A DNA stretch of 64,000 nt from positions 32,001-96,000 of the forward strand of contig CAVVUN010000003.1 in NCBI GenBank assembly GCA_963751455.1, given 5' to 3'. The DNA comes from Nitrospirota bacterium (GTDB lineage Bacteria > Nitrospirota > UBA9217). The notes under the pieces are model-generated. The model searched no databases. It saw only the letters and a program-made list of their open reading frames with translations, and had not been told where the DNA came from. Made by a program: the position numbers and the translations under genes. Below are positions 1 through 64,000 of the stretch, one piece after another (positions within the stretch are counted from its first letter, which is position 1; each line of letters begins with the position of its first letter).

Positions 1-177
1 GATGCAGATTTTATACCCCGTAGTTTCCGATCAAAATCGTCAAAAAAACAGCAAACTGAAATATAGTGCTGCTTATTTTTGTGTACAGAAAGCGACATTT
101 CGACGGTTTTTTGACTTCTCTTGCTTTTAAATTGTAAAGATGCTAAGTTTTCATGTACAATTTCTTTGAGAAATCCA

Positions 178-1317
178 ATGATTAAGAGAGTAAACATAAA
201 AACGCTAAGCAGGCCGGGTCTCGAGAAACTATTGGTCGAAAGCGGCTTAAAAAAATATCGCGCTTCCCAGGTATTCGAGTGGATCTACAATCGATATGCA
301 GTGTCTTTTGAGGAAATGACCAACATTGCCCTGAATGATCGCATGTTTCTTGCTGATCACTTCTCCATCCCAATCTTTAAGATTTTAAAAACCGAGCGGT
401 CCGTAGACAACACCGAAAAATTCCTTTTTGAACTCGAAGATGGGCACTCTATCGAGAGCGTGCTGATTCCCGATGAAGACCGCAACACGCTTTGCATCTC
501 ATCACAAGTAGGCTGCGCGCAAGCGTGCAGGTTCTGCCTTACCGGGAGCGGCGGATTCCGGAGAAACCTCGAAGCATTTGAAATCGCAGAACAGGTGCTG
601 ACCGTTGAAAAAATCCTTGCTGCGAAATGCGCGGCCATTCAAAAAGAGGAAACAGCGGGCGTGCCGAATGCGCAGAAGAAAGGTTACGATCGGGAAGAAC
701 CATGCAGGCACATCACGAACATAGTCCTGATGGGTATGGGTGAGCCGCTGGCGAACCTGGATAATGTATTGTCGGCGCTTGAAATAATCACCACTGAGAA
801 AGGTCTGGGATTTTCGCCGAGGAGAGTAACGCTCTCCACCGACGGACTCGTGCCAGAAATCGAGAAGCTCGGAAAATCGGGCGTTAAAGTGAACCTCGCG
901 GTTTCGCTCAATGCGACGAGCGACGAGGTGAGGGACAGGATCATGCCGGTTAATAAGCGGTACCCGATCAAGGAACTCCTCGCTGCCTGTAGACGGTTTC
1001 CGCTTGAACCGAGAAGGCGCATAACGTTCGAATACGTACTGCTGCGGGGAGTAAATGATTCTGAAGAGGATGCGAGGCGTCTGGCGAGGCTGCTCAAGGG
1101 GATCAAGTGCAAGGTGAACCTTATCCCGTTTAATCCGTTTCCCGGCTCCGGATTCGGGAGACCGGACGAGGCAACAGTGCGCAAATTTCAGAAACTACTT
1201 CTTGATCATCATTACACCGCGCCGGTCAGGGAATCCCGGGGCAGGGACATCTCCGCGGCCTGCGGCCAGTTGCGCGAAAAGGTATCTTCAGGCTTTGTTT
1301 TAACTGCTTCCTCTTGA
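178..1317 (+). CDS. rlmN: 23S rRNA (adenine2503-C2)/tRNA methyltransferase RlmN, radical SAM
   Basis: CISSQVGCAQACRFC (CxxxCxxC), MGMGEP, SRGRDISAACGQL motifs; ATG at 178 preferred over upstream TTG. Confidence 0.95.
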   Translation: MIKRVNIKTLSRPGLEKLLVESGLKKYRASQVFEWIYNRYAVSFEEMTNIALNDRMFLADHFSIPIFKILKTERSVDNTEKFLFELEDGHSIESVLIPDEDRNTLCISSQVGCAQACRFCLTGSGGFRRNLEAFEIAEQVLTVEKILAAKCAAIQKEETAGVPNAQKKGYDREEPCRHITNIVLMGMGEPLANLDNVLSALEIITTEKGLGFSPRRVTLSTDGLVPEIEKLGKSGVKVNLAVSLNATSDEVRDRIMPVNKRYPIKELLAACRRFPLEPRRRITFEYVLLRGVNDSEEDARRLARLLKGIKCKVNLIPFNPFPGSGFGRPDEATVRKFQKLLLDHHYTAPVRESRGRDISAACGQLREKVSSGFVLTASS

Positions 1318-1385
1318 GCAGTTTCACAGCATGGCTTGCCGGATTGATATTCTCTTCCGTTTCCTCCATCAAAAAACAAACCGCT

Positions 1386-2072
1386 TTATTGTCCCGCGGG
1401 CTTCCGGGAATTGGCTTCGCATGCCATATGGCGGATTACTTTCCCTTTTACCATGTACACAACCATTTCAGCTATATTCGTTGCATGGTCAGCAACGCGC
1501 TCTAAATACTTTGTAATATAGGTGAGCCGAACAGCCCGGGAGATATTTTTTGGGTCCTTCAGCATATACAAAAGCAGCTCGTTGAAGATCTGCTGGTTAA
1601 GATTATCGACAAAATCGTCCGCAGCGCAGACCTGAATCGCAAGGTCCGCGTCCTTCGCAACGAACGCATCAAGGCTGTTTTTCAGCATTTTTTGCGCAGC
1701 CTCGGCCATCCTCGGGATATCGATATACGGCTTAAGAGGCGGCTCCTCATTCAACTCGATTGCGCGTTCGCAGATATCCACTGCAAGGTCTCCCATGCGT
1801 TCAAGGTCCGTGATGATTTTGATTGCCGTGGTAACGAACCGCAGGTTGCTGCCCGTAGGCTGCCAGATGGCCAGAAAGCGGATTGTCTCCTCTTCGATCT
1901 CTACATCGAAGTTATTGACAATGGTATCGCCATTGATCACCTGCAGGGCAAGTTCCCGGTCCCGCTCGACGAGTGCCTTGATCGATTTCCTTATCGCGTC
2001 CTCGACAGCCCCACCCATTTTCAGGATCTGCTCTTTGAGCTTATCGAGTTCCTGTTCTTTTTGTCTGGCCAT
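1386..2072 (-). CDS. phoU: Phosphate signalling complex protein PhoU
   Basis: DLERMGDLA and YLERVADHATNIAE repeats; last gene of pst operon. Confidence 0.96.
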   Translation of the reverse strand: MARQKEQELDKLKEQILKMGGAVEDAIRKSIKALVERDRELALQVINGDTIVNNFDVEIEEETIRFLAIWQPTGSNLRFVTTAIKIITDLERMGDLAVDICERAIELNEEPPLKPYIDIPRMAEAAQKMLKNSLDAFVAKDADLAIQVCAADDFVDNLNQQIFNELLLYMLKDPKNISRAVRLTYITKYLERVADHATNIAEMVVYMVKGKVIRHMACEANSRKPAGQ

Positions 2073-2089
2073 GGTAACTCCTTGTCAAT

Positions 2090-2217
2090 TGCAAATTTCG
2101 GATTGCGAATTGCGGATTGAAAGGCAAAGGTTTAAGAAGCTTTTATTTCGCATTCTGCTTGCGCCCAGCGATTACGAGTGCACGCGAGTGCAGGGTGAAA
2201 TCCGCATTCCGCAATCG
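2090..2217. repeat. Paired heptamer arrays (TTGCGGA-like left, complementary ATTCCGC-like right) containing an inserted mini-element
   Basis: tttcggattgcgaattgcggatt at ~2095-2118 and atttcgcattctg...aaatccgcattccgcaatc at ~2145-2216. Confidence 0.7.
2158..2197. repeat. Mini hairpin element family A, copy 1 (CYTGCRCCCAGCG...GCGARTGCAGGGTG)
   Basis: Near-identical ends at 14350-14391, 20619-20721 and a partial copy at 20741. Confidence 0.75.
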
Positions 2218-2219
2218 GC

Positions 2220-3014
2220 TTACCCAAACCTTCCCGTTATATAATCGTCCGTCTGCTTTTTATCCGGGTTCGTGAATATTTTTTCCGTGGGTCCGAACTC
2301 GATCAGTTCGCCCATGTAGAGAAAGGCCGTCATGTCGGACACACGGGCCGCCTGCTGCATGTTGTGCGTCACAATGATGATCGTGACCCGCTTCTTGAGT
2401 TCGCCAACCAGTTCCTCTATGCGGGTTGTGGCAATGGGGTCCAGGGCCGAGGTGGGCTCATCGAAGAGGATGATCTCCGGGTCCGTGGCAAGGGCGCGGG
2501 CAATGCAGAGCCGTTGCTGCTGGCCTCCCGACAGGTTGAATGCGAGGCTGTGGAGCCGGTCATGCGTCTCCCGCCAGATCGCCGCGTCGCGCAGCGCCTG
2601 TTCCACTTTATCGTCAAGAATGCTTTTCTTGGTCACCCCGCGAACGCGGAGTCCGTAGGCCACGTTTTCATAGATGGATTTGGGGAAAGGATTCGGCTTC
2701 TGAAACACCATGCTGATGCGCATGCGGACCTCAATCGGGTCCACCGCGCGGCTGATGATGTTGACGTTGTCGGGATGAAGGATGATTTCGCCCTCGTAGC
2801 GGTTGCCGTGATACAGATCGTGCATGCGGTTGAAGCAGCGGAGATAGGTCGTTTTCCCGCAGCCCGACGGTCCGATAAACGCGGTCACCTGTTTCTCGGG
2901 GATGGCAAGACTGATGTCCCTGAGGGCATGGACCGTGTTGTAGTAGAAATTCAGGTTTTTTACTTCGGCCTTGATCGCTTTTCCTGCAGTAACAGTCATT
3001 AAAACAGTCCTCAC
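2220..3014 (-). CDS. pstB: Phosphate ABC transporter ATP-binding protein PstB
   Basis: GPSGCGKT Walker [39 protein letters not shown]-terminus. Confidence 0.97.
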
Positions 3015-3015
3015 C

Positions 3016-3945
3016 TTACCATTTGATGCGCTTGCGGATTCGGGAACGGAGGTATATGGCCAATGCGTTCATGGCGAGCGTCATCAGAAGCAGAACCACG
3101 CCGGCCGCGGCTGCATTGTGTTGGAACGCCTCCTCGGGACGCGACGTCCAGTTAAACATCTGAATGGGCATTACCGTGAAAGGATCCAGTATCCATTTAA
3201 ACGAAACAAAGGGAAACTCCGGTGTTACAGGCGAATGGGGAAGAAAGGCGATGAAGGTAAGCGCGCCAATGGTGATGATGGGCGCGGTTTCGCCGATGGC
3301 CCGCGACAGCCCGATAATAACGCCCGTCAGGATTCCGCCCGTTGAGTAGGGCAAAACATGGTTCCAGACCGTCTGCCATTTGGTCGCGCCGAGCGCGTAA
3401 GCCGCCTCTCGGATGCTCCCCGGCACCGCCCTGATGGCCTCCCGTGTGGCCACGATCACGACCGGAAGAATCAGCAGCGCCAGAGTCAGGCCGGCAGACA
3501 GGATGCTTTGTCCGAGCCCAAACGTATAAACGAAGAGCCCGAGGGCTAAGAGCCCGTACACAATGGACGGCACGCCGGCAAGGTTCGTGACGTTGATCTC
3601 GATGATCGCGGTGAGCCAATTCTTGCGCGCGTACTCCTCGAGGTAAATCGCCGACGCGATTCCCAGGGGTACCGCCGCAAAGGCCGTCACGAGCATCACG
3701 AGCACGGTCCCGACCCAGGCAGAAAGGATGCCGGCGCTCTCAGCCCTTCGGGACGGGAACGAGGTGAAGAAATCAGCGTTAAACCGCGGCATGCCGTTGA
3801 TGAAAAGCTGGATGAACAGCGCCAGCAGGGTGAGAACACCCAGGAGCATGCAGAGAAAACCGACGACCGCGAAGATATAATCCCATCGTTTGTGACGGGA
3901 AATGATGGCGCGGATCTCTTCCGCTTTTTGCACAATCATCCGCAT
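3016..3945 (-). CDS. pstA: Phosphate ABC transporter permease PstA
   Basis: [36 protein letters not shown]; start placed at MRMIVQ. Confidence 0.95.
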
Positions 3946-3947
3946 CC

Positions 3948-4859
3948 TCAATATACCTCCCTGACACGCTTTTTCAGGATGTAACCGGCGATATTGAAGA
4001 CAAGCGTGATCAGCATCAGGGTAAGCCCGGCTGCAAAGATGGTCTGGTACCCGATGCTGCCGTGAGGCAAGTCGCCAAGGCTCACTTGAACGATGTAGGA
4101 AGTGATCGTGGCGGCCGGCTCCATCGGGTTCCACGTGAGATTCGGCTGCATGCCTGCCGCGATTGCCACGACCATGGTCTCACCCACAGCCCGTGAGATC
4201 CCGAGAATGTATGCAGCCGCAACGCCAGAGAACGCCGAGGGGAATACAACACGCACCGCGGTCTGGAACCGGGTGGCGCCCATGGCATAGGAACCCTCGC
4301 GGATAAACATAGGAACGGCGTGCATGGCGTCCTCACTTACGGAGCTCACGTAGGGCACGATCATGACGCCCATCACGATGCCGGCTGAGAGCATGTTGAA
4401 ACCCGGCAGGTCCGGCATGACCGTTTGTAAAAGCGGTGTGACGAAGACCAGGGCGAAGTAGCCGAAGACCACTGTAGGAACGGCCCCGAGCAGTTCCAGA
4501 AAGGGCTTCACAAGCTCCCGAAGCCTGTGCGGGGCGAATTCGCTCAAATAGATCGCGATGATCGTCCCGAGCGGAATCGCCACGGCAAGCGCCACGCCTG
4601 TCGTCACCAGGGTCCCGGCCACGAGCGGCATGATGCCGTAATGCGCGTTGTCGAAAAGCGGCGTCCACTGCGTGTCGGTCAGAAACTCTTTCAGGGAAAC
4701 TTGCTTGAAAAAGGGAATGGATTCATAAATGAGGATGGCGGCGATAGCGAACGTGGTGAACACCGAGGACAGCGCCGCCAGAAGCAGAATCGCTTCGATC
4801 ACGCGCTCGCGCACGCGCCGGGCGTGTTTCCTGGTGAGTGATTGTTGAGTGCCGTTCAT
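3948..4859 (-). CDS. pstC: Phosphate ABC transporter permease PstC
   Basis: ELLGAVPTVVFG, REGSYAMGATRFQT, SRAVGETMVV; start placed at MNGTQQ. Confidence 0.95.
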   Translation of the reverse strand: MNGTQQSLTRKHARRVRERVIEAILLLAALSSVFTTFAIAAILIYESIPFFKQVSLKEFLTDTQWTPLFDNAHYGIMPLVAGTLVTTGVALAVAIPLGTIIAIYLSEFAPHRLRELVKPFLELLGAVPTVVFGYFALVFVTPLLQTVMPDLPGFNMLSAGIVMGVMIVPYVSSVSEDAMHAVPMFIREGSYAMGATRFQTAVRVVFPSAFSGVAAAYILGISRAVGETMVVAIAAGMQPNLTWNPMEPAATITSYIVQVSLGDLPHGSIGYQTIFAAGLTLMLITLVFNIAGYILKKRVREVY

Positions 4860-4886
4860 ACTGGTGAAGCTCCGGTTTACAAAACG

Positions 4887-4920
4887 AAAAAGGGCGGGGC
4901 GTCCTTCCGGGCCCCCGCCC
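4887..4920 (-). terminator. Stem-loop with U-tract between pstS and pstC (partial terminator or pstS mRNA stabiliser)
   Basis: GGGCGGGG...CCCCGCCC stem followed on the minus strand by TTTTT. Confidence 0.7.
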
Positions 4921-4944
4921 GAATTACCCGCATGAGCGGGCAAA

Positions 4945-5961
4945 TTAATGCTTGCCTTCCCGTTTCAGCAGCTCCTCCACCGACACACCCACTTCGGGCT
5001 CTCCGCCGAAACCGGTGCCGAGCTTCTTCTGCTTGAAATTTTCTGCGGCCAGCTTGTAGGCTTTGTCAGGCAGGGGCACATACTTCACCTCTGTCACGAG
5101 GCGCGGCGCGTTCTTCAGATAGAATTCCACGAACGCCCTGATCTCGGGCTTTTCCATGGACTTGGCGTTCACGTAAATGAAGATGGGCCTTGAGAGAGGC
5201 TGGTACGTGCCGTTCTTCACCGTATCGAACGAGGGCAATACGGCGGGCCTGCCTGCCTTCTCCACGATCGGTACAGCCTTGAGCTTTTTGCTGTTTTCCG
5301 CGTAGTAGGCATAGCCGAAATATCCGAGGGCAAACTTGTCGCGGGCCACACCCTGGACCAGCACGTTGTCGTCCTCGCTCGCCGTAAAGTCGCCGCGGCT
5401 GGACTTGGACTTGCCCACAACGGCCTCGGTGAAGTAGTCGAAAGTGCCCGAATCAGCGCCGGGACCGTACAGCTTGATCGCCGCATCCGGCCAGGCCGGG
5501 TTCACCTGGTTCCATTTCATGACCGTGCCCTGGGCCTCGGGCGCCCACATTTTTTTAAGTTCCTCCACGGTGATGCTCTTGAGCCAGTCGTTCTTCGGGT
5601 TCACCACAACAGTCAGAGCGTCATAGGCCACCGGCAGCTCGATGTACCGGATTCCGGCCTCCTTGCAGGCATCCATTTCCTTCTTCAGGATAGGGCGCGA
5701 TGCATCGGAGATGTCCGTTTCGTTGCGACAGAACTTCTTAAAGCCTCCGCCCGTGCCCGAAATGCCCACGGTCACTCTGGTGGCGCCCTTTGTCGCCTTC
5801 TGGTACTCCTCCGCTACAGCCTCGGTGATCGGGTATACGGTGCTGGAGCCGTCTATCTTGATGAGCGCCTCCTGGGCCTGCGTTGCTTCGGGTCCAAGGA
5901 TAAACATGGCCGTAAGGGCCACAACAAATGTTAATGCTGTTAACAATGCAATTCTTTTCAT
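4945..5961 (-). CDS. pstS: Phosphate ABC transporter substrate-binding protein PstS
   Basis: Signal peptide, [38 protein letters not shown]. Confidence 0.96.
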
Positions 5962-5984
5962 TTCTTTCTCCTTCTAGAGTTAAT

Positions 5985-6027
5985 TTTATAGCATGTTAAT
6001 GTTACAGTATTGTTACAAGTTTATAAA
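5985..6027 (-). promoter_or_regulatory. Pho-box-like promoter of pstS
   Basis: Plus-strand GTTAC at 6001 and 6012 (ATAAA in phase at 6023); -10-like TATAAA (minus, 5985-5990) 10 bp away. Confidence 0.8.
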
Positions 6028-6194
6028 AATTTTAGAGTCTTTGCGGATCAATTGGGAGCCCGCAGGTCTTTTATCCCTCCTTTCATTTCCCGTAATCCTT
6101 TTGTTTTGATTACCATTACGGGCAATCTTCTCTGCAAGTCAGCTATGTTTTTTCGAGTCTCGCCGCTTGCCTATCCTGTTCATATCTCTTGCGT

Positions 6195-6587
6195 TTATGC
6201 GTTCTTACCTGCCGTCAAGCCGACATGCTCGTTCACTTTTTTTCGCAAGTCGGCGATATTGCCCTTGCAGATATAATCCCTTACACCGTGCAGCGCAACG
6301 CTCTGTCTCAAACTGTCCTCATCGTTCGATGAATAGAAGATGATCGGTGTGTTGCGGGTCCTGTCATTCCCATGAAGCAGTTCCGCCAGGTTGTCCCCGG
6401 AAAGCCCGGGCATGTTGATGTCGAGCAGGACCAGATCGGGCTGCAGCATGTTAACCAGGTTCGTCACCCCGAATCCGCTCTTTTTGGTGATCACCTCTAA
6501 TTCATCATGCTCGAGCAGTTGCTTAGTGGTGTAGAGGTGCAATTCATCATCATCGACTACGAGTACCATTTTCTTATTCCGGGTCAT
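6195..6587 (-). CDS. Single-domain response regulator
   Basis: VLVVDDD, LVLLDINMPG receiver motifs. Confidence 0.9.
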   Translation of the reverse strand: MTRNKKMVLVVDDDELHLYTTKQLLEHDELEVITKKSGFGVTNLVNMLQPDLVLLDINMPGLSGDNLAELLHGNDRTRNTPIIFYSSNDEDSLRQSVALHGVRDYICKGNIADLRKKVNEHVGLTAGKNA

Positions 6588-7774
6588 ATAAGCCTCCCTG
6601 TTCTATAGGTTGTATCGGCAAAGAAACGGTAAAGGTCGTGCCTTTGCCGTACGTGCTCGATACCGATATCATACCGTCGATCAACTCGGCCAGATTTTTG
6701 CTGATCGTCAGGCCGAGCCCCGTACCCTGGTGCGTTTTGGTTTTAACGTCCTCAATCTGGCTGAACGCGAGAAACAGCTTATCGAGGTGCTCGTTTCTGA
6801 TACCCAAGCCGGTGTCGCTGACCGAGATTTCCAACCGGCTTCCGACGATGCCGACCTCTATCACAATAGTGCCGGAATCGGTGAACTTTGCGGCATTGCT
6901 CGCGAGGTTCATCAGTATTTGCCTGAGCTTGATGGGGTCCGTAGTTATAGTCAGCGGCAGAGCGGGAACGGAGACTTCTACTTTCACCGGCTTATTTCCG
7001 ATTAGAATGCGCGCTGTCTCCGCAATTTCAGAAACGAGCGGCGAGACCGCAAAGCGGTGCTGTGTTACCTCCATTTTACCGGCCTCTATCTTTGACAGGT
7101 CGAGGATATTGGTTATTATGGTCCTGAGGCCTGTTGCGCTCGAAGATCATGAACGAGAGCCGTTCTTTTATCTGTTCGATCGAGTCTTTTTCCGCGGCCA
7201 TGCGCAGGAGCTCGGCAAGTCCGATGATGGCATTCACGGGCGACCTGAGCTCGTGGGTGACGTTCGCGAGGAACTGCGACTTTACCTGGCTGATCTTTTC
7301 AAGTTCCTGCGCGCGCGCATTCGCCACCTCTTTTTGGAGGATGCTGTTTGCCAGGGCGTTGCTTTGCTGGACCACGAGCTGCTTGACCGACAAGAGGCCG
7401 CGATAGAGCCCCTGGGGACAGGTCACAATAATCTCGTCGTAGATGTCCTGCGGCGGCCGCTCCAGGGCCATGTCGATGACCACGTCGAGCGGTTCGTTCT
7501 CGGTCACGACAAGGGGAGTGGTGTCGGTTATGACGATAACGGGGTGCTTGCCGTAGAGTTCGAAGCCGAACCTCCGGAAGAGGGTGAAGAGCAGCTTCGT
7601 CCGGGTAACCAGGCCGACGGGCTCTTTCCCATCGACCACGGCGATCGCGTCAAGCTCGGTAGTGCTGAAAAACCGCTCGGCCACGCTGTTCACGATGGTC
7701 TGCGGCGTGACCTGGTCTTTCGACGTCAGGAGTTCCCCGACGGGAAGCGCGTGTTCCTGCGTTATTGTGACCAT
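6574..7774 (-). pseudogene. CBS-domain sensor histidine kinase, split by a +1 frameshift near 7144
   Basis: CBS pair plus FLANVTHELRSP H-box in 7076..7774; removing one T restores SSATGLRTIITNILDLSKIEAGK into the HATPase ORF 6574..7074; may be a sequencing error. Confidence 0.85.
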
Positions 7775-7840
7775 GTTGTTTCCTTTCTTTCGATATGACA
7801 TTGTCAAACTTTTGCCACAGAGGACACGGAGAGCCCTATT

Positions 7841-7957
7841 AGCCGCGAAAGAACACAAGGAGCGCAGAGTGATTTAAATCTGAAATATACATTTTGGGGC
7901 CTTTCTTTGAGACTTCGACGAGCTCAGTCGAGTCGTTCTTTGCGTTCTTTTGCGGCC
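7841..7957. repeat. Paired nonamer-type inverted arrays with internal REP-like palindrome GACTTCGACGAGCTCAGTCGAGTC
   Basis: gccgcgaaagaacacaaggagcgcagag ... ttctttgcgttcttttgcggcc. Confidence 0.65.
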
Positions 7958-7989
7958 AACGTCAGTAGTTACTCTGTTTTAAAAAATAT

Positions 7990-9078
7990 CTACGCTATCC
8001 CCGCCACAGAGCGCTGCCCGTTCTCACGTATCAATGACACTGTAAACTGAGCCCCTTCTCCCGGATCGCTTACGACCATGATATTTCCTCCCATGGCTTC
8101 TACGAGCAGCTTGACGATGTAGAGCCCGAGGCCCGCCCCCTTGATCTTTTCACTGCCGCCGGCGCGGTAGAATTTATCGAAAATTCTGGGAAGTTCGTCC
8201 CTCCGTATGCCGCATCCTTCATCCTTTATCGTAACTTCCGTCCGATCTTGTCGTTCGTCGAAGTAGATCCAGACTCTGCCTGCCTCGCGGTTGAATTTCA
8301 CGGCATTGGAAAGAAGGTTTACCAGCACCTGCATGAGAGCGGTCCTGTCCGCGCGCACCGGACTCGGCGTACTTTTCATAACAGTTAGTTCTAAATTTTT
8401 TTTAGCTGCCGCATCTCGAAGGATCTCAACCGCGTCATTCGCCGCCTCGACAATATCGATCGGTTCAGACGGCAGCGTGATTCCTTCCTTCTCAAGACGG
8501 GTGAGCAGCGAAAAGTCGTTCAGGAGGCTTTGAGCGTGTACAGCGGCGGTGTTTATCGTTCTGAGATGCCTCTGCCCGTTATCGCTTCTGAGGGCAAGCG
8601 ATGAAAAACCGCCGATCGCGGTAAGGGAGTTTCTCACTTCATGGACAATATATCGGAGAGAGGTTTCGTGCTCCTGCTCCCTGGCCTGGAGCTGCTTGAT
8701 CACCTCTTGCCGGTCGACATATTTCCGTATCTTGAGCAGGACTTCTCTGATGGAAAAAGGCTTTGAAATAAAATCGTCGGCTCCCAGGCCCAGCCCCTTG
8801 ATGCGCGCCTCTTCACCGGACAGCGCCGTCAGCATGACGATCGGCACAGCCCGGCCCTTGGAGCTTTCGCGGAGAATGCGGCACACCTCCCACCCGTTCA
8901 GCTCCGGCATCATGATGTCCAGGAGCACTACCGCAGGCATGTTGCACTGCACGGCGTCTATTGCTTCTTCGCCGTTTCGCGCAAGCGCCGTCTGATAGTT
9001 TGCTTTCTCGAGGTTATAGCGGAGCAGTTCCACTATGTCATCTTCATCTTCAACGATAAGAATCAGTTCATCTTTCAT
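7990..9078 (-). CDS. Hybrid receiver-histidine kinase (REC-HisKA-HATPase)
   Basis: PhoB-like receiver (LDIMMP), VHEVRNSL H-box, NLLSNAVKF, DEGCGI, GAGLGL. Confidence 0.9.
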   Translation of the reverse strand: MKDELILIVEDEDDIVELLRYNLEKANYQTALARNGEEAIDAVQCNMPAVVLLDIMMPELNGWEVCRILRESSKGRAVPIVMLTALSGEEARIKGLGLGADDFISKPFSIREVLLKIRKYVDRQEVIKQLQAREQEHETSLRYIVHEVRNSLTAIGGFSSLALRSDNGQRHLRTINTAAVHAQSLLNDFSLLTRLEKEGITLPSEPIDIVEAANDAVEILRDAAAKKNLELTVMKSTPSPVRADRTALMQVLVNLLSNAVKFNREAGRVWIYFDERQDRTEVTIKDEGCGIRRDELPRIFDKFYRAGGSEKIKGAGLGLYIVKLLVEAMGGNIMVVSDPGEGAQFTVSLIRENGQRSVAGIA

Positions 9079-9115
9079 GCGTTATCCCCGGCTGCATTAT
9101 TAGTTTACAACCTGC

Positions 9116-9169
9116 ATTTTAATGTGTTTTTGTTACGGCAATATGAAGGGTATGTTACATGTTGGTTAC
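9116..9169 (-). promoter_or_regulatory. Pho-box-like promoter of the REC-HK/CBS-HK/RR cluster
   Basis: GTTAC 9132, ATGAA 9143, GTTAC 9154, GTTAC 9165 (11-bp period); TAAAAT (minus, 9116-9121) 10 bp away. Confidence 0.78.
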
Positions 9170-9211
9170 GACCGGCACGGAGCCGGGGAGGGCTGAGCGT
9201 GCGCTAATCGA

Positions 9212-9778
9212 TCAGGGATGCACTTCATACAATTTTATTTGTTTCGACTTGTCCGTGTCAGGAAGTTTCAGTATGTGATCAGCCGAAGGCAAAATGATTT
9301 CGATGATTGTACCTTGGCCGACCTTGCTTGAAACTGTGAGAGTGCCGCCCAGAGCCTTGATCCTGATTCCGATGCCGGGCACTGCATCGTCTTGCTTGTC
9401 GTTGTTATGATCGGCGCCGATCATCGCTGAAACCTCTTCCGCTTTCATGCCTCGTCCCGTATCCGTGACGGTCAGCCTGATATTGTCCTTCTCGCTGTTC
9501 AGAATCAGCGCGATCCTTCCGCGATCGGTGAATTTCGCAGCATTGTCCATAAGTTCGGTCAATATCCGCCTCACCATCTCCCGGTCAGAGGATATGACAA
9601 CCGGGCCCGGAGAAGCAGCATCCATCACGGTGACCCGCTTTTTCCCGATGGACTCGCGGGTGGCCTGAGTGACTTCCTGGAGCAGCGAAACGAGATCGAA
9701 GTGGACGTAGGCGGGATGAAGCGGCAGCCCCGCCTTACTCCTGAAGGACGGTAATTTTTCGGTCGTGTGCATGGACAT
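9212..9778 (-). CDS. Stand-alone HATPase_c (kinase ATP-binding) domain protein without H-box
   Basis: ELMDNAAKFT N-box, DTGRGM G1 box, degenerate G2; no HisKA seen. Confidence 0.7.
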   Translation of the reverse strand: MSMHTTEKLPSFRSKAGLPLHPAYVHFDLVSLLQEVTQATRESIGKKRVTVMDAASPGPVVISSDREMVRRILTELMDNAAKFTDRGRIALILNSEKDNIRLTVTDTGRGMKAEEVSAMIGADHNNDKQDDAVPGIGIRIKALGGTLTVSSKVGQGTIIEIILPSADHILKLPDTDKSKQIKLYEVHP

Positions 9779-9992
9779 CTCCTTTTGACAGATTGACGGT
9801 GAGTGCCTGTTTGCAAAACAATACTCTTCCGGCAAGCGCTTTCAGCGAGAACGAACTCCACATCCGGTCCGCCATGCCGGCTATCGGGAACAAGAGAAGG
9901 CATCCGGCGGAAGCCAGGATCAGCTCGATCATGTTCATCCTCAGGGCACTCACTGCTGCACGATTCGACGCATACTTTCTATTCTCTGACAA
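9735..9992 (-). CDS. Small hypothetical protein with one hydrophobic segment
   Basis: ORF overlapping both neighbours in the same orientation; no recognisable motif. Confidence 0.3.
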   Translation of the reverse strand: MSENRKYASNRAAVSALRMNMIELILASAGCLLLFPIAGMADRMWSSFSLKALAGRVLFCKQALTVNLSKGDVHAHDRKITVLQE

Positions 9993-11103
9993 AGCTCAGG
10001 TCCTCCTTCAGCGGCACCGGGCAAGGCCGGCCAGGCGCTGCTGTACCCGCAGGCGTCTGATCAGTCCGGCACGATCTCCTCCGAGCCAGGCCGAAGAACA
10101 GTGAAAGGATGGCAGCGGACAACGTGTGGAGATAGAAGGTGAAAAAGCGCCAACCCATCGTGACCACTCCGAGCGCGCCCACAGGCAGGAACGGCATATA
10201 CAGGAGCGAGAAAAAGATCTCAGCTCCTCCGGCGCCTCCGGGGCTCGGCACCAGGATCGTGAGCGCAAAGACAAGGACCTGGAGCACCATGAACAGCAGG
10301 GGCTGGACCGGGATCCCGAGGCTTATCAGGAGCAGGGATATGATCGAGTAGCGGCAGGTCCATTGGACCGAGGTCAGGACCAGGGTGAGGACCAGCACCT
10401 TCTTCCCGCCCCGCCCTATCAAGCGAAAGGTCTGCTGAAATGTCCAGAAAGCGGCCAGTACCTTTTCCCTTATCGTCCCCATCCTCGCCCTTCTCTTCCA
10501 GCCTAATGCAAGGACCAGGAGGACCAGACAGAGAGACACGAAGAGCGCTCCGATCCACCACGCACCATGCGGGAGCCTGACGATGCCGGCCTGCCGGGGC
10601 AGATCCCATGACGTGGATACCGTGAGCGCCGTCGGGACCATGATCAGGAAGAACAGGGCGTCCTCCAGGTTTTCGAGAACAGGCAGGGAAATGGCCGTTC
10701 CCGGGTCCAGTCCCCGGTTCATCAGCATGCCGATCTTGACAGCGCCTCCGCCGATCACGGGAGGCGCGATCGCCGCGCCCAGGTCCGCCATGATAACGAT
10801 CTCGAAAGCATCACGATAGGTGAGCGGCTGCCCAAGGAACCTGCTCCAGGTGAACAGCCTGAGGGAACCAGTGAACCACGGCACGATGCTCAGCAGGGCG
10901 GCGAGAAGAAGGAACCCGGGATGAAAATGAACGAGCGACGCCAGCGTCTGTTTGTCTGTCATGACCAGACAATACACCACGTTCCCGATGATGCCCACGG
11001 GTATGAGGATCAGCAGTTTTCGGAGGATTCTGTTGATGCGGTCCGGGACCGGGACCGGTTGCAGCGGCCTCTCCTTGTCCGATTTACGACAGACGCTGTT
11101 CAT
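9979..11103 (-). CDS. Lysylphosphatidylglycerol synthase TM-region (YbhN/flippase-like) membrane protein
   Basis: Multi-TM; PSPGGAGGAE and WRFFTFY motifs. Confidence 0.85.
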   Translation of the reverse strand: MNSVCRKSDKERPLQPVPVPDRINRILRKLLILIPVGIIGNVVYCLVMTDKQTLASLVHFHPGFLLLAALLSIVPWFTGSLRLFTWSRFLGQPLTYRDAFEIVIMADLGAAIAPPVIGGGAVKIGMLMNRGLDPGTAISLPVLENLEDALFFLIMVPTALTVSTSWDLPRQAGIVRLPHGAWWIGALFVSLCLVLLVLALGWKRRARMGTIREKVLAAFWTFQQTFRLIGRGGKKVLVLTLVLTSVQWTCRYSIISLLLISLGIPVQPLLFMVLQVLVFALTILVPSPGGAGGAEIFFSLLYMPFLPVGALGVVTMGWRFFTFYLHTLSAAILSLFFGLARRRSCRTDQTPAGTAAPGRPCPVPLKEDLSFVRE

Positions 11104-12931
11104 AGCATTCCGATCGTATGGCCCGGTGATAAGCGAGAAAGGACCGGGTTCCTTCCTTTCCCAGGTATCGTTCCAGCATCTTCGGTTCGGTCTTTGTAAG
11201 GTCCACCATGATCAGGCCGTCCAGGACATTCCCGAAGGCGGGATCGACATTGAACCCGATGATTTCTCCGCCCAGCTTCAGATATTGCTTCAACAGGATC
11301 GGTATCCCCTTTCGATCGCTTTCCATGGAGGAAATCAGTTCAGACATATCATCGATGTCGTCCTTCGCCGGACGGAGAGCTGCATCGATGTCCCAGCCTT
11401 TTACGGGCTTTGTCCTCAGAGGCCGTCTGGGCTTCACGAATACGGCCATATCGTCCCGGTATCTCGTCATTTTGAGGAACCGCACGATCAGCTCTTTTGA
11501 CAGCGCCTGGTATTCATTGGTAATGCTGACCGGCCCGAACAGGGTCCGGTATCGGGGACTGTCGACCATATATCTGCCGATGCCTTTCCATAACAGCAGG
11601 AGCGGCGCGTAGGAACGCTGGTATTCAGGCCGGATAAACGAACGGCCGAGTTCCAGGGCGGGTCCGAGCCGCTTCAGGAACTCGTGGTCGTAGCGGAAGA
11701 GAGTGCTGGTGTAAATCCCGCGTATGCCCTGTTTTCGGACCAGCTCATCACTCAGGCCGAGCCGGTAGGCGCCTACCACTTCCTGTTTGACCCTGTTCCA
11801 GATGAACAGGTGAACATAGGTCCGGTCGTAGCCGTCTATATCCAAGGCGTTTCCTGTTCCTTCGCCGACTGCGCGAAAAGTGATCTCCCGAAGCCGTCCG
11901 ATTTCGAGCAGCACATTCGGGATCTGGTCTGCCGTGGCCTGGATCACAACGTTCTCGCCGTTCTCGACAAGGGTCTGACTCGGAGCCAGGCGGGAGACCT
12001 CCTCTTCAAGGACGAGCGGAGGCTGCGGCGGTATCACGGGCCTGCTCGCCTGTTTCTGCTGCAAAGCGACGCTCCCCGGGACTGCAGGTTCAGGCACTCG
12101 ATGCTCCAGTATGTAGGTCCGCATGCGAAGATATTCCATCATCTCATCGTCCGGGCCCATCCCGCTCAGTTTCTCGAATGGGACCATGTCTCCGATTCTG
12201 ACCCGTATCTTTTTCCGGTTTTTGTTCAGCAGCTCATTCGGCAGCATTGCAGTGCGCAGCAGGGGATGGACCATGCCGGCCATATGGAAAACCGCGCTGT
12301 TCGTTCCCCGGAAGAACAGCGGAAGTACCGAAGCGCCGGTTTTCCTGATGATTCGCGCGATCGAGGGGCTCCAAGCCGGATCGGTAATAGCGCCTTTCTG
12401 CAGATCGAAACGGGAAACTTCGCCGGACGGGAAGACGACGAGCATGTGGCCGCTCTTGACCCAGTGGATGCATTCCCTGATCGGTCCGATGTTCTCTTTG
12501 ATCGCGGAATCCTGTTTGAAGGGATTGACCGAAATAAGCAGGTCGCGCATCTCGGGGATGCAGTTTAGCAGAGAATTTGCCATGAACTTTACATCACAGC
12601 GCAGGGTACGGAGGATCGATGCGAGAACAATGCCTTCAATGCCCCCGAAGGGATGGTTTGCCACCACGAGGACAGTGCCCGTTGCGGCCTGCAGTATCGC
12701 AAGGTCCTTTTCTTCCAGATCGCACGTTACATTGAGCTTATCAAGCACCTTATCCGGGAATGGGCGGCTGTCCTTCATGCCCGTGATCTCGGCATAAGCG
12801 AGATTCAGCCGGGGAAAGGCAAGGAAGTGCTCGATGGGACCTCGCATCATCGAAAATAATTTATTCTGCAAAGGGTCTTTGAAGTTGATATCCAGGCTGA
12901 AGATGCGGTTTATTTTTATCTGTTCCAGCAT
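11084..12931 (-). CDS. Bifunctional PlsC-type acyltransferase + GNAT N-acyltransferase (OlsF-like ornithine/amino-lipid synthase)
   Basis: VANHPFGGIEG and VFPSGEVS acyltransferase motifs; EIGRLREITFR, GAYRLG, LELGRSF, FNVDPAFGNVLDGL GNAT motifs. Confidence 0.85.
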   Translation of the reverse strand: MLEQIKINRIFSLDINFKDPLQNKLFSMMRGPIEHFLAFPRLNLAYAEITGMKDSRPFPDKVLDKLNVTCDLEEKDLAILQAATGTVLVVANHPFGGIEGIVLASILRTLRCDVKFMANSLLNCIPEMRDLLISVNPFKQDSAIKENIGPIRECIHWVKSGHMLVVFPSGEVSRFDLQKGAITDPAWSPSIARIIRKTGASVLPLFFRGTNSAVFHMAGMVHPLLRTAMLPNELLNKNRKKIRVRIGDMVPFEKLSGMGPDDEMMEYLRMRTYILEHRVPEPAVPGSVALQQKQASRPVIPPQPPLVLEEEVSRLAPSQTLVENGENVVIQATADQIPNVLLEIGRLREITFRAVGEGTGNALDIDGYDRTYVHLFIWNRVKQEVVGAYRLGLSDELVRKQGIRGIYTSTLFRYDHEFLKRLGPALELGRSFIRPEYQRSYAPLLLLWKGIGRYMVDSPRYRTLFGPVSITNEYQALSKELIVRFLKMTRYRDDMAVFVKPRRPLRTKPVKGWDIDAALRPAKDDIDDMSELISSMESDRKGIPILLKQYLKLGGEIIGFNVDPAFGNVLDGLIMVDLTKTEPKMLERYLGKEGTRSFLAYHRAIRSECYEQRLS

Positions 12932-12960
12932 GGGTGGCTCCTTTTTGCAATTTATCTAAA

Positions 12961-13047
12961 GCATTCGGACACGGATCAAATCGGATTTACACGGATGATT
13001 TCGAGATTTATCGCTTTTTTTATTCGTGGTTATCCGTCATCTGTGGT
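12961..13047. repeat. Paired nonamer/decamer inverted arrays (ACACGGAT / ATCCGT), degenerate MITE-like
   Basis: gcattcggacacggatcaaatcggatttacacggat ... attcgtggttatccgtcatctgtgg; left end resembles the 58.6-59.1 kb elements. Confidence 0.55.
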
Positions 13048-13073
13048 TATTACTTTTTAAGTACACAGTCGTG

Positions 13074-14309
13074 CTATGCAAACCGCGCCCGGATAACGTC
13101 CGTGATCCGGTATCCCCATGACCAGAAGCCGGTCTCCGGGCAGGGCGACAAACGTGAATCCTTGCCGATCAGGTACCGGTTCCCGCGCCACACAACGGTT
13201 GCGCTCAGAAGCGGCACGAACCAGACGAGCCCAATGATGATGTCTTTGAGCGGGACAAGGAAGTAGGCGAAGGGAGACTGCTGAGAGAAGCTGTGAATAG
13301 TGCGCTGCGTTTCAATGCTCTTTCCCATGATTAAGTCTCCGAGAACCTTGATCAAACTTATGAACGCGGCAAAGGAAAGCGTGGTCCTTGACGGCCCGCT
13401 TGCAATGACCGGAATAACGGCAACAAAGACGGGATTTGCAAGGATCTCGGAGAAATATTTGAGCCCGCCGATCTTCCACCTGAGCTTGCCCCATCTCGTG
13501 TGGCGATTCAAAAAGCGCTTCACGTCCCAGTATTCGTTGACGTTGCTGATAAGGTAATTCGACAGCGCCACTTTTTTGCCTGCCCTGCTCATTTCACGGC
13601 CGATGATGAAATCTTCGGCCAGGATGTCCTTGAAGGTTTCGAGCCCGCCGATCGCCTGCAGATCGTCTTTTTTCATGAGCATGGACTTCCCGACCACACA
13701 GGGCATGCCCAGGAAGCGGTCAAGGAAGCTGATGCTCCCGATGACAAATGAGTTCAAGTGCAGGTTCTCGAGGATCGCGCCGAGGCTGCGACCGCCCACG
13801 CCGCGGATCAGGTTGCTTACCAGCCCCACGGACGGGTCCTGAGTGTGGCGCGCGATCTCCCGAAGGTAATCCGGCCCGACCATGACATTGCTGTCGCTGA
13901 TCAGGACGTAGGGGTGGCGGCTTTTCCGATATGCCGGGATGAGGTTGTTTACCTTGGGATTCAACCCCAGGCTGCAGCGTTCCACGATGATCGTGATGTT
14001 CGTGTCCGGGTGCTTGTCCTGTACTTTTTTAGCTACTTTAAAGGCCGGGTCATTGTGGTCCTGAAGGCCGAAGAGAATTTCATACTCGGGGTAGTCCTGG
14101 GTGCAGAAGCTTGAGAGGTTGTCAAAGAGATTGTCGTCAAGGCCTCTCAACGGCTTGAGAATCGAAACCGGCGGCAGCACGTCCGAGGCCGGGGCTTGAG
14201 CGGAATCTTTCTTGTCTTTCCTGACAAGTGAACAGGTTGCGTACACCTGAATCAGGTAAAGCACAATCCCAAGCGTTGCGACAGCAGTGCATATGAGAAA
14301 GATAAGCAT
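13074..14309 (-). CDS. Ceramide glucosyltransferase / HpnI-like glycosyltransferase (GT2/GT21)
   Basis: PVSILKPLRG, GLNPKVNNL, ISDSN, LAEDF, RHTRW motifs. Confidence 0.88.
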   Translation of the reverse strand: MLIFLICTAVATLGIVLYLIQVYATCSLVRKDKKDSAQAPASDVLPPVSILKPLRGLDDNLFDNLSSFCTQDYPEYEILFGLQDHNDPAFKVAKKVQDKHPDTNITIIVERCSLGLNPKVNNLIPAYRKSRHPYVLISDSNVMVGPDYLREIARHTQDPSVGLVSNLIRGVGGRSLGAILENLHLNSFVIGSISFLDRFLGMPCVVGKSMLMKKDDLQAIGGLETFKDILAEDFIIGREMSRAGKKVALSNYLISNVNEYWDVKRFLNRHTRWGKLRWKIGGLKYFSEILANPVFVAVIPVIASGPSRTTLSFAAFISLIKVLGDLIMGKSIETQRTIHSFSQQSPFAYFLVPLKDIIIGLVWFVPLLSATVVWRGNRYLIGKDSRLSPCPETGFWSWGYRITDVIRARFA

Positions 14310-14349
14310 GGGGTTCCTCCATTATGGTGTTTTTGGACCGAGGCAACCG

Positions 14350-14391
14350 CCTGCGCCCAGCGTTTACGAGTGATATTGCGAGTGCAGGGTG
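14350..14391. repeat. Mini hairpin element family A, copy 2, inside a GGCAAC...GTTGCC palindrome
   Basis: cctgcgcccagcgtttacgagtgatattgcgagtgcagggtg. Confidence 0.75.
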
Positions 14392-14469
14392 TGTTGCCGT
14401 GAATTCTTTTGGCCCCGAAAAAACGACAAAGACATTAAAGCACGCCGACGCGGTCGGCTTGCTCCAAAA

Positions 14470-15162
14470 TTAATTCCTGAACAGCGTGATGGCCACACCC
14501 TTGTTATGCCTGATGCAGTTTTTAACCGCATCGACGTTTTTCTCGCAGTTAAGCAGCGTTTTCCAGGAGTAAAGGTGCCGCGCCTTGTGAAAATCGCTGT
14601 TCGCGATGTAGGGATACTTTTTCAAGCTGATGACGTTGAACACGTCGTCACGGTTTGCTATTTCCCAGGCATCGATATACTTCGCGTACTTGTCACGGTT
14701 GTTCCAGAGAAAAAGCGTGTCTTTATTCATCAGGTCCGGGGTATGGTGAGGGTGACACGCGACTGTCAGCGCATCCTGTCTTTTCGCGTCGAGAAAGATC
14801 TGTTCATAGTCCATGCATGCGGGGATGAACTCTTTGATGTCGAGGAGCAGGAGGTGGGCTGATCTCTCTTTGGTAACGTAATTCTTGCTGATTTCAACGC
14901 CCGGGATCACGAGCATGCCATACTTTTCCCTTGCCCGCTCGGCTTCCGCCCGGATTGTTGCCAGGTATTCGTCGAAATTGTCGCCCCGGACCGACAGGTT
15001 AAACTTATGAGCGAATTTACCGATCGAGTTGTCGCCGTTTACTACGTGGTCCGTAATTGCAATCGCATCGAATCCCGCCTGGCCGAAAAGATCGATGGTC
15101 TTTCTCATCTCAAGGGAACCGTCTGAAAATGTCGTGTGTATGTGAAAATCACACAATATCAT
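14470..15162 (-). CDS. PHP-domain metal-dependent phosphoesterase
   Basis: DFHIHTTFSDG, AITDH, GVEIS, HPH, NSDFH; start may be 15168 or 15162. Confidence 0.88.
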   Translation of the reverse strand: MILCDFHIHTTFSDGSLEMRKTIDLFGQAGFDAIAITDHVVNGDNSIGKFAHKFNLSVRGDNFDEYLATIRAEAERAREKYGMLVIPGVEISKNYVTKERSAHLLLLDIKEFIPACMDYEQIFLDAKRQDALTVACHPHHTPDLMNKDTLFLWNNRDKYAKYIDAWEIANRDDVFNVISLKKYPYIANSDFHKARHLYSWKTLLNCEKNVDAVKNCIRHNKGVAITLFRN

Positions 15163-15169
15163 TGTCATG

Positions 15170-15223
15170 ATGATACCGTTCGCCGGTTACGACAACGTTA
15201 CGGGAATATTAAGTTTCGGTTAC
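15170..15223 (-). promoter_or_regulatory. Pho-box-like promoter of the PHP-GT-acyltransferase-flippase operon
   Basis: GTTAC 15186, GTTAC 15197, ATTAA 15208, GTTAC 15219; TATCAT (minus, 15170-15175) 10 bp away. Confidence 0.8.
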
Positions 15224-15249
15224 AACGCTTTTTTTATGCTGAAGGATTG

Positions 15250-15278
15250 AAAAAAGTATGGGGCGGTTTCCCGCCCCA
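15250..15278 (-). terminator. Intrinsic terminator after porin gene
   Basis: TGGGGCGG-tttc-CCGCCCCA stem with T-run on the minus strand. Confidence 0.75.
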
Positions 15279-15341
15279 CGAGAGGGAAGAATATGGAAGG
15301 CGATTTAACGCCCTCCACCGGATGAAGGTATTGGGACGTAT

Positions 15342-16508
15342 TTAGAAGCTGTAGTTTACGCCGAAAGATATGACAGACGGATCTTCATCCGCCGCCGGTT
15401 TGTACGCTCCGCCGGCACCGCTCTGTCCCAGACCGTATGTGGCGCCCGCATCGTTGTCCGTGGCTGCGTACAGTACGTATGCGGTTGTGCGCTTTGAAAA
15501 GGCATGGTCCAGGCCGACTGCCATAAAGGTTGCGCCGGTCTTGGCTGTTGATTCGCCGTCGTCAGCGTTTCCGTAGGCGAGCTTGATCGTCTCGCTGCCG
15601 AGTTTCTGGCTGACCGCAATATAAACTGCGTCGCGGGTGTTTGTGGAATTCGCTAAGTCGCTTTCGAGGGTTTCGAAGACAAGTCCGAGCTTGGTACCGC
15701 CGAACGCATAGCCTGCGCCCAGTTTCGTGCCCGCTACGGTTGTGGCGACGGAATCAGACAGCAGTGTTGTAGTCCCGTTCTTGTGGATCTCATGCGCTAG
15801 AGCGAGAGCCAGCGGTCCTGATTTGTAGACTGCCGCGGCAGAGTAGGCGCTCGCGTTGGAATTGATGCCGTTGCTCGATTCAGTCCCGGTCAAAACAGCC
15901 GCTACGCTGACCTGGACCCCGCCCAGACTGGGTGATGTATAGGCAATCAGGTCAATGGGCCGAAGGTCGAAGATGGTGGATCCATTTACGTTGCCGATAA
16001 TAGCATTGTAGTCACCCATAGAGTCGCCGAACGCATCAAACTGGCCGGTCGCGGTCTTGTAAGGCGTATCATGCGTGCCGAAGAGCACGGTGCCGAAGCC
16101 GCCTTTGAGGCCGAGGTAGGTGTTGCGGAGCGAAAGAGTGTTCACGCTTGTCGTGCTGACAGCGCCGGTAGTCGTATTGGTTACACCCGTGGCCACCGTT
16201 GAAGTCGAGCCGTCCATGTTGATCCCAAGTTCCAGCTGGTACACGGTGCTCAGGCCGTTGCCCAGGTCCTCGGCGCCCTTGAACCCGAGACGCGAAGAGT
16301 TCGATGACGCCTTGAACAGGTCGGTGTCCGCCCCCACAACCTTGCTGCCGGTGTCGATCATGTCTACGGACAATTTTGCAGCGCCGTAGACCTGGAGGGC
16401 GCCGGTTGGCGACGGCTTATCAACATCCACTATTTCGTGTGCTGCAAAAGCCGTTATTGCCATACAGTTTACTGCGAGAACTGCGACTGCTGCTAAAACT
16501 CTTTTCAT
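15342..16508 (-). CDS. Gram-negative porin
   Basis: Signal peptide, SRLGFKGAEDLGNGL, RNTYLGLKGGFGT, FSKRTTAYVLY, terminal Phe. Confidence 0.92.
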   Translation of the reverse strand: MKRVLAAVAVLAVNCMAITAFAAHEIVDVDKPSPTGALQVYGAAKLSVDMIDTGSKVVGADTDLFKASSNSSRLGFKGAEDLGNGLSTVYQLELGINMDGSTSTVATGVTNTTTGAVSTTSVNTLSLRNTYLGLKGGFGTVLFGTHDTPYKTATGQFDAFGDSMGDYNAIIGNVNGSTIFDLRPIDLIAYTSPSLGGVQVSVAAVLTGTESSNGINSNASAYSAAAVYKSGPLALALAHEIHKNGTTTLLSDSVATTVAGTKLGAGYAFGGTKLGLVFETLESDLANSTNTRDAVYIAVSQKLGSETIKLAYGNADDGESTAKTGATFMAVGLDHAFSKRTTAYVLYAATDNDAGATYGLGQSGAGGAYKPAADEDPSVISFGVNYSF

Positions 16509-16593
16509 TCTACTTCCTCCCCTGTTTAATTAATTTAAATCCGGACGTCCGGAACTCTGAGAACCTGGTTTAGCAATCAAATAAAGTGAGATA

Positions 16594-16647
16594 ATTATAA
16601 AGACAATCTGTTACAGGAAAATGAAGAAAGTATTACATTTTTGTTAC
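16594..16647 (-). promoter_or_regulatory. Pho-box-like promoter of the porin
   Basis: GTTAC 16610, ATGAA 16621, ATTAC 16632, GTTAC 16643; perfect TATAAT (minus, 16594-16599) 10 bp away. Confidence 0.82.
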
Positions 16648-17906
16648 ATGTTCGACCGGCTCTGAATGAGGTAGGCGTAATAGGTAGCGGCAAAGGTTGG
16701 CGTGCGCTCAAGGGTTTCGAAGTCCACGCGGTAGAGTCCGAACCGTGCGTCCAGGCCTTGCAGCCATTCGTAGTTGTCTATCAGGGTCCAGTAAAAGTAT
16801 CCCCTCACGTTAAGCCCGTCGCGCAGGCATTTTTCAACCACGTCGACGTGCTTTTTCATATACTTGACTTTTTCCTCGGTATCATGAGACGCGATGCCGT
16901 TTTCCGTAATATAAAGCGGCAGGTTGAGGCGAGACGCGTACCGGAGGACTTTTTCGAGACCGCGCGGATGGATCTCCCATCCCATACTGCTCAGGCCGTG
17001 GCCGTCGATGTCCAAGTGCCGAAGCTCGACGCCCATTTTCTTGAAAGGATTGAAACGGAGGTGAATGCGGGTGTAGTAATTGATGGCGAAGAAATCGAGC
17101 TTGCCCTTTATCGGTATCTCGATCTCCACAGGTTTGCTGAAGGGAAACTTGATGACGAAGATCCCGGTCTGGAAGGCATTAATGATCGAGTGGTTGTAGA
17201 AATAGTTGGCTGTCTTCTTGAGCAGCCGGTCCAGAGGGTTCCATTGCTTCCAGGGGGCGAAGACCGACATGTTGTGGGCCATGCTGACCTGGGCCTCCGG
17301 AACGTATTGGCGGATGATATCATAGGCCTTGCCGTGACAGGTGAAGATATGCTTCAGGGCCAGCAGCGAACTCGGCACGTCGCGCATACCGGGCGGCGTG
17401 CAGCCTTCGAGATAACCGCCCAGCACTATTACATACGGTTCATTGAAGGTGAGCCAATAGCGAACACCCTTGAGCGTCGAAGCCATCATCTCTGTGTAGC
17501 GAAGGAACTTATCGATCGACGAGCTTCGGTGCCAAGGGGACCGTTCCTGGAACCAACGTGGGTTGGTGAAGTGATGGAGTGTTACCATGGGCTCGATATT
17601 GTAGCTTCTGACAATGTCGATGATCTCCTGGTAGTGCGCGATCGCTTCTTCATCCCAGGTGTCCGGGCGCGGCTGGATCCTGCTCCATTCAAGCGAGAAC
17701 CGGTAAGCATTGACGCCGAGTTCCTTAAGGAGCTTAAGATCTTCCCGGAAACGCAGGTAATGATCCGTTATATATGGTTTATCGGCCAGTGCCGGGTCCC
17801 AGGTCGTCCAGTCCGCATTAGGAGCGCCTTCAAGCTGAAAAGCGGAAGTTGCAACGCCCCATTGGAAACCGGCTGGAAATATCTTTTTCTTCTTTTGTTC
17901 GTTCAT
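16644..17906 (-). CDS. Glycoside hydrolase family 1 beta-glycosidase
   Basis: ATSAFQLEG, TFNEP (acid/base), YITENG (nucleophile), WTLIDNYEW. Confidence 0.93.
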   Translation of the reverse strand: MNEQKKKKIFPAGFQWGVATSAFQLEGAPNADWTTWDPALADKPYITDHYLRFREDLKLLKELGVNAYRFSLEWSRIQPRPDTWDEEAIAHYQEIIDIVRSYNIEPMVTLHHFTNPRWFQERSPWHRSSSIDKFLRYTEMMASTLKGVRYWLTFNEPYVIVLGGYLEGCTPPGMRDVPSSLLALKHIFTCHGKAYDIIRQYVPEAQVSMAHNMSVFAPWKQWNPLDRLLKKTANYFYNHSIINAFQTGIFVIKFPFSKPVEIEIPIKGKLDFFAINYYTRIHLRFNPFKKMGVELRHLDIDGHGLSSMGWEIHPRGLEKVLRYASRLNLPLYITENGIASHDTEEKVKYMKKHVDVVEKCLRDGLNVRGYFYWTLIDNYEWLQGLDARFGLYRVDFETLERTPTFAATYYAYLIQSRSNM

Positions 17907-17964
17907 ATGGAAGGCCGCCTGTTAAAGCCATTTGTGCGCGCTTATAAAATATTTCATGTGCGTC

Positions 17965-18018
17965 ATTGTGCCCCGTTTTTATTACAGGAGCATTACAAAG
18001 GGGTTAAGATTCCGTAAA
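17965..18018 (-). promoter_or_regulatory. Pho-box-like promoter of the GH1 gene
   Basis: ATTAC 17981, ATTAC 17992, GTTAA 18003, GTAAA 18014; CACAAT (minus, 17965-17970) 10 bp away. Confidence 0.65.
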
Positions 18019-18719
18019 AGACAAATATCCTTTTCAAGTAAATAATTTCGTGGTACCGTACCAATAACACTACGGCAGCCTGCGGTCATTCCTGCGGGAG
18101 AAAAAAAAGATGAAAATAGCGGTATTCGGAGACATCCATGGAAATATAGACGCCCTTATTGCCGCGTTCAATGAGATGCTTCGGATCAAGACGGACAAAA
18201 TGTACCACCTCGGCGATCTCGGCGGGTATGCTCCCTTCGTGAACCAAGTCGTGGATTTTCTGATCGAACACAACATCGAAGGCGTGCAGGGGAACTACGA
18301 TTATAATGTGGCGCACAACAGCGAACATTGCGGCTGCAAGTACGAGGACCCCGTTCAGGCGGAGCTTGCGGAAAGGTCTTTTGCATGGACCAAGGAGCAT
18401 GTTTCGGACAAAGGCCGGGAATACCTGCGCGACCTTCCTCTTAACCTTAATCTTTCAATTGAGGGCAGGAATGTAATCCTCTTTCACGCATCTCCGCACA
18501 AGAACAATCTCTACTGGTATGAGGACCGGCCGGAAAAGTTCTTTCATGAAATGGCGGATAAGGTGAAAGCCGATGTCCTGATCTACGGCCATACTCATAA
18601 GCCCTACAGAAAAGAACTTAACGGGAAGATCTTTATTAACGCTGGAAGTGTGGGAAAGCCCAAGGATGGCGACCCAAGGGCATGCGCTGCGGTTGTCGAG
18701 ATCGCGCAAGAAGGCATTA

Positions 18720-19827
18720 TTAACGGTCCCATAATAGAAACAACATTAAACCGCGTACTTGGTTGTTTCGTTATTGAAGTAAGCCCGCACACGGTCGGGT
18801 GATTTCTGGATAAATCGCAGGTGGCTTATTACCGCCCCATGCATTTGATCGCGCGAGGTAATAACCTGTTGGCCGATTGCGTTATTCTTCAGATCGTTCC
18901 AGACCCGCTCGTCGGGGTTCAACTCAGGTGAATAGGGCGGTAGAAAAAACAGTCGAAAGCGCTTCTTAATGGATTCAACAAATTTCGAAACCTTTTTGGC
19001 CTTATGGGCAGGATGCCCATCGACAATCAGAAAAATCATTCGATCAGTGCCATGAATCAATCGTTTGATAAACTCAATAAATTGCTGCGCTCCTACCCGC
19101 CCCTTGACGACCATGAAGCGGAATTCTCCTTGTGCGCTTACCGCCGAGATCATATTCAGACTAAAGCGCGCTCCTGTGCTGCTCACAACGGGAGTCTTGC
19201 CTTTTACTGCCCAGGTGGTGCCTGCATGATGATCAGAGCGAACACCAGCTTCATCTCCAAAGAATATTTGCGCCTTTTCTTTGCGTGCAAGGCTGCGAAT
19301 CTTCGGATATTCTTTCTCCAGCCAGCGCTGAACTTCCTCCGGTTTTTGCTGATAGGCCCGCCAGACAGGACGCTGCGGCGTCAGTCCCAGTTGCGCCAAC
19401 AAGCGGCACACAGAAGACTTGCTCAATCGCACACCGAATCTCTGATAGATTATCTGGCCGATCATCTTTGCCGTCCACAAGGCGTAGGTAAACTTCATCT
19501 GAAGAGGGTTCTTCATCGTCACGGTGCGATAGATCCATTGCATGGCTTTAGCGTCCAATTTCGTAGGGCGTCCGCCGCGCTTGCTTGCGTCCAGAGCGCC
19601 CCAGCCGCCGTTGCGGTATCGAGACAGCCATCCATAGATGGTTACCCGGTGAATACTCAGTGCTTTGGCTACAAGCTCAGGGCTTTGACCTTCCTGCACA
19701 CTGGCTACCGCACGTTTTCTCAGTTCTGTCAGAGTCTTGTGATCAAGTCGTCTCGCATCTGTCTTTTTCATGCGAAACAGCATAGCATAAGTGCGTAATT
19801 ATGTAAACACTATTTTGAGACAGTTAA
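18720..19827 (-). mobile_element. IS630-family insertion sequence with TA target duplication
   Basis: Imperfect TIRs TTAACGGTCCCATAATAG / TTAACTGTCTCAAAATAG; TA at 18718-19 and 19828-29. Confidence 0.92.
18746..19783 (-). CDS. IS630 transposase
   Basis: N-terminal HTH, FFGDEAG, IVDGHPAH, LPPYSPELNPDE (DDE). Confidence 0.95.
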   Translation of the reverse strand: MLFRMKKTDARRLDHKTLTELRKRAVASVQEGQSPELVAKALSIHRVTIYGWLSRYRNGGWGALDASKRGGRPTKLDAKAMQWIYRTVTMKNPLQMKFTYALWTAKMIGQIIYQRFGVRLSKSSVCRLLAQLGLTPQRPVWRAYQQKPEEVQRWLEKEYPKIRSLARKEKAQIFFGDEAGVRSDHHAGTTWAVKGKTPVVSSTGARFSLNMISAVSAQGEFRFMVVKGRVGAQQFIEFIKRLIHGTDRMIFLIVDGHPAHKAKKVSKFVESIKKRFRLFFLPPYSPELNPDERVWNDLKNNAIGQQVITSRDQMHGAVISHLRFIQKSPDRVRAYFNNETTKYAV

Positions 19828-19992
19828 TAAGTCGGAATTCCTGCGGATCCCTTATGACATTGAGAGAATTGCTGAGCGGATCATGGCAAGCGGACTGCCG
19901 GCGCAACTGGCAGAGAACTTAAGGACAGGGACGTAGAGGTGATTGGCTTTCACCTTCAATTGTTCGCTTCGCTATGAAGATCTATTATTAAT

Positions 19993-20370
19993 TTACTTCT
20001 CTTCCAGCACGGACAAAATATTGCCGGCCGGATCTTTAAACCATGCTATCTTCGGCCCCTGACCGCGGAAAATACCTTTTTCGTCCGTCTTCAGGTCGGG
20101 TAAATTATATTGTTCAAACCGCACACCCCTCTTTTTCAGCTCCTCTACGGCTTTTTCAACATTATCCACAGGAAAATTGAGTATGGTAAATGTTGCCGGG
20201 GTATGGTTCGGCTTGGGATATATCAGTATCCTCGTGCCGCCCGCAATATTCAGGAATAACAGATCATGCATTTCGGAAACTTCCAGCCCCAGTGTCCTGC
20301 TGTAAAATTCTTTTGCTTTTTGAATGTCGTTTACAGAAAAACCGCTGAATGCTTTCGTGTTTTTGAACAT
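19993..20370 (-). CDS. VOC/glyoxalase family protein
   Basis: [25 protein letters not shown]. Confidence 0.9.
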
Positions 20371-20588
20371 TGGACGCTCCTTTAATTAAATTTCAGCAAC
20401 GTTATCGGCACGGCTGCATGGATTGATGCTCGCCGAAATACCTCTTCGGCTCAGTTATCAAACCATAACCCGGACAAGCCGGGAACCAAAGCGTGAACCG
20501 CGAGGGGCGCAAAGGTCGCGAGGAAGGCTAGAACCAATTCAGGTTTTAGATCGAGATTAAAGGTTTCCTTCGCGTTCACTGTCCACTA

Positions 20589-20727
20589 CCCCCTCGCCCT
20601 CAGGAAGAGGGACCGGGGCTTGCACCCAGCGCTTATGAGGCCCTTGATTCCCATCTCGTGGTTCTCAATGAGATGGTACAACAATGAGTCTATGTTTTAT
20701 GCAACGCGCGAATGCAGGGTGTGAGGG
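20589..20727. repeat. CCCCTC...GAGGG...GGGGTGAGGG-type REP interrupted by family A element copy 3 (20619-20721)
   Basis: ccccctcgccctcaggaagagggaccgggg[insert]tgaggg; uninterrupted relative at 57775-57808. Confidence 0.65.
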
Positions 20728-20758
20728 AGATTTATTTTTGCCTGCACCCAGCGTTTAC

Positions 20759-21241
20759 CTACTGCCCGGGTCGAACGAGAAGCCGGAATATCAGGCCATG
20801 CAGGATAAGCAGGGGCGGCACGAGCGCTGTCGGAATGAAGAACGCCGCGCCGAGCATCCTGGGGTCAAGCCCGACTCCGAACGCCTGGTAAAACGCAAGT
20901 AAAAGGTCCATGAAGCCCCACAGGTTGAACAGCCAGACGAGCATCACGGCCGAGGACGAACGCCGGGAAAGGGCTATTGCGGCCGCTACTGCGAGTATGG
21001 CTGAAACCAGATCGCCGTACGCCGCAGGAGCAGCGAAGGCGGATGGCAGCGCGGGAGAAACAACCCCGGGCATGAGAAAGCTGAGTCCAACGAACCGAAA
21101 CGTGTGGGGCACCACCAGGCGAAGCAGCGCGTCATCCCGCCTCAGTACCCGAAGACGGGGCCAGATGTAGAGTTTCGTGACCAGGCCGAAGGCCACAAAG
21201 CTCATGAGGATGCTCAGTCCAAATATTGCTTGAATATCCAC
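20759..21241 (-). CDS. Hypothetical membrane protein
   Basis: Several TM segments, PHTFRFVG and AYGDL motifs, RBS AGGAG. Confidence 0.75.
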   Translation of the reverse strand: MDIQAIFGLSILMSFVAFGLVTKLYIWPRLRVLRRDDALLRLVVPHTFRFVGLSFLMPGVVSPALPSAFAAPAAYGDLVSAILAVAAAIALSRRSSSAVMLVWLFNLWGFMDLLLAFYQAFGVGLDPRMLGAAFFIPTALVPPLLILHGLIFRLLVRPGQ

Positions 21242-21482
21242 GTCTCCTCTTACGGCAGAGCTTCACGCATGAAGCCGCTCGGATAATTCTAAAAAACGAT
21301 ATCCGCGGATTGAAATGCATAATGCGATTATCTATTGATAACTATATGGCTGCATCAGAAAGGTGTCAACGATATGAATGCGCTTTGAAGGGAAGACAAT
21401 AATAAATAAAAACTTTGGTAGGAGCGGGGCTGTAGCCGCCATTCATCTGGAAATGTGAATCGCACGGAAAGCAAACATGCTT

Positions 21483-21950
21483 TTATTTTGCTGTCTCTAA
21501 CCTTTTATCAAACATGAAATTGTCAATTGTGTGAATCTTGACGTGTTTAATTTCCGGATGCAGCGGGTTAATCAGGACGTTAAATTCATCCGGCATGACA
21601 GCGGAAGGGACTCGCAGCAACAGACTCTTTTTATCCGTCGCCCATTGAGTGCCGATAGCAGCCAGCTTGAATGAAGGTGGATAGCGGCGCCAATTTTTGG
21701 GCAGGTCGGCAATATCGATTACTCTGGGAACAATCGACTTCGGGATTGAGATAGAAACGATCTTCCTCGAAAGCAGAAACTCGGCATTAGTCATATGGAC
21801 CAGTGCTTCAAGAGCTGCCAACGACCGGCTTTCCGCCGTATAAATGATCGGAGTCCCCTTATAGTTCCACCTGCCGCCGGCAAGTCTGGCTCCCTCTCCC
21901 GAGAGATCCTTTGCATATTTAACACGCGATACTCTATAGAGCATCATCAT
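21483..21950 (-). CDS. RES-domain toxin (NAD+ phosphorylase family)
   Basis: GGRWN, SLAALEALVH, VPSAV, NVLINP. Confidence 0.9.
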   Translation of the reverse strand: MMMLYRVSRVKYAKDLSGEGARLAGGRWNYKGTPIIYTAESRSLAALEALVHMTNAEFLLSRKIVSISIPKSIVPRVIDIADLPKNWRRYPPSFKLAAIGTQWATDKKSLLLRVPSAVMPDEFNVLINPLHPEIKHVKIHTIDNFMFDKRLETAK

Positions 21951-22399
21951 GCAAATATACCATGATCAATACGAGTAAGTTCATCCATGACGAGTTGAGT
22001 TCCTGTTTGCAAATTGACGAGTTCTCTCGGGGCTTTCCCGCCGAATGCCGTATTGGGCGTGCTAAACCAGCGCTGAAAATTCTCGCGCGATTCGAATACT
22101 TCAGCCCCCCTTACCATTAATCGTGCCAACTGAATAATATGCTCTGAGACCGAGGGATCGAATCTTTGTGAGTTCTTATATCTCTGAATCGTACGCAAAG
22201 TTATGGGGAGCATCGATGCAAGTTTATCAGGACCAAAACCGAAACAAACACCCAAAGAGACGAGAGCTGCCTTTGTAACTCCTTTCCGGCTCATTTCTAT
22301 CACATCCATTTCAGAGTCCAGATCTCTATCAAAAAGTTTTGAAAAAATCTCTGAAGGCTCTACTGAACAAACCTTTTTCAATACTTTAGCTGTCGGCAT
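21947..22399 (-). CDS. Xre/MbcA/ParS-type antitoxin
   Basis: HTH RTIQRY, WFSTPNTAFGGKAP, RIDHGIFA; stop overlaps RES start. Confidence 0.9.
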   Translation of the reverse strand: MPTAKVLKKVCSVEPSEIFSKLFDRDLDSEMDVIEMSRKGVTKAALVSLGVCFGFGPDKLASMLPITLRTIQRYKNSQRFDPSVSEHIIQLARLMVRGAEVFESRENFQRWFSTPNTAFGGKAPRELVNLQTGTQLVMDELTRIDHGIFA

Positions 22400-22818
22400 A
22401 TATATCTCCTTCCTGCCTAGCGACATCTGTCATTATATTAACGAATATTGTCGTAATTGTCAATAAGATTGGAAAGCCGCAAAGATCTCTAAGAGACAAT
22501 TTCCAGGCCGCTTACTATAAATACATTCTTAACATGGCTGCTGCGAAGATTCGACATGAAAGATTTGATTAAGTGAGGGTTTGCATATAGTGCTCTTTTT
22601 TTCTTTTAATAATTATAGCGTGGGTGGAGCGAGGCGGTGAGATAAATAGCACTGAGTGTTGCTTTTAACAAATAAGATCTGATTCAACGCCCAAACTCTT
22701 CCAGCGTGATTTCGAGGAAAAGACCAACAGTATGGACCTGACCCCAAGAAGTTTCCTGCGGGAAGTTGTTATTTGTCAAGAATCGAGAAGTGATAATCAT
22801 AGTCCCTATTCAAAGGCA

Positions 22819-23988
22819 CTACAGTTCTTTCAGACGCACTCCGTTCACGGCTCGTATCTGCTTGCCGATAGAAAACTCTTCTTTGACTCGCGAAATCACG
22901 AGTCCCTTGATTACTGCGTCATCCCCATAATAGCTCCGCAACGCATGAAATCCCTTCTGCGCGTCGGCCCCCGGAGCACCCGTCAATTTCGCTTCAAGCG
23001 CGATGAACCTTCCGCCCTTCTCGACGAGGAAGTCGACCTCCTGACCGTCGTTCGTGCGCCAATAATAGAGAGGCGGATTCGTCAGTCCTTGCGCAAGAAG
23101 GGTCCGGTATATCTGATTGAATGCATAGGTTTCCCAGAGCGCCCCCGCCAAATGGGACTTTTCGATCTCCTGCCACGAGAACAGTCCCGTAAGGTGCGCG
23201 GCAAGCCCGGTATCGAGGAAGTATATCTTGGGTGACTTGACGAGACGTTTGCCGATGCTCCGATGATAAGGTTCGAGCAGGAAGACGATATGAGACGCCT
23301 CCAGCACGGAAACCCAAGCCTTGATCGTATTCGGAGCGACGCCGACATCGCGGGCGAGGTCCGAGAGCGAAAGCGTTTGAGCGGTTCTGGCCGCTATTGC
23401 CCGTAAGAAGCGGTTAAAATCGCGAAGATTGCCTACGCGCAGTATATTTCTCACATCCCGCTCCAGATAGGTTGCCACGTAGGACGGGTACCAGGTCATG
23501 GGATTGATGGAATCACCTGCGTAAAGCGCCGGGAATCCGCCCTTGGCGATATACTCCTCGACTGAAGGCATGCGCCGCGAATCCGCCAATTCCTGAGCAG
23601 ACAGCGATTGAAGGCTGACAATGCCGCACCGACCTGCAAGGCTTTCGGTGAGATTGTGCATCAAATTAAAGCTCTGGGAGCCGGTTATGAAATACTGTCC
23701 CTTCTTCTTTGTTTTATCCACGATCAGCTTGATGTGGCGAAACAGGCCCGGGGCATACTGTGCCTCGTCGATAATCGCGGGAGAGGGCAGTGAGTTAAGG
23801 AAGTCGGACGGAGAATTCTCGGCATCCGAAGCTTTGGCCGGATCGTCCAGGGTCACATAGGAATAGTCCCGGAAGAGATGGTTCAGGATGCTGGTCTTGC
23901 CGACCTGACGCGCGCCGGTAACGAATACGACAGGAAACAGGCGTGAAAAATCCCGAATCACGGTTTCCGCATTTCTTGTTATCCACAT
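22819..23988 (-). CDS. AAA+ ATPase with DUF4143 C-terminal domain
   Basis: GARQVGKT, IIDEAQ, TYLERDV, KSPKIYFLDTGL, EVDF...EAK. Confidence 0.9.
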   Translation of the reverse strand: MWITRNAETVIRDFSRLFPVVFVTGARQVGKTSILNHLFRDYSYVTLDDPAKASDAENSPSDFLNSLPSPAIIDEAQYAPGLFRHIKLIVDKTKKKGQYFITGSQSFNLMHNLTESLAGRCGIVSLQSLSAQELADSRRMPSVEEYIAKGGFPALYAGDSINPMTWYPSYVATYLERDVRNILRVGNLRDFNRFLRAIAARTAQTLSLSDLARDVGVAPNTIKAWVSVLEASHIVFLLEPYHRSIGKRLVKSPKIYFLDTGLAAHLTGLFSWQEIEKSHLAGALWETYAFNQIYRTLLAQGLTNPPLYYWRTNDGQEVDFLVEKGGRFIALEAKLTGAPGADAQKGFHALRSYYGDDAVIKGLVISRVKEEFSIGKQIRAVNGVRLKEL

Positions 23989-24238
23989 GCGGATATTATG
24001 CAATTGAATTGCAAAATTGTCAAGACCTTGCACTATCGAGAGCATGATCTATCGGGGATGCAAACAGGAAGCCGTGATTCGTTGACGTCGATAGTGAGCC
24101 CTTGCCGGCATATTGTCAACAGCAAAGATTCGACCCCTTATTTTTTCCGTGGAGGGGAAGATACAAAAGCAGCCTGAAACAGATCGGCCGGAAGGAGCGA
24201 TCCTTCCGGCCGTAGTATTCTTGTTCGTGTTCCCTCTC

Positions 24239-24697
24239 TTACGCGGCAATGTCCTCAGGGATCTCGGGTTCAACGAGCTTGGTAAGGAGCGTGAGCGAGT
24301 CCTCCCACCCGAGATAGCAGGCATCAACCGGAATCACGGCAGGAATGCCCTCCTGCACGATGTTCACTTCGGTTCCCACTGAGACCTTTTTGAGCTGCAC
24401 CGTAGTCCGCATCTCACCTTCCAGACCCGGATCGTCGAACTTGTCCGTGTAAACCAGTCGCTCGTTCGGGACCAGTTCGATGAACTCGCCATGGAACGAA
24501 TGGCTCTTGCCTGTCGTAAAGTTGGTGAACGACATGCGGTAGGTCCCTCCCTTCTTCGGTTCCAGCTGGTGGACCTTTCCCGTGAATCCGTCCGGCGGCA
24601 GCCATTTGGCCATGGCATCGGCATCGAGGAACGCGCGGTACACCCGCTCAGGCGCGGCGCGCAGCACGCGATGAAGTTTTACAGTACCTGTCTGCAT
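24239..24697 (-). CDS. SRPBCC/AHSA1 family protein
   Basis: APERVYRAF, WLPP, CYLGWEDSL. Confidence 0.9.
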   Translation of the reverse strand: MQTGTVKLHRVLRAAPERVYRAFLDADAMAKWLPPDGFTGKVHQLEPKKGGTYRMSFTNFTTGKSHSFHGEFIELVPNERLVYTDKFDDPGLEGEMRTTVQLKKVSVGTEVNIVQEGIPAVIPVDACYLGWEDSLTLLTKLVEPEIPEDIAA

Positions 24698-24816
24698 GGT
24701 ATTTTCCTCCTTCCCATAAGCTTCTACTACTATTTTACCTCTTTTTCAGGGAGAAGACGGCAGTGGGAGCGGTTGTATAATTGGATCAACAGAACGATCG
24801 AAAGGAGAACATCGCC

Positions 24817-25305
24817 ATGAAAAACATCACCCCATTCTTATGGTTCGATACCCAGGCCGAGGAAGCCGTAAAATTCTATGTCTCCCTGATCAAGAACTCA
24901 AAGGTCATTACGACCACCCGTTACACCGAGGAGTCCGCAGCCGCGACCGGCATGCCGGCGGGGTCCGTCATGACCGTCGATTTCCGGCTGAACGGGCAGG
25001 ATTTCATGGCCCTGAACGGCGGTCCGCAGTTCCCCTTCACGCCGGCCGTCTCATTCATGATCAAGTGCGATACCCAGGAAGAGATCGACCAACTCTGGGA
25101 GAAGCTGTCCGAAGGCGGGGAGAAGAGCGTGTGCGGCTGGTTGAAGGACAAGTACGGCGTCTCGTGGCAGGTTGCTCCCGCGATTCTGGATGAACTGATG
25201 AAAGACCAGGAGGGAGTGAAACGGGTCATGCGGGCAGTGCTCAAAATGACCAAGCTCGATATAAAGATGCTGCAGCAGGCCTACGATCGGCGCGAAGCAG
25301 CGTGA
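24817..25305 (+). CDS. VOC family (PhnB-like / 3-dmu-9 3-methyltransferase-like) protein
   Basis: ITPFLWFD, ALNGGP, CGWLKDKYGVSWQV. Confidence 0.9.
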   Translation: MKNITPFLWFDTQAEEAVKFYVSLIKNSKVITTTRYTEESAAATGMPAGSVMTVDFRLNGQDFMALNGGPQFPFTPAVSFMIKCDTQEEIDQLWEKLSEGGEKSVCGWLKDKYGVSWQVAPAILDELMKDQEGVKRVMRAVLKMTKLDIKMLQQAYDRREAA

Positions 25306-25393
25306 TGGCGCGGTGCGAAAACATTCTTCCCTCCCCTGCCCTTTCATGGTCTATAATTTTTCCAGGGGAACATAACGCAGGAAAGGAGACGCG

Positions 25394-25951
25394 ATGCGAA
25401 AACTGACCGTATTCAACCTGATGACGCTTGACGGCTATATTGCCGGAGAAGACGGCGACATTTCCTGGCATAACGTGGACCAGGAGTTCCAGGAGTTGGC
25501 CGACAAGGCAGCGAATTCAGGCAACACGCTGATCTTCGGCCGCGTCACCTATGAGCTGATGGCATCGTTCTGGCCCACCGAGGAGGCCCTCAAGACCGAT
25601 CCGCTGGTGGCGCAGGGCATGAACAAGGCGGAGAAGATCGTGTTCTCCCGGACCCTGGACAAGGTCGTGTGGAACAATACGCGGCTGGTAAAACAGGACC
25701 TGACCGGAGACATAGGGAAGCTGAAACAGCAGGAAGGCAAGGACCTGACCATCCTGGGCAGCGGCAGCATTGTCGCACAGCTCGCGCAGGAAGGCCTGAT
25801 CGATCGATACGAGATCCTGCTCAACCCCGTTGTTCTCGGCAAGGGAAAGACCATGTTCGAGGGCCTGAAGGGCAGGCTGAATTTGAAATTGACCGGCACC
25901 CGGACATTTGGCAACGGGAATGTGCTGCTGACCTATGAGCCTGCCGGCTGA
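25394..25951 (+). CDS. Dihydrofolate reductase-like (RibD C-terminal) protein
   Basis: TLDGY, FGRVTYE, GSGSI, PVVLGKGK. Confidence 0.9.
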   Translation: MRKLTVFNLMTLDGYIAGEDGDISWHNVDQEFQELADKAANSGNTLIFGRVTYELMASFWPTEEALKTDPLVAQGMNKAEKIVFSRTLDKVVWNNTRLVKQDLTGDIGKLKQQEGKDLTILGSGSIVAQLAQEGLIDRYEILLNPVVLGKGKTMFEGLKGRLNLKLTGTRTFGNGNVLLTYEPAG

Positions 25952-25974
25952 AGCGCGTAACAAGGAGACGGGAC

Positions 25975-26568
25975 ATGAGAAAGATAATTATTTCATCGAT
26001 GATCACATTGGATGGAGTAATGCAAGCACCCGGTGGGCCTAAGGAAGATACGTCAGGCGGTTTTAAATATGGCGGTTGGGTTGCATCGTATGGTGACGAA
26101 GTTTTTGGAAAGGCCATGGAAAAACAAATGAAACCTGCAGATCTTCTTTTGGGCAGAAAAACATTTGAGATCTTTGCCGGCTACTGGCCAGAGCATGAAA
26201 ATGGATGGCCGGGTATCAATGACGTCACAAAATACGTCATGTCCAGGACCATGAAAAAGTCAGATTGGAAAAACTCAGTTTTCCTCAAAAGCCTGGCAGA
26301 TATTAAAAAGCTCAAAAATTCAAAAGGTGCTGACATTCAAGTTTGGGGCAGCGGCAAGCTCATCCAGACACTACTCGAAAACGATCTAGTTGACGAACTC
26401 TGGCTCAAAATTTTCCCGTTGACTCTTGGTAAAGGAAAAAAGCTGTTTGACAAAGGCACGATTCCGGCAGCTTTTACATTAATAGAGGGTATTGTCACGC
26501 CAAGCGGAGTGATTATTGCGAATTACAAGCGAGCTGGAAAAGTCAAGACAGGGACTGTTGGAGCTTAA
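25975..26568 (+). CDS. Dihydrofolate reductase-like protein
   Basis: TLDGVMQAPGGP, LLGRKTFEIFA, PLTLGKGKKLF. Confidence 0.9.
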   Translation: MRKIIISSMITLDGVMQAPGGPKEDTSGGFKYGGWVASYGDEVFGKAMEKQMKPADLLLGRKTFEIFAGYWPEHENGWPGINDVTKYVMSRTMKKSDWKNSVFLKSLADIKKLKNSKGADIQVWGSGKLIQTLLENDLVDELWLKIFPLTLGKGKKLFDKGTIPAAFTLIEGIVTPSGVIIANYKRAGKVKTGTVGA

Positions 26569-26600
26569 GGAGTTGATCGCATCTTAATGGAAAGCACGCT

Positions 26601-27127
26601 GTGAACCAACGTCCTCCTGGTTGTCTCCAGGATGATTTGCATAATGGACGAAAATTTCGGGCTCTTCCGATCATGGACACCTTCACGAAAGAGTGTTTCT
26701 GGATCGAGGTAGACACATCGATCGGCGGAAAACGGGTGGCACAGGTTCTCACCCGCATATCAGCAGTTCATGGTCTACCTGAACAGATCCTTGTAAATAA
26801 CGGTCCCGAGTTCGTCAGCAACGCACTGGACGCCTGGGCGTATGCTCGCGGCATTAAGCTGCAATTCATCCGTCCAGGGAAGCCGGTCGATAACTGTTAC
26901 ATGGAAAGCTTCAACGGCAAGTTTCGCGATGAATGTCTCAACGAGAACTGGTTCATGAGTTTGGATCATGCTCGAAAAATCATCGAGAACTGGCGGATCG
27001 ATTACATGGAAGTCCGACCACACAGCGCTCTGGGAGATTTGGCTCCCGCTGAATTTAAGCTGCAAAAATTGTCAAAGATCGGTCAAAATCTCTAATTGCA
27101 TGTGGCACTACAAATGGGGGTAGCTCA
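26601..27127 (+). mobile_element. IS3-family remnant (integrase core plus right end)
   Basis: NGPEF with catalytic D replaced by N, IRPGKP, ESFNGKFRDECLN, RPHSAL; 5' part missing; end ...GGGGGTAGCTCA. Confidence 0.85.
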
Positions 27128-27417
27128 GGGATGATTGGCGGCAACGGCACGCCGGATAAACATAACGATTAGAGAGCAAGTTCGCTTCGAATGAGAACCG
27201 TCGATAAAAACCAGCATGGCCTATTGCGGGGCTTGGGGGCGAGCTACGTCCTAAAAAAAGTTCAGTCGTTATCGCATTGTTAGTTCAGTGAAACCAATTT
27301 GCACTTGACAGGGGGACTATAGGATGTCCCCTAAATATTCTGGATGATGAAGAAATTTCAAGAAGAAAGACCCTAATGGTTCCTCAAAATTGTTTACACA
27401 AATATACCTCGTTTCTT

Positions 27418-28878
27418 TCACTTCCACGAAGTCTTAATAGGTCGTACCCCGCCTCTGCGACCTATTTTGAATCCTACTCGGTAAATGTCAGGAATATTAA
27501 TCCGCTGGTCGGTTGTCGGATAAACCACACCCAAATCCTCAAGATCCATTAAAAGGGCGGTTATTCTCTTTCTATTATCAAATTCTAAGGAAAAACGGCG
27601 CGGCGGCAATTTATCTGATTTCATTAACGTCCCAGTAATGCCTTTCCATAGTGCTGCTAAAGTCGATATATCTAATGGAACCGTTTGGCCTTCTAGAGCA
27701 TTCAATAAGGGCGCTATCCATGGATAATCTTCATTCAATTCATCGACTCTTACTGCTGATGCTTTTGCGACACCATTTTTGATGCCTTCGTAATGTATTG
27801 GCACGACATGGTTAGAATACTTTATCGTTGTTTCCTCAGCAGCAGTTTTCATGGCTAGCAATAGACTACGGGGTGCTACATCCAAATTTCCATCGGCCAA
27901 GTGTACAGGAATCCATGAAAAGCAAAATCCTCTTTTCGGTCCAGTGCCCATCCATTTACCCGTTAAGACCTCAAGAGTTTGACGGATACTATTATCATTT
28001 GGATTTTCGACAAACAGTTTATCAACTTTTCTATATATCATCAGTTTATGAGTCGAACAAAACTTTCTAAATGACCGGCCAGCGTACTCATGATTCGAAA
28101 CCCATCGTATAACAATTAAAAACAGGTCTGCCGCTTGCCATTTGAGCTGGACGGCACTATGCTTTAGTTTTGAACTATCTTGAAACCGCCAAACTGTTTC
28201 ATCTTCTGCCATGTCCGGGCGAAGAAAAAGTTTCAGTCGAATTTGGCTAAAACTTCTAAGGTCCAATGATATTTCAAGAAGAGACTGAACCCAGAGACGT
28301 GCATCATCCCAGCTTTTTGAGAGCCTATCCAATGCATCAAAAATAATTAATATTGTCTTGTTTTCACGTTTCAGGCTTGCATCAAATTTAGAAATATTTT
28401 TTTCGAATGCGACGTCATTACCGCAGACCTTCACAATTTCAGGCCAGTCTGAAATACTTTTACCTGCTTGTTCATCGATATTTGCCAGATGTCGCGCAAT
28501 AACAGCTTTCCAAATTGCAGCACGTGAAAAACCAAGAGATAATAATTTCACTAATTCCGCTGGACTTGGATGGTGCGTACTTGAAAGATCAATACTGAAT
28601 CCGATTTTGACAATCGCATCTCCCAATTCCTTTGAACGCACTTGCTCAGCAACAAAACGTCTTGCTTGATTATTTCCGAGAACCGCAGTCCAAAAGCTTT
28701 TTCCTGCACCGCGAATACCTATTATTAATGTTGTATCTAAGGCTAACGCCTGCCAATGGGAAACAGGCACAACAATCCGGGATAACTCTGGCGGGTTTAA
28801 ACTTTCTTGCGCCTGGACGGATGGCAAGTCCGTCAGCGCCTGTCGCCATATCATTATTTCCTTCATGGTAGGTTCCAC
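27418..28878 (-). CDS. P-loop ATPase (STAND-like) with C-terminal winged-helix-like region
   Basis: GIRGAGKS Walker A, IIFDALD Walker B, KLFLRPD, NIPDIYRVGFKIGRRGG. Confidence 0.8.
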   Translation of the reverse strand: MEPTMKEIMIWRQALTDLPSVQAQESLNPPELSRIVVPVSHWQALALDTTLIIGIRGAGKSFWTAVLGNNQARRFVAEQVRSKELGDAIVKIGFSIDLSSTHHPSPAELVKLLSLGFSRAAIWKAVIARHLANIDEQAGKSISDWPEIVKVCGNDVAFEKNISKFDASLKRENKTILIIFDALDRLSKSWDDARLWVQSLLEISLDLRSFSQIRLKLFLRPDMAEDETVWRFQDSSKLKHSAVQLKWQAADLFLIVIRWVSNHEYAGRSFRKFCSTHKLMIYRKVDKLFVENPNDNSIRQTLEVLTGKWMGTGPKRGFCFSWIPVHLADGNLDVAPRSLLLAMKTAAEETTIKYSNHVVPIHYEGIKNGVAKASAVRVDELNEDYPWIAPLLNALEGQTVPLDISTLAALWKGITGTLMKSDKLPPRRFSLEFDNRKRITALLMDLEDLGVVYPTTDQRINIPDIYRVGFKIGRRGGVRPIKTSWK

Positions 28879-30180
28879 TTATTCGTCCCCAAATCCCAGG
28901 CGCGAGGAATATAATTTGCAAAATTCTCCAAAAGCGACTTTGATCACTTCTTCTCGGATTGTTTCACCCATTCCCCAGCCTGGGAAACCGCGCAATTGGT
29001 CCCCAAAGTAAATTGGCGTTGGATAGTGCGGAGCAGCTTCGTCATTTAAAGAATAAGACACATCGCTCTTTTCCGTTTCGGTCTCTTCATCATAAATTTC
29101 TCGCCATGTATCATACGATAACTGGACGCAATGCTGCAAGGACTCATCAGTAGAGCCAATTTGAGCAGCCACCATTTTTAAGCGGCTGCGTAAATCATCA
29201 GACTGATGACCCCACTCAACCTGTCGTGATTTTGCAAGATGCTCAAAGAGCTTCGAATAACCTTTCCAGCTCTGCATCTCATCTCTCGTAAACAACATAA
29301 CCTCCGCGTCAAGTTGTGTAACTACAGCTGCGCCGAGATCGTGTAGACCTGCCCTAGAATCAATCAGTACCGCATCTGGAGTAAACTCTGCTCCTGCTAT
29401 CGAATTGACAAGATTTTGCAAATTTATTCCCAAGCTTTTCCAAGTATCTCCATCATTTGACAAAGATGTAAGATAAGCTCTGCCGACTTTAGCTACGTAT
29501 TCTTTTGTTTCACTTCCCCACGCTGGAACACAAAAGACAGCACCAGTTCCTTCTGAAAGAGCAGGAACCCGAAACCAATAATCATTCGTTAGCTTTTCTG
29601 GTGCGTTATCCACAAGTGCCTCAACCAACCAATCAGTCACACCGTATTTCGCGCCATCCTTTCCTAACAGTATGCCAAGGCCTGGCGCTTCCAGATCTAA
29701 GTCAACTAGAACGACTTTCTTCCCCATTTTCGCTAGATGACGTGCTAGTACAGTTATAGCTAAAGACCTGCCAACACCGCCTTTTATACTATATGCAACT
29801 GCCACAGGAATGCGTGATTTCCATTTAGAAGGTCGAAGCCAGTCTTGGTTAGTTAATAACCTGTCTACCAAAAATGTTTCCAATTCAGCACTAGGTAAAA
29901 CTACCTTATCTTCCGAAGCTAGAACATCCTCTGGATCGATAAGGTCTCTTTCTGATAGTATGACGCTATTCATTCCTGAACTATAAGGACCTAAATTACT
30001 ATGTAATTTTTCTGCAATTTGCCGACCAGCTTCAATGGATTCAAATTCCTTAACAACCACGGTAACTCTTCCATTTGTTTGTCGGACTATTGTGATTGGC
30101 GGCTTAACTTGGGCCTTATATTCAATAAGAATTCTTTCAACAATTGGAATCACATTGTCAAATAAAACAGAAGTTTTCAC
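28879..30180 (-). CDS. ParA/MinD-like ATPase with KGGVGR variant Walker A
   Basis: YSIKGGVGRS, VDLDLEAPGL, LIDSRAG; about 120-aa N-terminal extension. Confidence 0.85.
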   Translation of the reverse strand: MKTSVLFDNVIPIVERILIEYKAQVKPPITIVRQTNGRVTVVVKEFESIEAGRQIAEKLHSNLGPYSSGMNSVILSERDLIDPEDVLASEDKVVLPSAELETFLVDRLLTNQDWLRPSKWKSRIPVAVAYSIKGGVGRSLAITVLARHLAKMGKKVVLVDLDLEAPGLGILLGKDGAKYGVTDWLVEALVDNAPEKLTNDYWFRVPALSEGTGAVFCVPAWGSETKEYVAKVGRAYLTSLSNDGDTWKSLGINLQNLVNSIAGAEFTPDAVLIDSRAGLHDLGAAVVTQLDAEVMLFTRDEMQSWKGYSKLFEHLAKSRQVEWGHQSDDLRSRLKMVAAQIGSTDESLQHCVQLSYDTWREIYDEETETEKSDVSYSLNDEAAPHYPTPIYFGDQLRGFPGWGMGETIREEVIKVAFGEFCKLYSSRLGFGDE

Positions 30181-30578
30181 GAATTACTCCTTAACCCGAG
30201 CAAACCTGCTGCGCCGAGTATTCTTGCAGACCATTTTTTGTGGCTGTCACATACCTCTGTCTTGACGAAACCAGTTGCCTCGTATCGTTGCGCCACATTC
30301 CAATCGTTGAAAGGTCTGCTCGCTGAATTCAATAATTGAAAGACGCTTGGGTATGCCTTGGGATCAATATGGATAGATATTTTTTCCCATAACTCATTGA
30401 CGTGTACTCGAAACTGGCGGTCAAGCTCTTGATCAAGATAACATCGATTGCGCAAACAGCTTTTTAGAGCGCATTCAGTAGCGATTCCAAAAAGTTGATC
30501 CGCATTATCAAAGCGTTGTACTTCAAACAAACCCTTACCGTCCAAGTAATGTCGAATTGCTGCCTCAGTAAAGCTCAT
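30177..30578 (-). CDS. HEPN-domain protein
   Basis: AAIRHYLD...NADQLFGIATECALK...H...W...RY pattern of HEPN helical bundles. Confidence 0.75.
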   Translation of the reverse strand: MSFTEAAIRHYLDGKGLFEVQRFDNADQLFGIATECALKSCLRNRCYLDQELDRQFRVHVNELWEKISIHIDPKAYPSVFQLLNSASRPFNDWNVAQRYEATGFVKTEVCDSHKKWSARILGAAGLLGLRSNS

Positions 30579-30856
30579 TTTTACTCCAGTAAGCGCCCAG
30601 TTAATTTTAGGACGGCCACAATGAATATGTCGACATTCCCCTTAATGATAGAGCGACGATATTAAACCATGTTTAGCTATGTATGTCAACCGGTTAACGT
30701 CCTAATTATAATTGGAGGCAGTCCCCGCTAATTGCGGGCAACGAGAGCTACTCTAGACTTGATAATCATATCAAGGCAGCACCTCAGCATACCAGAGCGC
30801 TTCAGCACTCTGGTATGTTTCAAGGAAAGAGGCCAATCTAACCTTGGAGGTGCTAT

Positions 30857-31185
30857 ATGAAATTATATGTCGGTTCAGACTTACATTCAACCAACACACC
30901 TTGGAATCAAGGATGCTGAAGGGAAACGGGTATTCGGGAAGAAGCTGCCTTACAATCGCGAAGTCATCCTGAGCACTCTCGAAGCCATACCAAAATGATA
31001 TTGCAGGAATTGTCGTCGAGTCTACCTACAACTGGTATTGGCTTGTTGACATACTGATGACAGAAGGTTACAAGGTGCATTTAGCTGATCCGGCAGAGAT
31101 TCAGAAATACACAGGATTAAAATATGATCGAGATGATGCTTTCTGGCTGGCTGAGATGCTGCGCCTGGGCATCCTGCCTGAAGGA
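30857..31185 (+). pseudogene. IS110-family transposase remnant (N-terminal RuvC-like part, frameshifted)
   Basis: MKLYVGSDLHS, VVESTYNWYWLVD, DRDDAFWLAEMLRLGILPEG across frames. Confidence 0.85.
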
Positions 31186-31298
31186 AAGAGGGGCTTTAGG
31201 GAGCGACCGAAATGAACTATCGCTCTCTTGCTCATTTTTTCGCTGCCCATCGTTTAAGCGCCATTCAGTCGCGTTACTTCGTCATTATTCCCGGTGTC

Positions 31299-32501
31299 TC
31301 ACGTATCCTTAAGAAAAAGACTTCTAACCTTATTGGCTCCGATCAATTCCTTCAGCAGCGTATAATTTTTTTTCTCATACCTGATGCGTCCCGCCGGAAT
31401 CGCGGGACTGATCCTCAGCTCCTCGGCAAATGCCCGCACCGCCTGCGCTGAATAGCGGCGGGAAAGCCCGGCCCTGGTCCATTGCTTGGACGGTATGAGC
31501 GCTTCCGACGCGAGCTTGTCCGCTTCCTTCTCAACCCTCTCTGTTCCGGCTTGCGAGAAATCGTCAAAAAAAATGTCCAGGGCGTTTTTATCCAGGTGAA
31601 GGGCGATGTGGGCCAGTTCATGGCAGAGCGTGAACCAGAAGTGGTCCAACCGGTCGTAGCGCAGCGTCAGCGCGACCAAGGGGGACCCGTCGGAAAGTTT
31701 TATCGCGGCCCCATCCAGAAACGTCTTCGGCAGATGAAGTTCCACAAGAAAATGAATTCCGTTTTTGTTCAGGAATTCTTTGGCAAGCTTCGGGCCGGCA
31801 TCAAGGTAACTCAGCCGGACCAACTCGCGCAGAAAATCAGGGGTGATCGAGCCCGGCCGATACGGAGGCAAGGATTCCCGCATCGCAAGGGTGGAAACAC
31901 GGATGCGCCAGGCGGCCAGCGCGTACGGGTCCATGTTACCGCCGCTCCGGACGTGCTGCCGGTTCAAGGCGGGCTGCAAGGCTTCAACCCCGATCGGTCC
32001 GACAAATGACGCGAGAAGATCCTCCAGCTGTTCTTTTGCATCGGCCAAGGTCCCGTTAAAGCCGGGGAACCACCCCCGCTTGAGCATCTGCGCAATCGGA
32101 AAACGCTGCCCTTGCAAGGCCGGAGAGTTCGGGTCAAGCTTCGCTCCCGGCTTTCGAAGCATGACTTCCGCCGGAATGCCGAGACCCTCGACGAGACCTC
32201 GGATCATGCTCAGGCTGAGACTTCGCCGGCCGGAAAGAACTTCCGATACCTTGCTCGGACTCCCTATGTACGGCACCAGGTCTTTCGGCTTCAGTCCCTG
32301 CTGCTCCATTCGAAAGCGTATCGCGGTCAAAGGGTCGGGCAACTCGACGGGGAACGCCTTGCTCTCGTAAAGCTCCACCAGGGTTGAGAGCAGCTCCAGT
32401 TCATCACCTTCCGGCGTGCCGGGTGCAGCCTCGAAAATCTCGTCGATGCGCGACATGGCTGCTTTATAGTCTTTTTTGGTCTTGATGATCTTCGGTTTCA
32501 T
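31299..32501 (-). CDS. higA: HigA-like HTH antitoxin fused to ImmA/IrrE metallopeptidase
   Basis: PDPLTAIRFRMEQQGL, VSEVLSGRRSLSL, FWFTLCHELAH (HExxH). Confidence 0.85.
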   Translation of the reverse strand: MKPKIIKTKKDYKAAMSRIDEIFEAAPGTPEGDELELLSTLVELYESKAFPVELPDPLTAIRFRMEQQGLKPKDLVPYIGSPSKVSEVLSGRRSLSLSMIRGLVEGLGIPAEVMLRKPGAKLDPNSPALQGQRFPIAQMLKRGWFPGFNGTLADAKEQLEDLLASFVGPIGVEALQPALNRQHVRSGGNMDPYALAAWRIRVSTLAMRESLPPYRPGSITPDFLRELVRLSYLDAGPKLAKEFLNKNGIHFLVELHLPKTFLDGAAIKLSDGSPLVALTLRYDRLDHFWFTLCHELAHIALHLDKNALDIFFDDFSQAGTERVEKEADKLASEALIPSKQWTRAGLSRRYSAQAVRAFAEELRISPAIPAGRIRYEKKNYTLLKELIGANKVRSLFLKDT

Positions 32502-32560
32502 CAGATGGTCTCCGCGTCGATCTTATCGTATTCCTTATGCGTCCCCACGAAGCGGATATA
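32501..32560 (-). pseudogene. higB: C-terminal remnant of HigB toxin
   Basis: Reads YIRFVGTHKEYDKIDAETI*, with TGATG overlap into higA; no homology seen upstream. Confidence 0.8.
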
Positions 32561-32849
32561 AGTTAGTAAAGCAAGAATACTATCTTTATATGAAGGGGGC
32601 AAGGGGAAAGTATGAAAACCTAATGCGTTACGGAGTGACAACAGAGAGACGACCGCGAAATCGACGAGAGGCTACAAGTGAGGAGTCGTTACAGCTATCG
32701 ATTACGGGACGTAATCTGTGGCAGCGGCGCTGGATTCCACGTTGCAGAATACAGGAAGTATTCGAAATTGAAGCTCCCTGCAGCAAGCTGCGGGGGTTAG
32801 CGCGAAGTGAAGGTTCGTAGAGGAATCTCCAGAATTCAGGCCTACTGCG

Positions 32850-33692
32850 TCACCCGAGCCCGGCCGCTCGCGCGATCAGAAACAACCCTGCCCCGACGGC
32901 AACGACCCCGGTGGCTCGCGCGGCGCGCTCACCCACGCGTGCGAGACGTTCAACGTTGATGGCTGTTGCTACGACAGCCATTGCACGAAGGTCCATCACC
33001 CCGATGACCAGGAGGATCGCGATAAGATTAATACAGCAGTGGATACAGCAGCGTCCGAGGCGCAGGCCGTATCGCCAGGCCGTGCGGCCATCGTCCGGGA
33101 GCGTACGGCCGCGCCCGGGTGCCTCCCGCCACCAGGCAAGGGGACGCGCCTTCCATGCGCTAAACTGAAGCGCGCCGGCGATGAGGACGACCACACCGAC
33201 CGCAATCGGGACGGCGCGCGCCAGCGCCGGCTGCTGCATCTCGATTGCCGCGAGCGCGACGCCCAGAGGAAAGGCGGTCATCCCGAACACGGTCCAGACG
33301 AAGAAGTATCCCACGCCCACGAGCGCAGTCAGCCGGCCCAGGCGCGTCTCGCCTGTCCTGCCGACGGCCCGGCGATAGCGCCACAGCATTGGAACCAGGG
33401 ACGGCAGCATCATCGCCACCATCATCACGACCCACATGCTGAGAAACGACGCCGCTGTGCCGGGCCACGTCTGTCCGGGCATCCTCATCCACGCCATCGA
33501 CATCGTCCAGCCGCCGGGCATCGGCATCTCGCCCATCGCCGACATGGATGTGCACCGGACGATCGTTATCGCCGCGCTGGCAGCGAAGAGCAGCGCCGAG
33601 ATGCCGAAGAAGGCTCGCTGTGAAAGTCGCTCGGAAACCATATCGCCTGCGCCGCCAGGATCACGCCGCTCGGCGCTTGTCGTACTCGTCAT
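32850..33692 (-). CDS. DUF2182 predicted metal-binding membrane protein
   Basis: Met-rich WVVMMVAMMLPS, multi-TM; usual partner of DUF899. Confidence 0.85.
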   Translation of the reverse strand: MTSTTSAERRDPGGAGDMVSERLSQRAFFGISALLFAASAAITIVRCTSMSAMGEMPMPGGWTMSMAWMRMPGQTWPGTAASFLSMWVVMMVAMMLPSLVPMLWRYRRAVGRTGETRLGRLTALVGVGYFFVWTVFGMTAFPLGVALAAIEMQQPALARAVPIAVGVVVLIAGALQFSAWKARPLAWWREAPGRGRTLPDDGRTAWRYGLRLGRCCIHCCINLIAILLVIGVMDLRAMAVVATAINVERLARVGERAARATGVVAVGAGLFLIARAAGLG

Positions 33693-34455
33693 GGCGGCGC
33701 CACCACATGCCGGTCTCGTTGCGGCCTTTGGGCGCGCGGTCGAGCCACTGGTACATGCCCCACAGTCCGTCCAGTCCGCGCGCGTAAGCGGAATACGTGT
33801 GATAAACGACGCCGTCTTCCAGTGCGAACGCGCTCATGCCCGGCCGCTCACGCAGGTACGCGGCCACGTCGGTTCCGGTCATCGAAGCGTTCAGGGCGGG
33901 AGGCGAATCATCGACGGCTTCCTTGCCCATCGTGAAAGGCATCTGCGACGCCGGCGGCTCGCGCCGGTAATTGTATTCGATGCCGCCCTCGCGCTGCTGC
34001 GCTTCGGTAAAGGAGACACTGAAGTCCGCGTTGAAGTCGCCGCCGAACGAGGACGCCCACGGAAACGTCCAGCCCATCCGCCGCTTGTACGCCTGCACCT
34101 TCGCGAACGGCGCGCGCGACACGGCCCAAAGCATCACGTCGTGGTTGGCCAGGTGAACCACGAACCCATTGAAACCGTCCGCAATCGACGAGCACGTCGG
34201 GCAGCCGGCCGTGTAATCCGGCCCGAACATGAAGTGATAGACGAGGAGTTGCGAGCGGCCCCGGAAGAGGTCCGCAAGCCCGGCCTTCCCCTCGTCGGTA
34301 TCGAAACGATACTCCTTGTCAATCCGGACCCAGGGCAATTCCTGCCGCTGCCGCGCCAACTCGTCGCTGCGCCGCGTGAGTTCCTTCTCCGCCTTGAGCA
34401 GCTCCAGCCGGGCCGCAAGCCACTCTTCACGTGTTCCGATCTTGTGATGAGTCAT
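33661..34455 (-). CDS. DUF899 thioredoxin-like protein
   Basis: LFRGRSQLLVYHFMFGP, GCPTCS, YHTYSAYARG, LDRAPKGRNE. Confidence 0.9.
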   Translation of the reverse strand: MTHHKIGTREEWLAARLELLKAEKELTRRSDELARQRQELPWVRIDKEYRFDTDEGKAGLADLFRGRSQLLVYHFMFGPDYTAGCPTCSSIADGFNGFVVHLANHDVMLWAVSRAPFAKVQAYKRRMGWTFPWASSFGGDFNADFSVSFTEAQQREGGIEYNYRREPPASQMPFTMGKEAVDDSPPALNASMTGTDVAAYLRERPGMSAFALEDGVVYHTYSAYARGLDGLWGMYQWLDRAPKGRNETGMWWRRHDEYDKRRAA

Positions 34456-34661
34456 TTTTTCCTCCTTCTTGTCGTCACAGTGATTGAGTATCTGCAGTAA
34501 TCTGTCTAGAGTAATTTTACCACCCGACAAGATGCAATTATCGCAACTTTAGTTGAAGGATAAGGGTTGTTTTCGATGAAGTTTTCTGGGTGAAACGTGG
34601 AATGGTTAGAGGAATGGTAAAGCAACAAGTACAGGAAGAAATCTACAAATGCAGTTCCAGC

Positions 34662-35078
34662 TTAATCAGCAGCAAGATATTTAAAGTCATAAACTTCGCT
34701 GATAAGCTTAAAGTCCTTTTCGTTTCTTGTAATGACGACCGCGCCTGCTCCCCGGGCCGATACCGCGATCAAAATGTCCGCCAGCAGGTCTTTTACCCGC
34801 TTCGGGTCGATTTTTTTGTCCCGTCTCAGCTTCATCATGATCTCGCCGCAAAGAAGCCATTGACGCTCCGTCACAGAAACCACGGTGAAGTTGCGAACGA
34901 TCCGGTCGATCAGTCTCCGCTCCTTGGGCTCAAAAGCACCGGCAAGCAGTTCCATGAGCACTACTGTGCTGAAGGCAATATGGTAATACTGGTTGAGCTT
35001 CAGGAAAGCTTCCTGAAGCGTTTCTTTTCTGAAATGCTCGATAAGGAAGGAAGTATCGGGAACAGCCCTCGGCTTCAC
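34662..35078 (-). CDS. vapC: PIN-domain (VapC) toxin
   Basis: DTSFLI, ELLAG, DILIA, TRNEKDF. Confidence 0.85.
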   Translation of the reverse strand: MKPRAVPDTSFLIEHFRKETLQEAFLKLNQYYHIAFSTVVLMELLAGAFEPKERRLIDRIVRNFTVVSVTERQWLLCGEIMMKLRRDKKIDPKRVKDLLADILIAVSARGAGAVVITRNEKDFKLISEVYDFKYLAAD

Positions 35079-35272
35079 CTGATGCCCTCAAACTTGAACT
35101 TTCCGGCGGTTTCTTCGATAAACTTCCGCATCTTTTCCTGGTAGATAACCTCGGCAAGCGCCGTTTCGATCGCTTCGGTCTCGGTCTTGGAACCCAGAAT
35201 CTTCTGAGCGTTCCTGATCATAGCTTGATCCAGCCTGAAATGCTTGGCGGTCTTTTTCGTTGCCGTCTGCAT
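35075..35272 (-). CDS. VapB-like antitoxin
   Basis: Small RHH-like ORF (KTETEAIETAL) overlapping the PIN gene start. Confidence 0.75.
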   Translation of the reverse strand: MQTATKKTAKHFRLDQAMIRNAQKILGSKTETEAIETALAEVIYQEKMRKFIEETAGKFKFEGIR

Positions 35273-35471
35273 AGTCTCTCCTTTCCATATATATGTGTAC
35301 ATTATACTATTTTGTGGCTACAAGTCAAGGATTTCGACAGCGCTGCTAGAGCATCACTTTTGGCTTTTGCCCGGCTTCTGCTGCAGCAGTCCGATTACAG
35401 GATTATAATCCATGTCAATCAAAAACACTCCCTGATTCGAAAGTACAGGAAGAAAGCAAGTGCCTTGAAAT

Positions 35472-35987
35472 TCATTGCGATTTCACAAAACTGTAGGTCC
35501 TCTTTCCCGTTTTCGTCAACTTGAACAAGCCGCCGGTCATCCTGGCTATTATATCTTGTTCTTTCATGTGATGATCCGAAAATGATATCACGCCTCCCGG
35601 CTTCAATACTCTATGTAGTTCGGCCAGGACAGAATCCGGATCGCCGAGATTGTGCACTATATCGTAGAGTAAGACAATATCCATGCTGTTGTCCGGCAAA
35701 CCGGTGTCTCGACCGGACAGGATGGTTTTTATATTATCGAGTCTCTCTTTTGAAGCTTGCCTCTTCACCTGCTCAATTGCAAGCGGATGGATGTCGAGGG
35801 CATAGACTGTTCCGGAGTTTCCGACCATTTTTGCAGCGACTATAGAATAGCTTCCCGGACCGCATCCATAGTCCAGTACTTGAAATCCCGGCTTGATCCC
35901 GACTTCCTTCAGGATGTTTTCGCGAGGCAAACGCAAGTCGCGAATCTTGAATGAAAAAGACATGATTCGGAAGTGCCAATTCTGCAT
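35472..35987 (-). CDS. Class I SAM-dependent methyltransferase
   Basis: VLDYGCGPG, LHRVLKPGG. Confidence 0.9.
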   Translation of the reverse strand: MQNWHFRIMSFSFKIRDLRLPRENILKEVGIKPGFQVLDYGCGPGSYSIVAAKMVGNSGTVYALDIHPLAIEQVKRQASKERLDNIKTILSGRDTGLPDNSMDIVLLYDIVHNLGDPDSVLAELHRVLKPGGVISFSDHHMKEQDIIARMTGGLFKLTKTGKRTYSFVKSQ

Positions 35988-36077
35988 GGGTTTGTCCCTC
36001 GTCGTCTCCGCGGGTCATCTTCGGAAAGCGGTCCTAACGTCCGGTTAGTGATTTTTCGTGGCCCCACTGCTGCTGAT

Positions 36078-37932
36078 TCAGGAATGCCTCCCGCTGCCCA
36101 GGACCCGGTCCAGATTAAAGGCGGCGCTGATCAGGGCAAAGTGCGTGAACGCCTGGGGGAAATTGCCCAATGCTTCTCCTTCCGACCCGGTTTGCTCCGC
36201 ATAGAGTCCCAGATGGTTGGCATAGCCGAGTATGCGTTCGAAGAAAAGCCGGGCTTGATCGCGCCTTTCCGGAAACGCCTGACCCGCCCGTGTCAGCGCC
36301 TCCACCATCCAGAACGAGCACATATTGAAGGCGCCTTCCCGGCCGGGAAGCCCGTCAATGTCGGACTGCGGTGGGTACCGGTAGACCATGCTGTCGCTCG
36401 CGAGGCCGCCGTTCCGGGGGAAGTCGAGAATGGCGTCTATGGTCCTGATCATCCGCGGGTCCGTCGGGGCGAGAAAGAAGACCAGCGGCATGATCAGCAC
36501 CGAAGCGTCGAGGTCGCTGCTGCCGTAGAATTGCGTGAAGGCCCCGCGTTTTTGATTCCACCCCTGACCCATGATCTGTTCATAGATGCGGTCCCGTTCT
36601 TTGATCCATTTCTCCCGGTTCGCCGGGAACGATCGTTTCTCCGCCAGGCGAAGGCCGCGGTCGAGGGCCACCCAGTTCATTACCTTGGAGTAGACGAAGT
36701 GCTCGGACCTGTTGCGCATTTCCCAGATCCCCTCGTCCGGCAGTTCCCAGTTGTCGCATACCCAGTCGAGCCGGTCGCTGAGCATTCTCCAGAAATCATA
36801 GGAAATGGGCGTTACATATTTGTTATGCAGGTACATTGCATCCATCAGCTCCCCGTAGATGTCGTTCTGGTGTTGCGACGCTGCGGCGTTACCGATGCGT
36901 ACCGGCCCGGATCCCCGGTATCCTTCCCAATGGTCAAGAATCTGCTCCGGCATCAGGGTATCGCCGCGGATGGTAAGCACGGGCATCGGCTGCCCGGAAT
37001 GAATACAGGTTGCCGCGCAGTTCTGCATCCATTTCACGAAAGCGGCCGCCTCGGACGTGAACCCGATGCGGAGGAATCCATACACGGTGAAAGCAGCATC
37101 GCGCAGCCACGTATACCGGTAATCCCAGTTGCGGGAGCCGCCGATCACCTCGGGAAGACTGGTGGTGGGAGCGGCGATGATCGCTCCGGTCGGCTCGAAG
37201 GTCAGAAGCTTGAGCGCCAGGGCCGATCTATGAACCTGCTCCCGCCAACGGCCGTAATAGGTGCAGGAGGATAGCCACCGCTGCCAGAACTTTATCGAGC
37301 TCTGGAACAATTCCTCGGCCTCTTCTTCGTCGGGAGGACAGGGGCAGACGGCGGCATTGACTTCCTTGAAAAGAAAGACCCGTGACTCGCCTTCCTTGAG
37401 CGAAAACTCCGCGATTACGCCGTCTCCGTCAACCACCCTCAGAGGCACTGTCGTTGAAAGAGCGAAGACGAGACCTTCCGTTATGAACAGCGCACCGTCC
37501 GTTTCGACCGATGTCTTATGCGGTTTTCTTCCATAATCGAAAGCCGGGCGGCAGACGACGGAAAAGCGCATCGAGCCCCTGACGCAGCGGACCCGGCGGT
37601 ACAGGTGATGGGACCATGTGAGAATCAGGGGCAACGCCCACCGGCATGAAGTCCTCGACGTCGGCGATACCGTCAACGGAAAGGAAGCGCGTGATCAGGA
37701 TATTGGTGGAAGGCCAGTATAATTGCCTGAATTTGAGGCGTTCCGCGAGAGAAGAAATCTGAAACCTGCCGCCTTTTCGGTCGTCCAGAAGGGCTCCGAA
37801 TATGCTGGGCGAATCAAAATGAGGATAGCAGTACCAGTCAATGGAACCGTTCAAACCCACCAGGGCAACGGTCCGCATGTTGCCGATCATGCCGTAATTC
37901 TCTATCGGCTGATATGCCATAGATTTCTTCAA
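36078..37932 (-). pseudogene. Glycoside hydrolase family 15 (glucoamylase/trehalase-like), frameshifted near 37620
   Basis: IENYGMIGN and FDSPSIF in 37516..37932; AAPTTSLPE, RNWDYRYTWLRD, GNFPQAFTH in 36078..37676; one extra base splits them. Confidence 0.88.
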
Positions 37933-38498
37933 TCCTTTCCATCAGGAGACGGCAATCTTTTAGCCAAAACTACGAGGTTCTCCAACAACTGTCTAATCTT
38001 CTCTCTTGCTTTCTGATCCGTCAGCTTGCCGTCCTTGATCTTTTCGTGTGCAAAAGAGACCATGATCTCCGGGCGGTTCAATGAAAAGCAACTCAGGAAT
38101 ACAAAGCACTGCCGTAGGTGAGACTGGGCTCGCGCTGTGCCCAGCATGCCCGGCGACGCGCCCATAATGGCTATCGACTTATGCTCAAAGGCGTTGTCTC
38201 CGTGTGGTCGGGAGGCGCTATCTATGGCGTTCTTCAGCACGCCCGGGATCGAATAGTTGTACTCCGGTGTCGCTATAAGTATCGCGTCTGCGGCCCTGAT
38301 TTTTGCTTTGAACTCTTTAACCTTTTCTACAGGCTCATTCTCCAGGTCTTGGTTAAAAGGAGGGATTCCCTCAAGATCGAAAACCTCAAGTTCCACGCCG
38401 TCTGGAACAAGCTCCAGCGCGGCGCGTAGCAAGGCCTTGTTGTAGGAGTCTTTGCGCAGGCTGCCGGCAAAACCGAGAATTTTGAAAGCGTTCGCCAT
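37929..38498 (-). CDS. NADPH-dependent FMN reductase (ChrR-like)
   Basis: [26 protein letters not shown]. Confidence 0.92.
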
Positions 38499-38551
38499 GC
38501 TTATTCCCCCATATGAAAGGAGGCGAGGCAATGCCCCCTATCTGCCCTTTT

Positions 38552-39349
38552 TCACACCGTCGGGATTGTCCCACCGTCGATGACGTACTCGCTTCCGGTA
38601 ATGGAAGAAGCCCGGTCCGATGCCAGGAATGCGACCAGTTCGGCAACTTCCTCGGGTCGGTTCGGCCTGCCCAGCGGGATGCCGCCAAGCGAGTCCATGA
38701 TGCGTTGCCGTGCGGCATCCCTGCTGATGCCCGTTCGTTGCGCGATTTCGTTGACCATTCCCTGGGCAGCCCCGGTTTCGGTGTATCCGGGCGCAACGGT
38801 GTTCACGCGAATACCCTTGGGACTGACCTCCTTGGAAAGCCCCTTGCTGTAGTTCGTCAGCGCCGCTTTTGCCGCTGCGTACGCCAGCGTGGCTTCATAG
38901 AGCGGGAGCTTTCGCTGGATGGACGAGATATGAATGATAACTCCCGAGCCTTGCTTCAACATCGATGTAAGAAAAGCGCGATCCAGGCGGACAGCGACAA
39001 ACAAGTTCGTGTCGAACGCACGTTGCCAATCGCCATCGGACAAGGCCAATACACCGCCGCCCGGCGCCGCGGTACCGCCTACGTTGTGGATCAAAATGTC
39101 GAGGCCGCCAAGACGATCCATCACCGCCTTGATGACCTGATCGATCCCTTCGCGCGTGCTGACGTCTGCCTGGACATACCGATCGGGCGTGCTGCCCGGC
39201 GGCACGGACCGTGCCGTGGTGATCACCTTTCCGCCTCCGCGAATGAGGCGCTCCACAATGGCTTCGCCAATGCCCTTGGTCCCGCCCGTAACCAGGATTC
39301 GTCTGCCGTTGAAGTCGGCTGTTTCCCGTGTCCGGGCTTCATTTTGCAT
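38552..39349 (-). CDS. Short-chain dehydrogenase/reductase
   Basis: [18 protein letters not shown]. Confidence 0.92.
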
Positions 39350-40038
39350 AAGTACCTGCCTCCTCTGTATGACACACCGATCTCATCGGGTGTCCCGAGC
39401 CTGCCGAGCGGAACAGCATTGGAAATCATCTTCAAGCGCTGCTTGCCCGCTTCTGTGGAAGCCATCAGATTATTCAATCCGGGCGTGTCGATGGGCCCTG
39501 GGCTCACTGCGTTAACGCGAATGCGTCGATCCTTTAAGTCCGTTGCCCATGTGCGGGCGAATGAACGCACCGCGGCTTTTGTGGCGCTATAAACACTCTG
39601 CGCCGGCAGCCCTTTACTGCCGACGATCGACGCATTCAGGATGACGGAAGCGCCATCCAGCAGCAGCGGCAGAGCCTTCTGCACGGTAAACAGTACGCCC
39701 TTCACGTTCGTGGCAAAGGTTTTATCGACATGCGCTTCGGTAATTTGCCCCAGCACCGCAAATTCACCGGTTCCGGCATTCGCGAACACAACATCGAGCT
39801 TGTCCTTTTCCCGCTTGATTTGTGCGAAAAGGCGATCGAGATCGCCAAGGTTCGACACGTCTCCCTGTACGCCGGTCACACTTCTTCCGAGCTCCTTTGC
39901 CGCCGCAGCCAGCTCCGATTCTCGACGCCCCGTGATGAAGACATACGCGCCTTCGTTCACAAATAGTTTCGCAGTCGCAAGACCGATGCCGCTGGTGCCG
40001 CCGGTAATAAGTGCAATCTTTCCCTGAAGCTTGTCCAT
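39223..40038 (-). pseudogene. SDR oxidoreductase truncated at the C-terminus
   Basis: TGGTSGIG, YSATK; homology stops after [11 protein letters not shown] (~39380), lacking FLAS...DGG. Confidence 0.75.
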
Positions 40039-40133
40039 ATACTTCTCCTTCGTCCTCGTTAAAGTGCTCCGATCTTTCGGCCTGACGCCGCACGTCGTCT
40101 GGAACCCGCCGTCGATCCTGAGACATTTTGCCA

Positions 40134-41168
40134 CTAAGCAGCAATCTTGTCTCGCAGGCCTCCGTAGGTCAATGCACGGGGAAACTCCTTTGCATACAAG
40201 TCGTAGGGGAACCCCAGTTCCACGCGGCTGGCCTCGTCAAACGTCTTTAACTGTTCCTCTGAAAGCGCCACGTCAAGGCTCGCGATGTTGTCCTGCAACT
40301 GAGAAAGCTTTCGCGCGCCGATGATGGGGATGACCGGCACGGGGCGGTAGCGAAGCCACGCCAGCGATACCTGTGCCATGCTGCGACCGGTCTCATCGGA
40401 TACCATCTTGACGGCCGAGACGATACGGTCGGCTCGTTGTTTTTCCGGCACGAATTCCTTCATCATGTCGGTGCTCAGACGGCCCGGCTCGGACGTCCCG
40501 CGGCCGTGGTACTTTCCGGTCAAGACGCCGCTGGCCAGCGGCGACCAGGCGGTCACGCCGAGGTTCAGCGCCTTGGCCATCGGGATCAGCTCCCGCTCGA
40601 CGGTCCGCTCGATCAGGCTGTATTCGATCTGCAGCCCGATGAAGGGCGACCACCCCTGCAGTCGGGCAAGCATGTTCGCCTGCGCGATCCACCAGGCCGG
40701 GGCATCGGAGACGCCGGCGTAGAGCACCTTGCCCTGGCGAACCAGGTCATCCAGTCCTCGCATCACCTCTTCGACCGGCGTCATCTGGTCCCAGATGTGC
40801 ATCCAGTAGAGATCGATATAGTCGGTCTTAAGTCGTTTGAGGCTTCCTTCCACTGCCTGCATCATACTCTTGCGGTGGTTGCCGGCCGCGTTCGGATCTG
40901 TGCCCGGAACGGCATTGGTGTATTTCGTGGCTATCACCACGCTTTGGCGGTGGCCCTGCATAAACTCGCCGAGGAAGGATTCGCTCGTCCCGTTGGTGTA
41001 TACGTTGGCGGTGTCGATGAAATTGCCGCCGGCGTCGCGGAAAGCATCGTATACCTTTCGCGCCTCGTCCTTTGCGGCGCCCCAGCCCCACTCATCGCCG
41101 AAGGTCATCGTGCCGAGCGCCGCCTCTGAAACTTTAAGTCCGCTGTTGCCCAGAAGTCGGTATCGCAT
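40134..41168 (-). CDS. Aldo/keto reductase
   Basis: LGTMTFG, FIDTANVY, DYIDLYWMH, WSPLASG. Confidence 0.94.
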   Translation of the reverse strand: MRYRLLGNSGLKVSEAALGTMTFGDEWGWGAAKDEARKVYDAFRDAGGNFIDTANVYTNGTSESFLGEFMQGHRQSVVIATKYTNAVPGTDPNAAGNHRKSMMQAVEGSLKRLKTDYIDLYWMHIWDQMTPVEEVMRGLDDLVRQGKVLYAGVSDAPAWWIAQANMLARLQGWSPFIGLQIEYSLIERTVERELIPMAKALNLGVTAWSPLASGVLTGKYHGRGTSEPGRLSTDMMKEFVPEKQRADRIVSAVKMVSDETGRSMAQVSLAWLRYRPVPVIPIIGARKLSQLQDNIASLDVALSEEQLKTFDEASRVELGFPYDLYAKEFPRALTYGGLRDKIAA

Positions 41169-41253
41169 ATAATCTCCTTATCATGAGAGTCTCTCTGCAA
41201 GTTTACATCAGTTAACGAGGCGAGCCTCAGACCAATAAAACTACAACTGTTTG

Positions 41254-41400
41254 GAACCGCGAAGGCGCGAAGCCCTGCTGCCGAATTGAGGCAGCGTTCA
41301 GGGTTCTCGCACCCGGTGGTACGACAGTGCCGAGTGAGCGCAAGGAAGTCAAAAGATTTAAGCTTTGGGTTTTTCTTCGCGTCCTTCGCGCTTTCGCGGT
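41254..41400. repeat. Paired nonamer-type inverted arrays with internal hairpin
   Basis: aaccgcgaaggcgcgaag...gcgcaagga ... cttcgcgtccttcgcgctttcgcggt; similar arrays at 20496-20578. Confidence 0.65.
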
Positions 41401-41483
41401 AAATGGTTTTGCCGTAATTGAAAGCAAAAATGGCTGCCTGAAAACTTGAGCAAAATATTAAGAGCTGGCGAAGTAAAGTACCT

Positions 41484-42515
41484 TTAATGCATCAGCACCG
41501 CGCGGAAGCGAACCTTGTTGGACATCATCCGGTCGAAAGCTTCCGAGACCTTTTCGAGCGGGAAGGTCTCGATCATCGGACGCACGCCGGTCACAGCACA
41601 GAAGTTAAGCGCATCTTCGGAATCCGCCGGATTGCCTGACGGCCAGCCCTGCAGCCGCCGCGTCTGGGTTATGAGCTGAAACGAACTTACCTCGATGGGG
41701 TCCGGAGAAGCGCCCACGGTAATCATCACGCCCCGGAGCCCCAGCCCACCGAAGAGCGGCGTCATGGATTTGCCGCTCGGTGCCGTGGCCAGGATCACCC
41801 GGGCGCCGCCAAGGGATTTCAGTTGACCGGCTGGGTCTCCCTGGTCTGCATCGATATAGACATGCGCTCCCAATTTCCGGGCCAGCGCTTCTTTATCTTT
41901 GCCTCTTGATATGGCGGCGACTTTAAAACCCATCTTGCTGGCAAACTGGATGCCGAGGTGGCCCAGACCTCCGATGCCCTGAATGGCGACGAGAGCCGGC
42001 GGCTGGGCGCCGGAGTTGCGCAGGGCGTTGAACGTCGTGATGCCGGCGCAAAGAATCGGCGCAGCTTCTTCAAACGAAAGAGCGTCCGGCAGGGGAGCCA
42101 GGTTCCTGGAAGGAGCGATGACATAATCAGCATAACCGCCGTCGAAATGGATGCCGGGAATCTGCAAGGTAACGCAATTTACGAAGTCGCCGCGCCGGCA
42201 GGACTGGCATTCCCCGCAGTAGCGGCCGTTCCAGCCCAGGCCTACGCGCTGGCCCTTTTTCCAGACGGTCACTTCCTCACCCACGGCATCTACGATGCCT
42301 GCAATCTCGTGGCCTGGCGAACGAGGGTATACAATGCCGGGCCAAAGATTCTCTTTGGTCACGAGGTCGCTGTGGCAGATTCCGCAGGCTTTCACCTGGA
42401 TGCGCACCTCGCCCCGTCCGGGCGCGGGGATTTCCTTTTGGACGATCTCAAAAGAGCCGCCTTTTCGACTTACCTGCGCAGCTTTCATCGTCTCCACAAA
42501 TACTTGAGCAGGCAT
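41484..42515 (-). CDS. Zinc-dependent alcohol dehydrogenase
   Basis: CGICHSD, GHE, CGECQSCRRG...C, GIGGLGH. Confidence 0.93.
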   Translation of the reverse strand: MPAQVFVETMKAAQVSRKGGSFEIVQKEIPAPGRGEVRIQVKACGICHSDLVTKENLWPGIVYPRSPGHEIAGIVDAVGEEVTVWKKGQRVGLGWNGRYCGECQSCRRGDFVNCVTLQIPGIHFDGGYADYVIAPSRNLAPLPDALSFEEAAPILCAGITTFNALRNSGAQPPALVAIQGIGGLGHLGIQFASKMGFKVAAISRGKDKEALARKLGAHVYIDADQGDPAGQLKSLGGARVILATAPSGKSMTPLFGGLGLRGVMITVGASPDPIEVSSFQLITQTRRLQGWPSGNPADSEDALNFCAVTGVRPMIETFPLEKVSEAFDRMMSNKVRFRAVLMH

Positions 42516-42924
42516 AGCGATCACCTCCTGATTTGAGTTGTACATTTACTGCTGACTCCCGGATCCGGGCGCCTGTGATGAAGGCCCATGCGGCCATTCT
42601 CACCGTCGCCAGGCAGCAACGGCGCTGCAGGCAGGCGGATCAAAATCTGGCGGCGGGATATGTCTGAAACATATCGCAACATGAATGAATGTCAATTCGA
42701 CTACCGTATGTGCCCCACAATTCAGCACGATTTGAATACTAATACCTCATCCTCATTCCAATATTGAATAAGGTGCTACAAAAGAGAGCTGTGCGCATAA
42801 AGAGGACCGCACTCTGCGGGGGAGGGACCTGACGAGATATAGCCACGCAGGAATCGAGAGGTGATATAATTTGTTATTCTTCGATTAAAGATCGCGAGTG
42901 CTTTTTTTGCCGGGTAGCAGGAGC

Positions 42925-43879
42925 ATGGTTATGAAATTCGCAGCAGTAATTATCGGCATCGTCCTCATTCTTGTTGTCCTTTGGGATGCCTTCGAGACGG
43001 TCGTTTTCCCGCGCCGTGTGACACGGAGGCTCAGGCTCGTACGGCTTTTCTACAGGACCACCTGGCGATTCTGGACCGCAGCGGCCCGTGCTGTGCCATC
43101 ACAGAGAAAACAGGAAAACTACTTGAGTTATTTTGGTCCGCTTTCCCTGTCGCTTTTACTGGGATTTTGGGCGGCTGTCCAGATCACCGGCTTTGCACTT
43201 CTCTATTGGGCTCCGGGCAATGCCATACATACTCCCGAAGGGAACGCTGGTTTCGGGGCTTGCCTGTATTTCAGCGGCACGACCTTCTTCACCCTCGGCC
43301 TGGGAGACATCTCCCCGAACACGATGATCGCGCGTCTGCTCGTCGTACTCGAAGCCGGGATGGGGTTCGTCTTCCTGGCGCTCGTCATAAGCTATCTCCC
43401 TGCGCTCAACCAGTCCTTTTCCCGGCGGGAAGTTACCATCTCGCTCCTGGACGCGCGAGCAGGCTCTCCGCCGACGGCGGCAGAGATGCTGCTTCGGCAC
43501 GTTCAGGACAACGCCATCGATTCCCTTGCGCTGCTCCTCCATGACTGGGAACGCTGGTTCGCGGAGCTGCTCGAAAGCACCTTTCCTATCCGGTGCTCGT
43601 CTATTTCCGTTCCCAGCACGACAACCAGTCCTGGCTCGCGGCGCTGAGCGCGGTCCTTGACACCTGCGCGTTCGTCATATCCAGCCTGGAAGGAGAATGC
43701 GTGCGCCAGCCCTACGCCGGATGTACGAACCGTATGTACATGCCTTATCGAATCGCTTGCGGCTGTCTGTGCCGCCCTGGCTTCCTCCGTCAAGCCGGGC
43801 CGACAACTGGCAGGTGAGCGCGTGGGGAAGAAACGCCGGCTTTAAGAAGACCGATGGATCAAAGCGATCCGAAGAGTGA
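42925..43879 (+). pseudogene. Potassium-channel family membrane protein, frameshifted and internally deleted
   Basis: TTFFTLGLGD pore-like motif; frameshift ~43580 (expected ESHLSYPVLVYFRSQH) and a jump to LRRMYEPY. Confidence 0.78.
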
Positions 43880-43994
43880 CATTTCTGAACGAACGGCGGC
43901 CCTCCCCCCGGGTTCTGTACAGACTGGTTGAGAGTCTCGATGACGAGTCCTTCCCCACGTTCGTCAGGCCTGGTTCGCCGCCCTTTTCACCTCC

Positions 43995-44669
43995 CTAGGC
44001 GGCCTTTTGGATGAGCGCGGCCACCGCACTCGGCTGCGACACGTAGATCGAGTGACTGCCCGCGACCTCGACGACAGTCGAACCCGCGCGCTTGGACATG
44101 AAGCGCTGAGCCGCCGGTGGGATCATCTTGTCGTCGGTGGTAACCAGGTACCAGCTCGGCTTGGCCTTCCAGGCCGCCTCGGTGATCGTGCCGGTGAGCG
44201 CATCCACGCCCCATGGGACCTGGGAGTCTGCCATGAACATGGCCCTTTCCTGGTCCACGTCACCCGCAAATGAGGCGGGGAACTTCGCCTTGTCGAGGAA
44301 TAGATATCCGTCCTGCGGGGCCAGTATCGGAGGCACAGGCGCGCCCGGCGGCGGATCCTTGATAAGCGTGGACACCGACTCCCCCTTGTCCGGGGCAAAG
44401 GCGGCGATATAGACAAGGCCCGCTACCTTTGGATCGTTGCCGGCTTCGGTGATCACTGCTCCCCCGTAGGAGTGGCCGACGAGAACGACCGGGCCATCCT
44501 GCAAGGCAAGAATGCGCCTGGTTGCACCGACATCGTCGGCCAGAGATATCGTCGGATTCTGCACGATGCTGACCGTGTAGCCATCCTTCTTCAGGATCTT
44601 ATAGACGCCTTCCCAACCAGAGCCATCCACGAAGCCACCATGGACGAGAACGACGTTCGTTGTTTTCAT
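43995..44669 (-). CDS. Alpha/beta hydrolase
   Basis: VHGG, GHSYGG nucleophile, D...GSH triad residues. Confidence 0.9.
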   Translation of the reverse strand: MKTTNVVLVHGGFVDGSGWEGVYKILKKDGYTVSIVQNPTISLADDVGATRRILALQDGPVVLVGHSYGGAVITEAGNDPKVAGLVYIAAFAPDKGESVSTLIKDPPPGAPVPPILAPQDGYLFLDKAKFPASFAGDVDQERAMFMADSQVPWGVDALTGTITEAAWKAKPSWYLVTTDDKMIPPAAQRFMSKRAGSTVVEVAGSHSIYVSQPSAVAALIQKAA

Positions 44670-44867
44670 TTGAAGTCTCCTTTCTTGTGTACTCTCCACG
44701 TGATATCGAGTCATTTCCTGCCCGCGCGGTAGCACAATTGTCTTCGTTCCTCGCCCTTTCGCATATTTCATTCAAGAACGAGAAGCCTATCTAAACTCCC
44801 TGGTCGACCAATCCTTCTCATCGCGATATGCCGCATAGGTATTTCACAGTTGGTTGTTCTCCATAGT

Positions 44868-45536
44868 TTATTTTCCCTCTTTCAGTCGCTTCCGTCTTGC
44901 CAGTTCTGCCTCGGTCGGTTTTTCAAGAGCAAAAGAGCCCGTTTTGACTTCTCCTGCGCGTACGTATGAGGCAACGATTACCCCGCTTGGTGAAATCTCG
45001 CTTTCAAGCAATTTGAATCCCACGGGGATCGTGCCTTCGCCAAACAGGCGCTTTCCCCTGCCGAGCGTGATGGGGAATATTTTCAGCCAAAGCTCGTCAA
45101 CGAGGTCGTGTTTCAAAAGAGTTTGAATAAGACCACCGCTGCCATGAACTTGTATTTCAGGCCCGTCCTGCTCCTTAAGCTTTTTAACTCCTTTCGCGAC
45201 ATCTCCCTTGATGAGCTCGGAATTGCTCCAGTCAAACTTTGTCAGCGTCTTTGAAGCTACATATTTTTTCGCCTTATTGATTCCGGCTGCAATGGGATCC
45301 TTGTCAATATTCACATACGGCCAGTGCGCCGCGAATATCTCATACGTCCTTCTGCCGAGCAATAAATCAAAGGGTTTATTCATTTGCTCGTCCATCACTC
45401 TGCCGAGGAAGTCATCAAAGTAGGGAGCGACCCAGCCGCCGTGCTTGAACTCGCCGGTGGGATCCTCGTCTGGTCCGCCCGGGGCCTGGATCACCCCGTC
45501 AAGGCTTATGAACGTCAGAACAACAAGTTTTCTTAT
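44868..45536 (-). CDS. Dihydrofolate reductase-like protein, apparent ATA at the start position
   Basis: GAGGAGG RBS then ATA-AGA-AAA-CTT (xRKLVVLTFISLDGVIQAPGG); paralogue of 25975. Confidence 0.8.
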   Translation of the reverse strand: MRKLVVLTFISLDGVIQAPGGPDEDPTGEFKHGGWVAPYFDDFLGRVMDEQMNKPFDLLLGRRTYEIFAAHWPYVNIDKDPIAAGINKAKKYVASKTLTKFDWSNSELIKGDVAKGVKKLKEQDGPEIQVHGSGGLIQTLLKHDLVDELWLKIFPITLGRGKRLFGEGTIPVGFKLLESEISPSGVIVASYVRAGEVKTGSFALEKPTEAELARRKRLKEGK

Positions 45537-45976
45537 TTATTCCTCCTCGTAAGCCCGTTTGAGGGCCGCAATGTCGAATTTCTTCATCGGGAGAAACGTT
45601 TTGATCACGCGCGCGATCTGCCCGGGGGGCACCCTTCGTCATCATTTCCTCCATTACGGTCGGACTGACTTGCCACGAAAGACCGTACGAGAGTTTCTCC
45701 CAGAGCACATCAAGATTTTTTCCCGCGTTCCTATCCCTCGACGGATCGAAATTCACAATAAACGATATGGACGGATTTAAGCGGCCCCGCGTTGATGGCC
45801 ATAAAAGGGTGGCTGTTCAATTCGAAAGAAACAATGTCGGGGTCTCCCGTCGGAGTTGGAACCTCATGGAGCGTCGTTATGTTCGTGATCCTGGAATTCG
45901 GGAAAATGGAAGTATAAAACCCGGCCGCTTCTGCAGCTTCCTTGTCGAACCATAAATGTGGGGTAATTTTTTGCAT
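45499..45976 (-). pseudogene. VOC/PhnB-like gene, fragmented
   Basis: [11 protein letters not shown]...MAINAGP in one frame and LWEKLS-YGLSWQV in another, with deletions. Confidence 0.75.
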
Positions 45977-46025
45977 ATATAGCCCTCCTTTCCATATTAT
46001 ATACAAAAAAAACATCGCGCTTTCA

Positions 46026-46165
46026 GCTCACAACCCCGGTTTCACGACCATAGCGAACATTGCGGCTGCAAGTACGAGGACGCTGTTCAGGCTGAGCCTG
46101 CGGACAGGTCTTTTGTATGGACCAAAGAGCATGCGTCGGAGCCGGGAATACTTGCGCACTCTTCC
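46026..46165 (+). pseudogene. Fragment paralogous to the metallophosphoesterase at 18311-18438
   Basis: agcgaacattgcggctgcaagtacgaggac...ggtcttttg.atggaccaa.gagcatg shared. Confidence 0.85.
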
Positions 46166-46472
46166 GCAGACACTGTCTCTTTTAAAACAACTCATTCTTG
46201 TTGCCATTCGCCATTTTGAGTCTTATTATGATAGGGAGAATAGTAATTAGTTTACGAATAAATTGTGCAACTTTTGATTTATCCTTGTGGATGGCTGCTT
46301 TTTTACAAACGAGCATAACATAAGCTGCGTTGACATCATTCCGCGAGTCCCCGTACTTTGATACTGGGGAATCCGGGACTTTTCAGCAAAACGCCTGGAG
46401 TCCCGCTTTCCGGAAATGATGAACGAAGTGGCGTTACTACCATGTCTTACAGACATAAAAAGAAGTAACTCG

Positions 46473-48974
46473 ATGTCCAAAGGAAAATTTTATATATTGG
46501 CCGCTCTCTGTGCAGTAACTTTCATCTTCACTTCATTCGTCCTGCCCTCGCCTTCATTCGCCGCGTCAGCCGAAGTCAAGATCGGCGTTCTAGCATACCG
46601 CGGCAGGCAGGCTGCGAATGCAAAATGGTCAGAGACGGCTTCCTTCTTGACGCAAAAGATTCCCCGGCATGTGTTTAAGATCGTACCCCTGGACTTCGAT
46701 GAAATCGGTCCCGCAATCAGCAGGGGCGAAGTTGACTTCGTCATTACAAACCCGGAGATTTATGTGGAACTTGAAGCCCGCTACGGCGTGACGAGAATAG
46801 CAACTCTGAAGAACAAAACCAAAAACGGACCTTTCAAGATCTTCGGCGGCGTGATCTTTACGGGCGCGGACCGGACCGACATAAGTGATTTGAACGACCT
46901 GAAGGGAAAAAAATTCATAGCTGTTGACGAAACCTCGCTGGGCGGGTGGACTATGGCATGGCGCGAACTCGAGGCGAACGGCATCAAGCCGCACAGGGAC
47001 TTCGCAAAACTCTCCTTCGGGCAGACCCACGATGCCGTGGTCTATGCGGTTGGAAACGGAAGCGCTGATGCGGGCACCGTGCGCTCGGACACGCTTGAGC
47101 GGATGCAGGACGAGGGAAAGATCGACATGCGTCGTTTTCGCATCCTGAACGAGAAGAAGGTAAAAAATTTTCCGTTTGCTTTAAGCACGAGGCTTTATCC
47201 TGAGTGGCCGTTCTCCAAAGTCCGGCATGCCTCGGACGAACTTGCGCAAAGCGTGCTGATTGCGCTGATAAGCATGCATAAAGATGATCGCGCGGCGATA
47301 TCAGCCAGCATCGAAGGGTGGACCATTCCTCTGGACTACCAGCCCGTGCATGAGCTTATGAAAGAGCTTCGTCTCGGACCATACGAGGATTACGGAAAAG
47401 TGAGCCTCTCATCGGCGATCCTGCAGCATTGGCGCTGGTTTTTTCTGGTCCAGTTTGTCCTCCTGATCATGACGCTTGTCACGCTCTATGTTGTCCGGCT
47501 GAACCGAACACTGCGGAGTCAAAGAACCGAGTTGATAGCCGCAAAGGAAGCAGCCGATGCCGCGAACCGGGCCAAGAGCGTTTTTCTGGCCAATATGAGC
47601 CATGAGCTCAGGACTCCGCTCAATGCCGTGCTCGGGTTCTCACGGGTGATGAAGAGCGCTCCCGACACGACCGAGAGGCAGTGGGAGCATTTAAGCATCA
47701 TCACCCGGAGCGGCGAACATCTGCTGAATTTGATCAACAATATCCTCGATATGTCCAAGATCGAGGCCGGCCGGGCGGAACTGGAGCAGGAGGACGTCGA
47801 TCTGCATCAGATGATGCACGAGATGCAATCGCTGATGTACGTGCGGGCAAATGAGAAAGGACTGGATTTTATCGTGGAGCAATCCCCGGAGCTCCCGCGC
47901 TATATCACGACTGATCAGGGCAAGCTGCGCCAGGTGCTGATCAACCTGATCGGCAACGCCATCAAGTACACCCAAAAGGGCGTGGTGCTGCTGCGGGCCG
48001 CTGCCATAGACCGGGAAGCGCCCGGACGTGCACGGGTGCGATTCGAGATAGAGGATTCGGGCCCCGGCGTTCCGCCGGAAGACAGGGAGCGCATATTCCT
48101 CCCCTTTGTTCAGCTGGAGGGCAGGCCGCCCGGAGAGGCAGGCTCCGGATTGGGGCTGGCCATAAGCAAGCAGTATGTCGAACTGATGGGAGGAACGATC
48201 GGCGTTGAAAGCGAGCCGGGCAGCGGGTCGCGGTTCCGGTTCGAGGTGCCGGTGGACATTCCCGCGATGCGGGAAGTTCCCACTGTCCCGCAGCAAGGCC
48301 GCGTGAGCGGCCTGGCAGGAGAACACCCGCGCTACCGTATCCTTATCGTGGAAGACCAGGCGGAGAATCGGCTGCTGCTGCACAAGCTGCTGGAGCCGCT
48401 CGGCCTCGAACTGCGCGAAGCGGTGAACGGACAGGAGGCCGTTGCGCTTGCAGAAAAGTGGCATCCGCACCTGATCTGGATGGACATCCGCATGCCGGTA
48501 ATGGACGGGCTCGAGGCCACCCGGCGGATCAAGGCTGCCCGGAACAGCCCTGTCCCGAAAATCATCGCGGTCACCGCCCATGCCCTTGAACAGGAACGGC
48601 GCGAGATACTTGCTGCGGGATGCGACGATTTCATTCGAAAGCCCTACCGCGAAATAGAAATCTTCGACGCCATGGCGAGACATATCGGCCTGAAATACAG
48701 GCATGCAGGCGAACGGATTGATGAACGCGTCGGGGCAGCTCTCGCGCTGCAGCCCGGAGAGCTGTCCGTATTGTCAGCCGACCTGCGAAAGGAACTCTAT
48801 CAGGCCGTGGTCGAGTTGGACACCGACCGGACTCTTGCATTGATCGAAAAGGTCCGGAAAGACAATCCCGCGCTGGCCGCTTCCCTGGAGGCGCTTGCGA
48901 AGAGGCTTGATTACGACAGGTTGCTGAGGCTGCTGGAAAGCCCGGATGCGAAGCCTGCGGGAGAAGCGGCATGA
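46473..48974 (+). CDS. Hybrid sensor kinase with periplasmic PhnD/phosphonate-binding-like domain (TtrS-like), HisKA, HATPase, REC
   Basis: [37 protein letters not shown]. Confidence 0.9.
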
Positions 48975-49105
48975 TCCTTGGAAGGCAATAACGAGCTATA
49001 TGCTCAGAGATGAATACCAGTATCTTGATAAAAGCATTTATCCGCAGACTTCGCAGATGTATGCAGATATAAAGAATGCCTGCGTCTTTGGAGCCAGGTG
49101 ATTCG

Positions 49106-51463
49106 ATGGAACAGAAAGAGATCCTCGTAGTAGACGACTCGCCGGCCAGCCTGCAGTTGTTGACCGGTATACTCACGGACCGGGGCTATCGGGTGCGCCC
49201 GGCCTCGGGCGGCACTCTCGCTTTGCGGTCCGCGGCTGCAAGACAGCCGGACTTGATTCTGCTCGATGTAAGAATGCCCGACTTGGACGGGTTCGAGGTC
49301 TGCCGCCGGCTGAAGTCGGACGAGAAGACCAGGAGCATCCCGGTGCTGTTCATCAGCGCAGCGGGCGAGACCCTCGACAAAGTCACCGGTTTCGAGGCCG
49401 GCGGTGTAGATTATATTACCAAGCCGTTCCAGGCCGATGAAGTGGCGGCGCGGGTCGGCACCCAGTTGCGGTTACGCGATATGGCAAAGAGGCTTCAGGA
49501 AGCAAAAGAATCTCTTGAAAAACGGGTCGAAGAGCGGACAGCGGAACTCGCGTCGGCAAACAGGGTGCTCGAGAAGGAAATCACCGAACGCAGGCGCGCC
49601 GAGCAGGAAATGCAGCGTCTTACCAGGCGGATCGAGCTTATCCTGAACTCAGCCGGCGAGGGCATATTCGGACTCGATATGGACGGCAATTACACGTTCA
49701 TGAACAAAGCTGCTGCCGCGATGCTGGGCTACGGGGACAGGGAGCTTTTCGGGAAGCACAGCCACACCTGCATACACTTTAAACACGCGGATGGAACCCC
49801 CTATCCCGAGGAAGCATGCCTGACATACGCCGCTTTCCGCGACGGCGAGGTCCACCGTGTGGATGATGAATGTTTCTGCAGAAAGGACGGCACTTTCTTC
49901 CCGATCGAATACACCAGTACTCCCATTCTCGAGAACGGGAAAATATCCGGCGCAGTCGTGAACTTCAAGGATACCACCGAACGCCGCCGTGCGGAAGACG
50001 CCCTTAAGCTCATTCAGTTCTCTGTTGATCGGGCATCTGTCTCCGTCTTCCTGATCGGCCCGGACGCGCGTCTGCTCTATGTGAATGAGCAGGCCTGCCG
50101 TACTCTCGGATATAGCCGGCAGGAGCTGCTGTCCAGCACGGTCTACGATCTGGACCCGAATTTTCCCTCGTCCGGCTGGGAAGCGCACTGGGCCGGCATC
50201 AAAAAAGAAGGCTTCAGGCATTTAGAGACGTTGCACCGAAGAAAGGATGGAACGCTCATCGCCGTAAGCGTTTCCGTCAATTTTGTGGCATTCGGAGGGA
50301 AAGAGTACCAGTGGGCATTCGCGCAGGACATCTCCGAGCGAAAACGAACGGAAAACGAGCTCAAACAGTCATATCAACTGACGAAAACCATTATCGACAG
50401 CATGAACGACGCGATCTCGCTCATTGATGTGCGCGATTTCACGTTAATCGGCGTCAACAGCGTATTTCTGAAGGAATACGGCTTTTCTGATGAATCGGAA
50501 GTCTTGGGAAAGCACTGTTATGAGATAACCCATCGCCGGAAGGATTTCTGCACTGCGCCGGACGATATATGCCCGCTGGCGGAGACGGTCAAGTCCGGGG
50601 GGCACTTCGCGGTCGATCATGTCCATTACGGCGCACAGGGAGAAAAGATCTACGTGGAGGTTACAACGTCTCCGATAACCGACGAGAACGGAAAAGTGGT
50701 TCAGGTCGTCCATGTCTCACGAGACATCACTGAGCGCAAGCGGGCGGAGCAGGAGCGGGAACGCATGCTTGCCGATATTGCACGCTCGAATAAGGAGCTG
50801 GAGCAGTTCGCTTATGTCGCGTCCCACGACCTGCAGGAGCCTCTCCGCATGGTTGCGGCTTACATGGGTCTTCTCGAGAAGAAGTACCATGGGCGGCTCG
50901 ACGATAAAGCAGACAGGTACATACACTTCGCGGTGGATGGCGCACTCCGGATGCAGAGGCTGATCGACGGACTGCTGGCATACTCCCGCATTGCTTCACG
51001 GGGAAGCCCCTTTAGACCGGTAGATCTGAACCATGTTTTTGAGGATGCGGTCAAGAATCTTTCCGAAGCGGTCCGGGAAAGCAGCGCCAGGATCACAAAA
51101 GACGACCTGCCTGTCGTAACCGCGGATGAAACGCAGATGCTGCAGCTCTTCCAGAACCTGATTGCGAACGCTATAAAGTTCAGAACGCCGGATGCGCCTC
51201 CCGAGATCCACATTGCGGCCGGAAAGAAAGGAAACGAATGGACGTTCCGCGTGCGGGACAACGGGATAGGGATTGAAAGCGAATACTTCGACAGGGTATT
51301 TCAGATATTTCAGCGGCTGCACTCTCCGCAGGAATATGCCGGAACAGGAATAGGACTTGCGGTCTGCAAAAAAATCGTGGAACGCCACCGCGGCCGCATC
51401 TGGATTGAATCGGCCCCAGGAAAAGGCTCAACATTTTTCTTTACGATTCCTTCGCCACATTGA
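49106..51463 (+). CDS. REC-PAS-PAS-PAS histidine kinase
   Basis: LLDVRMP, three PAS/PAC units ending in D(I/T)(T/S)ER, YVASHDLQEPLR, GTGIGLA. Confidence 0.92.
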   Translation: MEQKEILVVDDSPASLQLLTGILTDRGYRVRPASGGTLALRSAAARQPDLILLDVRMPDLDGFEVCRRLKSDEKTRSIPVLFISAAGETLDKVTGFEAGGVDYITKPFQADEVAARVGTQLRLRDMAKRLQEAKESLEKRVEERTAELASANRVLEKEITERRRAEQEMQRLTRRIELILNSAGEGIFGLDMDGNYTFMNKAAAAMLGYGDRELFGKHSHTCIHFKHADGTPYPEEACLTYAAFRDGEVHRVDDECFCRKDGTFFPIEYTSTPILENGKISGAVVNFKDTTERRRAEDALKLIQFSVDRASVSVFLIGPDARLLYVNEQACRTLGYSRQELLSSTVYDLDPNFPSSGWEAHWAGIKKEGFRHLETLHRRKDGTLIAVSVSVNFVAFGGKEYQWAFAQDISERKRTENELKQSYQLTKTIIDSMNDAISLIDVRDFTLIGVNSVFLKEYGFSDESEVLGKHCYEITHRRKDFCTAPDDICPLAETVKSGGHFAVDHVHYGAQGEKIYVEVTTSPITDENGKVVQVVHVSRDITERKRAEQERERMLADIARSNKELEQFAYVASHDLQEPLRMVAAYMGLLEKKYHGRLDDKADRYIHFAVDGALRMQRLIDGLLAYSRIASRGSPFRPVDLNHVFEDAVKNLSEAVRESSARITKDDLPVVTADETQMLQLFQNLIANAIKFRTPDAPPEIHIAAGKKGNEWTFRVRDNGIGIESEYFDRVFQIFQRLHSPQEYAGTGIGLAVCKKIVERHRGRIWIESAPGKGSTFFFTIPSPH

Positions 51464-51487
51464 AGCCGACAGGCGACGGGAAGCGAG

Positions 51488-51546
51488 TGGGCGTCTCCAA
51501 CTTTAACCGCCTGAGAGTACCCGTACCCTGCTTCCACCGCATTCCA
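51488..51546 (-). pseudogene. RidA-family N-terminal fragment
   Basis: EAGYGYSQAVKVGD. Confidence 0.55.
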
Positions 51547-51605
51547 AAGATCTTTGGTGATCAATATTGAGGACAGCTACGTCCCGGCGATTTACCGGAT
51601 AAAAC

Positions 51606-51840
51606 CGGTGGCGCTACGGCATCCGGTACGACACGCTCGATCTGTTTTCCGACACCTACAAACTGGCCGGCGTCGATCAGAATTTCGGCAAGCCGCACCG
51701 GCAAACCGTGAGTGCTGAATTCAACCCGTCAGAGTTCACGCGCATCAGGCTGCAGCTTGCGCATGATCTGTCCGATCCTTCAGGCCGAACGAACAATGAG
51801 GCGGTCCTGCCGTTCAACTTCGGCATCGGCGCTCACGGGT
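51606..51840 (+). pseudogene. C-terminal fragment of an outer-membrane beta-barrel protein
   Basis: RWRYGIRYD...FNPSEFTRIRLQ...NEAVLPFNFGIGAH, no start. Confidence 0.55.
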
Positions 51841-52044
51841 CCGCTTCGCGGACACACAGGTAAACCAGTTTTAATCTTGGCTCTCAACTCTGCATTTATG
51901 CGTGTGCGGCGAAGCCGCCCGTGGCTAATAATATCTTTGTTCCGGCTAGCCCGGGTCAGGAGAATAAAAATGAAAAATAATATTTCTGAGCCTGCTGTTT
52001 TCACTTCTTGTGGCGACACCCGCCTTTGCCACACACAGGGGCCG

Positions 52045-52185
52045 GGCGCCACATACGGACTCGGACAAGGCGGCGCAGGCGGAGCGTATAAGCCGGCGGC
52101 TGATGAAGACCCCTCCGTCGTTTCTATCGGTTTAAATTTCACCTTTTAAATATTTTCTGAATGCCTTCATCGAAGTGGAGGGCGG
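52045..52185 (+). pseudogene. 3' fragment and downstream flank of a porin paralogue (inverted relative to 15342)
   Basis: GATYGLGQGGAGGAYKPAADEDPSVVSIGLNFTF* matches the porin C-terminus. Confidence 0.85.
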
Positions 52186-52230
52186 AAAACCCCCGTAAAT
52201 CCGGAATGTCATCTCTAAGGCCCGGCATTC

Positions 52231-52319
52231 CACCCGCGCGGTCTCGAAAAAATCCTCCGGTACACGTCTCGCCTCAACCTGCCTCTTTATATTACGGAAA
52301 ACGGCATCGCGTCTCATGA
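52231..52319 (+). pseudogene. Internal fragment of a GH1 paralogue
   Basis: HPRGLEKILRYTSRLNLPLYITENGIASH matches ~16880-16970. Confidence 0.85.
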
Positions 52320-52366
52320 GGAGGGACCGCATGCCTTTTCCTTCTTTGCAAAAAGTTCCCTTGATA

Positions 52367-52556
52367 TCGAAGAGCACGGTGCAGAAGCCGCCTTTGACGC
52401 CCACATAGGAGTTGCGGAGCGAAAGAGTGTTCACGCTTGTCGTGCTGACCGCGCCGGTGGTCGTGTTGGTTACACCTGTTGCCACCGATGAGGTCGTGCC
52501 GTCCATATTGACCCCGAGTTCCAACTGGTACACGGTGGAGAGGCCATTGCCCAGGT
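52367..52556 (-). pseudogene. Internal fragment of a porin paralogue
   Basis: LGNGLSTVYQLELGVNMDG...NTLSLRNSYVGVKGGF matches ~16079-16266. Confidence 0.88.
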
Positions 52557-52622
52557 ACCGTAACGAATGATTCATGCTTCATCAAGTCGCGTCAGTTACT
52601 CTGATTGTCCACCCTCCACATG

Positions 52623-53441
52623 CTAACTATATTCGTTATGTTCCGCTCCGAAAACATGATAGATGATTTCCCACGCAGTTTCTTCAATGGATTTGTTTGT
52701 CGTATCGACAACTCTCCATTGCCTGTTCTTTCTGAGAAGCTCCTGGATATATTCGACCTCCTCAAAGATTTTCTTAAAATCGCAGTAGCCGGAATCAAGG
52801 CCAGAGTGTTTCTGGCGCACCTTCCTCACCTTTTGCAGGACTTCCGGATCTATATTAAGGCAGATAATCTTGTGCTGTTCAATCTGAAAGAGTTCCTCAG
52901 GCAGGGGTATGGATGGAACGATCGGGATATTGGCGACCTTGTAGCCTTCCTGCGACAAGTAAAAAGCGGTCGGTGTCTTGGATGTTCGCGATAGACCGAC
53001 AATCACGATATCTGCTTCCTCAAGACGCTCGGCGCCTCTGCCGTCATCATGTCCAATCGTAAACTCCATGGCCTCGATACGTTTGAAGTACCGATCATCA
53101 ACCTTCCTGAGAAGGGTCGGGGTTTGGAGCGGCTCGAGACCAAGGTAGGCAGAGAGATTGTTTATGAGCGGACCCAAAACATCATGATGGATAAGGTTGT
53201 TCTTCAGGCAATATTCACTTGCATATTCCCGCATCTCTTTTTTGACAAAGGTAAAAGCAATAAGAGCTTTCTCAGATTTGGCCTGGTCGAGGACCTCTTT
53301 GAGTTTGCTTTTTATATCGATATCGTGAAACACCGTCATTTTGGCATGAGCATCTTCGAACTGTACAATGGCAGCTCTCAGAATATGCAGGCCGCTTTCG
53401 CCGGTGGCATCCGAGATGATAAAGATTCTTTTCTTAGACAT
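52623..53441 (-). CDS. Kinase/pyrophosphorylase (PEP synthase / PPDK regulatory protein, DUF299)
   Basis: ISDATGE, YFKRIEAMEF, HDDG, GLSRTSKTP, SIEETA. Confidence 0.92.
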   Translation of the reverse strand: MSKKRIFIISDATGESGLHILRAAIVQFEDAHAKMTVFHDIDIKSKLKEVLDQAKSEKALIAFTFVKKEMREYASEYCLKNNLIHHDVLGPLINNLSAYLGLEPLQTPTLLRKVDDRYFKRIEAMEFTIGHDDGRGAERLEEADIVIVGLSRTSKTPTAFYLSQEGYKVANIPIVPSIPLPEELFQIEQHKIICLNIDPEVLQKVRKVRQKHSGLDSGYCDFKKIFEEVEYIQELLRKNRQWRVVDTTNKSIEETAWEIIYHVFGAEHNEYS

Positions 53442-53526
53442 TTTCTTATGTCACAATTAAGTAACCTTTACAGCACATGAGATTCGGCCGCTTCGATACC
53501 TCAATCTTCGGTGAGCGCTTCGTATC

Positions 53527-55854
53527 TCATTTTATGACAAGATTTTCGACAATAACCGTTCCGTCGCTGATGGTCACCGTTCCATTGATCGTTGCAAACT
53601 CGGGATTGCTGCTATAACTGCAGTCATAGCCCCCCTTCAGGGTAACGGAGATGTTGCGGTTCAGGACAAGATTTTCGCTGAAAGGGTATTCCTGAAGCCG
53701 GAGGACGTCGCCATCGACAGCCGCATTATATGCGGTCTGGGCCGCCCAGAAGTACTGGGAGGGAAGCTTTACCGGCGGATTGAACGAGGGGAAGACGATA
53801 TTGTCGAGCCACACAGCGTCGCTGCCTCCGAATAATAAGTAATCCTTTGAATATTCCCACCTGAACGTATGAAGACCGGGACTCGCCGCGAAGGTCGACT
53901 GCGCCCGGGTCCAATCGGTCTCTCCATGCCAGCCGTCCCACCTTCCCGCATCCGAGTCATCAATATAAAAGTTGAGTTTATCCCACCTCGCTTCTGTCGA
54001 GGTTTTGAGCCAGAAATAGACGTATCCCGGAGAGCAGGTATTCATGGTTACTTCGAGATAGCTCGTCGAGTTGTTCCCCATGGAAGGAGATTTTACAGCA
54101 TAGGTCCCGCTGGAACTCGTTGAACTTTGGGTGCCCCATGTTCCGGCGCCTCCTGTCGTCCAGCCAAGCGACGAAAGACTGCCTGACTCAAAACCTTCCA
54201 GCTGTGCTGAAGCATCATAGACGAAGAGACTCACCGGGATTGTCCGCGGTGAATTGGAGGCATCCGACGAAGTGATCGTAATTGTTGCGGTGTATGTTCC
54301 GGCTGACAGGACCGAAGTCGATGCGCCCACTGTGACAACACCGCTGTTTACGCCGCTGAGTGGATCGAGGGACAACCAGCTGGCGTCATCGCTCACAGTC
54401 CAGTTCAGTGTGCCGTCTCCCGCATTTGATACCGAGAGAGACCGGCTAGGCGGCAAGGCGCCGCCGCTTATCACGTCGAAGAAGAAACTCGATGGGGTGA
54501 AGGCTATCAGGGGGCCGGGGAAGACGGAGGCATAGAGGTCCAACCTCGGTTTAACGATTGAATTCCTGGAGTCAGTTACCGGCTCCCCTTTGACGGTAAG
54601 CCTCGTGACTACCTCATTCACGGTTAGAGTTCCGTCTTGCCCCTTGATCACCGCTACAGCGCCGGCAACATGAGGGGCCGCCTGTGATGTTCCGGCCATG
54701 GTGCTTCCCGTTGATGTGATGAGGGCGCCCGGAGCGAGCATGGTGAGGAGCGCAGAGCTGTTCGAAAAACAGGTCACCTTGTCTGGCGCGGTGGTGGTGT
54801 CGGTACAGCTTGAATAGAGCATGCTGCCGACGTTCGCGTCGTATACCGCTCCGACAGAGACGGCATCCGGCGCACATGCGGGAGCAGCCAGAGAGTCAAG
54901 GTAGCCGTCATTTCCCGAAGACACGGCAGATGTAATCCCGGCATCCTTCAAATCTCTGATCGACAAAGCAACGCTGTGGGCGGGACAGGCCAAACTATAC
55001 CGGCCTTCTCCGAAGCTCATATTGACCGATTGGATATTGTAGGTAATCCTGTTGTCCAATACCCAATCCAGGGCCGAAACAATAACGTCATAATGTGCAC
55101 GGCCGTCCAGTTCAAAGACATCGAGACCCAGGATGTTTGCATCCGGAGCGACTCCCAGGACGATGCCGGAAACATTTGTGCCATGACCAGAGTCATCCAG
55201 GCTTCCGTCGTCCGGGGCGAAATCCTGCACGTACGCAACCTTGCAAGAGGACGGTACACCCGGCACGGTGCAGCTTCCGAAAGCGCTCAAGGTGTAATTG
55301 ACGCCCGTGTCGAGAACCGCGACAGAAGTGCCCGAACCCGTCGCTCCGGCGGACTGGGTTCCAGGTGTATTAATCAACGGAAGGCTTTCCGCGAGATGCG
55401 GAATAACCGTGCTATTTTCGGTGACCGATTCCACTTCCGCCATATGGAGCAGTTGATCGAGCACGCGCTCGTTCACCGTCATATGGAGAATAGGGAAATG
55501 AGCGTAGTCCTTGATCACTGAATATGCTTTAGACGAAATCTTCGAAAGAACGGCATTCTTCATATTGGCGTAAAGGCGCGCTTTCTCCGCGATAATCTCG
55601 GCATCGTCATTTCTCACTCCGCGTTGTTCTCGCATTTTTTTTGCCTTTTCCCTTATCTGAGCAGCATCGAGATTAAGGAGAATCTCCGCAGAGCCCCTCT
55701 CCTCCATTTGTTTCGCAATTCCGGGAGGCACCTTGCCGGATTCGCCGGTCTTCCGGGCGTTTACATTGAGAGACCCGGTATCCATCGAAAAAAAGACATT
55801 GGGACGGCAAAAAACGGCGAGAAAGAGAAAAAAAAATATCTTTGGCAGTTTCAT
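53527..55854 (-). CDS. Secreted S8 subtilisin-like peptidase with BACON/Ig-like and C-terminal beta domains
   Basis: VAVLDTG, HGTNVSG, GTSQAAPHVAG triad; NAGDGTLNWTVS...WLS. Confidence 0.9.
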   Translation of the reverse strand: MKLPKIFFFLFLAVFCRPNVFFSMDTGSLNVNARKTGESGKVPPGIAKQMEERGSAEILLNLDAAQIREKAKKMREQRGVRNDDAEIIAEKARLYANMKNAVLSKISSKAYSVIKDYAHFPILHMTVNERVLDQLLHMAEVESVTENSTVIPHLAESLPLINTPGTQSAGATGSGTSVAVLDTGVNYTLSAFGSCTVPGVPSSCKVAYVQDFAPDDGSLDDSGHGTNVSGIVLGVAPDANILGLDVFELDGRAHYDVIVSALDWVLDNRITYNIQSVNMSFGEGRYSLACPAHSVALSIRDLKDAGITSAVSSGNDGYLDSLAAPACAPDAVSVGAVYDANVGSMLYSSCTDTTTAPDKVTCFSNSSALLTMLAPGALITSTGSTMAGTSQAAPHVAGAVAVIKGQDGTLTVNEVVTRLTVKGEPVTDSRNSIVKPRLDLYASVFPGPLIAFTPSSFFFDVISGGALPPSRSLSVSNAGDGTLNWTVSDDASWLSLDPLSGVNSGVVTVGASTSVLSAGTYTATITITSSDASNSPRTIPVSLFVYDASAQLEGFESGSLSSLGWTTGGAGTWGTQSSTSSSGTYAVKSPSMGNNSTSYLEVTMNTCSPGYVYFWLKTSTEARWDKLNFYIDDSDAGRWDGWHGETDWTRAQSTFAASPGLHTFRWEYSKDYLLFGGSDAVWLDNIVFPSFNPPVKLPSQYFWAAQTAYNAAVDGDVLRLQEYPFSENLVLNRNISVTLKGGYDCSYSSNPEFATINGTVTISDGTVIVENLVIK

Positions 55855-55992
55855 AATGTCTCCTCTACCGATACAACCAGTATCAGATAAGGGCGACTAT
55901 AGCATGAGATACGCGTAATATCAAGGAGTTGTTGATGCAGTTCTGCCCGTTATTGGCAGCTTTTAACACGGGTTGCTGTGTTGAAGAGAAAT

Positions 55993-57728
55993 CTATGTCG
56001 GCAGGATTTTTACTTTTGTTCCCTTTCCGGGCGCGCTTTCGATCTGCATGTCCCAGCCATGCGCCTTCACAAGATGCTTTACGATGGCCAGCCCGAGGCC
56101 GGTTCCGCCCATACTTCTTGAGCGGCCCGGATCGACCCGGTAGAACCGCTCGCCGATCCTCGGCAGGTGCTTTGGGGGTATACCGATGCCGGTATCTTCT
56201 ACGAACAGATAGAACGAGCCGCTTTCCTGGCCGGCGCCGATTGTCACGCCGCCCGCTTCAGTAAACTTTATTGCATTGTCCACCAGATTGGTAAGGACCT
56301 GTATGAGGCGGTCCCGGTCTGCTTCAACGGTTTGTTGCTGCGGCAGATCATTTCTTAAGGACATTTTTTTTCCAGCAGCCTTATCGCGGAGCAGCGACAT
56401 AACATGGTCCGCGACCTCCCTGACATTGACGCTCGTTTTTTCGACCTTGATCACGCCAAGCTCGATTTTCGAGATGGTCATAAGATCGTCGATAAGACCA
56501 TTAATCCGCTCGCTGTTTGATTTTATTATTTCGAGAAATTTTATTGCATGTGGCCGGTCATCAAGGGCTCCCTCAAGCAGCGTTTCTGCAAATCCGCTGA
56601 TCGAGGCGATCGGCGTCTTTATTTCATGGGAAATATTGGCTACGAAATCCTTTCTGGTTTGCTCCAGCTTTTTAAGGCCGGTAATATCATGAAAGACAAT
56701 GACGAACCCGGAAGGTTCGTCCCGGTTATAAAAAAGCGGAGAAGCTTGAACCACATAGAAACGCTCGGAGGGAAAATCAACGCATACTTCCGCGGCATCC
56801 GGTTTCTTGTCGTTTCTGACGCGTTCCATGAGCGAGAGAAATTCAGGGCACCTGACGACCTCGACGTAGGATTTTCCCTGATACGGCGCATCAATGAACA
56901 TTTTTCTGGCTGCGAGGCTGGATAGCAGGATAATCCCGTGCGCGTCGATGATGAACAGGGCATCGGGGATACTCCGGAGGATGACATTCAGCCGGCGTTT
57001 TTCTTCTTCGTGCGCGGCGATGCTGTTCTTCAGTTCCTCGGACATGGCGTTAAGACTCTCCGCGATCTCATCGAACTCCCCGGCATTTTCAAGATGCATT
57101 TTTTTACCGTGTTCCCCTCCTGCAAGGGCACGGGAAAAAACCCGGACCTGTTCCGTCAGTCTTCTGATGCGGTTGATCTGCCAGAGCGAAAGGATGGCGG
57201 TCGCGAGCAGGACCAGCGTGACCGCGAGGATTATCTTGAACCTCAACTGATTGATTGAGCGGTCGACTTCTTCGAGCGGCATGCTCAGCCGGACGAACCC
57301 GTTGGCCCCCCGGCCTTCATGACCTTTATCGCTACATACAGAAAATCGTGTTTCAGGGTGTCGCTGTAGCGAATTGCCATGCCGGTGCCGTTCGCGGCGG
57401 CCTCCCGGATTTCCTGACGGTTTGCATGGTTATCCATGTCTCTGGATACGCTTTCGGAATCGCCTGCGACCCTTCCATCTACGTTGATAAGGGTGACCCG
57501 TGAACCGGTCTTCTGCTTCAGCTGCCTGCAGAAGGTGTCGAGCGGGAACTGAGATTCAAACGGGACGCGGTCTGAGATGAGGTTTGCCTGGACCGTAAGA
57601 TTGTTCCGGAGATTATTGATATACCGCTCCCTTACGGTCCCGGTTATGTAGAGTTCGATAAAAAGAACCGCGACGGTCATGATGACCGCATAGCTGATGA
57701 ATATGCGTCTGAAAATTCCCGTTTTCAT
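55993..57728 (-). CDS. phoR: Phosphate regulon sensor kinase PhoR, split by a frameshift in a G6 run (57306-57311)
   Basis: MDNHANRQE periplasmic motif; DFVANISHEIKTP, ERFYRVD, GGTGLGLAIVKH; one extra G restores AGGANGFVRLSMPL. Confidence 0.85.
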
Positions 57729-57774
57729 CTGACGAACTCCCTCTGCCGCGAGGAGAATAGGACGCCAACTGCAG

Positions 57775-57808
57775 CCCCTCCCTTGACGGGAGGGGTTGGG
57801 GAGGGTGA
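57775..57808. repeat. REP-like palindrome CCCCTCCC-TTGAC-GGGAGGGG
   Basis: Perfect 8-bp stem followed by TTGGGGAGGGTG. Confidence 0.7.
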
Positions 57809-57878
57809 TGATCGGGCAACTGAATAAATATCTGGTATCATACTCCTCTGTGGCTGCTGTTCATGAATGATGCGGCGA

Positions 57879-58565
57879 TCATTCGGCATAATAACCCACA
57901 CCTCGCCGGGTTTTTATATAAACGGGGGCCTCAGGGTGATCCTCTATCTGGGCTCTCAAACGCCGTATATGAACGTCTACGGTCCGGGGCTCGACATAAG
58001 TCTCATCCTTCCATACTGCGTCGAGAAGCTGGTCACGGCTGAATACCCTGCCCTTTCGCTCAACAAGAAACAGAAGCAGCTTGAATTCTGTGGCGCTCAG
58101 ATGAACTTGCCGGTTTCGCTTCGTCACGGTATAGGTCTCCGTGTTGATCTGCAAATCTCCGATAATGACGACTTTGGCCTTTTGCGGACCGTCAGCGGTC
58201 CTCCGGAGCAAAGCCCGTACCCTGGCCACCAGCTCTTTGGGACTGAAGGGTTTGGTCATGTAGTCATCAGCCCCGGTTTCAAGCCCGCGTACCTTGTCCG
58301 CTTCTTCTCCTTTAGCGGTCAGCATGATGACGGGAAGAGCTTCCGTTTTCGGATTGTTCCTGATGATACGGCAAAGTTCCACACCCTGGATGCCGGGAAG
58401 CATCAGGTCCAGTATGACAAGATCGAATTTGCCTTTCCTGATTTTGTCGAGCCCTTCTTCCCCATCCTGGGCGGCCGTTATCCTGAAGCCTTCCTTCTTT
58501 AAATTGTAGGATATGAGTTCCACAATGTCTGCTTCGTCATCGACAACCAGTATCGCTTTGATCAT
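57879..58565 (-). CDS. phoB: OmpR-family response regulator PhoB
   Basis: LDLMLPG, GADDYMTKPFSP, RTVDVHIRRLR; directly upstream of phoR. Confidence 0.9.
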   Translation of the reverse strand: MIKAILVVDDEADIVELISYNLKKEGFRITAAQDGEEGLDKIRKGKFDLVILDLMLPGIQGVELCRIIRNNPKTEALPVIMLTAKGEEADKVRGLETGADDYMTKPFSPKELVARVRALLRRTADGPQKAKVVIIGDLQINTETYTVTKRNRQVHLSATEFKLLLFLVERKGRVFSRDQLLDAVWKDETYVEPRTVDVHIRRLRAQIEDHPEAPVYIKTRRGVGYYAE

Positions 58566-58637
58566 TATGTATGTATAACATTTTTGAAGAGAGAATAAAA
58601 GGTCCGATTCAAAATTTAACGCAGTTGTAACAATTAA

Positions 58638-58814
58638 ACCTAAAAAAGCATTTGGGACGCAGAAAAATCGGATAAACGCAGATAAGGTCGGATAAAAAAA
58701 ACGTTCTTGTATCGTAAAAGCAGTCACCCTGCGGGTGAATTTATTTCTCTAAAAATCCTTTTGTTTGATCTGCGGTTATCTGCGTTCATCTGCGTCCAAC
58801 TGCCGTTTTCAGGA
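58638..58814. mobile_element. MITE-like element X with TAA target duplication
   Basis: ACCTAAAAAAGCATTTGGGACGCAG...CTGCGTCCAACTGCCGTTTTCAGGA; TAA on both sides. Confidence 0.72.
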
Positions 58815-58849
58815 TAATATGAGCGCTCATCTCGGCGATATCCTGGCAT

Positions 58850-58881
58850 AAAAAAAGGACGAGATCTGTAAACTCTCGTCC
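58850..58881 (-). terminator. Intrinsic terminator downstream of the che cluster
   Basis: GGACGAGA...TCTCGTCC stem with T7 run on the minus strand. Confidence 0.75.
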
Positions 58882-58910
58882 CCGTCTGTTTCCAATCGGA
58901 TTTACTTTTA

Positions 58911-59076
58911 TCCTAAAAACGGCATTTGAACACGGATGAACACGGAAACAGCGGATCAAAACAATGTGATAGAGCAAAAAGCCATCTCGCCTTTTGGGTG
59001 AATCCATTACTGTTCGTAACTTCCTATAAATCCGTGTTGATCAGATTTTATCCGTGTCCAACTGCTTTTTTCAGGT
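58911..59076. mobile_element. MITE-like element Y with TTA target duplication
   Basis: TCCTAAAAACGGCATTTGAACACGGAT...ATCCGTGTCCAACTGCTTTTTTCAGGT; TTA on both sides. Confidence 0.72.
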
Positions 59077-59457
59077 TTATGCCTTGCTTGCTAGTATCTC
59101 ATTTACGATGGAAAGGAGGTCCGCAGTCTGGATGGGCTTGGGAACATACGCGTTGGCGCCGAGGGCCAAGCCGCGCTTCCGGTCTTCTTCGGCGCCTTCC
59201 GTGGTAATGATGATAATCGGAATGGTTTTATGCACCGGGTCATTGCGCACCATCGAGACCAGCTTGAGGCCGTCCATGATCGGCATATTGATGTCGGTGA
59301 GGATGATATCGAACTTCTGGGTGGAAAGTTTTTTCAGCGCGTCGATGCCGTCGTTCGCTTCGACGATCTTGCTCCCCGGTATCCGCTTCAAGGCGAAGGA
59401 AATCAGCTGTCGCATCGTCGGCGAGTCTTCAACCACCAGAAAACTGTAATCGGGCAT
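59077..59457 (-). CDS. cheY: CheY-like single-domain response regulator
   Basis: VVEDSPTMR, TDINMP, ITTEG, YVPKP. Confidence 0.8.
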   Translation of the reverse strand: MPDYSFLVVEDSPTMRQLISFALKRIPGSKIVEANDGIDALKKLSTQKFDIILTDINMPIMDGLKLVSMVRNDPVHKTIPIIIITTEGAEEDRKRGLALGANAYVPKPIQTADLLSIVNEILASKA

Positions 59458-59469
59458 TTCAATCCTCCG

Positions 59470-60294
59470 TTATTTTTCTTTGAGCAGATCGAGAAAGCTC
59501 TGGATCGTCGTGAGTTTCCGTTCTGACTGGGAATAGAGCTTTGATGAGAAGAGGGCCGTTGCAGCATGCCCCGCAAGCATCGAAAACAGCTCATAATCCA
59601 CATTCGAGAATGCTTCTTTCTGAACCAGCAGCTTGTAGATCACGATAACGCCGATCACATGCTCTTTGATTTTGAGAGGGATGCAAACCAGGGGGCGAAG
59701 GTAATCGATGCCCGCCAGATCTTTCGGGTCCCCGTCGCGGTAAAATGATTCCCCGGACCGCGCGGCTTTGCCGATGGTGCCGTCTCCCAGTTTTATACTG
59801 GTCCGCGCTTCCGGCCCCATGCCTTCCTGGGCCACAATCGTCAGCTCGTTCGTTTTCTCGTCAAGCATCATGATCGAGAATTCTTCGGCCCCGATAAGAT
59901 TCATCACGATCTCGAGTATGATTTTGAGGGATTCATTGAAGTCGAGCGTAGAGTGCAGTTGATAGCTGGCGACGTACAGGTTTGCCAGGTTGTTGTTCTC
60001 AGCCTCTACCTCGACGTAGCGATTGGCGAAGTCCTTGTTCTCCTCCTCGACCTGGCGGAACCGATCGATAAGGTTTCTGTTCTCGTCCTCGAGGAACTGG
60101 ATCCTCTCTTCCATAGAGTGGACCTTGAAGTCTCCCTCCCGGCCTGAAAACTTTGTATGCTCCTCCAGCTGGGCGACGCGGTACCGGAGCTTCTCATTCT
60201 CCTTCAGGAGTTCCTGGGTGAATTCCTCGCCTTTTTTGAAGACCTGGAGAAAATCCTCGACTTTTTTGGAAATAGATGCTGCGTCCTTATCCAT
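59470..60294 (-). CDS. Coiled-coil + GAF domain protein
   Basis: Heptad-rich N-terminus; GTIGKAA, VCIPLKI, IGVIVI GAF pattern. Confidence 0.8.
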   Translation of the reverse strand: MDKDAASISKKVEDFLQVFKKGEEFTQELLKENEKLRYRVAQLEEHTKFSGREGDFKVHSMEERIQFLEDENRNLIDRFRQVEEENKDFANRYVEVEAENNNLANLYVASYQLHSTLDFNESLKIILEIVMNLIGAEEFSIMMLDEKTNELTIVAQEGMGPEARTSIKLGDGTIGKAARSGESFYRDGDPKDLAGIDYLRPLVCIPLKIKEHVIGVIVIYKLLVQKEAFSNVDYELFSMLAGHAATALFSSKLYSQSERKLTTIQSFLDLLKEK

Positions 60295-60400
60295 CCTGTC
60301 CTCCTCGATGAAGCATCAAAATCGGCGCTCCTGACCGCTGTCTGACCGGCGTGCGATACCAAAACAGTATTACCAATTATAGTCAACTAAAACGAAATTA

Positions 60401-61528
60401 TCAAGGCCGAATTGGGCCTGTCGAGCGGCAGCGGACCGCTATCTCTTCGGCCATGTTGCCGAGCGGCAGCACCTTGTCCACGGCGCCGGTGCGTATGGCT
60501 TCCTGCGGCATCCCGAATATGACAGCGCTCGCTTCACTCTCCGCCAAACACTGTCCCTTCCTTTTTTTTATCGCCCGCACGCCCTCTGCCCCGTCCTTAC
60601 CCATGCCGGTGAGGACCACACCGAGAGTCGCTGCACCGCAGGCCTCGGCCACGGATGTCATCATCATGTCGGCCGAAGGCGCGTACTTGTCCTCCGGACT
60701 GCGGGGGACCAGCTCGGCGACCAGCGAGCGGCCTTCCCTTTTTACGAGCAGGTGGTACCCTCCGGGAGCGATCAGCGCCGAACCCGGTGATATACGGTCT
60801 CCGGCTGCGGCCTCGCTCACCACGAGCGGCGATAGCTTATTCAAGCGCTCCGCAAAACTCTTGGTGAATCCAGGCGGCATATGCTGTGAGACGACGATTG
60901 CGGCGCCGAGATTCGAGGGAAGCGAGGAGAGGATTGCCTGAAGAGCGGGCGGTCCGCCGGTCGAGCAGGCAATGGCAACAATCTCCAGCGGGCTCATTTC
61001 TACCAGGACATCGTCTTCCTTGCGCGGCGGCAAAGCGGTTTTTTCGACTGCCAGCAGCTCTACGGTTGACTTGACCTTCGCCATTTCAAGGTTGAGCACA
61101 GCATGGACCTTCGCTACGAGCTCGTCCCGCACATTCTGAAGGCTCTTGGAGATGCGGGTCTCGGGTTTTGCCAGAAAATCGACTGCGCCCAGTTCAAGCG
61201 CCCGGAAGACGCTGCGGCTGTCGGACCGCGACGACAGTACGAGCACGGGTGTCGGGCGCTCCTTCATGAGCCATCTCAGGAACGTGAAACCGTCCATGTT
61301 CGGCATCTCGAGGTCCAGCGTAATAACGTCGGGCGCGTAGCGCAGGGTCTTGGCGATTGCGTCGACGCCGTCGTGCGCGCTCGCGATCACCTGGATTCCC
61401 GGATCACTGTGGAGCATCTGCGAGATGGCCACCCGATTATAGGCCGAATCGTCGACAACCAGGGCTTTGATCTTATTCAATGGAAATATTCCCTCCGGCA
61501 GCATTCGGTCTGAGAGAAGCTTTGTCAT
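60401..61528 (-). CDS. cheB: Chemotaxis methylesterase CheB
   Basis: Receiver (TLDLEMP) plus STGGP, QHMP, TGMGKDG triad. Confidence 0.95.
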   Translation of the reverse strand: MTKLLSDRMLPEGIFPLNKIKALVVDDSAYNRVAISQMLHSDPGIQVIASAHDGVDAIAKTLRYAPDVITLDLEMPNMDGFTFLRWLMKERPTPVLVLSSRSDSRSVFRALELGAVDFLAKPETRISKSLQNVRDELVAKVHAVLNLEMAKVKSTVELLAVEKTALPPRKEDDVLVEMSPLEIVAIACSTGGPPALQAILSSLPSNLGAAIVVSQHMPPGFTKSFAERLNKLSPLVVSEAAAGDRISPGSALIAPGGYHLLVKREGRSLVAELVPRSPEDKYAPSADMMMTSVAEACGAATLGVVLTGMGKDGAEGVRAIKKRKGQCLAESEASAVIFGMPQEAIRTGAVDKVLPLGNMAEEIAVRCRSTGPIRP

Positions 61529-62406
61529 TTGGCATGTGCAATTTCCACCTTCTCCCGTAAAGGCCGCTGGTATACCATGTCATGCTTGAGCGTTCGCAGG
61601 AGAAACGCGTTCGAGATATTGATCAGTGATTCGGAATGGCCAAGCAGGAGATACCCTCCCTCCCGGAGCTTGTCATAGAAGCTCGCGATCACCTTTTTCT
61701 TCGCCTCTTTATCGAAATAGATAATGACGTTTCTGCAAAAAATGACGTCCATATTGTTGATCAGGCTGGTCTTATAGGGATCGAGAAGGTTTACGGAGCT
61801 GAAGGACACAAGCTCCCGCACCTTGTCTATGATCCGGTAATTGCCCTTCTCCTCCTCTACAAAATATTTGGCGAGCATATCGGGAGAGGTCGCCCGGTGC
61901 GCGCCCTTTTTATACACGCCTTTTCGGGCGGTGTGCAGCACGCGCTGATTGATATCGCTGCCGAGGATCTCCACCTGCCAGTCACGCCACCAGTTACCGG
62001 ATTCGAGAAGCAGGATCGCTATCGTATAGGGTTCCTCTCCCGTGGAGCAGCCCGCACTCCAGATTCGGAGCGTTTTGCGTTCGGCCAGGCCCCGGCTGAG
62101 TTCAGGCAGTATCTCCCGCGAAAACGCGTTCAACTGCGGAGTTTCCCGAAAAAAATATGTTTCGTTGGTGGTCAGATTATCAATGAGGACGATAAGTTCC
62201 TCTTCCCGCTTTCGGTCATAACGCAGAAAGCGGTAGTACTCCTCGAAGCTCTTAAGCTGGTGCTGCTCGAGTCTGCGCGAAAGCCGGCGCTCCAGAAGAA
62301 ACTTGGTGCCGTCATCGAAATAAATACCGCAGTAGCCGTGGATGAAATCCCTGAGCAGCCTGAAGACGTCATCCGGGAGCGGAGTAATCTTTTCTTCAAA
62401 CATCAT
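61525..62406 (-). CDS. cheR: Chemotaxis methyltransferase CheR
   Basis: TTNETYFFRE, WSAGCSTGEEPY, IFCRNVIIYF, GHSES. Confidence 0.95.
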   Translation of the reverse strand: MMFEEKITPLPDDVFRLLRDFIHGYCGIYFDDGTKFLLERRLSRRLEQHQLKSFEEYYRFLRYDRKREEELIVLIDNLTTNETYFFRETPQLNAFSREILPELSRGLAERKTLRIWSAGCSTGEEPYTIAILLLESGNWWRDWQVEILGSDINQRVLHTARKGVYKKGAHRATSPDMLAKYFVEEEKGNYRIIDKVRELVSFSSVNLLDPYKTSLINNMDVIFCRNVIIYFDKEAKKKVIASFYDKLREGGYLLLGHSESLINISNAFLLRTLKHDMVYQRPLREKVEIAHAK

Positions 62407-64000
62407 TTTCCCAGCGCTTCCTTTGCTGCCTGTCGAACCGCACCGTCGGGATCATTATCGGCAATCCGCTCAAACAGGGATTCAGCTTTTGCGTCCCGTT
62501 TCCGCCTGGCGATCTCGATCGCAGCCTTTCTGACGCTCCAGTGCGAATCGGAGAGGCGTGCAATGACCGAGTCGCGGACTTTTTCCCAGCTATAGCTTGC
62601 AACCGCCGTCAGCACGGTCTTGCGAACTTCGGAATCTGCATGTTCGGAAAGCTTCAGAAGCGGCTCCAGCGCCTGCTCCGGCTTAAGCAGACCGATGACC
62701 TCGATGACGGCCAGAAGAAAAATGTCCGACGCCGTATCGAGGTGCTGAGCAAGCACTGCTCCTGCCCGTTCCGCGTTTAGCCGTCCGAGACCGCGCGCAG
62801 CCGCGGCCCTGACCCAGAGGTCCCTGTCTTGAAGCAGCGATATGAGCGCGTCCGCCGCCCCGCCGGTCCCGGCTTTTCCGAGCGCTTCAGCTGCGAGCAT
62901 ACGCACCTCCGGATCGTCGTCGGTTACTGCAAGCATGAGCGGACGATGCGCTTTCTCGGGCGGAAAATTGCCGAGCGCGTGAACGACCGCCTTCCGCACG
63001 TCGGATTCTTCATCCTTCAGAGCGAAGGCTAAGGCGTCGCCTGCCTTCCCGCTGGAAAAACTGCCGAGCAGTAGCGCTATGTTTTTCCGCATCGGCACGT
63101 CCCTGGACGTGAAGTCTTTCAGGAGTGGGTCGAGCACCGATTCATCCCCTATCGCGGCGAGGGCGCGGATGGCCGCCTCCTGAACGTTTTCATATTCATC
63201 GGTAAGCAGCTCAAGGAGCGAAGGTATGGCCTTTGTGCTCTTTTGACGGCCGAGGGCCTCTGCAGCCGTGCTCCTCACATGTCCGTTCTCATCTTGAAGC
63301 AGTTGCATCAGCGGTCCCTCTGCGTCCGCTCCCTGTGTGGCGCCGAGCACCCGCGCCACGGCACGCCTCAGCAACGCATTGTCATCTTTAAGATAGTCGA
63401 GAAGGACCGGCAGCATTTCCCTGCTGAGCGTGTTCAGGGCCAGGACTACCGGCTCTTCCATGTCTTCTTCTTTCAGGAGTGAAAGCAGTTTCCGAATAGA
63501 GCTTTCTTCACCGGTCCAGCCGAGCAGCATGATACATGCCTTTTGAAGCCCAATCCCGCTCGTCGTCAACATTTCTTCAACAAAATTAATGGTTTCCGGA
63601 CCGGCTTCGCCGCGCACTTTTTGTACCAACTCCGCCCGTTCCAGGGGCGTACTTTTCCGGTAAATCGCGGTGATCGCTATCGTCGAAACTTCGCGTACGA
63701 TCCTGAGCGGGTCTGAAAGGCCGCTGATGAGCGGACCCACGGTTTTGACATTTCCGATTTTGCCGAGAGACTCGAGGACCGGCTCCCGAAGGCTGCTTCG
63801 GCCAAGGGCCGCGATAAGCGCTTCAAGGGCGCGTTCGTCCCCGATTTCACCCAGCGCCTCGGCGGCCGCGTAATCAAGCCAGCCACGGTCGGACCGGCCA
63901 AGACACGTGAGCAGTGCGTCGACTGCGCGGCGATCCTTGATTTTGCCCAGTGCCTCGGCCGCTGCGACCCGGATGTTTTCGTCCGGATCATCGAGCCTGT
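62403..64000 (-). CDS. HEAT/PBS-lyase repeat protein (5' end outside the window)
   Basis: Repeated VR..AAEALG units; frame open to the window edge. Confidence 0.9.
   Translation of the reverse strand, partial: RLDDPDENIRVAAAEALGKIKDRRAVDALLTCLGRSDRGWLDYAAAEALGEIGDERALEALIAALGRSSLREPVLESLGKIGNVKTVGPLISGLSDPLRIVREVSTIAITAIYRKSTPLERAELVQKVRGEAGPETINFVEEMLTTSGIGLQKACIMLLGWTGEESSIRKLLSLLKEEDMEEPVVLALNTLSREMLPVLLDYLKDDNALLRRAVARVLGATQGADAEGPLMQLLQDENGHVRSTAAEALGRQKSTKAIPSLLELLTDEYENVQEAAIRALAAIGDESVLDPLLKDFTSRDVPMRKNIALLLGSFSSGKAGDALAFALKDEESDVRKAVVHALGNFPPEKAHRPLMLAVTDDDPEVRMLAAEALGKAGTGGAADALISLLQDRDLWVRAAAARGLGRLNAERAGAVLAQHLDTASDIFLLAVIEVIGLLKPEQALEPLLKLSEHADSEVRKTVLTAVASYSWEKVRDSVIARLSDSHWSVRKAAIEIARRKRDAKAESLFERIADNDPDGAVRQAAKEALGK

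Follow-up and report, generated by a model that had tools for sequence, protein, structure and literature searches.

Three adjacent genes in the window, by which we mean the whole 64,000-nucleotide stretch of DNA that was analysed, encode an HEPN-T-like protein (gene A), a ParA/MinD-type NTPase with a separate N-terminal domain (gene B) and an ORC-CDC6/STAND-like AAA+ NTPase (gene C). The trio very probably belongs to a family that already carries two names, PDC-M28 in PADLOC-DB 2.0 and HINPO in a computational preprint of 2026 by Li, Burroughs and Aravind (10.64898/2026.10.19.760177); both names are computational predictions. The copy in the window is intact and free-standing, and it probably has an anti-phage or anti-plasmid function. 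For its mode of action we favour, at just short of an even chance, an inducible defence of the toxin-antitoxin type, in which B holds the HEPN dimer until C senses an invader.

All three genes lie on the minus strand and are tightly coupled, as the earlier note on this DNA had described. Gene A (30177-30578, 133 aa) and gene B (28879-30180, 433 aa) share a GTGA stop/start overlap at 30177-30180, and gene C (27418-28878, 486 aa) begins with a GTG at 28878, directly after the TAA of gene B. The GTG start is supported by close C homologues, which begin at the same position, and a GGAG lies a few bases 5' of the start codon in both gene A and gene B. A weak candidate sigma-70-type promoter (30604-30633, minus strand, 10/12 consensus matches) is found upstream of gene A, from a scan that ran at chance level (15 sites against 8.7 +/- 3.0 in shuffles); a terminator scan was likewise at chance level. 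The 3.2 kb span is indeed the AT-richer block of the first description, with a GC content of 42.5% where the genome has about 51%; of 1799 genome segments of the same size, 2.1% reach so low a GC content, and GC3 is 0.33-0.40 in the trio versus 0.63-0.69 in two neighbour genes. Compared with the closest relative, L003, only positions 27417-30610 of the window align, at 79% nucleotide identity, with dN/dS values of 0.09 for A, 0.05 for B and 0.11 for C. Since the alignment is confined to the trio and the dN/dS values are this low, the cassette moves as a unit; its genes are under purifying selection, and the open reading frames are not chance. A single-protein query with gene C returned no match in 63 other genomes of the class (32 of the 64, its own included, being of high quality). 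The flanking insertion-sequence remnants are also where they had been reported, both below profile cut-offs: downstream of the trio, the C-terminal remnant of an IS3-family transposase (26601-27095, plus strand; NF033516 profile positions 227-368/369, and rve_3), and upstream of it a decayed IS110 N-terminal remnant (~30757-31185, plus strand; PF01548, E=1.2e-4) with 75% nucleotide identity to an IS110 on contig C12.

The family assignment rests on profiles and on gene architecture. The three proteins match the PADLOC models PDC-M28A (E=2.1e-28), PDC-M28B (E=7.4e-111) and PDC-M28C (E=3.5e-139) over nearly their full lengths. The PDCs, 145 candidates in all, were discovered through their embedding in BREX, DISARM and R-M systems (10.1101/2024.01.29.577857), and the main text of that report carries no mention of M28. 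HINPO is described as a set of genes for an HEPN protein, for a ParA whose N-terminal domain is Pol-beta-like and inactive, and for an ORC-CDC6/STAND NTPase (10.64898/2026.10.19.760177); gene A takes the position of its PA-HEPN1, and residues ~1-110 of gene B (29851-30180, minus strand) fill the slot of the inactive nucleotidyltransferase. The preprint's text recognises its ConB2 ParA branch by an Arg in the Walker A motif, at the second Lys position, and by a PG after the sensor DxD, and takes the Arg as a mark of its conflict branch; both ConB2 marks are present in 56/56 aligned B proteins (R138, D160, D162, P166, G167). The gene order HEPN - ParA - AAA+ recurs in 60/61 related loci and in 15/16 of a second sample. 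The earlier note had taken the trio for a candidate uncharacterised system without recognising a name for it; it had stated that a match to a named system would remove the novelty, and two such matches exist, whereas the anatomy it read (HEPN, deviant ParA, STAND/ORC), the defence interpretation and the rejection of partitioning all stand within the reach of the present tests. As for uncharacterised, literature searches on the PDC-M28/HINPO family found no experimental report and no anti-phage assay, and searches for PDC-M28, the KGGVGR motif and Sll1717 found no relevant paper.

Co-occurrence of the three genes, a check that the earlier note had proposed, is close to complete among relatives. 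The locus set of 91 comprised 1 genome-scan locus, the best 80 of 219 metagenome loci, 6 viral contigs and 4 of 24 plasmid records, of which 61 were used, all of them non-duplicate, with the C ORF complete and no less than 2 kb of sequence upstream. With phmmer, B was found in 60/61 loci and A together with B in 58/61; the ORFs at the A site of L001 and L083 match PDC-M28A, which brings the trio to 60/61. The exception is L071, where A is fused to the tail of B and the B core is missing. Since these loci are the best-scoring relatives, 60/61 is a figure for the core family. In a sample of 401 genomes from the phylum of L001, the C model found matches in 23 genomes, and 17 strong ones lay in 15 genomes; among the 16 of these 17 loci that were examined, B was present in 16/16 and A in 15/16, with a short A in L146, a split A in L143 and a truncated B in L142. 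Junctions overlap or abut in 55/65 loci for A-B and 60/65 for B-C, counts for which the nearest in-frame start was taken, a choice that favours such an outcome. B and C are fused in L153, and C is fused to a calcineurin-like phosphoesterase and a NACHT domain in 4/16 loci of the second sample, from 3 genomes. Relatives of C occur in 24 plasmid records and 6 viral contigs, and a search of annotated phages with C gave no match. The family is widespread and its distribution patchy. Relative to the passages of the preprint, the phosphoesterase-NACHT fusion and a trio placed between the halves of a split pglX (below) are additions, though its supplements may have both.

These patterns bear on the model proposed in the preprint itself (10.64898/2026.10.19.760177), in which C senses invader DNA and nucleates blocking ParA multimers, the N-terminal domain of B senses nucleotides and A is a back-up killer. 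Such a division of labour would suit the B-C fusion and an A gene that is absent, short or split in 3/16 loci of the second sample. Pairwise distances also correlate slightly best for B-C (0.87, against 0.77 and 0.83 for the other pairs, 29 loci), although the correlation among A, B and C reflects shared descent and is not evidence of binding. Against this model, nearly all loci retain A, eight of whose residues are invariant, the weakly predicted binding of A to B (see below) would point to direct control of A by B, and the C-DNA binding and ParA multimers of the model are predictions. We consider it rather unlikely for the present trio.

The genomic surroundings of the family lend modest support to a role in defence. 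In a scan of up to three picked ORFs per side at 41 loci (176 ORFs, some genes being overlooked by the ORF picker where loci were GC-rich), an R-M or BREX gene lay directly upstream in 7/41 loci and PDC candidates in 4 more, so that PADLOC recognised a defence neighbour in 11/41 loci and nothing specific in 30/41. The control, twenty stretches (115 ORFs) spaced evenly along the window's genome, gave 0 R-M, BREX or PDC matches, only partial matches of generic-ATPase and similar types. Against this control of one genome, Fisher p values are 0.05 for 7/41 and 0.008 for 11/41, and the seven R-M/BREX loci form two kin groups. The R-M/BREX excess is accordingly borderline and the defence-island enrichment of the family modest, which answers in part the enrichment that had been suggested as a check. 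Among the relatives the trio sits between pglW and pglX of BREX, in L057 and L069 between the halves of a split pglX, and in three loci directly after type IIG R-M genes. It is conceivable from these placements, from the plasmid and viral relatives of C and from the route by which PDCs were discovered that the trio is a guard or addiction module, which monitors or stabilises a neighbouring BREX or R-M system or a mobile element and kills when that partner is inhibited or lost. Most relatives stand alone, however; the scans run on the window found no BREX or R-M gene in it, and the copy here and its closest relative L003 have only the trio in common. For these reasons we hold the guard role to be unlikely. 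The window does contain a PD-Lambda-2_B-like HigA-ImmA gene, a PDC-S01 ATPase, a RES-Xre pair and a PIN gene, otherwise many small stress and metabolic genes, and is a loose accessory region, not a dense defence island.

Gene A is predicted to fold as an HEPN protein, nearest to the MNT-associated HEPN-T proteins. Its model (pLDDT 92.8) is best matched by 1ufb (Z 11.8, rmsd 2.8, 111 aligned) and 2hsb (Z 11.4), and the top matches TT1696, AF0298, sacsin HEPN and ST0689 span Z 11.8-10.4 at rmsd 2.8-3.6. The best Z of 11.8 is under the ~13 that the fold-search tool advises for helical bundles, and the assignment agrees with the family's matches to HEPN_AbiV (19/58 members; PF05168 in 2/58). The top seven fold matches, among them 2jpu, which we take to be an HEPN family structure, are HEPN proteins or HEPN-bearing Csm6, with the MNT-associated type in the first ranks. 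Gene A itself has no match in Pfam or NCBIfam, and a PDB sequence search with its profile returned non-significant matches only. Across 58 rows, R9, G31, E35, K39, H59, W93, R98 and Y99 are invariant, in keeping with the HEPN-like W...RY pattern seen in the earlier note; the lack of an RxxxxH that it reported needs qualifying, since a single nominal Rx4H exists (R54-H59), with motif starts near there in 12/58 homologues, but the family alignment of 58 rows holds no conserved Rx4-6H. H59 lies between helices 2 and 3. An alternative conserved His at just this place is described for AbiV and AF0298-type HEPN-T proteins, and a conserved Tyr for MNT-associated HEPNs (PMC3710099), a pattern that H59 and Y99 fit by sequence. 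By analogy, gene A is likely to be an RNase toxin of the MNT-associated HEPN-T class. The toxin motif RX4HXY, which defines Class I HEPN-MNT (HepT/MntA) (PMC7641770), is replaced in the A family by W..RY plus an upstream His. Given the missing Rx4-6H, and since Class II (PF05168) HEPNs are described in the same text as lacking an RNase motif and as biochemically unassayed, A may instead bind RNA without cutting it.

Gene B carries the deviant Walker A motif KGGVGRS at residues 133-139, as first read, and its Arg is kept in 56/56 rows. K133, G134, G135, G137, R138, D160, D162, E164, P166, G167 and D274 are invariant in the same alignment, NF047398 is matched at 174.8 bits (cut-off 90), and residues 123-430 of the model match the FleN/MinD/ParA fold (Z 21.8, rmsd 2.7, 241 aligned), so the protein is modelled as a ParA/MinD-type fold with an intact P-loop. 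This fold is the one feature that would suit a partitioning or positioning system with no conflict role. The window contains no ParB, in agreement with the earlier note; the host's own ParA-ParB pair lies ~285 kb away on the same contig, and PF02195 matches in the genome only at C3:348036 and C15:1420348. B is moreover coupled to an HEPN gene, C has no match in the 63 related genomes, and the Arg of the Walker A motif marks the preprint's conflict branch (10.64898/2026.10.19.760177). We therefore rejected partitioning, which the earlier note had already thought unlikely, as very improbable.

The first ~110 residues of B, which are absent from the earlier note, form a separate domain with a confident alpha-beta-beta-alpha-beta model. 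It is the least conserved part of the protein (dN/dS 0.14 versus 0.04) and lacks a conserved DxD on its second strand in the alignment. Checked against a Pol-beta-like domain, it is fast-evolving and compatible in secondary structure, again with no DxD; the fold search, which covered residues 121-431, gave no nucleotidyltransferase or BolA chain among the matches listed, all places being taken by ParA matches. A PDB sequence search with the N-terminal profile returned non-significant matches only, Pfam gave scattered weak matches to the N-terminal alignment, and an Atlas search with residues 1-120 gave no usable match; neither of the last two results is a sign of novelty. The partner motif of HepT/MntA, GSX10DXD, is also missing from the N-terminal alignment, so adenylylation by B is not expected, and an active adenylylating antitoxin was rejected on this ground.

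Gene C shows the motifs that had been picked out at first reading, GIRGAGKS (54-61) and FDALD (180-184). Over 73 rows its Walker A residues G54, R56, G57, G59, K60 and S61 are invariant, as is D181; the Walker A is intact and the Walker B follows the pattern D-[AS]-L-[DE]. NF047389 (the Sll1717 family) is matched at 67.7 bits, below its cut-off of 75, and the nearest named Atlas sets (0.96-0.98) are ORC-CDC6-like (PF24389, 13% of members), Sll1717 and nSTAND1, while a PDB sequence search with the C profile yielded non-significant matches only. Judged by its sequence, C is an ORC-CDC6/STAND-like AAA+ NTPase and likely the sensor of the system. For the alignments, 73 of the 120 C homologues listed were kept, together with 58 rows for A and 56 for B; near-duplicates, truncated or mis-started rows and L071 were left out.

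Complex prediction weakly supports the binding of B to an A dimer. The prediction for B together with two copies of A scored 0.55, whereas the best of 3 controls scored 0.00; the runs agree in at least 87% of contacts with a partner pLDDT of at least 86, and no interface was obtained. The score mark in use is reached by 116/157 solved pairs and 2/215 mismatched pairs, but scores up to 0.60 comprise 18 solved pairs and both mismatches, a band in which, unless there is a prior, predictions fail more often than they hold. The 0.55 may also come from likeness to solved HEPN-MNT pairs.

We propose a model in which the ParA-like B would hold the dimer of the HEPN toxin A inactive, its N-terminal domain possibly acting as an inactive MNT-like antitoxin module onto which A docks. 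C would bind foreign DNA or a phage protein and then oligomerise, and the oligomer would drive the nucleotide switch of B. Released A would then cut RNA, using H59, R98 and E35 in place of an RxxxxH motif, and the cutting would arrest the infected cell. This order of events, with B holding A and C flipping B, is tentative; it draws on the class of A, on the parallels with HEPN-MNT pairs (PMC7641770) and AbiV (10.1101/2024.05.05.592566) in the published texts, and on the weak complex score. The missing RNase motif in A, the loci with a damaged A and L071 count against it. L071 does so since a fusion of A to the B tail with no B core should be intolerable if free A is lethal, unless that locus is dead or misassembled. 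As a point of reference, 4/8 PDC/HEC candidates were protective in one published series, M28 not being among those described (PMC12881386). A more far-reaching reading, which we regard as doubtful, is that a Class II HEPN-MNT pair has been rebuilt as an immune switch: an antitoxin without adenylylating chemistry would ride on an Arg-Walker-A ParA, and an ORC/STAND sensor would govern how the toxin is held, whether through ATP-dependent sequestration or through a modification of the invariant Tyr99. The result would serve as a plug-in guard in BREX and R-M systems, one variant being joined to an NLR-like phosphoesterase-NACHT protein.

The trio matters because it is a compact and intact representative of a family that is widespread and was predicted by two groups. 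If it defends, it offers a test of whether ParA-type switches gate immune effectors, and of RNA cutting by a PF05168-like HEPN without RxxxxH, a question listed as open in the text of PMC7641770. The invariant residues provide mutational handles: R9, E35, H59, R98 and Y99 in A, K133, R138 and D274 in B, and K60 and D181 in C. Should the rebuilt HEPN-MNT switch prove true, it would give PF05168-type HEPNs whose active site is non-canonical their first working model.

Compared with known systems, the trio resembles the Class II HEPN-MNT modules (PF05168/PF01909) and HepT/MntA in that the nearest fold matches of gene A are HEPN-T proteins and its C-terminal Tyr is invariant, but the trio adds two NTPases and places the HEPN gene first in the operon. 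AbiV, a demonstrated rRNase of an Abi system (10.1101/2024.05.05.592566), is the commonest Pfam match of the A family and shares the HEPN fold (9bj5, Z 6.9); it differs in having its own RNA antitoxin and an Rx5H motif, and the main text of its report makes no mention of an ATPase. The MAE_18760 dyad of HEPN and ParA/Soj (PMC3710099) likewise pairs an HEPN toxin with a ParA-like protein for which an antitoxin role is proposed, but is described with another HEPN family, an intact Rx4-6H and two genes, of which the ATPase gene lies upstream. With PDC-M28 the trio shares models A, B and C, adjacent and in the same order, although it is not embedded in BREX, DISARM or R-M, the route by which the PDCs were found. 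With HINPO it has in common the HEPN gene upstream, the ParA with a fast-evolving N-terminal domain and the AAA+ gene downstream, and the occasional B-C fusion of the HINPO text corresponds to the one in L153; measured against the preprint's descriptions, as opposed to its alignments, there is no architectural difference, the Pol-beta fold of the N-terminal domain being a putative one in the present B. The two accounts part over mechanism: the text of the HINPO authors makes the N-terminal domain a nucleotide sensor and the HEPN protein a back-up, whereas we favour a direct hold of B on the HEPN protein.

The trio itself, comprising gene A (HEPN-T-like), gene B (an N-terminal domain followed by a KGGVGR ParA/MinD-type NTPase) and gene C (an ORC-CDC6/STAND-like AAA+ NTPase), lies within 6 kb of a RES-Xre toxin-antitoxin pair, a PDC-S01 AAA_14/DUF4143 ATPase and a PIN-domain gene (window 21483-24045 and 34662-35078). 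The window also contains a HigA-ImmA gene (31299-32641) that matches PD-Lambda-2_B (E=1e-140), upstream of which only a C-terminal remnant of HigB is found. A second HigA-ImmA copy, 99% identical, is present on contig C8 (G000:C8 237481-238683), where higB likewise looks broken. Elsewhere in the window, a histidine kinase is spread over two neighbouring ORFs (6574-7858), the HisKA part preceding the HATPase part; a stop or frameshift may have split it.

Relatives of gene C were found on six viral contigs (L083-L088). Since all six also carry B and an A-type gene, the cassette may be spread by prophages or viruses. The trio can also be found inside BREX loci: in L057 (2183-9535) and L069 (2106-9776) it is flanked by two ORFs, one matching the N-terminal half of PglX and the other the C-terminal half, each half having its own PADLOC model, and on a Streptomyces plasmid (L092, NZ_CP130719.1) it is enclosed by the BREX-2 genes pglW and pglX.

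In L071 (5276-5887), A is fused in frame with the C-terminal tail of B, the B core is absent and C follows directly, reflecting either a genuine deletion or a misassembly. L153 (4986-7733) encodes a full B-C fusion of 915 aa, and in L142 (4995-8482) B is truncated to 301 aa while C has approximately 376 additional N-terminal residues without clear family. In four loci from three genomes (L147:5980-11352, L148:1113-6437, L149:5980-9966 and L150:5983-11058), C carries a calcineurin-like phosphoesterase plus a NACHT domain fused to its C-terminal end, giving proteins of 1328-1790 aa; intact A and B genes lie 5' of the fused gene. These loci represent an NLR-like variant of the trio system.
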